From: Lytechinus pictus
Lineage: Eukaryota
Direction of reading: 5' to 3'
Assembly: GCF_037042905.1 (NCBI RefSeq)
Contig: NC_087263.1
Span: 3,100,001-3,164,000 of the forward strand
DNA length: 64,000 nt
Made by a program: the position numbers and the translations under genes. The notes under the pieces were generated by a model that was given only the letters and a program-made list of their open reading frames with translations, was not told where the DNA came from and did not search any database. Shown here in pieces: positions 1 through 64,000 of the stretch; within the stretch, counting starts at the first letter, position 1; the number at the start of each line of letters is the position of its first letter.

Positions 1-468
1 AAATATGTGGTCGGCTTGTTAAATTCGTTCCCAAACAGCTCTCTCTGACATGCTTAGAGACTGCTGAACACTATCATATTTTGCTTTATATATATATTCT
101 CATTTAATGGGGGGGGGGGGGGTACAACAAGAACAGGAAGCCATTACTCTCTGGAGTTGAATGTGTTCACTCCTTCCTCAGAAATATATTCTTGGAAAGG
201 CTTTGTCAAGATTTGTTATTGCCCTTATTTGAAGCCAATTTTAGCCTATAGGTCTACAATATTAAACAGTCGTATGATTTTATGAGCCTACCCCTCTGAA
301 ATATTAATTTCAATATATCAATTTTATGGGAATTCTAACGCCAGTTAGAATTGCCTCAAGCGATAGGTAAGTAAACCTCATTCAAGATGAAATGCACAAT
401 ACCAAATGTCAAAGCCACCGGAGTACACACATGAATATATTTTTCTTTTCTTATTTGTCATGTTACAG

Positions 469-694
469 AGACCCCTAGCAGGAAATCCTGAATCCCCCAT
501 GATGATGAATACTGGCGTAGATTCGGGCGTCCCTCCGCCCCAGACGGGCCAGCCGGATCCAGACTCACTAAAAATGTTCGTCGGACAGATCCCCAAGGCA
601 TACGAAGAAGATAAACTAAGGGAAATGTTCTCAGAGTTTGGTCCTGTATATGAACTCAACGTTCTCAGGGATAAGAAAACGGGAGAAAGTAAAG
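469..694 (+). CDS. CELF2: CELF1/2-like RNA-binding protein, first coding exon in window (N-terminus and first part of RRM1); likely start ATG 499
   Basis: Acceptor ttgtcatgttacag|AG at 468/469, donor AAAG|gtgagc at 694/695. Translation MMMNTGVDSGVPPPQTGQPDPDSLKMFVGQIPKAYEEDKLREMFSEFGPVYELNVLRDKKTGESK matches CELF1/2 QPDPDAIKMFVGQIP (RNP2). The symbol denotes the CELF1/2 co-ortholog. Confidence 0.95.
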
Positions 695-1357
695 GTGAGC
701 GCCGACAACCAGGCAAGATATGCACCCTTAACTTGCTAGAGGGTGCCATTGAAAATATAATATGGCATGAACTTTTGGTATGAACCAAAGTAGGAGAAAT
801 CTATTCCTGTTCAGAAATTATTTATTTGTACCCTGCAACTGACAATGCCTTTTCATTATTTTTTTTCAGAATTGTAAAAGGACTTTTTTAATCATGTTAA
901 ATATGTGCAGGTGTCCAAAAGCATTTGGCTTCTTTTATATCTTATGAAGGAATGATGATGATAATTAATTATTATAATGGTAATTTATTAATTGATTTGA
1001 GATGTTTTACTGGAATTCATAATGACAAAAATCATGTTAATGGTTAATTTTCTTTTAGTACAGGTGTATTTCATGATATTGGGATGAAATTCATTTTTAA
1101 TACACTTTTCCGTTAGTCATAGTGAAACTGAACGAAGAAAATAATTTATATCTGGGCGTGAGTTGATATTGGCAACAGACTTTGATCATCTCTAAAAAAA
1201 ATCTTTGACAGTTGTACATGATAAGGATCATTTTAGTTACATTTGTGCAATAAGTACAGACTATGATAATCTATCCTGTATGCAAATTAAGTCATTTATT
1301 CTTGTGGCATTTTAGACTTTGGTGTTGAATTAGTGTTTGTTTTCTTTTTACACCCAG

Positions 1358-1440
1358 GTTGCGCCTTCGTCACATTCTATTCAGGTGTAGTAGCAGATAA
1401 AGCACAGAAAGAAATTCACAACAGAAAAGTATTACCGGGG
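1358..1440 (+). CDS. CELF2: CELF1/2-like exon 2 (RRM1 RNP1: GCAFVTFYSGVVADKAQKEIHNRKVLPG)
   Basis: cacccag|GT acceptor and GGG|gtaagt donor; 83 nt, phase 1 to 0; continues the frame of exon 1. Confidence 0.96.
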
Positions 1441-3826
1441 GTAAGTGCACCATACAATTTTATTATTTTGGCGTTAATATGAGGTGTTTAATCTCCATGA
1501 ATGACCACAGATTCAGTGTTTGGTGTTAATGTGAGGTTTATACAAGACTTTGAAGAACTACATGTATGATATTGCATTTGGGTTTTGGTGTGATGTTTGG
1601 TGCTAGTGAGAAGCTGCTTATTCTGGTCAAATCTCTTTTTGTGTTTTTTATGTGGGGGTATGTTTCTGATGCTTGTGTAGTTTGGTATGATAAGGTGTAA
1701 GGGTCCGATGTAGATTTAGAAAACTACAGGAGATCTCTTGAGACAAGAAATGAAAGCTTTGTCGATGCCATCTTTGAGTAAACTTCTGGCCATGCTTCTC
1801 ACCTTGCCCAAAACAACTGAGAATTTAATGGTCAATTGGTGTTCTGTGAATGGTGTAAGGTTCTTGTGTTAAAAGATTGCAGGCCATCTAGTAAATTATG
1901 AATGAGCAACCGTAATGTGGTTACGAGATGAGTACATGGTATGAAGTCTTTACCCGAGTGATCGCACCGCCGGCGTGTCTGAGTTGTCTTTGGTGAGATG
2001 CTTCATCCGTCCATCAAGACCGGAGTTTGCTTTAGCGTAGATACAACAAACATAACCGGATACCAATCAGTGATCCATTGGGAATTAATTATCTTTAGAA
2101 GACAATATTCCACACATCTGCGTGCTTTAGCCCTGTGCAGCCAGTCAGAAAGCCCAGGGACTCCGGATCTTCGCTGAAACGAAACATTGTTGGTTCAGGA
2201 GCTTTGCCCTCACTCCGATGAAGGCGCTAGCCCCGGATGATTGTTTGATCAGCAAACACGGTGGACAAATTTCATTTCTTGACCATAGCTGAGAAGCATG
2301 TATATCGAGGATGGGAGAAGGAATGTATGTGTCCGATAAGAAGATAGACAGAGACTACAGGAATCCTGGCATGCCTTAGCTGAATGTTGAGATGGGGAGA
2401 TGTGATTCGGTCAGGGTGTATGGACTTCTGGAGTTGGTCTGAGTCAACAAAAGATCAATCACTTTCTATTGATAGGTGATCTGTCTTTTCCCCAGTACTT
2501 ATACCTTCATGTTCTCATCTTCCAGTGTTTTCCTTTAAATTTTCTCTTTACTGGTACCTCCTTTTTCTTTCAGCCTCTCTTTCAATGGAACTCTAATTCT
2601 ATTTGACCCTCCTTCTTCATTCAAACCTATTTATCTGCCTCTTTTGCAATTTCGCATTGATTTAATAAGAGCAATGAATTAAAAGGTGATTGACCAAGAG
2701 TCTGTACAGAATCTTTAGTAGGTATCCCACTCAGCACCTTTCACAAAAATATTCTGGCATTCCCCATTGATGTGTGTATATGCTGGAATAGGAGGATTAG
2801 AAACAGAAAGACGCTGAGGGGATTCCTTCTAACAGATGTGGCTCAAACTTTTGCATATATGCCCCATGGTTAAATATCCTGCCAGTTTTGAATAGATAAA
2901 TATTAAGTGAGAAGTATCGAGGAAGGAATGATATGCTTGGGCACTGTAACAATGTTTTAATAGCAATCGATCGTGGGGCTGGTTTTTAAGATTGATTGCA
3001 TTGATTATTGTGTATGATCAATCATAAAATCAGCCCCACTAAGGGTCCAGAACTATTCTATAATCTCTTTGTAGTAAAATTCTGTAAGACTAAGCACAGG
3101 AATGCTGATATTGAATGTGTTTCAGAAAGACAGGTTAGAGCTGTAGTCATTGAGGCTTCCTGCATCAATGGCCATGATTCAACTTGTCATGTTCAGTACA
3201 ACATCACCATCAGGAAATAGTCTCTATCCCGTCCTGGGATGTCCTCTCAATTATCACAGCACAGTTTCTGTCTCGAGGAGTTTCTTGGCTGATACTTCGT
3301 TTGTCCGTCATTCAGCCCAATAAGTGGGCAGCAATCATCTGCAGTCGGTCCCGAAAAAAGCTAGCAAGAATCGAGCGGTAGTAATTTGTCTCGTTAAATT
3401 ACTGTGTCAGATTCAATTGGGGCAAACTGCTGGAAATGGCCAAGTGAGAGTCAACGGCTGTACTTTAGTCTGATTGTGATATTGAAAGCGGACAAGTTGT
3501 TTCCTTGATTTGGCCAAGTGGTAAATAGCTAGTCTGCTGTGCAAACCTTTCACTCGATTTAAGGGTCTGAATGTGCAGCCTACTCATGCTTTGTGTACTG
3601 AAGGCCCTCTCGCTCAGGAATTGAAATGGCAAGTTTTGTATGTTCTAGTCTTTGCGTGGAGACACACCTGTTGATCAAAGTTTGTGTTCTGATTTGAAAC
3701 AGCAAGTTTTGTATCTGTTAGTCTTGTGTGGAGACACACTTGTTGATCAAAGTTTCAATCAGGGTCTTTGCCTGCAGACTAGTAAATAACTGCGCTCACA
3801 TGTTAGATCCCTACTAGAACACAATT

Positions 3827-4572
3827 CTCGCTACCCCAAATAGCGATTTCGCCGAGATCCGGGAAAATCCCTGTAACGTGCATTGCATTATGGGATAGCT
3901 TTTTCGGTATTACAACTTCCTGTTCGGAAGTCCAATGCACTGTTTTGCCATTCAGATCAACAGTGCCGTCATGCATGCAACAACACAACGTCGCTTTCGC
4001 TCGGAAAGTTCGTGATCACAACCCTCTCTTTCACGATACAGTTTAACAGTTTTACAGCCTTTTCTGCTAAAGTCACTAATTCTGCCCGACGCTTTCCATT
4101 GCACGGTATTCATCTGTCAGTTAAGATTTTTTTAAGTTCCGAAACTGATTTTTATCCATTTTGTGGTCGACCAAAAATTGAACGAAATTAATGCTGTATA
4201 TATTTAGCGTCTAGTTGAATACGATCGTGATGTCAGGCTGGTCGCTAAATGCAAAATTTTAAGATATTCATTATTTGTTTGATTTTTTATAACCAAATAA
4301 AAACATGAATAAAAATTATTTTCACGCGAAATATATATTTTTTATTTTATTTATAATTCAAATGGAATCAAAATTGACCAAATGTAATAAAAAGTATTAT
4401 ACTCTGTACATATTACGCTGATTGGCATCGATTTCAGCGTGGTGGAAAACTCAGTATCGCGAACCTCGCGCGAGCATGACTCTAAACCGGAAGTGGTGAT
4501 GACGACCCGACGGAGTGAAAATTATCTCGTCTCGCGCATTATGAGATTTTTGTTCCTATTTGGGGTAGCGAG
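3827..4572. mobile_element. Non-autonomous DNA transposon (MITE), possibly Sola1-like
   Basis: Perfect inverted repeat aattctcgctaccccaaatag (3823-3843) / ctatttggggtagcgagaatt (4556-4576); AATT on both sides fits an AWWT target duplication; CpG-rich interior with no long ORF. Confidence 0.75.
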
Positions 4573-6129
4573 AATTATTGCTGGCCCAAAATGCACTCCT
4601 TCATGCCGAGTATTGAATATAGACAACAGCACTCCAATGTTTCGCGAGTCCAAACTTTATTGAATGTACTATTTTATCACCTGACTTCACAATCAACTAT
4701 CTAAAACATGGCAGAGTTTGAAATACTTTTCAAAATGTTCATTTTCTGGTGGAGTTCACTGACTTTTGAGCACCATTTTGTACATGTATGCATTGACCGA
4801 AGGTTTGTGGCTGGCTGCTTTACCCATATTTTCATACCTCCATGCATGGCTACTTTATTTGTGCTCCAACCCAAACATGCACTTGTTCCCAAACTCCTCC
4901 GGTTCCCCCAACGCAAACAAAAATCTTCCCACAAAGTTTGCGACCAATCGGAGCAGAACCAAACCAATTTTATGCACCCCATACTCCGCTGCATTCGAAC
5001 CCAACACCATGCTTTCACCATTGTCGATCCTACACTGGGAAAAAAGTAATTTGTTTGCATAAAGCAGCATTTGATGTTGAGTTTCTTTTCATATTTTTGA
5101 TCCATGAGCCTATCATCTATTGATTCATTGAAGAAAAGATTTGAAAATGGTCCTAAAAGATTGAGAATTGAATGTAGGTTTAGGGCAAAGTTCATCGGTA
5201 TGAGTCATGCATGTTGTGAATGAATGTGGTAGAGTATAGCGAAATGAAAATCATTATGAGGTGGAATAATAGAAAGAGGAAGAAAGAAAAAGGAACAATG
5301 TTTTGAAAAGTACAGGTGGGAGAAATGAATTGTGGTAAAACTAATCCATAAATCTTGCTTCATGAGATTTTGTTGTAAGAGAAAGGGAGTAACTTCCGAT
5401 GAAGATAAAGAGTCATTAGATTTGAAAGATTATGGAATTATCTTCTGACAGCTTATCAGGAAAGTATAATTCTGATTTAGATGATCACAACATTATTAGC
5501 CTTTATTGAATGTGCAGTGGAAGGATTAAGGGTTGGGGTTGTTATTGAAGGAAAATATGTAGCTTTTTAGATTCAAACTGTTTTTTTCTTTCAAACTGGT
5601 TGACTAACACAATGACTTCTTTCTGACTTTCATTTGCTCACAATAATTTAAAAATGCAGAATTTTCAGATGAAGCCATTCCCCGTTTCTAGATAGATTTT
5701 TTTTTTCATCTCGTCAGTCACAGAAAAGTCTATCACCGCAAATCTTTCTTCATTCCAACCTCCTTATGAGGGGCCTTACATATCCACACCAAACGGTTCA
5801 CATCTCCCAGTCATAACACAATATTGATATAGGTGATGAAAACCCATGCATAAGACCTAAATGGTTTAAAATTCACATGGATAATGGAATTCATACCCTT
5901 TTGTGTTTGTCACAACTAAACCTAAGTCAGGAAAAGCCGTGATATGCAGCGGTAGAGACTAAATCAAGTTTTGTTATTGTCTGGAGGCATGCGATCTGCA
6001 GAATTCTATGAATAAATTGAAGCGTCCGAAAATTGGGCAGGATTCGCTCTGGTCGTTATGGTAATGGGACGAAGGATGCAATGAATTTGTTGTTGTGATG
6101 ATGATGATATCATGAATAGAGATGAACAT

Positions 6130-6666
6130 GGGGATCTTTGCACAAAGCTTAGCTATCGATCACATAGCTACACTGTAAAAACTGTGGTGTTGAAACTGAC
6201 ACCTGGGCTCCGTGACACAAAGGTTAGCCTAATTTGAAAGAACAATTCTCATTGGTTCCTAGTCAGTCTACTGAGCAAAATGCGCATGCAAGGATGATCT
6301 TGATAGGCCATTTCATTTAGCGATTAATCGCTAATCTTTGTGTTACGAAGCCCTGATGGTGTTAATAGAGGACCACACCCTGAGGTGTTAAAATCACACC
6401 CTAGAGATTTTACATAAAACACCAAAGAGTATAAATGTAACAACCAAAGGTGTTGTAATAACACCTAAAGGTGTTAAACTAACACTGTTAATTTAACACC
6501 AGTTTGAAATAACTGGTGTGGTCCTCTATGTACACCGGTTAGCACCAAAGTTTTTGCTGTGTACATTTAATTGCAATTGTACATACACCTGATTTCACAC
6601 TATGATCATTGTAATCCAGCATAAAAATCAACCTTACAATCAGTTAAATTTTGTGTAAACGGGCCC
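6130..6666. mobile_element. Three nested MITEs
   Basis: Outer element gggatctttgcacaaag...tttgtgtaaacgggccc; middle element ta-cactgtaaaaactgtggtgt...agcaccaaagtttttgctgtg-ta (6171-6561); inner element gggctccgtgacacaaaggttagc...gctaatctttgtgttacgaagccc (about 6205-6353). Confidence 0.7.
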
Positions 6667-8105
6667 TGGGCTCTGTATCACATACATTGGCAGTCAATTG
6701 CAAATTGGAAATGGCCAATCAGGATCATTGATACTTGCTCATTTTCTCCAAGCACTGACCGTAAGCCAATTGGAATCAGTCTTCCATTATAGCAATCTAT
6801 TGCAAACATTTGTTTTTCACTGCCCAGCCTTGTTTTTCCTACTGAATTCTCACAAATCACCAATTTTCTACGGTCGGTTAATATAGAATGATTTCGAAAT
6901 AGTGAATTTCCATGAAGATTGATTTGTAATTTTATGTAGATTGATGATGTGATTAATAATAGGGCTTTAAACCTGAATACGTCATCATTTTAATGTAGAT
7001 TGATTGATCTGTATTCTGAATTAGTTTTGAATTAAACTGGTCTAAATCATTGGTTAAACTTTGGATAGCCATAATATTATGTAACAAACACATACATGTA
7101 AAGCAAATGCTGTTGGGAAGTAAGGTTCTCTGAAACTTCAAAACAGAAAGATCCACAACTCCCTTTCCTTCCCACCATTACCCTTTAAACTTCACATCTG
7201 TAGAAGAATAAGTCTATGCTATTGCTTACTCATCAAACATTGAGCGAAAACACAAAACATTTTCGTCTGGCTTTCCCTATTCATCTTAGGTGTTGTGCTC
7301 ATGGTGCGCTGTTTGCCGAGTAAACGTCTATAGACCTATGCCATTGTACTGGCTATGTTTATTTTCAATAGTCCACCTTGGAGAATGAATCGGACTCTGG
7401 GTAATCGTACAGAACCCTTTCCCTTTCTTATCGATTTTTCTTTTCCATTCGTCTGGTTTGATGTAGATTAAGTTTTTGTCATTTTTTTGCAGATTGTATC
7501 CCCTATGTAAGAAGTAATCTATTTTGTCAATTTTTTCTGGTTGATAAAGTCTTTTGATTTTTTTGGCAGATTGGATGCCCCTATATGTAATAAGAAGTAA
7601 TACTATTTTTTTGGTCTTTGCCAGAAAGATGAATTGACAAATTTTGGGGGAGATTTTCAGTCTCATTTCTCAACTTGTAATGGCCCAATTAGATTTTCCC
7701 AAGAGCTTTTATAATCATATTTGTGTGACTCGCCGGGTATTGAACTTGTGACCTCCCCGGTCATGAGTCGGGCACTCTAGCACTGAGCCTCTGATCCGCC
7801 ATGCATGAACCTAATGAATATATAGATTTAATGGATCTCTTATAAAATGAGACACCATGTTTGCACCTGAAACTCAGAATTATTCGCTCGCTGAACTGCT
7901 AAATTTCTGTTTGCTCTCCTGGGAGCTGAACTTGGTAATCAGCTGTTGAAAGGTTGGGATCGGAAATAGACCCCTGCTCTTGGTATCTGGTTCTGAACTG
8001 CTTATTGAGGAATGAAGTTGATGTATTCATGCTCAACCTTTTTGTCATTAAATAGTTTTGTTCGACCAAGAAAAGAATTTCCACTTGGTCTAACCAAGTG
8101 GGTAA

Positions 8106-8506
8106 AGCTAAGTGAAAGTAGTTGCAGTAAAACACTGATTTATTGAGAAAGTCTTTAAAACTAAGGTTAATTATTACGATATCATCGTGGATCTAGATCT
8201 GGTACAGTTACATAAACTGAACTTTGTGAAATCATAAAATATAAGCTGAAAAAACGATCACACTGAAAAACGCCAACACAAACAGGCACACATGGGACAG
8301 TGTATATTATTATTAGTGGAATTAAGACCCGACGGAAGTGCGCGAATCCGCGCTTATTTTGCTTATTTCTCAGCAATTAAACAATTTCTTCCAGAATCCT
8401 TTGGCACCTATTTTTTATTCATACAAACAGACACTTGGGTGGTCATTATGTTATTGGATTCTGTAAAAAGTCATTTTGAGATCGTTACCACAACTGGCAT
8501 TTATCT
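8106..8506 (+). mobile_element. TTAA-flanked MITE (Kolobok-like AG...CT ends), copy 1
   Basis: Highly similar over about 400 bp to 31996-32391; ends ...atct-ttaa. Confidence 0.8.
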
Positions 8507-8665
8507 TTAATACCAACTTTGATTTGAAATTCAAGTATTTGGAATCAAATTCATTTGTCTAATGTCAGACAAAATGGGTAGGCTCTGGGCCAAATGGCAA
8601 GTAGATCAAATTTGTAGAATCGATTATTGAGGATTAGACCATGTGGGATGAAACCAAATCTATGA

Positions 8666-9110
8666 GGCTGTTCTCATTACACTTTCTAAAACTAGTTTAC
8701 TGGAAACCGATTCAGGAAACCACTTTGGAAGATCGCTTTGCTAGCGTTCTCACTTGATCACATGAAAGTGGTTTTCAAAATCACTTCACGTAAAGCGCTC
8801 TTGTTGCTATGGAAATGCTCTCAGTGTGGTGACACGTTTCGCGCGAAATTCGAAACCGCAGCATAGGCATTCTACACCTGTCGTGTGGAGTAGCGCACTC
8901 AAAATGTGCGAAGATCGCTTCCCGAAGAACGGTTGTGTCCTCACTTACGCTAAAACCAGTTTAACGAGGCAAAGCGATCTTGAAAACTACATCGCGAGGT
9001 GGTTTTCCAAACTGGTTTGGAAGATCGCTTCCAAGACCGCTTCGACCGTTCTCACTACGCGTTAAACTAGTTTCCACTAAACTAGTTTTAGGAACGTAGT
9101 GAGAACAGCC
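8666..9110. mobile_element. PIF/Harbinger-type MITE
   Basis: TIRs ggctgttctca...aaaactagttta / taaactagtttt...tgagaacagcc, flanked by tga/tca; partial copy at about 15155-15366. Confidence 0.8.
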
Positions 9111-9116
9111 TCATTG

Positions 9117-9274
9117 TGTCGGTGCAAGAACGCCCTTAACACCACACTTATGTGCATCACATGAGTGCAAACACTCCTTTAGCAGCATGCATATTAGTGC
9201 ATTGTGTAAGGGCGTATCTGCGCAAATGGGATGCTTGAAAATGTTATGCTATAAAGGGCGTTCTTGCACCAACA
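9117..9274. mobile_element. Small MITE
   Basis: 21-bp TIR tgtcggtgcaagaacgccctt / aagggcgttcttgcaccaaca. Confidence 0.75.
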
Positions 9275-10117
9275 TGATGAAATGGAAAGAAGATAAGGTG
9301 GTTGTGGACCAAATGGCAATTTACCCTTTGATCAAGTTTGCCAATGTGAACAACCCCCTGCCTATCTCGTTGAATGGGTCAAGTGTATGGTGAGTGTAGT
9401 GTTGTGACGTTTGATAGAGTAGGCCCTAGTGTGGAATCATGTAAGATGTTTATCAAGGAAATTTATCACTTCCTTCAGGAGTCTGGGATCCTGTCTAGGG
9501 TCTCCCCTCTGGAGACCAGGGCATTTTGCCAGTGATTTCTACTGACAACTGTTTTAAGCTACTGAAATCCTTGCATCTGATTGGCTCAGAGGAAGTTTCT
9601 CATTGAAAATAGCTGACAGAATGATTTGTGAAACACTCTCCCTGTCCTTCTGGGTCTGGGATCTACCTCCCTTCACGTGGCATCCAGGAATCTTGGTGAT
9701 TTTGCACTTCTTGTTGCATCGGTCTCTTGATCGATCTACATGCAGTAATGACTCTGTTATTAGAAATTTTACTTCAAAACAAATGGTTTTCTTTCTATTT
9801 CATTTTGAAAGAAATACTTTGAAAGGTTGATACCTCATGTCTCTGTGAATTGCGGAGTATGCTCAAGCCCGATTCAATATGACCTAAAGAAATAAATGAG
9901 ACTTAAAAATCTCTCAAGACATGGTGCCAATTTGCCAATGATGGTAGTGGTCACAGAATCACCAAATGAGAGATACTGTGGTACGTCTAAATGAAAAATA
10001 GTTTAATTGCTATTTAGCCAGCAATGGCACTGCATATGACTTGTATTGGAAATGAGATATGGATTTCATTATATTTTCAAAAAATTTTCTGCTCACATTT
10101 CATGTGTGATCTGTATA

Positions 10118-11031
10118 GGCGGTGCTGCACCATCCCGAGTTTGCTCAATCTCGAGATATTAGCCCGATCAGCCCTCTTCGCGATTAATCTCGAGATTCAA
10201 GAAACCCCGTCTGCACCATCCCACGAAGAGCGATTCCTGCTCGAGCGAGGCAACAAGCCCGATATTACGAGCATGCGCACTTTCGGATCTTGGAGTTTCA
10301 ACGGCCCGCGCTTTTGAATAACTTCCCGCGATATGCAAGCAATGTACATTATGTACTCCTTTCACTAGCACTTTCGCCGAATTCAACCGGTGTTATGCAA
10401 CAATCCTCTCAGCTCAGCGAGTGAAGAAGTGATGTATTCTTCGTTAAATATGATGGCGGAGTAGGAGGCAACGACAGAGAGAGAGAGAGGGAGAGAAGGA
10501 GGAAAGAAATGCTATTTGCTCACATTTTGCGAAGGAATAAGACAACACTGCTGTCAGTGTTGTTATTGAATATGACCATCGTCGATGAGCGCCTCCCCCT
10601 TCGGTCTGGTCTCTCCCAAAATCCATTCACTGGTGGGACACCATCGTTGCTTATGAACGCTATTCGCATGTGTAAAGTTGACTTCCGCACATAGAGATGT
10701 ATACTAGTAACGCTTCCGCACGTGTTTATGTTTGACCAAGGCGGAAGTGGAACGCGAATTGCATTATGGACTGACGTCATGAATAAATTACCCCGAGTCC
10801 AATCTCGAGTGCGTCTGCACCGACGAATTAGCGGGATAATTCGTAAAATAGCGCGCTATTTTGCAAATAAACCCGAGTTGACTTGGGATTGCAATCTCGA
10901 GATTAATCCTACGAACTAGCGCGATAATTGCGTCTGCACCGCCAACTATCTCGAGATTTTTCAGATCGGGATAATTTGCCGGATCAGAAATAGCGCGCTA
11001 ATTTGAAAACTCGGGATGGTGCAGACGGCCC
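10118..11031. mobile_element. PIF/Harbinger-type non-autonomous element
   Basis: TIR ctgcaccatcccgagttt / aaactcgggatggtgcag; subterminal repeats of ctgcacc and tctcgaga; CpG-rich. Confidence 0.8.
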
Positions 11032-12559
11032 TTATGTAATGGGAGTATTCAAGCTCTCAACTGGAAAGGTACCTCCGATTGGGGAAACCATGGGTTTAGA
11101 GAGTGTAAAATGCAATTAAAGCTGGTACAGATCATAATCCCAAACACATGTGACCTTTTCATTATTTAATATCAGCGTCATAAAGACCTTCTCATTAGCC
11201 TCCAGTCTATTCTCAGGTTCTAAAAAATGCACCTGCTGTTTCAAACATGCCGTTTCAAAGATGAGATGTATTATTTATGTATTTGATGATCTTTAGTCTC
11301 ATTCAAGCACATTCGAGTTGTTTTTTGTTATAAGTTTAATCCATCATGCTCTTTCTGTCTTAACATAGATGACATCTTGTTTATCTTGTGTTGTAGTACT
11401 TCACCAACTTCAGTTGAGCTAAATATTCTTTTGTTTTCATTCGGTTTTGGAGAATTACACAGGTAATGATGAAATCATTGATCTCAGGGGATTTGATGTA
11501 AGGCTATTTGATGGGACATAAATCTGACTGCTGTGAAATGAACTGTGCTAAAACTTTCTCACATGCTGGGTTTGAAGTCAAAGGTCAAAGGGGGCAGTTA
11601 TGGAATAGCATTTTGACATTTATTGAACCCATGTCAGACAACAAGTAAATATATTGGGGGATAACAGGAATTCATGCTGTCATTTTTGGATTTGGAGTGG
11701 CATAGTTTCAGAGTCGGGTTCGACCTTTTTTTAGAGTTTTGTGCTGGAAATAGCGTTGCGTTGGCAAAACAATTCAGTTGGGGTGTGGGAATACATGTAG
11801 CTAGAAATATTACAACCATGTGAAATAAACATACAAGTATGCATCAAGATATAACGTTTTTTTTTTAAATGAACAAATTTGAAGCCAAGTGCCCAATCAC
11901 ATATTGTATATGAATAATTAATTGCCTATTTGATTTGTAGGAATTTTTAAGCTCATACTCAGTCTCCTATTTCATATAATTTTTTTTTTTTTGGGGGGGG
12001 TGAAAGTCACCATTAGATTGGACTTTGTCAAGCTGATATTACGTTATGAAATCATATTTTTTATGGTACACCTATTCACTTGTCCTTCCTGTGACCCAAC
12101 ATCTAAACTTTTTAATCCTCTTCATGTGCTTTCAACCTTTAGAGAATGAGTCTCTTAGCTCCTAAGAAGATGCCTCAATAAATAAATGATCGGTATGTGC
12201 TTCACATAGATCTAGGTCTCCATATCTTTTAATTGGATAGATACCTAACATCCCATTAAGTTTGACCCTTAAACCTGACCCCATCATCAACATGAAGTCC
12301 TTACGCTGCTTGTTAAACATTTGTTTCTTCCAAGATACAAATTTGCTTGCTGGAGTTGACAGTAAGTCTCCATCTCTGTCTAATTGCATTTTCCAAAAGT
12401 GCAAATTCCTTTTCGGGATCTTTTTGTCGGTTGGATGGGTTCAGACTCTAATTTATTCTTTCATCTTGTCTGTGGGACGCATCTTAGATTCTTGGGGTCT
12501 TATCGGCTTCTGGAATTCTCCCGCATCTGGGATGCTAGCCTGGTATCTAGGTCATTATC

Positions 12560-12945
12560 TACCCTCCTCTTCCTCCCTCCCACTCTTTCATCCTCCTGTC
12601 AGGCTGACACCCTACCCCTTTCCTCCTGTTCATCCGCGCCTTCTCCCCTACCCGCATCCTCCTCCCATCCCCTTTTTCTCATCTCCCTCCCCCCTTTTGC
12701 TACGACCTCCCCTTTTCCCATTCCTGTCCCCCTCTTCCTCCCTCTCTTCCCCCTTGTAATCATGCTCCTCAATCCCCTTCTCTACCCTTACCCTTGCCCT
12801 CCTCTCCTACCTGCACCCTCCTCCCATCCCCCTTTTCCTCATCTTCCCTTCCTCATATCCCCATCCCCCCTCTTGTTACGACCTCCCCTTTCTCCATTTT
12901 CCTCCTCTTCCTCCCTCTCTTCCCCTTGTAATCATGCTCCTCCCT

Positions 12946-12984
<39 letters not shown>

Positions 12985-13100
12985 CTCCTTGTCCTCCCTG
13001 CCCATCCACTTCCTTTTCTTCCTCCTTTTTCTTTTGTTCTCCTTCCTTTTTACCATCTTCCTCTGCCTCCTCTGCTTCCTCTGTTTCCTCCACCTTTTGA
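12560..13100. repeat. CT-rich low-complexity tract with internal ~170-bp duplication
   Basis: (CCT)n-like; the segment tacgacctcccctt...ccccttgtaatcatgctcctc occurs twice. Confidence 0.85.
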
Positions 13101-13544
13101 GCGAAGGAGGTTGGCCAAATCCATCCTTACCCTTTCAGTCGTTACAAGAGCATCTTAGGATGGTATTAGGGGTTATTTCCTCCTTAATCCAAGTTATGTT
13201 AGGATGTTGTGCTTTATACATCTCTTCTTCATGATAGTTTGTTATTGGAATATTGGCCTAATGATAATTTGCATACAAAAATTGCCAAATATGACTTGGT
13301 CATTTTTCACACCTCCCAATACTTAGCACACTTTTGCTGAACTTGTCATGTGACCTCAATAACTTCCCCAAATTCCAAGCGAGAGAAATGATTAGACGAT
13401 TTCCTGTGCTTAGGGTATAATCTATTTTATTTGCTCCAAAAGCTTCCAGTCGATCCTGTTAGATATATGAGGATAGATGCGTGTTTGCTCATTAGGCGAT
13501 ATACGGCATCTTAGAGGTGTTTGGTACTTTTTCAAAGATGTAAA

Positions 13545-14135
13545 AGGGAAGATAATGGGATAGAGATGGGTGGGGGGAGATGAAATTGAAAGGGGCTAAA
13601 ATTAGGGATGTAACAAAAACTAAGGAAAAGGAGAACAGGGGTAAAAGATGGTGAAACGAGAGGAAGGAGAGAGAGGTGGGGGAGATGGGTGAGAGGTGAG
13701 AAAGATGAAGAAAGAGGAGAACAGATGAATATAGGGAAGAAAAAAGTTTTAAAGGAAGAAGTGGCTAGAGATTTTTTTTTTTTTTTTGGGGGGGGGGAGG
13801 AGATTACATGTAGGTGATGTCATGGAATGGATATTAAAGCAGTGATGAAAATTTAGGGAGATGAAGTAGCAGAAGGAGTAATGAGAGTAGAAGGAGATGG
13901 AAGATGGGAATGAGGTGTGATACAGGAGATGGAGAAAGAGATTTAATTGGAGATGGGGGGAAAGGGAAGACGAGGAAAGTGGTGTCAATATGCAGAAATA
14001 AAGAGGAAGATGGAAGGTGTATAAGAAGTAAGGAGAGAGAAAGATATAATTGAGGGTCATGAAGGGAAATGATGGAGAGATAAAGAAGGGTGATGGAGAG
14101 GGGAGGAAAGAAGTTCGATGAGGGATGGAGATGAT
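13545..14135. repeat. GA-rich low-complexity tract
   Basis: Strong purine bias on the + strand. Confidence 0.8.
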
Positions 14136-16099
14136 AAGAACATGATACCATTGTGCACCTGTGCACACCTTTTCTTTTAATTCGATTCTATCAGTCATAG
14201 AAGATCCAGTGTCAGCAAGTCATTTGTCAAGGAATCTCAAAAGAATTATTGTAAAAAAAAGGCATTCAAACGACTTTTTCTCCCAAGAATCAGTTTTCAG
14301 AGTCTTTTCATTTGTCCATCCAAGTGATTTTTGTGTTGAATATTAAGAGATTTTGATGTAAGATCTCAAGGTGTACAAGAACAAACAAATGTGGAGGGGG
14401 CATCTGAGTTAGAAGGTGAAAGAGACAATTTACCTCTGCCGTTGTCAGACTGATGCAATAAAGGCATTGACTTCTTTGCATTTGGAGTTCACGTGGAGGT
14501 AATTCCTTTTTTCCTTTGTGATGGTGATACTTGAAGCTACTGTAGCCTGCCTCAGTGGCTTGTACCTATCACATCTAGTCTGTTTGGCAGATCGTTGAGA
14601 GATCCAATATCTCCGCTTCACCTTTGGGAATCCTTCCAATTGCTCTGTAAAGCCCCTTGGTTATTGGATGGTGTGTGGCGGGTCAAGTTTAGAGTCGGGG
14701 GTCAAGTCTAGGGGTCGACTCCTTTGAAGGGTCAAAAGCGAGAAGGGTAAATTAGACACCCATGGGATCTCCAAAGAATCCCAACTTCCAATTTTCTTGT
14801 GTAAAATGATCGATACTGATCAAGTAGGATTGTTCATAAACTTGTTTTCTTGTTGCTAATAATATTCCTTTTTGTAGCAACGTTAAGACCAGGGCCTACC
14901 AAGATGAACTTCCGATTACCTTCTGTAAAATGAACAATCAGTAATCCAAAGACTTGGGGGGGGGGGTGTTTCACAAAGATTGTCACTTAATGATGATGGT
15001 ATGTGATACGCAATGCGCAATCTTACTGATTAATAAGCAGTATAGTGCACGTCCTCTTGGCATGATCTGACCAATGCGGACATGGCTATTATAACGCACA
15101 CAACTTGGCATTTAAGTGCGACTCTTGAGTCATACCTTTGTCATCCCTCCCCCGCTTGAAATGTGTGAAGACCTCTTCCCGAAGAACAGTTGTGTCCTCA
15201 CTTACGCTAAAACCAGTTTAACGAAGCAAAGCGATCTCAAAACTACATCGCGAGGTGGTTTTCTGAACCGGTTTGGAAGATCGGTTCCAAGACTGCTTCG
15301 ACCGTTCTCATTACACGTTAAACTAGTTTCCACTAAACTAGTTTAAGGACGGCAGTGAGAACGGTGTCTAACAGCAACTGTTTATTCAACAGTTTATTCT
15401 TCAGTCATAAACTTTCTTTTGAATGGTTTGTTAGGGTAATAATTTCCAAGTTTAACTAGGTCAGGTGCTTGAATATTTTATAGTGTTGTAATGTTAAGTG
15501 ATGGATAAATATTGACTTGATATTTTGTTGGAAGTGATGCTTTTTTAGTCTGATGTGGTATCAAACAGTATTTACCGGGGCTTCATTTTAATAGTGAAAA
15601 TTATAATAATTGATTTATTTATGAATGAGTTCTATTTGAACTTATTCTCTTGTTCTTCAGTTTTTATAAAAAGGAATATCATCAAAATGGGCCTAATGGG
15701 AAAATTATATTGATGGCTCTATTCTCCTGTTTCTGTTAATAGTACAAAATTTTGCTTATTGAACTCACTCCCAATTTATGGAGATTCACATTTCCGAAGG
15801 CTAGGTTTGACATTTAAGGGGTATACTTGGAAAATGTTTGGCTGAAACAGCTACATGAGTTCAAAAGGCATTTTTCCATCCATAGTTCTAATTGCTTTCT
15901 TAATATGAATAGAACAGAAAATGAAGTAGAATATTTCCTGATGTTGAGTGATTCATTCATGTCTTGAGGCAATATTATTGAAAGAAAATGAGGGTCTTAT
16001 TATCCTATACCTTCAATATTTAATCTACGTTATGGCCTGCAGATTGTGATAACGTTAGAAATTGTGTTGCGAAAGATATTGTATGTTTGATTTTGCCAG

Positions 16100-16275
16100 C
16101 GCCATAATGAGGCTGCGATGAATGCAAGGAATGCTCCCCAGGGAGTGAAAATTGTGCACTTTTCGTGCAGGATTGAAACGAATCCAATGACCGGAGTAAT
16201 GATATGCTGTAACGCGCTTTGAGCCATTCTGGGAAAAGCGCTTGATAAAAATTGGCTATTATTATTATTATTTTG
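16100..16275 (+). mobile_element. SINE 3' fragment with (ATT)n tail
   Basis: ggaatgctccccagggagtg is shared with the SINE at 52753-53052; ends aagcgcttgataaaaattggctattattatt. Confidence 0.65.
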
Positions 16276-17105
16276 ATTTGAGTCGCTCAGGTTTGAATTC
16301 ATTTCACGTAAGTTTAAATGAGCGTTTTATTTTTTAAAAATACATGTCAAAGATGAAATATAAATTAATGAAGATTGATAAAGTAAGATAACTAATCGTT
16401 TTTCTACATTCAAGATTTAAGTTATACCCCAAAATATCAGGTTATATACTTTGAAAACTACCATGTAAGACTAACTAACTCAGTAAGACCAAAAGACCTT
16501 GAAACATTTCTTAAAGATTTTCTGAGATTCACAAAATTAGTTTTAAATGGATAAAAAGCCAAAATGTAATTGCAGAAAAGGGGGCTTGAAATGCCTCATT
16601 GAAATATTCACAAAATTAATTCAATTTTGTTTTTAAAAAAAATATCACCAGGTTGCGTTGAATGTGTGATATTGCCTTTGAATTTATCAAATGGGACTTA
16701 TTTCCATTTTATTTTTACCCCAAAATGTAGTAGTGTAGCTTTAATACTGTATGATTATGAGATCCTTCTTCGTGAAGTATTGATGAGTTTTCTTGTGAGA
16801 AGCTTGCTGGAGGGGTCTCATCTGATATGCTGCCATCCCTGAGGTTCTGGCTGACTGCTCACTCAGAGATGCCCTCTTTTTCTGGGTGTTCACTCCATTT
16901 TATAGCCATTTGTTATTCACATGGCCTTTTCAAAGTGACAACCCCCCCCCCCCCCCTCCAGCCTCTTGTAGTCTGTACTGCTTTTGTATGTGATTCTGAC
17001 AGTTGTCTTTCTGTGCACATTTCTTTCACATCATTTCTTTCACCTTTTTACCTCTTTCCCTTTCCCCATCTTTTTTATCCATCAACTTCTGTATAACGTG
17101 TCATA

Positions 17106-17392
17106 GGCCTGTATTCTGAAAGTCGGGTTTAACATACCATGGTCTGTGTGCTAAAATTATGGGAAGCCAAAAGTTTCAAAATTTTTATTAAGTTGTATGT
17201 TTCTTATGTTTACTGTGCTCTTTCCTGATTCATTGATGGTGAAGACAAACATCTTTTTATACTTCCTACACAATTATGAATGATTTGAGAGCCAAATAAG
17301 CTGAAATATGATATCTCTACTGTTCGTGATTTATGTAACAATTGGCTAAGCATACCTGAGTTTAAGTTAAACCCGACTTCAGAATACAGGCC
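17106..17392. mobile_element. Harbinger-type MITE at the centre of an extended inverted repeat (16973-17511)
   Basis: TIR ggcctgtattctgaa(a)gtcgggtttaac / gttaaacccgacttcagaatacaggcc. Confidence 0.8.
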
Positions 17393-17719
17393 TATGACAC
17401 TTTATACAGAAGTTGATGGATAAAAAAGATGGGGAAAGGGAAAGAGGTAAAAAGGTGAAAGAAAAGTGCACAGAAAGACAATTGTCAGAATCACATATAA
17501 AAGCAGTACAGTGTCCTTGTTTCTGACTCTTGTCATCACCCAGCTATCCACTCTTTACCTTCCTTTTTTCCTGCCAGTCTGTCTCAATCTCTCCTTCTTT
17601 CTTCCTCTTTTAATCTCTCTATCCCCTCCCCTTTTCTCTTCAACTCTCTCTCTCCCCCTCTCTCCTCTCCCATCTCTTCCCCCTCATCTCTCTTTTCATT
17701 TTCTCTCCATCCTCCATAT

Positions 17720-18143
17720 ACTGACCATATATTGCTGGGGTGAGAAAAGCAGAGCCTTGCCCGACACCGCAGCGCTCGGCTACCTCATGAGAATGTGATT
17801 AATCATTTATCTTCTCTCTCCCTCTCCTTCCTCTCATTTCTCTTCCCACACTTTCTCTTCCTCTCCCTCCTTCCCCTCTTTTCTCTGTACTGACCATATG
17901 TTGTTGGGGTGAGAAAAGCAGAGCCTTGCCCAACAGGGCAGCGCTCGGCTACCTCGCGAGAATGTGATTAATCTTTTTATCTATCTCAATCTCTCTTCCC
18001 CCTCCTCCTTCCTCTCCGTTCTCTACCCCTTCTCTTCCTCCCATCCTCCCTGCTCTGTACTGACCATATATTGCTGGTGTGAGAAAAGCAGAGCCTTGCC
18101 CAACACGGCAGCGCTCGGCTACCTCGTGAGGATGTGATTAATC
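17720..18143. repeat. Tandem repeat, 3 copies, period 169-170 bp (85-bp complex motif plus CT spacer)
   Basis: actgaccatat...gagaaaagcagagccttgccc...gcagcgctcggctacctc...atgtgattaatc starts at 17720, 17889 and 18059. Confidence 0.9.
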
Positions 18144-19972
18144 GAGGACCAGCAGGTCTCTCTTTCTCACAGGTCTGCACTTGTAGGTGAGAAAGAAAAT
18201 GATTAGAAATGAGATCATTATGATCACCATAACCCGGGCCCCTTTTAATATAAAGATTAGCGATTGATCGTGCTGTTGATTTTTTTTCTACTGATCATAC
18301 ACAATAATCAATGCAATCAATCTTAGAATTCAGCCCTATGATCAATCGCTTCGCTTTATATTACAGGGCACATAATTGCATGGCAGTATATCAGGCAAAG
18401 GGAAAGAGTTTATGCATGCTTGGTCTAACTGAATTGGTCAAGTCGCCAGTAGGTCCAGTTACCACTTGGTCTAATTATCGCTAAATTCAGTTACCATTTC
18501 AGCTATAGGTTGAGAGACAATAAGACCTCCCCTCCTCCCCCCCCCCAAAATAAAAATGAGTAATCATTTTACCTTATAATTTACTCTTTTTTATTCACCA
18601 ACATTCTTAACTTAAAACTGATTCTGCACTTATATTCTACAGTGAATGCATAATTACTCAGTAAATTCAAGTAGGATATTGGTATTATTGATCTGAAAAA
18701 TAGAAGATTTTCTTTTTTCATGCTGGAAAAATTCATCATGGAGTAATATGTAGGTTTATTGTCTATATCATGAAGAGGGTCGCGTGACATCGCCAGGGGA
18801 ATCAGAGAGTTAAATACCCGTGTATGATTTCCTTGGTTACTGAAGATATTCGGAAGGGTGGATAAATTGGGACGAATTTGTGGATGGGTATCTTTACACG
18901 GTTGGCGTCCCTGTCTACGGGATAGCAGGGGATAGAGCAGAAATTAGTCCAGTTATTGGATTTCAGCGAAGGTGCTCACATGAGTAATTAAGAAGCTCCA
19001 GGTTCGCATGAACTGGTCACCCATGGCAACGCACTCTTTTGAGACGATTTCACACCGGTGTGATGCCGGGAAATTGCTCCCAATTAATAGAAATGAGTAG
19101 TCTACCTTTCAGCCACTTTTCTTTTTGTCTATTAGTTTGAAATGATAATATTCCTCTTTCAGATGATTATGATTTTATTTTAATGGGATGAATTCAGGCT
19201 GTGATTAAAAAGGAGAAAGAGTTCCTCGTATACTTGTCCCAATTTGTCCAATTTTTAAGAGACTAAAATCTCAGGGATTCCCATTAAAATAATAATCATC
19301 TCCGTTGGTCCAATTTTTTGCTTTGAAATGTTACTGAGACTGGATGTAAGGCTATGTGTATTACTCACATGACTAGCTGTGCTTTGAAGCTTCTCAAGCT
19401 TGGCTATTTTACCTGGCCATTTCACTCTGATTAACCACCAGCTGAGTGCACCTTTAGAGCTATAAAAAAGTCAGAAATTCTCTTCCTCGACTTGAGAACT
19501 TGACCCTTGGAAGATAAAGATCAGTCAGATGGTTTAATCAATGGGCTTGAGATTGAAAGTTAGTCAGGTCAAGCTTCTTTGTGAAACGCTTATGCGATCA
19601 GAGATCTGAATTGAAGACAAAACTATCTATTTAATATTTTTGACATATAATTTAGTTTGGTCTTCAATTCTTATCTTTGTGAAGCACTTTCCTCATCAGA
19701 TATGTCAATTTAAGACAAAACTATGCATTAATGCTTTTTATCCTTTGGCCATGTTCAAAACATTCTTTGTGTGCTAAAGAAGCATCCATTCTAGATTATT
19801 TTCCATTGTTATATGACTATAAAAATAAAGTTTACGTCCTTGTAAGATACATGAGAAGAAAGTATGCCTCTCTCGTTACAGGTCCCATTTACCAGAATGC
19901 CTGGAATTGATTATGCATCTGTTTTATAAAAGTGAGTGCATATGATGATAAATGTAATCGATAGTTTCTTAA

Positions 19973-20074
19973 GCCCCTTTTACATTTGGTGGTGCGACTG
20001 CTCTGCGATTTTGTGCAACATATATTGTGACCAAGTGATAGCAAACGATCGCACGAGCAATTGTGAAAGCCCCT
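19973..20074 (+). mobile_element. ~100-bp MITE; further copies at 45286-45395 and 55857-55959
   Basis: taa-gcccctttcacaa.tggtggtgcgactgc...gcaattgtgaaagcccct-taa recurs three times with TAA flanks. Confidence 0.8.
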
Positions 20075-20179
20075 TTACCACTACAGCAGTTTATTTTTAC
20101 CATATTTGTTGATTGGACACATCCACAAATGCAACAGTTATTTTGACCAGTCCTTTCTTAGATTGTAATCCATTCATCC

Positions 20180-20545
20180 CTTTAATATGTATGATAATTT
20201 TCACTAATTTCTTCTAAAGAGAGAGAGAACGAGAGTGATTGAGGTCCTTTAAATCACTACTTTATATATTTATAGTAGTGAAGCATGCTTGATAGTCTCT
20301 AAATGCAATTCACTCCAAAAGGAGTCAAAATGCACTCTAAAAAGATGTACACTGTACATTTCACTTTAATATGTATGATAATTTTCACTCATTTCTTCTT
20401 AAGAGAGAGAAAACGAGAGTGATTGAGGTCCTTAAATTCACTATTTTATATCTTTATAGCAGTGAAGCATGCTTGATACTCTTGAAATGCAATTCACTCC
20501 AAAATGAGTCAAAATGCACTCTTAAAAGATTTACAGTTCACTCCA
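20180..20545. repeat. Tandem duplication, about 184 bp x2
   Basis: ctttaatatgtatgataattttcact...gagtcaaaatgcactct is repeated directly. Confidence 0.9.
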
Positions 20546-21130
20546 AAGGGATTGGTCCCTAGTATCACTCCAAGAGAAGTGTGATTACGGACTAGATAAA
20601 CTAATTTAAAGTGTATGACAGATAAGATAGGAGTTGAGATAGAGAGGAAGGAAAAGTGGACTGAAAAGAATTGGAAATAAATGAGCTCTCAAGACTAATA
20701 ACCAAGAGCGGATGCAATAGAAAATGCTATTTCCCTGACTGGGCCAATACATGTTGTTTCCCTCACTGGGCCAATAGATGCAATAGAATATGCTATTTCC
20801 CCGACTGGGCCAAATGAAACATTTCCTTGCAGGCAATCATTAATTTGGCATTTACATCGAGAGTATTTCTGGGAGGCTCTCATTTTCTCGAAGAATCGGC
20901 CGATTGTCCGCTTAACGATTCATGCGTGATGGGCCGGCGAAGATTCGCTATTCATTTCACGTTGAATAAAACACATTTCCTCTCTAGGATAGGACAGGGA
21001 AACTCATTCACAAAGTTCATGAACTGATAAATAACCCTTAAAGTTTTCTGATCGTTATTCAAAGGTGCAAAAAGATGGACATGTGAATTTCAGAGAATGA
21101 AAATCCATTTTGATCGACAGATGCTATTAA

Positions 21131-21400
21131 CTCTTAATGTGCCATTCACTGTAATCAGCGAGTGCCATTTTTTCAGAGAGTCTATATTTAATTGTTTTAT
21201 TTATATAAAAAAAGGGAATCGCTCCTGATACAATGTTAAATCTCTTGACCATAAGCTGAACTGAACAATGGAATCACACATGCATGCAATGTACTCCTCA
21301 AAATGCAATAGGCATAACAATAGCTGTATGACCGTTGCACGAAAATGTGTTTGTGGCACTCCAGTGGATGCACAGATATGTGTTCATGGCACGTTAAGGG
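21131..21400. mobile_element. piggyBac-type MITE
   Basis: TTAA-ctcttaatgtgccat...atggcacgttaaggg-TTAA. Confidence 0.75.
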
Positions 21401-22883
21401 TTAAAGGTAATATTTCATCAATATGAGCATATAGATACACATTCAAAGCATACTTGCTAATCTGCCTGATAGTCTTCTCAATGATACACAAAATATACTT
21501 TTAAAAAAAAGAAAAATTAGAAAGGCATGACACATTAATTAAATTTAGTCTAGTCAGCTCAATTTTAGTATTTCTGAAATTTTGATTGTATATTAGGGTA
21601 GTGAAAGTATGCTTTTCCTTTCAAACAAAAATACAGACCTCAGTGTTATCTGTACCTCCTTTCCCCCTTGAAGATGGATTGCCAAAAACCTGTCAATGAC
21701 GCAAATAAGTTAGATAAATAATTCACTTGCATCTGTCATCCTCTTCCTCATTTCTAATCCTTTGTCAAACATGTCTTTTTTGTAAAGCTGCATAAGATAC
21801 ATGACATCAATCTTAGTATGTGGGACCACACACAAAAATTACATTTTGAGTCGGCATGTGCAAGTATGCCAATGTATTAAAATGAGAATTCAACACATTA
21901 ATGTTCATTTGCAGGACGACATCGAAAGGTTGGTGTCAGATTATGGTGTCACTTGATTATGTTTTTGTTTCAGGAGAATGCAAAGAATGGGACAACATTC
22001 TTGTCAAAGTGTGAACACAGTTATTAGATAAGCAGCTCAATAGCACAGTCTTTGTTCCTTTCTATTCTATAGATTTGAATAACAAAAAGTCTCAACTAAA
22101 AAAACAGTAATCTAGCTACTAAAAATGCCAGTCTCATTAAATCATGTATCAAATTGTCTTCAAACCATTAAAATTTGCGAGGTATGAAATTAATAAGCAC
22201 CACTTTTTCTATATCAGTGCTTTTGAGTTTTTAATGGCCTCTTGCTCGTCAACCTAGAATTCAAAATTAAATCAGTCCAAGAATTGAGTTTTACAAGTCT
22301 CGTTTGCAAGAAAAAATGTCAAATTTGAATATTACAGCTCAATAATGTGTTAATATCTTCAGTAGATTAATAGGAAGTGTGGCTCTGTGTGTATGCAATG
22401 TGCATAGTGTAGTCCCATATATAGAGAAGTTATGTTGTCTCACATGTAGGATAGGTATAGAGACAATAAAAGGATTGATTAGTCGGCAATGTCGGTTAAT
22501 GCCTTCCTCTTCTTCCTTTTTCCCTTTTCTTCCTTTCCTCCCTTCTAAATTCTCATCAGTTTTATATAAGCTGATATCCATTAGAAATGATAGGTTATTA
22601 TTCAGGTTTGTTTGAGTGTAGCCATATTTGAAAACAAGATTGTAGAGATTATAGGCAGAGAGAATTAAAGGATATAGCCAGGTATTAAAAATAGCTCTGG
22701 CAATAATTACATGAATTAAACTGTTGATGGGAATCCCAGTTGATTACTTTAATAGGAAATGAAAGCGATGCAACCGCAAAGTGAGAACTGAATTTTTTTA
22801 AAGCATCTTATGGCAACTGCATGTAGAATCCCAGCCAATAGTTTAAACAGGGGCTGCAGCTACATGTATATCTTTGCTGTTAC

Positions 22884-23281
22884 CGGTGCTTTCACTTTTC
22901 AAAACAAAACTTCCTGGAATTCACTCTGAAATTTCCTGGAATTTTACAAAATATCCCGGAATTTTACCAATATACTCCAGTCTTCCGTAGGATGTTATAA
23001 TTTTCTTCTCCATGTATGCATAAACAAGGGCCCATTGCCGTAATGAGCCAAAAATTTTGAGGGGGCGAAATATGACGTATGGGGCAAAATTTATATAGAG
23101 TTGCAAGCGAGTGAGCTAAACATTTTGACATTTTAATTACAAAGATCTGATTTTGTGAAAGATTTTGACATAATATTCAGGAAATAATATAATTCCCAGA
23201 AATGATAACTTCCTGGAATTATCCCAGAAAATAGCAAAACTTCCCTGAATTTCCTGGATTACGGGAAGAGTGGAAGCACTG
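22884..23281. mobile_element. hAT-type MITE
   Basis: TIR cggtgctttcactttt / aagagtggaagcactg; perfect 8-bp TSD gctgttac (22876-83, 23282-89). Confidence 0.85.
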
Positions 23282-24727
23282 GCTGTTACTCTAAAAGTAT
23301 GCAATGGGTATGATGCAGCTTGACTGCACAAACTTTGCACCTACCCCCTAAAGCCTTTTGTTTTAGTCTTCCTTGTACTACATGGACCTATGAACCGTTA
23401 TGCAGATGGTCTGTACAAGAAATTCCACTGGACTTTTGTAACAGAAAACCCTGCATACGGTAACATGAATATTCTGGTTTGTAGTTGGTAACCTTGAGTA
23501 GCTACATGTACTTTCTATCAATCCTTCCATTTTTTGCCATCAAAATCATCTAGTTCGGCAGTTTGCTCATCTCCAGCATCAAAAAGACAATTCTTTTGAC
23601 ATATTTTGTTGAAGAGATCGATGAGCTATACCTAAACCTTGCATGTGCCCCACTATTTATCCTTCAGTCCCATGTATAGGCATATGACGCAGGCTGTCTC
23701 AATTATTAGCGGAGTCTATTCCCTGTATTGATACACTGCTCTATTATTCATCTACCTGGTTGCACCTGCCCTCTGCTATTCAACTCTTGCCCTGTTCACA
23801 CGAAGGTTGCCCGGTTTTAATCCGCTCACTTTTTTGTAATCCCAGGAGCATGTCACAAACTTTTATTACAAATTTACTTCAACTTTTGCCATGTTTTGAA
23901 ACCAGAAGGGTTTATATTAAAAAAAAAATGTCAGTCATTTTATTTGACTAATTTTCTTCAACTCCTGTTCACATGAATTTCACCTCATTTGGATCATTCC
24001 TTTTTAGGAACCGGGAGGGTTTCATAAAACTTCTTTTTCATTGATTTCATTTTTTTTAATTTACTTCAAATTTTGTCACATGAAGATCACCTGTTTTAAT
24101 CAGTTTCTTATTGGAATTTTTTCAGGGAGTTTCATGAAATGTCTTGTCAGCTGATTTTCTTTTCATTTGATAATAATAAATGCAGTTTTGTAAAAATATC
24201 GACTGTGTGCGCTTCCAAAGGGACTTGGGTATTATTTGCCTTAGTGTGGCAAGCATTTTAAGGAGTAAATTCCTGACATGTACCCATTTTATACCTCATC
24301 CGGGTTGGATGCAGCCCAATGTGGACCAATTCTTTATGAAGTTCTTGAGCAATGAATAATAATCATTTAAATTACTATTAATTTGTTATATTCTCTCATG
24401 TATATATATTTTTAAAAATCTGTGAAATGCTCCACTGATAATGTGAATCCTCTCTTCGCTAATATTGAATCAGTATAATCAGCCGAGCACCAAAATCATG
24501 GATGTTATGGCTACGCTGTGAATTTGTGGAAAAGCATTGACTCGCCCATCTCTCTACTTCAAATCATATTACATCTGATCAATATACCAATTCAACATGG
24601 TCGCTCTATGTATATTGACAGGCATGCTAAACCAACCCAACTCTCCCTCTAAGAGTGCAAATTGCCTTGAGGGACTCCAAATTTCATCGCTTCGGAGGAA
24701 GAAGGTCTTTACTGTCCAGATTGATCA

Positions 24728-25163
24728 GGGGGGGTCTTTCACAAAGATCTAAAGTGTGACTTAAAGTCATGCTTAAATGCTGATGCTCTCCTGATATTTC
24801 AAAAACACACAATCTCATATTGATTATTGTGCAGTAAATAATAATGATAAGGAGCTTTTATATAGCACTTCATACACATAAAGTTTCCTAATCGCTTTAC
24901 AATTAAAACAACGTAAATAAAACAAGTACAACATAATAAATTTACATAGAAACAAAGTATGAATTATAAGTGTACAACATTAAGAGATAATGAAATATCA
25001 ATCGTTTAACAACAAATCAATAGCAAGATAACAAATTACAGTAGCATGCGTCCTCCGAGTATGGTCAGACCAATGCAGTAATGCATTGACTACTGATCGC
25101 AACTTGAATTAAAGTGCAACTCTCTATAAAGTCACTCTAATATATCTTTGTGAAAACAGCCCC
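24728..25163. mobile_element. MITE (gggg..tttcacaaagat family) interrupted by a LINE-tail insertion; related copy at about 14956-15152
   Basis: Ends ggtctttcacaaagat / atctttgtgaaaacagcccc; interior carries an (AAT)n...tatatagcact...cgctttaca minus-strand retroelement tail. Confidence 0.6.
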
Positions 25164-25475
25164 AGCCCCAGGGTCTTTTGCATTGCAATAAACTTTGATT
25201 AATTCAATCACAAATCAAGTATAAAACCCAAAATCTAGCATAATCGCAAGAAAGTGGAGTTGCCATTGGATGCCAGTTAACTGCAAGTTTACGCTTACCG
25301 GTAATTAAAGGACTTGCGCTTAACTTTAGGACTTACGCTTGATTTGAGATTGATTGTTTCTTGCATGGGATGCAAATAGACCTCAAAATTGTGTTCAATC
25401 AAAGAACTTATGCTTGATTTTGGACTTGTGCTTGATTGGGGATTGATCGTAATACCCCTTTTTAAGCTCTAACCT

Positions 25476-25607
25476 GGGGCCCGTAACACAAGGGTTAGCG
25501 ATTGATCGTAGAATATTTTTCTACGATCGATTCCATTGACTACAATTTACAATCAATTGTAAAAATGAAGCGTACGATCAATCGCTAACCTTTGTGTTAC
25601 GGGACCC
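25476..25607. mobile_element. Palindromic MITE (gggcccgtaacacaa family); relatives at 6130, about 18236 and 36673-37492
   Basis: ccgtaacacaagggttagcgattgatcgta / tacgatcaatcgctaacctttgtgttacgg. Confidence 0.85.
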
Positions 25608-27662
25608 GATGGGTTCTTGATAAGGATGGGCGACACCCAGCAGGATGACGACGGGCGAACCATCTTGGACGAGAGTGTCCTCCTGGCTAAATGTATGTTT
25701 TTTCAAGTAATTGAATTATTAGACACAGGGATGCTGATAGGGTCACTTTGGTAGTAGACTGCAAGAGCTTGGGTTGATATGTAATACCTGCTCTGGTAGT
25801 CTCTTGATGAAGACATACACTTGTAAGATGGAATCAGGGGTTGGGAAGATTAAACTTTTGGATATGGCTATCTATCCTATTTTTGTTTATATGCCATATT
25901 CCGATTTGTATCAAGCATAAGTTTTTTTGTTTTTTTTTCTTTATTTTTATTTTTTTTCTTTATTTTTTTCTTTATTTATTTATTATTATTATTATTTTTT
26001 TTTTGGGGGGGGGGGGGGGGCTTGTAAGAAAGAATGGTGGGATAGAATTATTTCTTGTGGTCAGGGCTATTTTCCTTGTTTCGTTCATTCAAAATTTGTG
26101 TTGGAAAAAGCTCAAATATTAAAGTTTTTTTAAATCTCGTTGGCTAAATTCATTGCCTTTCAGTCGTATGTATTATCTTCTTTTTAAGATGAAATCCTAT
26201 TAATGTGAGCATGTATTAAAAATGATAAAACGTAAGGATTGGAGAAGGTTATATCTCTTTAAAATCGGTGCAATTAGTAGTTATTGAGCTCTTGTAAAAT
26301 ACTGACTTTGGCAGATTTCTGCGGACTGTGAGAGATTGGATATAAATCAAATCACTTTCAACTTATCTAGTACTAAAATTCTCATTTGTTATTTCTGTAA
26401 CGCAAACCTTTGTGATTGATTCCAATCATACAGTTGACTTGTAGAGTTAATTGCAATTGAAAGCGATGAGTATTCCACAACTTTAAAATAAATGTACTTG
26501 TAAATGTTAGATATGATGGTACCAGCAGAATTATGTAGTTATTGAAATACTAGTATGAGAAGGAAAATCACACATCTGCCGTGAATTGATAAAGAGATCT
26601 TAATTAAAGTGGTTAATTCTAATTTTAATACACAAACACTTTTCACTACTTATGAATAAAATGTGTGTTGTGTTTTCTCTAAACATGATTTATTCAACAT
26701 TCTTTACAATTCACATAAAGTGACATTTTAGGTAAATGCTATGTAGCTATAAAGGTTGATGTGTGTTGCCTTGCGTAAAATATACCTAGTTTCATGAGTG
26801 AACCATTAGAATAGAAAACAGAATAATATAGGAACTATGATGTGATCAACGCCTTACTTAAGGATGCTTTGAAAAGAAAAATTGTTTAATTCATGTCACA
26901 CAAAGCAAGAGAATGGCAAAGATGATTGCAAAGGATGTTTAATCATTGCAAGTGATCTTCTCTGATAGCCTCAGGCTAAGGTCTGGAGTCAAAGACTAAC
27001 TATCCAGTGCATGTTGTAGGGGTATCCATATCACTGACATTAATAATTCATCGTGGGTTTATAGCCGGCATCTTCCGAATACCCTTACTCAAGTGATCAC
27101 AATCTACATTGATTTACAAATCTGATTCTCGGTCTGAATTTCAGATAGCCAAGGTCCGGGCTCTGTTCACACTTGCTCATTGGTGGAATCAAATCATGTA
27201 TTATGTACTGATTGTATTAGTGCCCTGTGTGAAATGAATGCATTTTGATTGTGCAATTGTTATTGGGTCTGAGAATTCTTAAAAATAACCAGAAAATAGT
27301 TATTTCAGCATAGTGTCAAATGACACCTTTTGGCTTGACTACAGCTGGTGATGATGTTGATGACTGTTTGATGATAGCAATGTCAATCGTTCTCATAGTG
27401 CAATTTATCTGGAAAATATGCAAATCTGCTGATTTTCACAATATGTCACACAGACATAGGTTTTGATTACCGATTTTGAAGGTCTTTTTCTTTAATTGAG
27501 TATTTATTATATCTAATGCAGCAGTCTTGTAAATTTACTTCATTGTGTGAATGAGGTCATAGTTTGAATTGTAGATGGCCATGGTTAAGTGTTATCAGGT
27601 AGAAACCATCAACAGTGTACCATCCACACATTCTCAGAAGGCTGTTTCATGGCATCCTTTAA

Positions 27663-27734
27663 CCTATTCCATTTGGAATCCAGCTTATCCCTGTACAAAG
27701 CCTATGAGAATCACAGATTTCAGCGATTAGTGGG
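27663..27734 (-). mobile_element. 72-bp piggyBac-like mini element, inverted relative to 47328-47399
   Basis: ttaa...cctgtacaaagcctatgagaa...agtggg-ttga; same length and core as the reverse complement of 47328-47399. Confidence 0.6.
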
Positions 27735-30700
27735 TTGATTCGGAATGACCACCCTTCTAGCAGCGAACCGTTATCTTACGTTGTATCTATTTCCCTGCCT
27801 ACGATGCGGAGATGAAGCGATTCGTTTTTTTCCTGCTTGTTTACTGCTCTTTTAACCCCTTTACGATATTTGGTAAACTAGTCCGTACATTTGGATTAGT
27901 CTTGAGAGCTAGACTCATACCAGATGTTAAAGGAAGGTAATACAGAACATTGTTTATTGATGAACTTTTCTGATGTTTGTTAAAACGTCCAGTTTATATT
28001 CTTTTGTTATAACAGTAATTAAGTCTCAAATATATTTTAATTCAATTTGTTCTATTTTGGTGTTCTTCTGGTTAAAATGATTAACTGTAGTTCATCTGCC
28101 CCAAATCATGTATTTCCTACGCTGCGGGAGTGGGAGAACATGTTTAGTTTTCAAGCAGGGTACAATACTATGTTCATATCTACTGCTGATTAGTCTGATT
28201 ATGAGACCCTTCTTTTCTTGATATCTTTTTCCTCTCCCATTTACTATGGCTTAGATTTTCTTGTATTTCTCTCAGCTTTTCCTCTTTACCTCTCCTGTAT
28301 ATGCTTCCAAATGCTCACCCCCCCCCTTATGATCTGTCCTTATTTTCTCTTCAGGTGCCATCTTCCTATCATCTTTCCTCTCACCCACCCAGTATACACA
28401 CTTAACTGTCTCTTGAGCTTGTACCAACACAGTCATAGTCGCCTACCACCGCTCCCCCACCCCTCCTCCTCCCCTTCCTTCCCCCACCCCACCCCCTACT
28501 TAGACTCATTTTCCTTTGCAAAACACAAACGCATGTGAAAAAATAGATGTAGCGTACATTACAGATGAAATGCCTTGTCCAAGGAATCAATCCCATGACC
28601 CACACATTCAAAGTTGAATCGTTTGACCTCGCAGCTGCAACATCTCTATATCTCTATCGCCTTCCTGCACGCGTGCATCTGCATGCTATACCCACACATG
28701 CACTCGAAACAGGTCCCAAATAACGTGCCGTAGTTGCTACACTATTACTCTCATCTAAATATAGACCGGTTGCTACTCGCTCAAATGGAAGTATATTTTA
28801 TCTCCATCGTTAGCAACCCGTTTGAGATGCCTTTCTCTCTGATAAAATATGATATTCTAAAAATAGACCCTTCTCCCTCGTAAAAAAACAGCTCTCTTAT
28901 CCGAGTTGAAGCATTATGTGGAGGAAAGTAATGATCATGGCTGTTGAGAGGATCTAAGTTCATAAAATTCTATGAAAATCAAAAGAAATAGTGATTGAAA
29001 GGTCAATAAAATGACTATGAATATACAGTAGCTAATAAAAAATGTTTTATTGCTTTTATATTGTAGTGGCAATGTAAATGAATTGTGTCTACTTATTTTC
29101 CTCAGATATCTTGAACTTAAAAAAAAAGACATTTGAATCAGAAGAGTTAGTGTTTAAAAACACTTCACCTATGTTTGTTTTGAGCTCAATTGGCATTCAC
29201 TTTAGTTTTCCAGTTTCAAACAGTGTATACTTGACAGAAATAATCCAAATACTAGTAGATGCAATGTCAAAGGTTTTTTACCATATCTTGGATTACTAGA
29301 CTATCTAATTCCATGTTCATTTCCCCCTTCCTGTTTAGTATCTGATTGCCTGTGCATTTCCACCTGCGAGTGCACAGGACTGCATGGCTTTAGATTCATA
29401 TTCCTGATATTCCGCAGCTCTCAAAAGTATGGACATTCCTGGCAAATAACGTCCAAAAAAGATTACCATGTACTCCACATTCCGTCAACAATCTGATCAA
29501 AAATGCATGGCAGCGTGTCTTAGCTTCGTTATTTGGTCGGGGAGATCCTCCCGATCACAGTTCCAATCAGTGGAAGGGCAAATAATGGCAGACATGTAGA
29601 ATCCCCTGTGGGTCGTGATGATATGGTACGCTTTCCGCTGCCACCAGGAAAGAAACCCCTTATGAAAGTTCACCTAAGTTAAAGCTCTATCTGCAGGTAC
29701 ATGTAGGCCTTCCCCCTTACCCAGTTCTTCTGTCAATCCTTTCAGTCATTCCAATCTGTCTTTTTACTTATCTTCCAAAGTCAGCATATCCTCTTTAATA
29801 AATGATCCCCTTTGGGTTCGCCTTTCCTTGTGTTTCATCACCAATAAAGATAATTTGTCTTCTCTGCCCTGTTTGTATTTTGTCGTATGTTCATCAACCC
29901 CTTCATCTTTTCCACTGATCAGTCTTTCGTTTTCTCCTGTATTGATTGCATCTTACATACACATAAAAAAATATTGTTTAAATTTTTTAGACAATGCTGT
30001 TTGCTATATGAACCATACAGTAGAAGCTTAAATCGTAGACAAGGTTTAATGTTTAATATTTAATTTTCAATAAATAATTCATGGTTGTTCATATAGTAAA
30101 CAGCGTTGTATAATATTTTATACAGGGTTTTTAATATGTATATAATCACAATTGTTCCTTTTTCCATCCCCCTTTTTTATATCCATATCCCCTCCCCCTG
30201 TCCCCATCTCATTCCCCTCCCCCTTCCTCCTTTTCTACTAATTTTCTCCATTTCCATCTTCATCTTTATTTTCATTGCAATCTTCCAATATCTTCATCTT
30301 GACATCTCTTTCTCCTCTTTAACCTCCATTTTCTTCCCCTTCCCTCTTTCTAATCCTCCTTTTTCTTCAAATATTCTTCAAAATATTCTTAATCTTCATC
30401 TTCCTTTGTCTTTTCCATTACCGACTTCAACCATCTCTTTCATTTTTTCCCTTCTCAACTCTTCTTTGACCCACTCCGTTTTCTTTCCCCCCTCCCCTCA
30501 CTGCCTATTACTCCATCACCATCTTCTCCATCTTCCCCACATCTTCATCTTGCCATCTGGTATACATCTCCCATGATCATCACACTGCCTTCATCCCAGC
30601 TACCGGAGGATGATGGGAGATGCGCGCCGCTCCGAGCACTCCCCACACACTCCAGCACGAGACACGTTGCCACTGTTAACGCCACACGCTTGCGATCACG

Positions 30701-31446
30701 CCGGTGGAAGCGTGATGCTACTAGGCCCCCATTACCAGGGGAACCATGTGCGCAATAACTTGGCATGTTTTATTAACGAGTGAGAATGAGTGTAGGGGCA
30801 TGAAGATGAGAAGATGATGATGATACTCATATCAACATATGCTAATGTGTCATAGATGTTTATGAATGATAATACCTGTCTTCTTCTTCATATGGAATTA
30901 CAATGTACAGGTGTACACAACTTGAGATAACATGAGATATGGTTAAAGGCAAGTCTCCACTAGCTGAATTATGTTCAATCTGAACGTTCGGTTTTAGTAA
31001 ACTCTTCTGAATCAATCTTAAGATTTTAAGAGACATATTTCCATCAACTAAAGTTGGGGAATTCATCCTTCTAAATGGATGAAATGTGACATCAGGCCAC
31101 AGAATATCTATATTTTGGACTTAATATTTGAATAATTTACCATTTTATGATACCATGAATAATTATCAAGAACAAAAACGGTATCCATGTTAGATTCTCC
31201 TCAAACATTGACTTTTGCTCCGTTTTGCCCCCCAAATTTTATATTGTCTCAGGATTTTTATCCAGAGATGAAATCCAATGTTAAGAGTTTTCTAGGGAGC
31301 ACTTCATGAAACAAATCACCAGTGATTTTCGCTAGAATGTTGTCATAAGCTACTGAATCCTTGCACCTGATTGGTTGAGAGCAAATTCATCATTGAAAAT
31401 CACTGACTGACATGAACAGATGATGATGATGTGAACGACGGTGATG

Positions 31447-31735
31447 NNNNNNNNNNNNNNNNNNNNNNNNNNNNNNNNNNNNNNNNNNNNNNNNNNNNNN
31501 NNNNNNNNNNNNNNNNNNNNNNNNNNNNNNNNNNNNNNNNNNNNNNNNNNNNNNNNNNNNNNNNNNNNNNNNNNNNNNNNNNNNNNNNNNNNNNNNNNNN
31601 NNNNNNNNNNNNNNNNNNNNNNNNNNNNNNNNNNNNNNNNNNNNNNNNNNNNNNNNNNNNNNNNNNNNNNNNNNNNNNNNNNNNNNNNNNNNNNNNNNNN
31701 NNNNNNNNNNNNNNNNNNNNNNNNNNNNNNNNNNN
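31447..31735. other. Assembly gap (289 N)
   Basis: Run of n, preceded by (GAT)n-like sequence. Confidence 1.
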
Positions 31736-31995
31736 TCTGTTCCAAGAACTGTTCCGAAACTCTCCCCTGATCAGAATAATCTGTCATATCAGAAAAAGCA
31801 GAATAAATGCGAAAACCCAGGCTAATGGGGACATGTCTAAAGATTGTGATGATGATACTTTTATTACTGTTAGAGTGATTAAGATGGATTTCATCTTTGA
31901 TGTCAGAAGGTTTTATGAGATGCTGAGCTGCTTTGTGAGATCGTGAGGGATATAAATGAAAGAGTTGTTTGATTCAAGAGATTGATTTTCCTTAA

Positions 31996-32391
31996 AGCTA
32001 AATTACAGTAGTTGCAGTAAAACACTAATTTAATGAGAAAGTCTGTAAAACCAAGGTTAAGTATGACTATATCATCGTGGATCTAGATCTGGTACAGTTA
32101 CATAAACTGAATTTTTGTGAAATCATAAAATCTAAGCTGAAATACGATCACACTGAAGATCGCCAACACAGATAGGCACACGTGGGACAGTCTATTATTA
32201 TTGCTGAAATAAAGACCCGACGGAAGTGACCGAATCCGCGCTTATTTTGCTTATTTCTCAGCAATTACTCAATTTCTTCCAGAATCCTTTGGCACATATT
32301 TTTTATTCATACAAACAGACACTTGGGTGGTCATTATATTAGATTCTGTAAAAAGTCATTTTGAGATCGTTACCAGAACTGGAATATACCT
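31996..32391 (+). mobile_element. TTAA-flanked MITE (Kolobok-like), copy 2
   Basis: TTAA-agctaaattacagt...actggaatatacct-TTAA; homologous to 8106-8506. Confidence 0.85.
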
Positions 32392-33032
32392 TTAATTATT
32401 CATAGATTTTAGGATATTGAAGCTAGGAGATGAAAAGGGTATAAGCCAATGCTAGGATGTGAATGATAGATTAAATAATTTATATCGACTCTATGGATTG
32501 AATCAATATTATGTTAAAAATTAACAGAATTTTGCCAATGGAAAATTTGATTCTACTTTCGTTCTCAATATAGTAATTAATGTTTATTTCCTGAAAGATA
32601 TCAGGTTAGGTAAATAGGTGCCAGCAGGAAGGAATGAATATGTTTTGAGCACTAGAATCGGTGGCCTATAACTAGGCTGTGTAATATAGGACGTCTATCA
32701 CCACTTTAAGGTGCATATGTGCACAATTTATACCCAAGTATTATTGTAATTGCTACGATAGACTGTGGACTTGTATTTAATCTTTAATTCTGTTTTTTTT
32801 CCCTCCATCCCCCTCTCTCTCTCACTATATCTATCCCCTCATTCTATCTTCCTTCTTTTTCTCTTCTCTCTTTCTTTCCTTATATCTACCCCCCATGTCC
32901 TATCTCATATTCTTCCATTCCTTTTTGCTATTTCCTTTTCTATTCCCTGTCTCGTTATTTCTGTTTTTCCTTCTCTCTTTCTTTCCTTCTATCCATCCCC
33001 CTCCATTCCTTCTCATATTCGTCCAATCACAG

Positions 33033-33084
33033 ATGAGGCATCCAATTCAAATGAAGCCAGCAGATTGTGAAGGTAGGCACAATG
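33033..33084 (+). CDS. CELF2: CELF1/2-like exon 3 (end of RRM1: MRHPIQMKPADCEGRHN)
   Basis: Long pyrimidine tract then cacag|ATG; donor AATG|gtaagt; 52 nt, phase 0 to 1. HPIQMKPAD is diagnostic of CELF1/2 (CELF3-6 have RPIQVKPAD). Confidence 0.95.
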
Positions 33085-33911
33085 GTAAGTGGTGGTGGGG
33101 CTAGATTGGATAGGAGCAGTGTTCACACGATGCTGAATCCGACGTTTCTCAAACGTTCCCAAACCTAGTACACCACCCCACCATCCTACCTTGGGCCAAA
33201 AGTCCATTTCTACTTACCTTTACTAAACAAATGTCAATTCTAATACCAGTTCAAATTTATATAGCTCATTTGTAGATAAAATATATGCATTTTGCTATAA
33301 AAAGCTATATACGTTTCTGAAACCTTCCTAAACATATTATAACACCACCCTACCATCTTGGGTTGGGCCAAAAAAATCTATTATTGATTTACTTATACAT
33401 AAATTACCTAATCTACTTATCAGTTCCAAATCTAATGACAGTTGGAATAAGTAAAGCTAATTGATAAATGATATGTTAGATACCAAACATAGGTTTCTAC
33501 CATTCAAGCAGTTCTCATTCCAAAACGTTAATTTGATACCAAGGCTGATAATGAATTGCATCTAAAATGTACATTTAATGAATATGCTATGTGCTGAAAA
33601 TTGTAACTCTCCCCCTAATCCGCACCATCACCATTTTGAAAGCATTTTTGTGAGGGAAGATTGTGTGTTAGATGGAAGAAATGGAGATGTGTGATTATCA
33701 GAAAGGCATTCCAAGAAATAAATCTCTCCTCAAATTATTTAATCAAGACTATTTATTTTATCCTGGATAAGTGGTAATATTGTAAGGTTCCTTCAAACTA
33801 TGGTTTTGAATCATTTAAAAGAAATTGAAGCTGTTCCGAGAACAACACGATTGTAAGAAGAAGATTTGATAACCACAACATTTAAGTTCAGGATTAGATC
33901 ATACAATGAGG

Positions 33912-34192
33912 AATATTAGAATAACAAGTAATTTCTCATGAACAATGGGTAATATTAGAATAATAAGTCACTTCTCGTGAACAATAGGTAATATTTGAAT
34001 AATAAGTCACTTCTCGTGAACAATCGGTAAATATTAGAATAATAAGTCACTTCTCGTGAACAATCAGTAATATTAGAATAATAAGTCACTTCTCGTGAAC
34101 AATGGGTAATATTAGAATAATAAGTCACTTCTCGTGAACAATCGGTAATATTAGAATAATAAGTCACTTCTCGTGAACAATAGGTAATATTA
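33912..34192. repeat. Minisatellite, 39-bp unit, about 7 copies
   Basis: aatattagaataataagtcacttctcgtgaacaat(c/g/a)ggt head-to-tail. Confidence 0.95.
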
Positions 34193-35746
34193 TATAAATA
34201 TAGTATAAGTTTAATAAGCTTAAAGTAATTGAAGTGAATTCTAACATTGAACCCCAGCCCTACTTTTTAAAATATATTTGTAACACTGCTGTATATTCTT
34301 TAATCTGGTTGTATATGGTTTAATACTAATTACCTGGATATCTATGTTGTCATGATTAACATGAGTATATGATTTTTTTTAATATGATAATTCTTTGAGG
34401 AAACAAGTATTTACGCTTATAGAATTATATTTCAATGAGTCAACTTTTATGTTATTATTCTTTTGATGAGCGCTGTATATACAACTTTTCATCTCCATAT
34501 CATTACTATCATTTAATCATTGTATCACCACACTCTTGTGTATGTACTCTCTGCGGTTCAAATTTGGTTGGTTAAATTGAAAACAAACCAAAAAAAGACT
34601 CGAAAAAAATTCTCGAAAGCCATCTATGCCTTCTGGTGGTGATTATAACATGAAGATGATTATAAAATGAAAGGAGATTAATTCTACGTCTAGACTAGAG
34701 TGTTTGCTGATAGGCATTCTAGCTGCAAACAACTCTTCAAATCTATCAGTCAATTTTTTTTCTTTCTAATAACACCTTAAGCTGTTCATGTACAAAGTGT
34801 CTTTTTGGGTGCATTCATAGGACTTCTTACTATCTTTATTTCAATCTTTCATTCTTTATTTGGTTGTCCAGAACTTTGTACAGACCATTCTTACTGATAT
34901 CAAGTAAGATATCCTATTGCATAAATTCCATTTTTGTTCAAAGATGTATGCTTATTCATGGCAAAGACATTATTGAAAGAAATCACAAGCCCAAAATAAT
35001 TATTTTCTTCATCATGAAATTGATTGGATGTTCTGAAACTCTTGTCAAAATTCTCTTCTATTCCATTGGCAGTCTTCCTTCAAATAAAAATGAGTGGAGA
35101 ATTGAGAAGTCTCATTAATTCTTTTGTAAAATATTTTCCAGTTGACTTTTTCCATCTGGAAAAAAAATCTTTTTGAATTGTGTAGTGTATAATATACCCA
35201 TCCTTTGATATTTTTATCAACTACGTTAACAATCATTTAAAATAATATCTGGTAATGTGTTATTGTGGTAAATTGGTTTTCTAAAAACAATTTGTTAAAA
35301 ATTGTAATTTTGTAGGAGTGAGTGGTCTGTATATGCTAACATTTTCATTGGGATAATTGTTGAAGAATGTATTTGTATTGGTAATTCTCTTCTACGTGTA
35401 GATGTGTACAAATGCAAGTTTAAAATGTCTGAACATTATTCTATCTACACAAATGGATAATTCCAAACACTACAGGATTGCATTTGAAGAAACTATGAAT
35501 GAGAAAATGTTAAATTATTTACAGTATCTATTTTGGGCATCTTGTAAATCTTATGCAACCTAAAATTCCTAGAGATTCTGGACTGCCTCTAATTTAAAAA
35601 AAAAAATCCAGAATGTTTGAGAATATCATTGATTCTATTTTGAATCTTTAGGATTTCTTTTTTAAATCTAAAATTATTTGAATTTAAAATCTTTTAGCTC
35701 TGAAGTCCAAGTCCACTAGGTTCATATGTAAAACTGATATTCGGCT

Positions 35747-36180
35747 GGTTACTATCAAAATTTGCGCATACATTCAAAATTCCGAAGCTTCGTTATTCAG
35801 AAGGTTCGGATATTCCGAAGGTTCGTTATTCCGAAGGTTCATATTTCCGAAGGTTCGTTAGTCCGAAAACGAAGTGAGGATCGTAATTCCGAAGGTTCGT
35901 TAATCCGAAAAAGAAATGAGGTTCGAAATTCCGAAGGTTCGTTAGTCCGAAAACGAAATGATTAACGAACCTTATTTCGTTTTCGGACTAACGAACCTTC
36001 GGAACAACGAACCTTCGGAACAACAAACCTTATTTCGTTTTCGGATTATCGAACCTTCGGAATAACACCACAAATGTTCGGATTGACGAACCCTTTTACG
36101 TTTTCGGATTAACGAACATCGAGGTATAGGCAATTTACGTGTTTCGGAATTACGAACCTTCGGAATTACGAAGTGTAACC
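35747..36180. mobile_element. Foldback-like MITE built from ttccgaaggttcgt subrepeats
   Basis: The left half repeats ttccgaaggttcg and the right half its complement cgaaccttcggaa; ends ggttac / gtaacc. Confidence 0.85.
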
Positions 36181-36900
36181 AAAATTCGCACTGGATTTGT
36201 TTTTATTCTTTAAATTTAGATTTGATATAACCATGTTATTCATTATACAGAGCTGTCAGTAACACAGTATTTCATAATCTAGTGTAGGATCAATTTAAAA
36301 ATGACACTTTTTTGATAAAAATTACTTAATAAAACAACAACAGAAGAGAAAAGGAAAATAACAAAGCATCACTACAAAGCAAAACCGGTTTCATTCTCTT
36401 AATTACGCGAAATCTAATAGATTCCATTTTTAATAAACCTATACATGTATGCCTTTGACCTCCTGAGATGGGGGAGATCATTCAAATTATGTGGTACCAT
36501 TTGGTGTTTCATTCAAAGCTGTATGTAAAGTTGCACATGACTATGTACGACTGGAACATGATCTTAGTGCCAAGACAGCGACGTAGCGTGTATCAATGTA
36601 GTTTAAGAAAGGGTCACCAGTCCTGGGTAAAATGTTGTGTAAGTTAAGAACAGCTTCATGAAATGGCCCCCTGGGCCCCGTAGCACAAAGGATAGCGATT
36701 GATCGTATGCTTCAATCGCAACATTGATTGATTCTTTGATTGATTATACATTGTTGTCCATGCAATCAATCTTAAAAGATATTATATGATTGATTGTAAA
36801 TTGTAGTTCATACAATCAATCATAAAGCTATTCTATGATTGATTGTACATTGTAGTCAATGCAATTGATTGGAAAGATATTCTACGAGGATTGCTATTAA

Positions 36901-37471
36901 AGGAAACCAAAACCCAAGAAGAGGTGCAATCTTATTTGAAATAGTAAAATGAGAACAATTTAAAACAAGTTTCATCAAAATCAGTTATAGAATAAGCGAG
37001 TTATGGAAGTTTGAAATGTCTTGTTGTACTCTCTATAGGGATCCTCAAATTGGCAAACATGCTTCAAAATGGCTGATTTTATGGACAACCCTCCATTTGT
37101 TTTGTACACAAATTTCCAGAATTTTCCCTGTATTTTACATTTTTCACATCAGCTCCTCCTGACCTTGACATATGTGGTGTGAATTATATTTTCCCATGAC
37201 ATACATTATGCTCAGAATGAGGCAATATGCAATTTTAAAGATAATAGGGAAAATCTGAAAAGTTGTGTACAAAACAAAGAGAGTTGTCCACAAAATCAGC
37301 CATTTTGAAGCATGTTTGCCAATTTGAGGATCCCCATAGAACGTACAAGACTTTTGAAATGTCCATAACTTGCTTATTTCACTACTGATTTTGATGAAAC
37401 TTGTTTTAAATTGTTCCTCTTATTTTACTCTTTCCAATAAGATTGCTTCTCATCTTGGGTTTTGGTTTCCT
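36901..37471. mobile_element. TTAA-flanked, largely palindromic MITE (Kolobok-like), nested in an older MITE
   Basis: TTAA-aggaaaccaaaacccaaga...tcttgggttttggtttcct-TTAA; arms complementary for about 230 bp. Confidence 0.9.
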
Positions 37472-37633
37472 TTAAGCTTTGTGTTACGGGCCACGGGACT
37501 GTGCTGGGAAAAGGGGTAAATACTATCTGGTTTTAGAGTCTTTAAGCTGTGCCTCTGAAATCTTGTGATTGTTTTAGAACCCCTGAACGAGGGAGGGGAT
37601 CGTTCACATTGTCAGGTCTGAATTCTCTTGCAG

Positions 37634-37765
37634 TTGAAGAAAGGAAACTGTTTGTCGGTATGCTGTCCAAGAAATGCGACGAGAGTGACGTCAGGATAAT
37701 GTTCTCAGCGTTTGGTTCAATCGAAGAATGTCACATATTAAGAGATCAGATGGGAGGACACAAAG
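37634..37765 (+). CDS. CELF2: CELF1/2-like exon 4 (RRM2 first half: [44 protein letters not shown])
   Basis: ctcttgcag|TT acceptor and AAAG|gtttgt donor; 132 nt, phase 1-1; RNP2 LFVGML. Confidence 0.96.
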
Positions 37766-37963
37766 GTTTGTAGGACAAGATTCTTATCAACATTTTTTGG
37801 TTTAATCAAAGAATGTCACATTGAGAGATCATATGGGAGGACACAAAGGTTTGTAGGACAAGATTCTTATCAACATTTTTTGGTTAAATCAAAGAATGTC
37901 ACATTAAGAGATCATATGGGAGGACACGAAGATGTGTAGGACAGGATTCTAGTCGACATGTTT
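37711..37963 (+). repeat. Tandem triplication (about 83-85 bp) of the 3' end of exon 4 and its donor
   Basis: tttggtt.aatc.aagaatgtcaca...gagatca.atgggaggacacaaaggtttgtaggacaagattctt starts at 37711, 37796 and 37879. Confidence 0.95.
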
Positions 37964-38369
37964 AGCAATCTTTTTGACTCGGTGTGCTTCCATGTCACTT
38001 TTTAAGCTAGAATGATAAATATTGATCATAATTGGAAGCTCAATCACTAAAGATGGTCTTTGTTGGCTATTGTTCAAACAGATATTTTTAACAAATCAAA
38101 TTCTTACTTGAATCAAGCCTATCCACTGCTTGGTTTGATTTATTGAAGTTTCTTTTTATAATAATAATAAAAATGTCTTTTTAAGTAAAGTGTCTTATTT
38201 GCATTGTATTCAAAGTGTTCTGGATGGAAAATTAATGCTGCTCTGTGAGGATACATCTTTCAAGCATGTCAGGTTTAAAAACATTCAAGAAAGTTTTACT
38301 TTTTAATGGAGTGAATTTTGGTGAGCTCATTTTGTGACTGATTTTTCTTGATCCTTTGTATTTTTGTAG

Positions 38370-38449
38370 GATGTGCCTTTGTAACATTTGCCACAAGACA
38401 GATGGCCCTTAATGGAATAAGATCTATGCACCAATCTAGAATAATGGAT
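38370..38449 (+). CDS. CELF2: CELF1/2-like exon 5 (RRM2 RNP1: GCAFVTFATRQMALNGIRSMHQSRIMD)
   Basis: tttttgtag|GA acceptor and GAT|gtaagt donor; 80 nt, phase 1 to 0. Confidence 0.96.
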
Positions 38450-38454
38450 GTAAG

Positions 38455-38860
38455 TATACCTCTAATCCCTTTGCCTCCCCCCTTACCTCTTTATCCCTTT
38501 CCTCCTTTCCCTAAAGGCTTCACTCCCATCCTTTTACTTCCCCTTTCCTATTTATTTCCCATTCACCTTTCTCCATCCATTTTTCCTTTCACTTTTCCTC
38601 CTTTCCAATACCCCTCCTCCCCCCTCTCTTATCCTTCCCCCTTTCACCTTTCTCCTGTACCCTCCCCTCTCCCCTTTCTCATTCCCCTTCCAATTTTCCT
38701 TCCCACTTCCCTTGTCCCCTTTCCTATTCCCTCACCCCTTCCCATTTTCCTTTTCCCTTTTCCCTTCCCCACTTCCCTTCCCCACTTCCCCCTTTTCATT
38801 CCACTTCCCTTTACCTTTCATATTTTCCCTAAGTTCTGCCTTCTTCCACCTCTTCCTCTT
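38455..38860. repeat. CT-rich tract downstream of exon 5
   Basis: Almost pure pyrimidine sequence. Confidence 0.85.
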
Positions 38861-39807
38861 AAAGGAATATTCTTTGTAGAAATTTATATGAATAGCATAA
38901 ATAGAATGGATAAAAAATATCAATCTTTCACAAACATAATGCAATCCTCACTTTAAGATTATCCATTGAATTGTCTGTAGGTCTTTGAATAACCTTGAAA
39001 CATCTTGGCAGCTGGAAACCAATAATAAACTTCCCATAATGCATTGTGATCAATCTCACGTTAGCTTAAAATGTTACTTTTATCTTTTATCTGACTTAGA
39101 CTCAATAGATGCTTCAGACATCGTCATTGATTATAACACATCGACTGACCATGAGTTGCATCTTTTTTGTCCTACCGACTTTTGGCATTTAATTTTCAAG
39201 AGTCTTTGAGTACTGTAGATAAAAAACCAAGAAGAATCAGGAGAAAAGATATAATGAATGCATTTTCATTTGCAGCTAATTTGAGTGCTTCGATAAATGT
39301 CATCTCGTCCTTCACCAATTTTATGATCTTTTTTTGAAAATTAAGTCTCATGTCTGTTGGACTGACCTTTAGATTATTGTACAAATAAAAAAAATAAGAT
39401 GAAATTCTGAAGGATATCTGGAACATCTAAGGGGATAACTTAATTTGAAAATGTTTCCAGATATGAGAAGATTAAAGAATAGACTTTTGCCAGTTAATAA
39501 ACTCTCAACCATTTTTTATTCGGACATAAAAATCTGTAATTTAAGCAATCCCAACTCTTCATTGTATATGATACTCCTTTATTTCTTAATATAATTTTGC
39601 TACTCTCTCCAAAAAGTACTGCACTTTTCCTAATTTTGAGCCAAATCAAGACTAGTATGTCCAATGCATATCTTGGTAGCTCTAAATTAATAATATACTC
39701 GTCCATCCTCTACCTGGGAATGACGTGTTTCATTGTGCAGATGAGAGAAGCTTATTAAAATGTTTTTTGTTTAAGATCTAGAAATGTTATCTCCTTTTGG
39801 GTTGACA

Positions 39808-40018
39808 CGACATTTGCTCCAGCGACAATTGCTCCAGGCTTCATTTCGTCTAAGGTATAGGTTTAGGGTGTGGGTTGCAATAGGGTTTTATGTTAGGTTA
39901 CTTTAAGGTTAGATTTAGGGTAGGGTATAGTGTTGAATCCGGGTTTGAAGTTAGTCATGATATTAGTGTGTGGAAATTGTTGCGGAGGAATTGTCGCTGG
40001 AGCAAAATTCATGGAGCC
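39808..40018. mobile_element. MITE with ttaggg-like interior
   Basis: tttgctccagcgacaatt / aattgtcgctggagcaaa inverted repeat flanking degenerate ttaggg/ttaggt repeats. Confidence 0.7.
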
Positions 40019-40159
40019 TGTTTCGAGTGAATATTAATCAGGAAAGAACATGAGCTCAACGTTGTACTTATTGACGAAAATTTTATTTAATCATGCTTTT
40101 TTTTCTTTTTCATTCATATTTAGTTTGAACTTAGATAAAATAAATGTGTAACAAATGTT

Positions 40160-40468
40160 GCCGAGTCGTGGTCTAGTGGTTCTGACTCTCGCCTTTCAAA
40201 CAGAGGGTTGCGGGTTTGAATCCTAGCCATGGCATGTTTCCTTAGCAAGAAATTTAACTACACTGTGCTTCACTCGGCCGAGGTGAGATGAATGGGTACC
40301 CGTTAGGAAGAAATTCCTCGAAAGTTCAAGCGCCCGATCAAGGTAGCCCTGCTAAATCCGGGATAATTATATAACATTATCATGTTAAGCAGGACCCGCT
40401 GGTAGAACATTTTTCAGAGCCTAAGTGGCTTCCCTGGGTAAAATGTTATTATCATTATTATTATTATT
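40160..40468 (+). mobile_element. tRNA-derived SINE, near full length
   Basis: A-box gtggtctagtgg, B-box ggtttgaatcc, conserved core aggtgagatgaatgggtacc, (ATT)n tail. Confidence 0.85.
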
Positions 40469-40499
40469 AAAATACTCCTGTCTATCTTTGTTTTTACAG

Positions 40500-40694
40500 G
40501 GTTGTACGTCAAAGTTGGTAGTTAAGTTTGCAGACACGCAGAAAGAGAAAGAACAGAAGAAGTTACAGCAAATGGCACAACAAATGTGCTACAACAATCT
40601 ATTACAAATGGCATGTTTAGGTGGTGGTATGAATAACCAACAACAACAACAACAACAACAACAAGGTTCAGGTCTCAACAATCCATACTTATTT
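40500..40694 (+). CDS. CELF2: CELF1/2-like exon 6 (end of RRM2 GCTSKLVVKFADTQKEKEQK, start of linker with polyQ)
   Basis: tttttacag|GGT acceptor and TTT|gtaagt donor; 195 nt, phase 0-0; VVKFADTQK is the CELF1/2 form. Confidence 0.96.
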
Positions 40695-41504
40695 GTAAGT
40701 GTTGACCCATGATAAAAAGGAGAAATGGAGAAAAATTCACAGAAAGAGTAGAGTTCGGCTCTGTATTTTTCCTTCATTTCTCCTTTGTGTTTTGTTATCT
40801 TTTATTTCACTTTATCTCAGATTGCCGGGGAGACTTGGATAATATATATTGCGTGTTTTTTTTTAATAGTGACAGGTAGTAGTGACAGGTCATTAAGGGG
40901 TGAGAAGGATTGATGAATAGGAACAGTTTGTCAAATCTAACCAGTGATATTTATAGATAGTCCATGTTAAGCTTATAAGGCCTCGATTTGTGAGTAAAAA
41001 TCGTCTTTTTAAAGGCAAAAATCACACATTTGCAAAAGTAAAAGCGAAAAAATCAAAGGTAAACTAAAATTTATAAGTCGTCACATTATATGAGATCTTT
41101 GAATAATATTGATAGTAAAAGTCATGATTTAAAATGTATGTTCTTAGCTCATTCAAAATGAGCATGCCTGATCATGCACCCTGACTTTGCTTCTTTTGAG
41201 GGGATGTCCCTTAAAATTTGGCTCCATTGAGGGGAATCCCCAAATCTAATATTAGGGGATTTCCCAAGCATTGACCAATGAGGATCAAGCTTTCAAGCAT
41301 ATCATCCTCATCGGCCAATACAAATTATGTTACTGCAACTGTAGGACTGTGCATGAATGATTCCTGTGTGTGCATGCAAAGCCAAAGACAGAATCAAAAT
41401 GTCACATGTTCATCAGAGTATTTTGGTTTTATTCCTATCCCCCTTTTTGTCTTTTGTTGTGCCCCCCTCCCCCCATGTGATCAAAGCAGAATGCATTCTT
41501 GCAG

Positions 41505-41595
41505 TTAGCGCAACAAGCAGCAGCAGCTGGTGGTGGAGGCGGAACAGGGGGTAACATGGGAAATGTGTCAAACCTTGCCAATCTACAACTACCAG
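41505..41595 (+). CDS. CELF2: CELF1/2-like exon 7 (linker: LAQQAAAAGGGGGTGGNMGNVSNLANLQLP); alternative in-frame acceptor at 41490
   Basis: ttcttgcag|TTA acceptor and CCAG|gtaaga donor; 91 nt, phase 0 to 1; resembles CELF1 LLQQTASSG...NL. Confidence 0.88.
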
Positions 41596-41846
41596 GTAAG
41601 ATAGTACGAAATAGTACCCTTCATTGAGGGCATTAGTAGGAATTATATGCACAATGTACCTTTGGAACAGTTTTTACATGCTAAAGGGATAGTGGAGGAT
41701 GTTTGGGTTGTTTTCTAAGGTAAATGTTGTTGGTAATTTTTCTAATGCCTGAGTAAAATGATCGTAATCACAATAGGTAAGGGATTAGGACCCTGTCTTG
41801 CAAATAATTGCAATTAACTGTGATGCCCAAAAGCAAAAACATCCTG

Positions 41847-42028
41847 GCGGGTGTTTCATAAAGCTGTTCATAAGTTAAGAGCGACTTTAAGAACAACTGG
41901 CGATCCTTTCTTATGGTAAATGATATTCACTATCAATGTTCATTGGTGATTATTTAGCGTGTAAGAAAGGTTCACCAGTCGTTCTTAAAGTCGCTCTTTA
42001 CTTACGAACAGCTTTATGAAACGGCCCC
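41847..42028. mobile_element. Palindromic Harbinger-type MITE; second copy at 56367-56549, degenerate copy at about 36503-36670
   Basis: gtttcataaagctgttc.taagttaagagcgactttaagaac / gttcttaaagtcgctctt..cttacgaacagctttatgaaac; CTG target duplication. Confidence 0.9.
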
Positions 42029-42743
42029 CTGATATTCATCCGATCAGATATGGACTTGTATTTGTTTGCCTTAAAAAATAGTTACTGATTGTAAATAATG
42101 CCCCTTTGTTATACCTAGTTCCCACTTCCTTACAATTTAAATGGAGATCTTAATTGTGTAGTTATCGTAGTGATCGTGTCTGATCAGTCGTACTGATCGC
42201 AGAAGTATGAATGGTTCAACAATTCTCAGGATAAGTTACGGAAGGTAAATTGTGGGAACAAGACATTAACAAAAAAAAGTAGCATGTGATTGGTTTAAAA
42301 AGAAATGTTTATAGATAATCTTTGAATGGATATAAATATTGTAGATATTAGTGTTGCTGACTTTCCATCGTCATAAATTATTATCAAACCAATCACAATC
42401 TCGGCATATCAGGGCCCCACCTTACAAATTTTTACGCTTGATTCGATCAACCTCGGTTATATGGAAATTCATCAATGTCATATTTTTGTTCTTTAGGAAA
42501 TTTGCACAATATGCATTGTACACAAAGAGAAGCATACCAAATTTTAAAGAAAATGATGAATGTATCAATTTACATCATATCAAGAAAACATTTTGAACAA
42601 ATATGCAGTTTAGATGGTGACTTTGCTGGCTTTCTATAACTGAAGTTCATTGGATCTTAATTGCAACTCTTTATAAGAAGGCCCTGTGCCCTGAGATCAT
42701 TCGTGAAGTTTTAAGTTAAGTTGTTAAGTTGCTACAAGTTTAA

Positions 42744-43341
42744 AGGTCAAGTCCACCCCAGAAAATTGTTGATTTGAATAAATAGAGAAATTTTAGACTA
42801 GCAAAATGCTGAAAATTTCATCAAAATCGGATTATAAAATAAGAAAGTTATGACATTTTAATGTTTCGCTTACTTTTCACAAAACAGTTATATGCACAAC
42901 TCGGCAACATGCAAATGAGAGTCGATTATGTCCCTCACTCACTATTTCTTTTTTTATTGTTTAAATTATACAATATTTCAATTTTTACAGATTTGACAAT
43001 AAGGACCAACTTGATGAACCATATAGTATTAAACAATGCTAATTCCACATGTTCAGGGAGGAATTAATCGTTGTTTCACTTGACAATGAGGAGAAAATTA
43101 AGGATATTTCATATTTCATATAATAAAATACAAAAGAAATAGTGAGTGGATGACGTCATCAGTCGCCTCATTTGCATACCAACCAGGATATGCATATAAC
43201 TGTTTTGTGAAAATAAGTGAAACTTTGAAATATCATAACTTTCTTATTTTACATCGGATTTTGATGAAATTTTCAGTGTTATGCTTGTTGGATTTTTCTC
43301 TTTTTATTAAAATCAACTTTTTGTTGGGGTGGACTTGTCCT
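42744..43341. mobile_element. TTAA-flanked MITE (Kolobok-like)
   Basis: TTAA-aggtcaagtccacccca...tggggtggacttgtcct-ttga, with further internal inverted matches (gaaaatttcatcaaaatc, aagaaagttatga). Confidence 0.85.
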
Positions 43342-44077
43342 TTGATGAAATCCCTATATTTGATTGGCCAAGAAGGCATTTGTGTGTCAGCAATTAGTTT
43401 TGAAGAAGGGCCCTTCATTTGTATCTGATTTAGTACATGTATGAATACTTTCACAAACTATTTTGTCTCTTGAGCATTTTCTAAGCTTTCTGTTCATTGC
43501 ACTTTCGTCACCAATCATCAGATGTTGGTTGGAAAACATCCTGCCATTCTTTGGCCTTTGATAACCTTATCATTTGCACCTCATTGACCTTTGATGCATT
43601 GACCCTTGAAATCCTTAATCATTTGCACTTTCCACCTATCCAGTTACCACTACTATCTTTTTTTAAATTTAATCACTGAAAAATACCTCATTTCTACCAA
43701 TCTAGGTTAAATCTTTGCCTCTTGACAGCTTTTGACCTTTGACATATTTTAGCCATGACCTTTGACAACATTGACCTTTAACTCTTACCTCCCCAATGAT
43801 CGTTAACTATTGACATTTAGAAAGATGCTTGCTTGTCCAATATCTTTTGCCCATTGATGTCATGAACAATTTACCATTGACATTTCAAACCTTTGATAGC
43901 CTTTGTTATTGAGCTTTGACATTTGTAACCCTTTACACTTTGCAATTTTGAATCCCTTTGACCTCTCATCTTTGGTATCCCTATCCTTCCACCCTTTGCA
44001 CCTCTCTCGTGACCAACCACCATCTCTTCTGTTTTTAATATTCATGCCAGGCCATGAATATTCATCTTCCCCTGTAG

Positions 44078-44245
44078 GTCAAACGGCGGCATTGACGATG
44101 CCCCAACTAGCGGCATTAGCGTCGGCGGTCAACCAGCAGCAGAACAGTACGGGTGGCCAGAGCCAGAATGCGTTAGCACAGAGCCAAGCGTTACTAGCAG
44201 CGGCACAAGGGAACAGCATTATGGGGGTCACACCCGGATCAACAG
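44078..44245 (+). CDS. CELF2: CELF1/2-like exon 8 (linker: GQTAALTMPQLAALASAVNQQQNSTGGQSQNALAQSQALLAAAQGNSIMGVTPGST); alternative acceptor at 44051
   Basis: cctgtag|GT acceptor and ACAG|gttggt donor; 168 nt, phase 1-1; GC-rich island; LAALA motif as in the CELF1/2 linker. Confidence 0.88.
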
Positions 44246-44799
44246 GTTGGTATAAACAGGGTCCATTATAAATAGTAGACACATAAGCAAGTGGTCTACC
44301 TTTAAACATGTTTCTTATAGGCACCCAATGTACTCAGGAAAAATGGCTGCCTTGGGCAGGTTGGCGTATCCAGTGAGGTTGCCCAACTCAATGGTGTCCT
44401 TTGTGGTAGACAATATGTATGCAACTATCTCTTTGGATTTAGCCTTGGAGATAAATGTCACTGTATTTGACGAGAGAAATCAAAATAGTGTACCTTTGAG
44501 GCAGGTAGTATCTAGTCTTGGGGTGGGTTTTTTTCATCACTTTTTTTTAAAGCATCACTGGAAGGGAGTTCCACAAAGTAGTTTACGGTGGTGAACTATA
44601 GTATTATGAAGCTTCATCATTCAAGCATTCATTTGTTTTGTATTTTCATCTTTGTTGCCTGTTCCTGTTTCTTCATCTTTCATCAATTCTCAGAATTCTC
44701 GCATGTATATATAAACATTTTATTCTTGCATCATTTACAACCATTTGTACTCCATATATTTATTCCTGCATGTATACATGTATTTATGTATCAATATGT

Positions 44800-45005
44800 T
44801 ATCCATTCGTCCATCCATCCAATCATTTTTGCATTCATTCCTCCATCCATCCATCCATCCATCCTTCCATCCATCCATCCAACTATCTATCCGCTCAACC
44901 ATTCATTCATCCATCCACCCATCCGTCCGTTGTCTGTCCGTCCGTCCATCCACCTGTCCGTCCGCCCACACACCCGTCCGTCCATCCACCCACCCACCCA
45001 TTCCC
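44800..45005. repeat. (CCAT)n/(CCGT)n/(CCAC)n compound microsatellite
   Basis: Direct inspection. Confidence 0.9.
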
Positions 45006-45748
45006 AAGTTCCTACAGTACTTCTTCATTCTGAAACGAGCCATTTCTTCTATCGTATTACACATTTCATAACACAATGTGCTCATTCTCTAATTCGAGAT
45101 ACCATCATATCTCAATAGCAAGCTCTCCCATCAGACGTATCCTCTAGTCCCAATAATGTATCTCACCGTTATTTTCAGTCTTAAATATATCAACACACCT
45201 CAAGCATTTCTATACATATATGTGACACTCTCTCACTCTGGTCCATATCAATTCCTGCAATGGCAAACCCATGTGTTCACATTAAGCCTGTTTCACAATT
45301 GGTGGTAAGACTGCTTACAACCGTTGCGATTCTGTGCAACATATATTGTGACCAAATGATCGCAAATGATCGCACGAGCAATTGTGAAAGTCCCTTAACG
45401 CCTACATTTGCTTCCGCTCATTAACAATAATATCATGTCTGTCATCAGCTGCAAATTAACTGTTTCAATAGCTTGCCTTGTCCCTAACCTGTATGTACAG
45501 ATATTTCTGTCTCCTGTTTTACCTTTCTCTTATTTCTTTTACCATTCATGGATTTTCAATCATTGTACCCCCCCATTTCTTTATTATAAAATAGTTCAAT
45601 TAATCCCCCTGCTTTGCCCGATTTGGTTTAATGTCAGTCAGGTAATAGTACTACTACATGCAGTTTGTCTATCAAAAGAACTCTCACTGTTTATAAAAGA
45701 ATTGTTTGGAGGCCAATAGGGAATAGACAAAATTGCGATAACACCAAT

Positions 45749-46539
45749 AGGGACAGTGATTTTCCGTTTCAAAAAATTGCCTTTTCCGTTTCAGAAAATC
45801 TCAAATTCCGTTTCAGCATGTCAGAAAACGGAAATTCTGTTTCCCCCATAGACTTTGTACACACGGAAAAGTGACAATTCCGTTTACACATTGAATACCG
45901 TACACTTGCACTGGTCAAAATTTGTATCTGCTACTGTACCAACAACACAATAGAATCCGTTCTAATCGGATCTATGCGGGTGCATTAAATATTTTTCCAA
46001 CCCCATTTAGCATGCATACATCCTCACCTTTCACATTATTAGCATTATTTCAAGGTGAAATGATATTTCATCGATAATTTTGGGGTTTTTTGGACATCGT
46101 TATCATCAGTCAACGGCTTTTGCCAATCCGCCATCTTGGATTTTGAGACCACGATATCGTGCTGTTACATCTTCAAACGTAGAGGGCAGCAACACACGAC
46201 CGTGCAGTGAACGATATGTGTGTGCATGTGAAGCCCAACCCGGCGCCGGCAGGGTACGGGTACGGTGCGGGCTACAATCAAGTGTGCTGATGTCGAGTGC
46301 AGTCACGATGTGTGAATTGTCATGAAAGTAGCGAAGTGAGATCGTGTTTTCTGGGGTTTTGTGGCCATTTAATATTCTCATTTTGTTGTGATTTTGGAGT
46401 AATTTCTGTTGCTATTCTGTGTATTCTGAGGGAAAATACGTTTTCCGTGATTTTCCGTTTGAAATGACACTTTCCGTTTCAAAACACCCTTTCCGTGAAT
46501 TCCGTCCGTTTTCCGCGATCGCGGAAAATCACTGTCCCT
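45749..46539. mobile_element. Young non-autonomous DNA transposon with 8-bp TSD
   Basis: Perfect TIR agggacagtgattttccg / cggaaaatcactgtccct; TSD acaccaat (45741-48, 46540-47); subterminal ttccgt repeats. Confidence 0.9.
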
Positions 46540-46565
46540 ACACCAATTTGGATTTGTCAACATTG

Positions 46566-46640
46566 GATAATAATAATAATTCATTGTATTTATATAGCGC
46601 TTAATACATGGTGTTTCTAAGCGCTTTACAAAACGAATAA
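46566..46640 (-). mobile_element. L2/CR1-type retroelement 3' tail
   Basis: (AAT)n followed by tttatatagcgct...tctaagcgctttaca, the reverse of a typical L2 stem-loop tail; similar at about 24838-24900. Confidence 0.6.
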
Positions 46641-47327
46641 GTAGAATACATTAATATAATTGAACATTTTAACAAACAAGAAAGGAAATGTAGTGTAAAG
46701 TATTTTCATATGACAAATTAGCTAAGAAAACAGCCTACTAAAGTTGGGAAATACAAAATAATGATAATAATAAAAACAATGACGTTTATTAAGTAAATAG
46801 TTGGAATAAAATAAGTTAAACAAAATGAATTATCAGAAATACAATGACATATAAATCATGTTCGAATAATAAAGCAGTGCAATAGCTAAACATAAACAAA
46901 CAAGAAATAAAGGAATAAAGGAATGGAAATAAAGGAATATCGTTTGAAAAAAAAAGAAGACTGGTTAGACAAAGATTAATAAGACTAAGTGAGGATAAGA
47001 CACATCTTGATTACCCATGTTGGATTAGATAAAAATGGATTAGCCAGGTGGGATTTTACAAAGTCGGACGAGACCAAGATGGATTGTAGACCGAAATGTA
47101 TCGGGACAAGTCGGTTAAGACAAAGTCAAATCGAACCAAGTTGCCATATAAATATTTTTAAAAAAATCAAACCAAGTTGGATTAGACCAAATGAGTTGTG
47201 AGTGCAATTCATTAATTATCGTTAGTAACCTGTTTATCTTTCCTTCCTCAAAACCTATATTTTCAAATTCTACTGTCTTTTCATACCAAAGCATGCGTGG
47301 CACCTTCTTGCCTGCAGTTATTCTTAA

Positions 47328-47399
47328 CCCACTGACTACCAAGTGCTGGAATTCTCATAGGCTCTGTACAGGAGCTACGTGGTTCCAGTAAGCAATGGG
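47328..47399 (+). mobile_element. 72-bp piggyBac-like mini element with an adjacent partial tandem copy (47433-47474)
   Basis: TTAA-cccactgactac...gtaagcaatggg-TTAA. Confidence 0.65.
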
Positions 47400-47764
47400 T
47401 TAACCGGTCGACTACTATTTTTAAGACCCCCTTAGGCTTTGTACAGGAACTATCCGGTTCCAGTAGGCAATGGTTTCCCTATGCATTCTTCGCTATGAAG
47501 GACACATGCCACTTCCATCCCTCTTGACATTTCAACGCATGACATCATACCCCGTTCACACCTAAAATCTAATCATATTCACGCATGAAATAATACACCA
47601 ATCATTAAACATGACAGCTACATCCAAGTAATGATAGGCATTTATATTGTGCTCTCTACCACTAAGAAATATTCTATTCTGAGGTGCACGACAATATTAA
47701 AAGAATATAACCCTTCCATATACTTACTTGTGACATGTAATTACTAGTGAATCCTAACATTATT

Positions 47765-48385
47765 ACTTACCCGGTGTTAGCTTGAGCTACCACTTATGAG
47801 CAGTGCTCAGTGCATTCAAAGTATCAAACCCGCCAGGTACCCATTCACCTCACCTGGGTCGAGTGTAGCACATATTGGTAAATTGCCACTTCGTCTATTA
47901 CCAACCCATCCACTCACAACATGGTCTACCTTGATTAAGTCTAATGCCATTCTGTCAATCAACATTTGGTCTAACAACTATTTTGTACAATAACCATTTG
48001 GTCCATTCATCACTTCGTCTAATCACCATTTCGTCTCATAACCAGTTGGTCTAATATCCATATTATTTTCATTCATTTCGCCCAATGAACACTTAGTCCA
48101 ATTAGACCAAATGGTATATGAACTAAATGGCTCTTGGACCGAATGGTTATTAGATGAAATGGTGAATGGACGAAATAGCAACTAGACCATGTGGATAGTG
48201 GACGAATTAATGATAGACCAAATGATAGTAGACGAGTTGGGAATTGAACGAATTGGCATTAGACCACTTGAAAATAAACCCACATGTGGATATATTGCTT
48301 TCGGAAGGAAAACATTTGAAGCCATGGCTCTCATTTTGAAAGACGATTGTCAGAACCACTAGACAACAATGCACCCACATGAAGA
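47765..48385 (-). mobile_element. tRNA-SINE (minus strand) split by a MITE (47877-48280)
   Basis: ggtacccattcacctcacctgggtcgagtgtagcaca before the insert and gccatggct...gtcagaaccactagac after it match the reverse of the SINE at 40160; the insert has ttggtcta/tagaccaa subrepeats. Confidence 0.75.
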
Positions 48386-50248
48386 CATTCAAACTCAAAA
48401 TTCAACTTAATTTCTACAATTGAAAAAATATATGTACAAATCATTTACATGACACATACAATATTTTACATGTGAAGGGTTCAAAGAAAACGCAACTGCT
48501 TGTACATGTATGAATTGGCCCCACTTTTTAAAATAACTTGGAAACATCAGTAATCATTAAATATTTAACCTTCCATGTATAAGATATAGATAAAGTATTA
48601 ATTCTTATAGATATTGTTACGCTGTTGGCTATTAGTTTGAGGCAGATTAACGTTAATGTGTGAAAGGGCACTAATAGATCCTTACTCTCCTAACCTCGTC
48701 CTTCCCCGCATCCATTGTATTCATAAAAGAAAATATGTTGATGTAGGAGATAATATGCGCATACACACATCGGCTTCGATGTTTATCCACTTTTTCATTA
48801 CACTCCATTGTTTCATCATAATGAGCTCATTTGTCGCTACAACATGGCCTCTCATCATTGTATCATTACTAATCGCCATGGTAACAATTGACTTAACACC
48901 CTTGGGATATGTTTTGATGATTTTTCTTAAGGGTCATTTTTTTTTCAAGCCCATTATCCCCTCTCTGTGTATTGATGTGTGTTGGTACATATATTGTAAT
49001 GACCATTATGTTCTTGTGCAATATACATGCTACTGTTATTTTCACTGGTCAATGCAAGCATTTCATAAATGACTTTATATACAATGGCAGTCATGTGCTT
49101 CATATTATGTTATATTATCAAATGATTTTCAAGTAAGGTAAGGAAAGAGGAGGATGGGGGTAGTCTGCAACACAGACTCAAATTTTACACTTTAACCAAT
49201 CATACCATGATCAGAGTGAAGACTAGACTCCAAACTGTCTATATCAGCCAGCCACAGTGTATAGTGAATGGGGGGGGGGGGGGCTAAATGTGGAAGTGTT
49301 CATATGCAATATTTAACTTTCCTTGTAAATATATGTATTGTGTAAGCAATATCTGTGCTCTACCATGTTATGACCAAGCATCGATGGCACAGTTATAAAG
49401 GTGTCATGTACATGTGCCTAAATGTCTTAACCAAATTCGAGTATTTACCATTTCTCTATGCATTCAATATTGCATCACCATAGTCTCAGCTCCAAACCCC
49501 CACTATTTGCAAGGAAATATGTGTTCAAAAGTCACCCGCACCCACAAATATGCAAATTTTCCTACTCCACGCATAACTCAAACATGTGGATATTTTGTCA
49601 AACTTTAGTAAATGGTTGTCTTTCTGAGATCCCAATGTAAATATGTCCATTGTTTTTTTTTTTCCTATACCGACATGTGTATAGCTTGCATGTTTGTATT
49701 TAATGTAGAATTGTTAGCTATCCCATGTGCAAGATATTGAAATAATATGTCTGTATTTTTCATGTGTACATGTTTTTTTGTTGTCAAAAATGAATTTGTT
49801 CTGCCAATCCTAGAGTGTAAATGTTCCCCTTCCTATTCTTTGCACTTCTTACTTTTCCTTAGATTTAATATAAAAATTATAAAAAAATCTGGTGCAAATC
49901 CAATTTCACATAACAATATCTGAAGTGTACATACACATCGAATATGGGCAAAACATAAGAATGTCATCCTATGTTTTCAAATGTTCTTATTATTGTCATT
50001 CACAAAGGAATCAAAAGAAGGTTGAACTTATGTTTGAAGATTCTAAAGAAAAAAAAAGATAATTAGGTCACCAGATACACGTCACTCTTAGAATAAGAAG
50101 TGAACATTGTAGATATCTTCCCTGATAGCACATTTAATCACCACGTCCAACCCTTCTACCTTGTATTTTGATGTCACAATCGCTTTGTTGATTGTTATTG
50201 TTGTTGTTTGTGTGTGTTGTCTAGTTATCTCTCTCGTCTTTTTAACAG

Positions 50249-50365
50249 GCGGAACGGCCTCGACTGCGTCGTCGACCATCACACCGACCGCCAATACCAA
50301 TTCTCTCGTGGCAGGGTTAACTGGCCTTCACAGCGGCCTACAACAGAATCTGCAGACGAACACAG
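50249..50365 (+). CDS. CELF2: CELF1/2-like exon 9 (linker: GGTASTASSTITPTANTNSLVAGLTGLHSGLQQNLQTNT)
   Basis: ctttttaacag|GC acceptor, weak donor ACAG|gtgtct; 117 nt, phase 1-1; GC-rich open frame in AT-rich surroundings. Confidence 0.82.
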
Positions 50366-52752
50366 GTGTCTTGTCTTTTCTCTTTAACCTTTTTTGTTTC
50401 TTTGTCTCATCGTTTTACTGTTTGTTTTTTTCTTCTTTTTTTCCTGTTATGCAGTGTGTGTATGTATGTTTGTATACTGTCATATTACAGAATCTACAGT
50501 TTCAGATTCATTAATTTCACATCTCTTTGAAAATACACAAAAATACATAAATAAAATGCTTATACAACAGAACAGATATTGACAAGTATTAGAAGTCATA
50601 AACAGATAGTAAAGAACAACTATCTCTGCTGTACGGCGGATGTGGGGGAAAGACAGAAAGCCATTGGCCTATCAAGGTCTATCCCCTGATTACCGTACAA
50701 CAGGGAAAGGACTTTTACAAAGAAAAATAGACAAAATGCAAAGAAAAGCCAAAACAGAAAAATAAGTCATATTTAGTGGGTGGGGGGGGGGGGGGGGGGG
50801 GTTGCAGGCAAATGAACATGGGCGTCTTCTCTTTTCTAAGTGTTTGTCTCTTTGTGTCATTGTTTCATATGGGTTGTATGTTGTTTTTTTTGTATTCATA
50901 AATAGCCTAAATTGTGGGCAACAAAAGAATCAGCAAACAAACAACTGGTTTTTTTTTGTCTTTGTATGTTTGTCTTGTGTATAATGTTCTTGTTGCATAT
51001 GTCAAGTATTTGTTGATATATATTTATTATATCTGGCTAATGAGTAGGGTATACGTTCTTCAATTTTCTTCCATACTTTGTATAGTTTGTATATGTTTGT
51101 GTATGTATGCATTTGTTCGTTCATGTGTGCATAGTTTTTCTTGCCCCTCTCTGTGTGTTTCTGTTGCAATACTGTCACATTTTTACTCTTGATGTTCATG
51201 TATGTTTATGTACTTTTGTTATCCTGCTTCAGTTTTCAACATATTTTGTATGTGATACCCTAGATTATTCTTCATGGGCTTTTACGTTTGTGTCTGTTTG
51301 TACTTGTTTGTTTGCCATCCATGTGTGTGTTTGTGTGTCTTGTGTCATCTTGTCTCTTTGTACTGCTGGCCTATAAATGTACTTTGTTTTATGGATATAA
51401 TTTTGTCATTTATTTCCCCTGCCTATTTTGTTTTGATAATTCATTGTATTAAGTAGTCTATATTGTTTTTTATATATTGCTTATTCAACCATTGCCTCTG
51501 CTCTTTGAGAAAAAAAATGCTCTAAGATTATATTTATAAAAAAAACGAAAAATAAAAGGAAAATGTATTTGCAGCAGCTTTTTATCTGAAAATTAATTTA
51601 AAATCTATAAATTTAGCAGTTTTATGAAATATTTTTATCCCTACAAGGACAAATTAGATAGTAGTGTCGTTTGTAATGTTATTGTTCTTTAAAAAAAGTG
51701 ATGTATTCATAATGCAAATGCATGTGTTATTTATCCTTTGCAGTACCAAATTGTGTTCTGTTCACATGATATTCTTAAATCTTGTTCTACACTATGGTGC
51801 ATGTTGGAATGCCTTAACAGCTAATTTGCATGTCCATTTGTAATATTATATTCACTGTGTGGTACTTATAGTAATCATCAAATAATGACCTTTCTTCCAG
51901 TGCAAAAATGAATTTGAATTTTGAAGTTGAATTTTGATATGTTATGCTATTTTAATGTTTTAATGTCATTGTCATCACAACCATCACCATTGTCATCTTA
52001 AGTGGAATTTTTATTGTTTTTACCAACCTAACTTTTACCATTTTCCAATGATTAAAAAAAAGTCATTTTTCATGCTGAATTGTGAATATGTCATTTGAGC
52101 CATGTATTATAATATCCAAAGTAATCAAAGAGAAAACAATGTTTCAAAAATGAAGGAAATAAAGAAAAATTACGCATTATAAGTAGAATCCGCTTCCACC
52201 CCCCCAAAAAAAAAAGAAAATTGAAGTCGATTTTAGTTTCTATTAAGTCTAAGAAAAGAAGCAACACTAAATTTCTTTCACACAGTACATTTCTGTTTTT
52301 TATTGATATAATTGATGGACATCGAGATCATATTTGTTCATTATAAACTAAACATCGCCTCATGGTTATGTATCATATGGTACATCATATTTTTTTCTTA
52401 TATGATTTCGTCCTCTGCTACTTGCTTAGTCGCAAGTTCCACATCCTAAATAATCTTCCTCGCTAAAACATGCATGCAATGTGTGCCATCCTTTATTGTA
52501 TCATCATGCAATATACTATACCTTGTTGCATTTTGTGTCCTGAAATATATATTACAAATTTCCCTCATCTTAACATTGTGATCGCATGTGACATGACCTA
52601 ATGGACTAATTCATTTCATTTATTTGCAGGTTGTAAGCATGGAAGAGTATGATCACGTATCCATGGAAACAATTTACTATTCATCTCTTAATTTAACTAA
52701 TCTTTGCCATGATAAACTTTGTATTCAGCCTTGCCTTTGTATTGTTGTAGTT

Positions 52753-53052
52753 GGGGGAATTGTCGTGGTATAGTGGTTCAGACTCATGCCTTTTAATAGG
52801 AGGGCCATGGGTTCAAATCCCCCCATGGCATGAGCATCTAGATTTGCCTCTCTCCACCCAGGTGTTACCTGGTAGGATGCAATAGTCATTGTATTTGCCC
52901 GGCATTGTAAGCACCTTACAAAGTGTCTGGCTGGAATACTCCCCAGGAGTGGAAAAAGTACACAATGACTCCAGTGATGGGATTGACAATATTTTAGCCC
53001 CTTGTCGTAAGGGGCCTTGTGAATAACTGGGATTATAATAAGTGCTATCATT
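52753..53052 (+). mobile_element. tRNA-derived SINE
   Basis: gtggtatagtgg (A box), ggttcaaatcc (B box), ccacccaggtg core, ggaatactccccaggagtg. Confidence 0.8.
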
Positions 53053-53901
53053 TAAGTATTAGAATCATTGGTGCATGTAAAAGAATTTTTTAAACAGGAA
53101 ATCGTTCATATGCTTCCTGGGTTGTATGAATGGACTGAAAGAACAGATATTTTCTGTGTAATATCTTTTAATTTTATAAGTATTATATTGAATGCAATCG
53201 TAAAAACATAAATACATGCAGGTGCATAAATAAACTGCTGATGAATCTTTTGGGGGCCATTGTTTAAATGTTGTTTAATTGGGACAAATAAATGCGATTC
53301 TTTATAAATTAGATAGCAAAAAAATGAGAGAATTACATGAACTTATGATTTATAAGATAAACATTTGATTTGTCAATGTTGAAATTAATCATGGCAAAGC
53401 ATCCTTTGATATGTGTTTCATTTTTAATCAACATTAAGTTGAACTGTGTATAACACATACAGGAGATGAGGGGTTTTAGTTGAGGAGGTAATTGCATGAA
53501 TATATTTCATATTGAATGCGGGAGCCTCACGTAACTCTTCTAACCCATTCTTAGCTCGATAGCTTCGTTCTATAATCAGTAGACGACAAAATATGACAAC
53601 TTGGGAATTGTAACAACAATGCATCTTAAGATGTAACTAACTGCTACATAAAATCAATCATTGTCTTAATAACATTGTTGCTAATATACATTGCCATATT
53701 GATTACGTAATAAACCAACATCTCAAATGTGTAAATGTCATTAGTACTTGCTGAAGAAATGAACTATTCATTCATGATGTCTTGTTTTTGTTTTTCTTTT
53801 TCCTGTCCTTTTTCTCCCTCGTTTCCCTTTTAAATTCCTTTCGCTGGCAAACCTCAAAAATTTCGAAAAAACAAAATTCTAACGGCAATCGCTCCGAGCA
53901 G

Positions 53902-53958
53902 GTCCATCTGGAATGGGCTCAAATCCATCGTTAGCTGGCTTCAGAGGCTTACCAAAAG
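53902..53958 (+). CDS. CELF2: Probable cassette exon 10 (GPSGMGSNPSLAGFRGLPK)
   Basis: Upstream pyrimidine tract, branch-like ttctaac (53877-83), gagcag|GT acceptor, weak donor AAAG|gtttta; 57 nt, phase 1-1; linker-like composition. Confidence 0.65.
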
Positions 53959-54494
53959 GTTTTAATCAAAATCACTTTTTCGTTTGTTGAGTGTGTGTGT
54001 GTGTGCTTTCATTGTTATGTTGCATTTTGTCTGCTTTTCATGTCTTTAATTTCCCCCTTTAAACGTTTCCATACCCACGTACGTGCACGTGCTTGTAATT
54101 TACTAACTTCATTTATATTTTTGTTGAAAGTAGCAAAATGCTCAAAAATCGCCAAAGTTTCTTGGGATTATTTATTTATCGACTCTTTAGGGTCAGGACG
54201 GGTAAAAAACAAAAACACAAAATTTTAGAAAGTAGAGTACAAGTTTTAGTGTGTTACGTGGCAGTATTTATCAATTTTCATTCAATTCTGTTCTATGTTT
54301 GTATTTGTTTGTCTTGTATTTTACATCAATTATTGTTATTTTGTTCAATCAGAATTTTGTTAGTGTAGTAATGTCAGTTCAAAAGTCTCTTTCATTGCAC
54401 TTATAATGCAGCTAATGATTCATCTTCATTTTATGATCGCTTGATTATCATTTTGCACCTTGTTATTGATATATATATAGCTAGTACCCCAAGA

Positions 54495-55110
54495 CACCAT
54501 CATCATCATCATCACCACCATCTTCTTCATCATCATCATCATTCTCTCTTTCCTCTCTTCCACCACTACCACCTCCTCACATTTTGATAATCATAACCAC
54601 TGCTGTAATCACTATCAGTACTATCATAGTTACTTTGACTATCCCTCTATCATCATCAACATCATCATCACCATCATCATCTCTATCATCATCATCGCCA
54701 CCACCATTTTCATCATCATCATTACTATCATCATCATCACCACCATCACCATCGTCATTGTCATCATCGTCGTCGTCATCGTCGTCATCATCACCATCAC
54801 CACCATCATCAACACCACCATCATCATCATCTTAATTTCCTCTTTATCATCATCATAGTAGTAATAATCATCATCCTCTTCCTCCTCCTTCACCTCCACC
54901 TCCTACTCACATTTCCATAATCATAACCACAGCTGCAATCACCATCATTACCATCATAGTCACTATCCCTACTATCGTCATCATCATCATCATTTTCATA
55001 ATTGCCATTATATTCTTAATAGTAGTCATCTCCTCCACCATCATCACCACCACCACTACCAACGCTATCATCAGCATCACCTCTACCACCACCTTCTCTA
55101 CAACTACCAC
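54495..55110. repeat. (CAT)n/(CAC)n low-complexity tract with internal duplication
   Basis: Direct inspection; ctcacattt..ataatcataaccac occurs twice. Confidence 0.9.
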
Positions 55111-56548
55111 TGTATTTCATATGATCATATCAATGTTACTCTTTCTCCACCTTTGACAATTTGGTTGTACCCTATTATTCATCCAATATTCGTAGCTGTT
55201 GTTATCACTTGTGTTCGAACCATTCTGTTAAAGCTTCTCAAGCATCTTGCGCACCTTTCAAATTTTATTTGACTACTGCATTTTGCACCCTTTTTGTGGA
55301 ATCACCCTTCACCACTTGGAAACACTCTCATGACATCTTGGCCTATATTCAATTCAATACTCAAGTATTAAAGCTAATTAGGTATTTTACTTAAATCGCA
55401 ATTTTTATTTTCATTTTATGATTTTTTTTTTCATAAGACACTTCTCTTACAAAGACTTGATTGCAAGATTAAAGTATATTTAATAAGCTGAGCTGTGCAG
55501 AATATTACGCCAAAATTTTTGTGCGATGCATTAATTTTGTTACTTCCATGAGAGTGTAACATCACGCTTATTCTAATTTGGTTTGAAATGGGCCTTTAAA
55601 AAGTAAATTGCCCAGTACGGAATTGAATGCGATTGAGTAGATTTCTTCTCCAAGCAAAATAGTAACAGTTTTGCTTATTAAATATGGGTACTGAATTGAA
55701 TACTGGCATAGGGTCTATGAAGATTTTGATTTTGATTGATAATTGTAATTGGAAAGGGAAATACCATGACAATTTTAAAGTAGATATGAGAAGTTGACAT
55801 TCATATGGAGTATTGATAAGAATTCGCAAAACATTTTCTGGCTATAGGTACGTTAAGCCCCTTTCACAACTGGTGGTGCGACTGCTTACAACCGTTGCGA
55901 CAACATATATTGTGACCAAATGATCGCAAACGATCTAAAGAGCAATAGTGAAAGCCCCTTAAATCATCACAGCTATAATTAAATTTTGATTATACAAAGG
56001 GAAACATTAATATCTAGCTGTCAAATTGTTTCAAATCAAACTTCATCACCAAGAAAGTAAATTAGAGATTTCTGCATATACATCTTGGCCATGTACCACA
56101 ATGGGTTGCGATTGATCCAATCAATTACAAGTGTGGAAAGCCACTAGTGTCATAGTTCTTCATCTAGTTGTGTATAGGATTATGTATATGTTTGTCAACA
56201 AAATAGGAGCATGCTGCTTTTAGTTAATTAAAACAGATTATGATGGATGTCAGCGTTTTGTCGTATTTTGAAAACAGTCTGAATGGACATGCATCCTGGA
56301 TGATAGTGTCACTGGGTGTCCATATTTGAGATTGATTGGATCAGTTGCAGTTATTTGTGATACCTGGTGGGTGTTTCATAAAGCTGTTCGTAAGTTAAGA
56401 GCGACTTTAAGAACGACTGGTGATCCTTTTTTTGTGGAAATGCGGGGGGAAATGGTATATTCATTGACGATGGTTACGCGTGTAAGAAAGCTTCACCAGT
56501 CGTTCTTAAAGTTGCTCTTAACTTACGAACAGCTTTATGAAACGGCCC

Positions 56549-56841
56549 CCAGGCCTTGCTGGTTTTCAATAGTATACTTCTACCTGTATATCTTAACAGA
56601 CAGGAAATATATTCCTTATCCAATTTTCATTAAATTTTCTTATATTACCCAATTATTGTTCTCCCTTTTTTAATTTTCTTTGCAAGCCCTCAACCAGGCC
56701 TTGCTGGTTTTCAACAGTATACTTCTACCTGTATATCTTAACAGACAGGAAATATATTCCATATCCAATATTCATAAAATTTTATAATATTACCCGATTT
56801 ATTGTTTTCCCCTTCTAAATTTTCTTTGCAAGACCTCAACC
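56549..56841. repeat. Tandem duplication, about 145 bp x2, abutting a MITE
   Basis: ccaggccttgctggttttcaa.agtatacttctacctg...ttctttgcaag.cctcaa occurs twice. Confidence 0.92.
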
Positions 56842-57972
56842 TTCTTATTAGAGGGCCCTGTTTGCATGAAGCAATGCAATTGATTATTCTAAATTGATAA
56901 AACTCTTTTGTACACAGTTTGCCATTGAGTTACAATTAAATTTGATAATACAATCGATTGTATCATTCATGTACCAGGGCCTTGTTCCCATATCTTTATT
57001 CAATATTCCAATGTGCTTTTTTTCTACTCTTTTCTATTCATGATTTAAATATGATTGTATGGTTTTGTTATGTTTGATATTATTTTGTATTTTATATGAT
57101 TTTTTTATTTCTTCACATTATCTTCAATATTTATTCATTCATTTTGTTGCACTTTTCCTTTGTGTGTTGTGCTTCCACCATTTCTTGTGTTCAACATAAC
57201 TTTTTTTATTTTGGGGAGTGCTATTTGGTTAGATAGGCAAAATGAGGTTATTAACATGTTGGCTTCCAAACTACAAGTAGGTCTTATTTATTGAAATGTT
57301 ATCAATGACAAATTACTAGCTTCTAATCATAAGCTACTGAAATAGGTTCATTTGATTGGTTGAGAAAAAAAATTTATTCTTCAATTCCAGCATTTGTTAT
57401 TGATATATTGTTTTTATGAAACCAAACCCAGGACATGTTTCATTTAACCTGTTCATGGAGTCACCTGCATTGACTGGCTAATTACAGAGCAAATTTGTCA
57501 CAGAATCTCAGCAAATGTTGTTGTGAAACAATACCCATTTTATCATGGAATGTTAACACTTGTCCGTAATAAATTTTATGAAACGGGTCCTGGCTCGCTT
57601 TTGTTTAAAGTCTATGGAGATTGAATTAATAGACCTGTAAAAAAAAAGATGTACCAAATTTATCGTTCTTGTATCTTATGTTATATTTTTTTTCTGACAT
57701 CTCCTGCGTCATATTTCAGAATATAGACACATTTCAGAAGTTAAATTGTTCCCTTGATAATATTTGTTCTTGAACGTTTATCTTGTGTCTAAGGGAAGGG
57801 GTGGGTATTTTTGCAGTTTTGCTTTTTTTAACGAATTTCCTTACAGACCTTTCAACAACCATATAAACTTAAATTTAGTAATTCAAGAATGAATTATACT
57901 GCTTCTACTACAGTAGGGGAGTTACTTGACCTAGTAATCGATAGCAATCCATTTTTTTCTGTCTTTTTGTAG

Positions 57973-58035
57973 GAGCCGGAACTAACACGACATCGAGTAT
58001 GACGGGACTAACAGCGGGTTTACAGGGCTTAGCAG
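57973..58035 (+). CDS. CELF2: CELF1/2-like exon 11 (GAGTNTTSSMTGLTAGLQGLA)
   Basis: tctttttgtag|GA acceptor and GCAG|gtaggt donor; 63 nt, phase 1-1; LQGLAG resembles LQ.LAG in CELF1/2. Confidence 0.88.
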
Positions 58036-59259
58036 GTAGGTGGTGTTTAAAGTCAACCTTCCTGCATTTTACTAACACCAAAAACCTACCAAACCTGGAA
58101 TGATTTCATCTTGTTCTTTTGTTTTGTTTGCTGCCTGCATTTTCCCTCCTTTTTTACATTATTTCTTATTTGTTGGTTTTATTATTGTGTCGCATTCCAC
58201 CGTTTTGGGTTGCATTGGGTTCATAGCTGAGCGAAAACCTTGAGGGCATTTCATGAAACAAATAAACAGTGATTTGTCACTGAGTACTGTTAAAAGCTAC
58301 TGAAATCCTTGCATCTGATTGGCTCAGAAAGAATGAGTCAGTAAAAATCACTGACTATTTGCTTTGTGAAACACTCCTATTTATCTCTTTTAGAATATGT
58401 CACATTATTGAAAATCAAGTTCTGTGTTATCACAATGTAATGATAAAAATTAAATTGCATACTGTTGACAAACATTATTTGTTCATTTATTTGATAAATT
58501 CTCCTAAGAAATTATTTCAACCTGTATTTGTTAAGAAAAAAATTATCATTTCTAATTTTGATATTGACTTTTGATTACAGCTGTCATACCAATTGATGTG
58601 CATTCTGGTTCTTAAATCGTCTTTTTTTCTTCAAATTCTGATTTAAGAATCGAATAGCCTGAATCATTTGAATTATTAGCAATTAAACAGTCAATTTATC
58701 ATGGAAAATACAAGCACCTGCCTATTCCAAAGGCTTCCTGTTAATCTTTTATCTATCTATACAATCTTTATTCTCAATTGATTTTCATTACGCTCTGCAG
58801 CATGCCTTGTTGTAGGTTGTCATGTCAAAAGTCTACCCCGACCTATTCCTGTATTCCCCACTTGAAGCAAAATAAAAACAAGTCATTTTGATTTGGGAGA
58901 ATCTTTAGTATATTTGCATTTTGTTCATGACAATGAACTAACGCTTTTCTGGATGAGATTATTTTGATTAGCTTGTGTTAATTTTGAATGCTTGGGTAAC
59001 TTTGATTGTCATGACTAGATTTGAGGAAATTGGAATTGCAAACAGTTTGCTGTGTATGTTATGTTTTTCAAGAAGCATATAAGAAGCTTTTTTTAATAGG
59101 TGCATCTAAAAGGGTGTGTTTTTAATAAAATGTATGATCAAATTTGCTGTCAGAAGAAATATTGTGGTTTTCCTTTTCACTTTTAATTGAACTTTGCATT
59201 AAAAAAAAAGTCTAAACTTTTTTTTTGAATATGGGCTTTAAATTAAACATTTGTAAACA

Positions 59260-59800
59260 TTGAAATATTGTACTTCACACTTTTTATTACCTGATGTGAA
59301 AAGTTCACAAAAACTGCTCTATATTTTAACACATTTTTATCAAGATTTATAATTCCAAGTGGCTTTGAGCCAAAGGGAGAGCGGCCATAATAAATACCAT
59401 TGACCAGAAATTCAAACTTTAGAAAATATAATTGGCAGATAGCACATTGTTAGGGTGATATATTAAAAATTATAACCCTTCCCATTTCCAGATGTTTAAT
59501 ATTATGATATAGCTTGTAGCAATAGAGATAGGAATAATATTTATCAACATTAGTTATATTCCTTTTGCTAAGCATTTATGCATTTTGAAGCCTGTTAATT
59601 TCTTTTAAATATTCATATATATCCCATGCTATATATACTATATATCTCTCTCTCCCTTCATTGTTATATTTTGGCAAAATAATATCATGGCTTCTGTTCT
59701 CGTAACATGTTGGATATACACTGTTAATCAATTCATCCATGTTGACTTTGAATTCGTCCAATATTGTCGAGGAAAAGAAAATATTTGATCTGTTCACATA
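59260..59800 (-). mobile_element. Degenerate LINE (L2/CR1 clade) 3' end
   Basis: Minus-strand peptide FKVN...YENRSHDIILPKYN...IVYIAWDIY resembles the C-terminus of L2/CR1-clade ORF2, followed by an AT-rich UTR with aataaa. Confidence 0.45.
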
Positions 59801-61124
59801 TGGACCTATTTTGTCCCCAATCTAATCCTATATTCTGCATTTGTTTGATATGTGTATGTTCATGTTCCCCCATTGACCCCCTTCCATCGTACAAACCAGA
59901 ATGTTTAATGTAAACCTAACCAAGAATCGTTTTTGTACGTCCCCCCCACCCCCCCCCCCCTCAATTTTCCAAGTCTCAGTAGAATTTGCTTGTACATGTA
60001 TGTTATAAACCTGATAAAACCTAGGACTGAATTACCATGTCTCTACACAAGTGCATCATTTGTTTTATTTTTTTTTACATCATCTATCCTTCCTGTTACG
60101 ATGTTGCGTGTTACTTTCTTGTTAGTTTATCCTTCAAATTATTAAGCCTTTGTGTGAAATATCCCTTTAAAACCAAACTCTGAAGAGGGCATCCGGTCAT
60201 CCAGCAAGCTGAAAAATCAGTCGACGATAATATATACTCTCTTGTTTAATTGTTCGTAACTTCTCGTTCATTAACAAAATTCTAGCACAAAAGTTATGTC
60301 CAAAAATTGTTTTGACAGTTGATTGCGTTTGTTATGAATTCTGTTTGTTGCGACGAATTTCGTGTAGGCAGTCTCATTAATTACACCCGCACAAATTTTC
60401 TACCCATTTTTTTCCTTTTTCCATGTCTTGGAAAACTTTCCTTTTTGATAATACATGTTGGTTGTTGATTATTTTGTTGTAATTTCGATCATGTTTTGAG
60501 TTTGTGTGGTAAAAGTTAATTTTGACAGCACCTGAAACTCACCAGCATTCCACTGCTTCGCTCTTTAATAGCAATGTTCTTTAGAGAAATAGAGAAATTT
60601 GTTTGTTCAATTTTCTTGTGATTCACAATTCGACCATGTGCGTTTGATTCTGAAATAACATCCTCTAAAAAGACCTTATTCTTAAAAAATTGACAACCAA
60701 TGGATCGAAAATCTGAACAATCAAAACAGACAGAAACAATCACAAGCAATCGAAAGGAATTTGCCGTGTTCATGGATGGTTTTGACGGGATATTATCACA
60801 CACAAATGACCGCCGTTTTCTATGCATTATACTTGCCTATCTCATGCATCGCATCATTCGGGTAACTTTTCTTTGTAATGGTATCTTTCAAATGTTTGAT
60901 ATGCTGAAAATTCCATCTCATTCTTGTCATTTATGAATTGGAAGAAGAAAATGTGTGAATAAAAAAAAAGAAGAGAATCTTGAATGGAAAGTTGAAAAAA
61001 AAAAATGCATGCAGTTTTTCTAAACACCATCCAAAAATTTGCTGTCTTTTTCCCCACCACCATGATGTGTGACCTTTCAACTTTCACCCTTGGCGTGACC
61101 TGAACTTTGACCCGACCTGACCAG

Positions 61125-61271
61125 GCACGGGGCTGTCGAGCAGTGTAGCCGGGGTCGGTAGTTTGGGCACGGCGGCCGGTTTGGCGGGCACAGGGGCCGC
61201 AACCGCCCCCACAGCCAATATTGACCTTACCGCCTTGACGCAAGCATATTCAGGGATACAGCAGTATACAG
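61125..61271 (+). CDS. CELF2: CELF1/2-like exon 12 (GTGLSSSVAGVGSLGTAAGLAGTGAATAPTANIDLTALTQAYSGIQQYT); gene continues beyond the window
   Basis: tgaccag|GC acceptor and ACAG|gtttgt donor; 147 nt, phase 1-1; ALTQAYSGIQQY matches the conserved CELF1/2 motif upstream of RRM3. Confidence 0.92.
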
Positions 61272-64000
61272 GTTTGTCAGAAACATAATCACACAAAAAT
61301 ATCCTCTTATATTTATTATATTTTTATCATTCTTCATGATACCCAAGATATTAGGGATTTAACATTGGCACTTCCAGTATTTGTGTCAAAACAATGATAT
61401 AAACATTTATTTTCTTTCACGCTAATAACTATCCTTTATTTTACATTGATAAACAATAGTAATTTGAGATTAAAAAAAAAGCTGTTCTATCTGACATAGA
61501 ATTATGCTATTTGTAAAAATTAATCGGTAAATGTTCAATACTGAACATACTTGTTTTAATAAGGACTTAATGCCTCTCCAATATGAATGAAACTTATTGT
61601 AGATGAATAATCCATTCGACTTTATGATACAGATACATTTCCAGTTTTCACTCAACTTTCAGTTCGAAATTAGATAATGGCTGGAATCAGTGTAAACAAT
61701 AAGACCAATTTTTGTACAAAATGATTGTTTCAGATATAGATATTTCATTAGTATTTTAAAGAAGACTGCGGATAGGTTTTTATTCCCGAACCATTAACCC
61801 AGTAACATCAAGAGTGATCATAGGTTTCAATGCAGGGAAAAGAAATTGTCTGAAAGTTAAGATTTAAGCAATTAACATGATATTAAAACAACATTAGATC
61901 TTAAGTTTTTTATGTTTCAGGTCAAAAGATTTACACTAAAAGAAATATGATATTATTACATCATACAATGTAGTTTAAAGATCTAAATCCGAAATCCGAA
62001 CTTCTATTCGTCGATTTCCGTAAACAGGTTACCTATTTTTCTCTTTCAGTTGTTTGTTTCTTGGTTAAAGGGTCGCATTTAGATTCGTGTGAAATCACAC
62101 AATTCAATTCTTATCACCACTGTTTGACTAGCACCAAACATGTATTGATTGTAACACTAACTCTGTTCAGTTTTCTTTGTTTTTTGTTGTATTTTTAAAA
62201 ACAATTTGGGATACCAAAAATATTAACTAAATAACTGAAATTGATTTTAGATAGAGGGAAAACCCTGGATGTTAGGTTGACTGGAACCATTTGTAAACCA
62301 AAAACAAGTATTTAAGATTGATGAAATTAAAAGAAATAATTGTGGCATACTCTATCTTTCAGCCCTCTTCCCTCTTTCTCTCCTTGTCTTTGTAATTGTA
62401 ATAACGAACCCAAAACTACTCTCCCCCCCCCTTTTATTGGTGGTGAGGTAATCCCGAAATTTACTTTAGAACCATACGTATTCTTTAGCCCATTTATGTT
62501 CCTTTATACGGTTCCATATGTTGTCCATGTTTATAATTATTTGTGAACATTTGGGAAACTTTCCTCCCCTATATATCTCCTTCCACAAACGTCCCCCAAA
62601 ATTATTCAAATGCATGAAAACACCCCAGGAATGCCAAATTCATATATACTGAATATTTTTTTGCCCCCTTTCTGAAATTGGTGGAAACCTTTCTCATTTT
62701 AATCATATTAAGTGGAGAAACCTTCCCGTGTTTGTCATATTCTCTGTTGCTATCTTGGCAGAGTAAAATATGCCATCAGTCCCATGCATAGTCTTTGATG
62801 TCATGTTGTGGTGTTTTGTTTAACAGATATCATGCTGTTCTAACCAAATTTATCCCCATATTCAATAGTTGGTTGTTACTGTTCATTCGGTTTGATTAGC
62901 TTGATGTGGCTTGTTTTTTTCTTCACTTCCGTGTTTTTTTCCTTCCAATTTTTATCTTTAAAACCACCATGCATTGTTTGCTGTGATTTATTATTATTAA
63001 ACCCAAAACAAGGATTCTGACCTACCATGCATCGTTACAATTAACACTCGCTAGTTCGTTCGTTCGTTCGATCAATCTGTTACATGGTTTTTTAGTGAAA
63101 TTTTGCTCTCGATCAAAATCAATTAAAATCACATAATTGCAATATTTGATGTTTCCAAGAGCTTTTTGTACTAAATGTTCTCAGTGTCATGCCTGACCTG
63201 TATGCGCCCCCTTCAGTGGGTCCTAACGAACTGTTACATGTTTAAATTCCTAGTGTATATCTTGAAGTCCTTACTGTGCAGACATAACTGTATTATTACT
63301 TGATTCGTCTTGTACTCACAAGCCACGGCATCAACAAAATGAAACTAGTTCCGTGTTAAACTTTGTCTTTGTAACGTTTTTGTCTCGATCTTTTGTACAT
63401 CTATGCCACAACTATTTTTGTGCCTATTTTTGTGTTTGGAATAGTCCATATATATTTTCCAAATTCAACAACTTAGAAAGAAAAAAAGTCTTCATTTTCA
63501 AAAGAGTTGAAAATAAACTTTTGTGATCAATGTTGTTTAAATATAATACATATAGGAGGAGGGCAATATTTTGAATTAATATTTTAAATGGGCACCTCAT
63601 TTGCCACAAAAATGCCTCAAAATTTTTCAAAAGTTATTCACTTATTCCCTGATATTATTTCTCTGTCTTGAGTAAAGAGTAAATGAATTACACATTATTT
63701 ATTTATTTTTGTTAGAAGACACTGTTTATTTTGCTTGATCAATTTCTATGATTACAAATTCCTGCCATTTTATTCAGATTTGAATGAGATGTTTCATTAC
63801 ATCTCATAGAAATGTGTAGAAATGTGTAATATGGAATTCATCGCTGGCAAGACCAGAATGGAATTACAATTGGATTTATAATGGGAACCTATACCATCCC
63901 TTTTTTATGATTCCATATTTTCATTATAAATTGATTGTTAAGGATTGGTATTTGATTTAATACTTGTGGATTATATGAAAGAAAATTTGACTACAACATT

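What the first reader, a model, noticed from the sequence alone, without database searches (positions are those of the whole stretch)
41484..41504. Alternative acceptor adding NAFLQ at the position of vertebrate CELF1 +/-LYLQ
Seen: aagCAG|AATGCATTCTTGCAG|TTAGCG. The upstream CAG (41487-89, itself in a NAGNAG) is the one preceded by the long pyrimidine tract and adds 15 nt in frame, giving PYLF-NAFLQ-LAQQ. Established: human CELF1 has isoforms with or without LYLQ in the context QYLA-LYLQ-LLQQ. Inference: a deuterostome-wide conserved alternative 3' splice event.
Basis: partly seen in the sequence, partly recalled or inferred. Interest (0 to 1): 0.7.

Follow-up and report, generated by a model that had tools for sequence, protein, structure and literature searches.

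The report
Sea urchin CELF tandem NAGNAG acceptor
In this sea-urchin CELF RNA-binding-protein gene the five residues NAFLQ are always kept in the data examined. The only alternative splicing seen here is an ordinary 3-nt NAGNAG choice that adds or drops one glutamine, so the proposed counterpart of the vertebrate CELF1 +/-LYLQ switch is not supported.

Summary
The sequence is as described: exon 6 ends NPYLF at 40694, and the intron ends AAG|CAG|AATGCATTCTTGCAG|TTAGCG. The window's exons match Lytechinus pictus CELF RefSeq isoforms exactly.

RNA-seq junctions from 40694 (three raw runs, two Lytechinus species):
- To 41487 (exon starts Q-NAFLQ): 88 reads.
- To 41490 (NAFLQ): 34 reads.
- To 41505 (NAFLQ skipped): none listed.

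None of 102 annotated echinoid isoforms from five species lacks [N/S]AFLQ. All differ only by +/-Q. The real event is therefore a NAGNAG tandem acceptor, conserved from Diadema to Lytechinus and already present in RefSeq models.

The intron position and phase do match vertebrate-type CELF1 (QYLA|gt...cag|CTCTATTTACAG|TTGCTG = LYLQ|LLQQ). They also match a hemichordate and a decapod.

The alternative event is not deuterostome-wide:
- The hemichordate Glandiceps encodes ALFQ with Q = CAA, so it has no second AG.
- All 17 hemichordate isoforms fetched keep ALFQ.

Decapod crustaceans do show +/-AYLQ isoforms, with the same cag|GCGTACTTACAG|TTACTT architecture. The xYLQ alternative acceptor may therefore be older than deuterostomes, or recurrent.

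The parts
40500..40694 (+). CELF exon 6 (end of RRM2 and start of the linker), phase 0 to phase 0. It ends in NPYLF and contains a (CAA)9 poly-Q run at about 40640-40666.
   Evidence: Translation. RNA depth and a contig piece covering 40500-40694. Exact match to L. pictus isoforms.
40695..41486 (+). Intron of 792 nt (795 nt with the second acceptor), donor GTAAGT.
   Evidence: Joints 40694->41487 and 40694->41490, GT..AG, with no depth inside the intron.
41419..41484 (+). AG-free, pyrimidine-rich tract in front of the acceptors. The last ~150 nt of the intron are conserved with S. purpuratus.
   Evidence: AG positions and pyrimidine content. Alignment with S. purpuratus.
41484..41489 (+). AAGCAG NAGNAG tandem acceptor. 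The exon starts at 41487 (major form, adds Q) or at 41490 (minor form).
   Evidence: One search counts for 41487 vs 41490: X19 30 vs 9, X20 48 vs 20, X22 10 vs 5, and the X1 contig uses 41487. RefSeq isoforms carry QNAFLQ or NAFLQ.
41490..41504 (+). Codons for NAFLQ. They are included in every transcript seen and correspond to vertebrate LYLQ, hemichordate ALFQ and decapod AYLQ.
41503..41504 (+). Third in-frame AG (the CAG of Gln). This is the proposed downstream acceptor, which would start the exon at 41505. No use was detected.
   Evidence: No 40694->41505 joint was listed. No isoform reads PYLF-LAQQ.
41487..41595 (+). CELF exon 7 (109 or 106 nt). It ends in phase 1 with the donor GTAAGA.
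   Evidence: Joint 41591->44047 'cut +4', which equals 41595->44051, with 32 and 44 reads and one contig. Translation.
44051..44078 (+). Start of exon 8. Acceptor 44051 is used in the reads. A second annotated acceptor at 44078 drops the nine residues HEYSSSPVG.
   Evidence: for the junction at 44051. Isoforms LQLPGHEYSSSPVGQTA vs LQLPGQTA.

Best explanation
The window carries the single-copy CELF (CUGBP/Elav-like, Bruno-like) gene of a Lytechinus sea urchin. Its exons are identical to L. pictus RefSeq isoforms.

The intron after the NPYLF codons ends in a tandem AAG|CAG acceptor behind a 66-nt AG-free pyrimidine tract. The spliceosome takes the first AG (exon start 41487) in roughly three of four transcripts and the AG 3 nt further on (41490) in the rest. 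This gives proteins with or without one glutamine in front of NAFLQ.

The NAFLQ codons are constitutive exon sequence. Their final CAG lies 15-18 nt downstream of the first usable AG, behind a purine-containing stretch. It is read as a Gln codon and not as a splice site.

Shown:
- The junction counts.
- The annotated isoforms of five echinoid species.
- The homology of the intron position.

Inferred:
- The choice between the two AGs is the usual near-stochastic competition at NAGNAG sites.
- The distal AG loses because the first AG after the branch point and pyrimidine tract is preferred.
For: Junction evidence:
- 40694->41487: 30, 48 and 10 reads in X19, X20 and X22, plus one contig in X1.
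- 40694->41490: 9, 20 and 5 reads.
- No 40694->41505 row, at a listing threshold of 3 reads and 1 %.
- The libraries are stranded, and their direction fits RNA from the + strand.

Annotated isoforms: 102 echinoid isoform sequences from L. pictus, L. variegatus, S. purpuratus, Diadema setosum and D. antillarum.
- 57 carry Q[N/S]AFLQ.
- 31 carry [N/S]AFLQ without the Q.
- 14... (see note below on the S. purpuratus set).
- None lacks the peptide.

Breakdown: QNAFLQ 38, NAFLQ 20, QSAFLQ 16, SAFLQ 9, and 19 S. purpuratus isoforms with an extra microexon followed by (Q)NAFLQ.

Other support:
- AG map and pyrimidine content.
- The 29 nt TCAAAGCAGAATGCATTCTTGCAGTTAGC are identical in S. purpuratus.
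- The genome has only one such locus.
- Window exons are 100 % identical to L. pictus isoform X1 where L. variegatus differs.
Against: - Only three raw RNA runs, of unknown tissue or stage, and one contig set could be laid. Each raw run was sampled at 6-25 %.
- The joints table was truncated ('163 more are not shown'), so a very weakly supported 41505 joint could be hidden. Use below about 5 % is not excluded.
- The 15 nt of NAFLQ are perfectly conserved between Lytechinus and Strongylocentrotus while neighbouring codons carry synonymous changes. This could hint at a constraint beyond coding.
- Gnomon isoform sets are models, not proof that a form is absent.
Confidence: 0.85

Rival explanations
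1. Acceptors 41490 and 41505 form a regulated alternative 3' splice pair that includes or skips NAFLQ. It would be homologous to vertebrate CELF1 +/-LYLQ and conserved across deuterostomes, but used only in tissues or stages not sampled here.
For: - Homologous intron position and phase.
- An in-frame CAG is retained in L. pictus and S. purpuratus within a perfectly conserved 29-nt block.
- Vertebrate-type CELF1 and a decapod share the same xYLQ-CAG architecture.
- Decapods have isoforms with and without AYLQ.
- A named human LYLQ isoform exists (PMC4448682).
Against: - No junction to 41505 was listed among about 122 junction reads in two species.
- None of 102 echinoid isoform models and none of 17 hemichordate models lacks the peptide.
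- The hemichordate Glandiceps has CAA, so it cannot splice there.
- The distal AG has the poorest pyrimidine context, 0.45.
Confidence: 0.07
2. The +/-Q NAGNAG is a regulated, functionally selected switch in the CELF linker and not splicing noise. Its persistence from Diadema to Lytechinus would reflect selection for both isoforms.
For: - Both forms are annotated in all three echinoid genera examined, Lytechinus, Strongylocentrotus and Diadema.
- The AAGCAG motif is identical in S. purpuratus.
- The last 150 nt of the intron are conserved and hold two UGCAUG motifs at 41351 and 41372.
Against: - The ratio is similar, roughly 2-3 to 1, in all three runs. That is what passive competition gives.
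- A single Gln in a low-complexity linker is unlikely to matter much.
- NAGNAG motifs persist passively wherever both products are tolerated.
- No tissue comparison was possible.
Confidence: 0.2
3. The apparent 41487/41490 heterogeneity is an alignment or allelic artefact and not alternative splicing.
For: The two joints differ by only 3 nt, and short-read aligners can shift junctions.
Against: - The joints table gives 'both = 0', so there is no ambiguity of placement.
- Sides of 51-69 nt, many distinct starts (8-32), and the same pattern in two species.
- No indel polymorphism was listed at this place.
- RefSeq independently models both forms in five species.
Confidence: 0.03

Closest known systems
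NAGNAG tandem acceptor alternative splicing (described as an evolutionarily widespread class in PMC2699507 and PMC3095350, abstracts seen)
   Same: - Two AGs 3 nt apart at the intron end.
- Both are used.
- The result is a one-codon in-frame difference (+/-Gln).
- The ratio is similar across samples.
   Different: - The upstream, major site is an AAG.
- The motif sits directly in front of a peptide that is itself alternatively included in other phyla.
Vertebrate CELF1 (CUGBP1) +/-LYLQ isoforms ('human CELF1 LYLQ isoform', PMC4448682). The gene architecture was seen in vertebrate-type CELF1 contigs L003-L005.
   Same: - Same intron position after (P)QYL[A/F], phase 0.
- The next exon opens with a short hydrophobic xxLQ peptide ending in CAG.
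- That peptide is followed by L[L/A]QQ.
   Different: - In the urchin the peptide is 5 residues (NAFLQ), not 4.
- It is preceded by an extra NAGNAG.
- The internal CAG is not used as an acceptor in any data examined.
Decapod crustacean CELF +/-AYLQ isoforms (RefSeq models of Penaeus, Macrobrachium, Palaemon and others; genomic sequence of Halocaridina rubra, L010)
   Same: Homologous junction: PQYLA | AYLQ | LLQQ, with cag|GCGTACTTACAG|TTACTTCAGCAG. This is almost letter for letter the vertebrate arrangement.
   Different: Both acceptors appear in the annotated decapod isoforms (20 with AYLQ, 31 without), whereas echinoid and hemichordate isoforms always keep the peptide.

Membership tests
CELF / Bruno-like RNA-binding proteins | RRM domains: two N-terminal and one C-terminal. 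| tested here: met
   Pfam RRM_1 hits the window's first coding exon (E 7.7e-9). It also hits the matching L. pictus isoform X1 with two stretches (E 1.7e-33). RRM3 lies beyond the window's end. The RefSeq models start at exon 3, and RRM1 is annotated as a separate 123-aa product.
CELF / Bruno-like RNA-binding proteins | Closest relatives are CELF proteins, and a long low-complexity 'divergent' linker lies between RRM2 and RRM3. | tested here: met
   All named hits are 'CUGBP Elav-like family member' proteins. The linker is rich in Q, A and G.
NAGNAG tandem acceptor | The motif NAGNAG lies at the intron-exon border. | tested here: met
   AAGCAG at 41484-41489.
NAGNAG tandem acceptor | Both AGs are used in mature mRNA. 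| tested here: met
   88 vs 34 junction reads in three runs, with unambiguous placement. Both forms appear in RefSeq isoforms.
CELF1-type +/-xYLQ alternative 3' splice site | The intron is at the homologous codon and in the same phase. | tested here: met
   The donor follows QYLA or PYLF in phase 0, and the acceptor precedes LYLQ, ALFQ, AYLQ or (Q)NAFLQ. This holds in vertebrate-type contigs, Glandiceps, Halocaridina and the window.
CELF1-type +/-xYLQ alternative 3' splice site | A second in-frame AG closes the short peptide. | tested here: met
   TTG CAG at 41499-41504. The same is true in S. purpuratus. It is not true in Glandiceps, which has CAA.
CELF1-type +/-xYLQ alternative 3' splice site | Both acceptors are used, giving isoforms with and without the peptide. 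| tested here: not met
   No 40694->41505 junction was listed. None of 102 echinoid isoforms lacks the peptide.

The most novel reading that the evidence does not exclude
The short xYLQ-type peptide at the start of this CELF linker exon, with its closing CAG acting as a second acceptor, could be an alternative-splicing module dating back to the bilaterian ancestor. It is active today in vertebrate CELF1 (LYLQ) and in decapods (AYLQ), with near-identical nucleotide architecture. On this reading the sea urchin's perfectly conserved distal CAG at 41503-4 is a still-functional relic, used only in a cell type or stage that the three runs did not sample.
Probability: 0.08. Interest if true: 0.55.

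Novelty: new member of a known kind. Interest (0 to 1): 0.25.

Why it matters
For the window itself it matters little. The event is a routine one-codon NAGNAG choice that RefSeq models already contain, and the proposed deep conservation of a CELF1 isoform switch does not hold in sea urchins or hemichordates.

The comparative by-product is of modest interest to people who study the evolution of alternative splicing:
- The same intron, and a homologous 4-5-residue peptide, exist from crustaceans to vertebrates.
- The peptide is alternatively included in vertebrates and decapods through a 12-nt tandem acceptor.
- It is fixed as constitutive in ambulacrarians.

This makes a clean test case for ancestral versus recurrent origin of a small alternative 3' splice event inside a splicing regulator.

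Tried and rejected
- RNA structure: a hairpin around the 12-nt palindrome AGAATGCATTCT (41488-41499) that might hide the distal AG was rejected. The fold of 41470-41530 is no better than shuffles (z = +1.16).
- S. purpuratus microexon: a 45-nt microexon (PDVVNAQAMKEQTIA) lies in the orthologous S. purpuratus intron. I searched for it in this window and found no match.
- Paralogue: a second CELF locus with a different junction was sought in the same genome. Only this locus matched.
- Vertebrate full-length isoforms: three word-indexed protein searches returned echinoids, hemichordates, arthropods, molluscs and rotifers, but no full-length vertebrate CELF1. The vertebrate isoform without LYLQ therefore rests on the literature name only. 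The vertebrate gene architecture came from short unnamed contigs. Contigs L001 and L002 were too short to reach the next exon.
- Missing genomic DNA: none could be fetched for Diadema, Macrobrachium, Scylla or Palaemon because the gene range or file was too large. Two look-ups found no record.
- Not done: no splice-site scoring model (MaxEnt type) was available, so only pyrimidine content and the AG map were used. Only one read-laying run was allowed, so no tissue or stage comparison was possible.

Full report
**Observation.**
- Exon 6 of a plus-strand gene runs 40500-40694 and ends AAT CCA TAC TTA TTT (NPYLF), in front of GTAAGT.
- The intron ends in a pyrimidine-rich stretch with no AG between 41419 and 41484.
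- After that come AAG (41484-86), CAG (41487-89), AATGCATTCTTGCAG (41490-41504) and TTAGCG.
- Exon starts at 41487, 41490 or 41505 all keep the frame. They give PYLF-QNAFLQ-LAQQ, PYLF-NAFLQ-LAQQ or PYLF-LAQQ.
- The pyrimidine share of the 20 nt upstream falls from 0.75 to 0.60 to 0.45 for the three sites.

**The gene.**
- The window encodes RRM1 (Pfam RRM_1), RRM2 and the long Q/A/G-rich linker of a CELF (CUGBP/Elav-like) protein.
- All named relatives are CELF proteins.
- The exons are 100 % identical to Lytechinus pictus RefSeq isoform X1, including the Q9 run and two residues where L. variegatus differs. The window is therefore L. pictus or something indistinguishable from it.
- The genome holds only this one locus for the exon 6-7 region.

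**Which acceptors are used.** I laid two stranded raw RNA runs of the window's species (X19, X20), one raw run of the sister species (X22) and one contig set (X1) on 40300-44400.
- The RNA comes from the plus strand, and the intron interior has no depth.

| Junction from 40694 | X19 | X20 | X22 | X1 contig |
|---|---|---|---|---|
| to 41487 (QNAFLQ) | 30 | 48 | 10 | used |
| to 41490 (NAFLQ) | 9 | 20 | 5 | not seen |
| to 41505 (peptide skipped) | none listed | none listed | none listed | none listed |

- Placement of both listed joints is unambiguous, with many distinct read starts.
- Rows were listed from 3 reads and 1 % upward.
- Exon 7 ends at 41595 and joins 44051 (32 and 44 reads).
- The alternative event is therefore the AAG|CAG NAGNAG, at about 72:28 in favour of the upstream AG. 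NAFLQ is included in every junction seen.
- Caveats: the runs were sampled at 6-25 %, their tissues are unknown, and the joints table was truncated. Use of 41505 below roughly 5 % is not excluded.

**Annotated isoforms.** Protein searches and cluster listings gave 102 echinoid CELF isoform sequences from L. pictus, L. variegatus, S. purpuratus, Diadema setosum and D. antillarum.

| Sequence after NPYLF | Isoforms |
|---|---|
| QNAFLQ | 38 |
| NAFLQ | 20 |
| QSAFLQ | 16 |
| SAFLQ | 9 |
| S. purpuratus 15-residue microexon, then (Q)NAFLQ | 19 |
| peptide absent | 0 |

- The +/-Q pair occurs in every genus, so the NAGNAG is conserved across echinoids.
- In S. purpuratus the DNA TCAAAGCAGAATGCATTCTTGCAGTTAGC is identical to the window over 29 nt.

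**Is the intron position homologous to the vertebrate one?** Yes.
- Vertebrates: three vertebrate-type CELF1 genomic contigs of unnamed origin (L003-L005) show ...GPQYLA|GTGAGT, a short intron, and then ...cttcag|CTC TAT TTA CAG|TTG CTG CAG CAG (LYLQ|LLQQ). Many intron read-through fragments, some named as teleost, end in PQYLA followed by V.
- Hemichordate: Glandiceps talaboti (L006) has CCT CAG TAC TTA GCG|GTAAGA and ...tctccag|GCA TTA TTT CAA TTA ATG CAA CAA. Two of its isoforms join a different upstream exon directly to ALFQ, which confirms the exon border.
- Decapod: Halocaridina rubra (L010) has PQYLA|GTGAGT and ...attcag|GCG TAC TTA CAG|TTA CTT CAG CAG.

**Is the alternative event conserved?** Not in Ambulacraria.
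- In Glandiceps the Gln codon of ALFQ is CAA, so no second AG exists.
- All 17 hemichordate isoforms fetched (Glandiceps, Ptychodera, Saccoglossus) keep ALFQ.
- Echinoids keep a CAG but do not splice at it.
- Outside deuterostomes, decapod RefSeq isoforms come both with AYLQ (20) and without it (31). Horseshoe crabs show PQYLS followed by LLQQ, by Q alone or by nothing.
- For vertebrates I have only the literature name 'human CELF1 LYLQ isoform' (PMC4448682). I did not retrieve the isoform lacking LYLQ.

**Mechanism.**
- Shown: two AGs 3 nt apart are both used, and the third AG is not.
- Inferred: after the branch point and the 66-nt AG-free tract, the first AG is taken preferentially, and the AG 3 nt downstream competes, as at other NAGNAG sites.
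- Inferred: the AG 15-18 nt further on, behind AGAATGCA, has no advantage and is read as a Gln codon.
- An RNA hairpin explanation was tested and rejected.

**Comparison with what is known, and novelty.** NAGNAG tandem acceptors are a widespread, well-described class (PMC2699507, PMC3095350).
- This one is already implicit in RefSeq models, so it is a new member of a known kind and is ordinary.
- The finding fails the defining test of a CELF1-type +/-peptide switch, which is use of both acceptors.
- The comparative pattern is the only mildly novel point: alternative in vertebrates and decapods, constitutive in urchins and hemichordates. It needs junction-level data in more phyla.

**Verdict.** The proposed alternative NAFLQ inclusion and its deuterostome-wide conservation are not supported. 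Interest is low.

Noticed in passing
window 44051-44078: Exon 8 has two acceptors 27 nt apart. Reads of the window's species use 44051 (32 and 44 reads, giving LQLPGHEYSSSPVGQTA). Some RefSeq isoforms of L. pictus, L. variegatus and Diadema use 44078 (LQLPGQTA).
   Followed up: partly
L007:42110-42154 (S. purpuratus orthologue); window 40695-41486: S. purpuratus has a 45-nt microexon (PDVVNAQAMKEQTIA, ttttag|...|GTAAGT) inside the orthologous intron, included in most of its annotated isoforms. No counterpart is detectable in this window by blastn.
   Followed up: partly
window 41339-41486: The last ~150 nt of the intron are about as conserved with S. purpuratus as the exons. They hold two UGCAUG (Rbfox-type) motifs at 41351 and 41372. 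The first is kept in S. purpuratus, and the second is kept as GCAUG. This may be a splicing-regulatory block for exon 7.
   Followed up: no
window 40640-40666: A (CAA)9 poly-Gln run. L. pictus proteins have Q9, L. variegatus proteins Q6, and S. purpuratus has a different G- and Q-rich version. The linker varies in length between close species.
   Followed up: no
window 454-696 and 1357-1479: The RRM1 exons of this gene are annotated in RefSeq as a separate 123-aa product that reads through into the intron. The main CELF models start at MRHPIQ (exon 3, about 33033). The gene model seems split across the ~31-kb intron that holds the N gap at 31447-31735.
   Followed up: partly
window 44115: A>G in about half of the reads of both same-species runs (51/90 and 53/105) and in all reads of the sister species. 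It is a synonymous GCA>GCG change. Most likely it is a heterozygous SNP and not editing.
   Followed up: no
window 41807-42080 and 42629-43450: Interspersed repeats inside the exon 7-8 intron attract very many reads on both strands, with many variants and loose ends. These are multi-copy elements transcribed elsewhere in the genome.
   Followed up: no
L006:~27100-27990 (Glandiceps talaboti): The hemichordate gene has two tandem versions of the exon 6 equivalent (GCTSPIQVRFAETSKERDQ... and GCSSPLVVKFADTPKEKEA...). Isoform models use either both or only the first, which suggests a duplicated, possibly mutually exclusive exon.
   Followed up: no
L010:22886-36310 (Halocaridina rubra) and decapod isoforms: Decapods have an optional cassette exon (RERERGRESVSSANNLVALGPQYLA) that repeats the GPQYLA ending of the preceding exon. 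The same donor context therefore occurs twice in front of the AYLQ exon.
   Followed up: no
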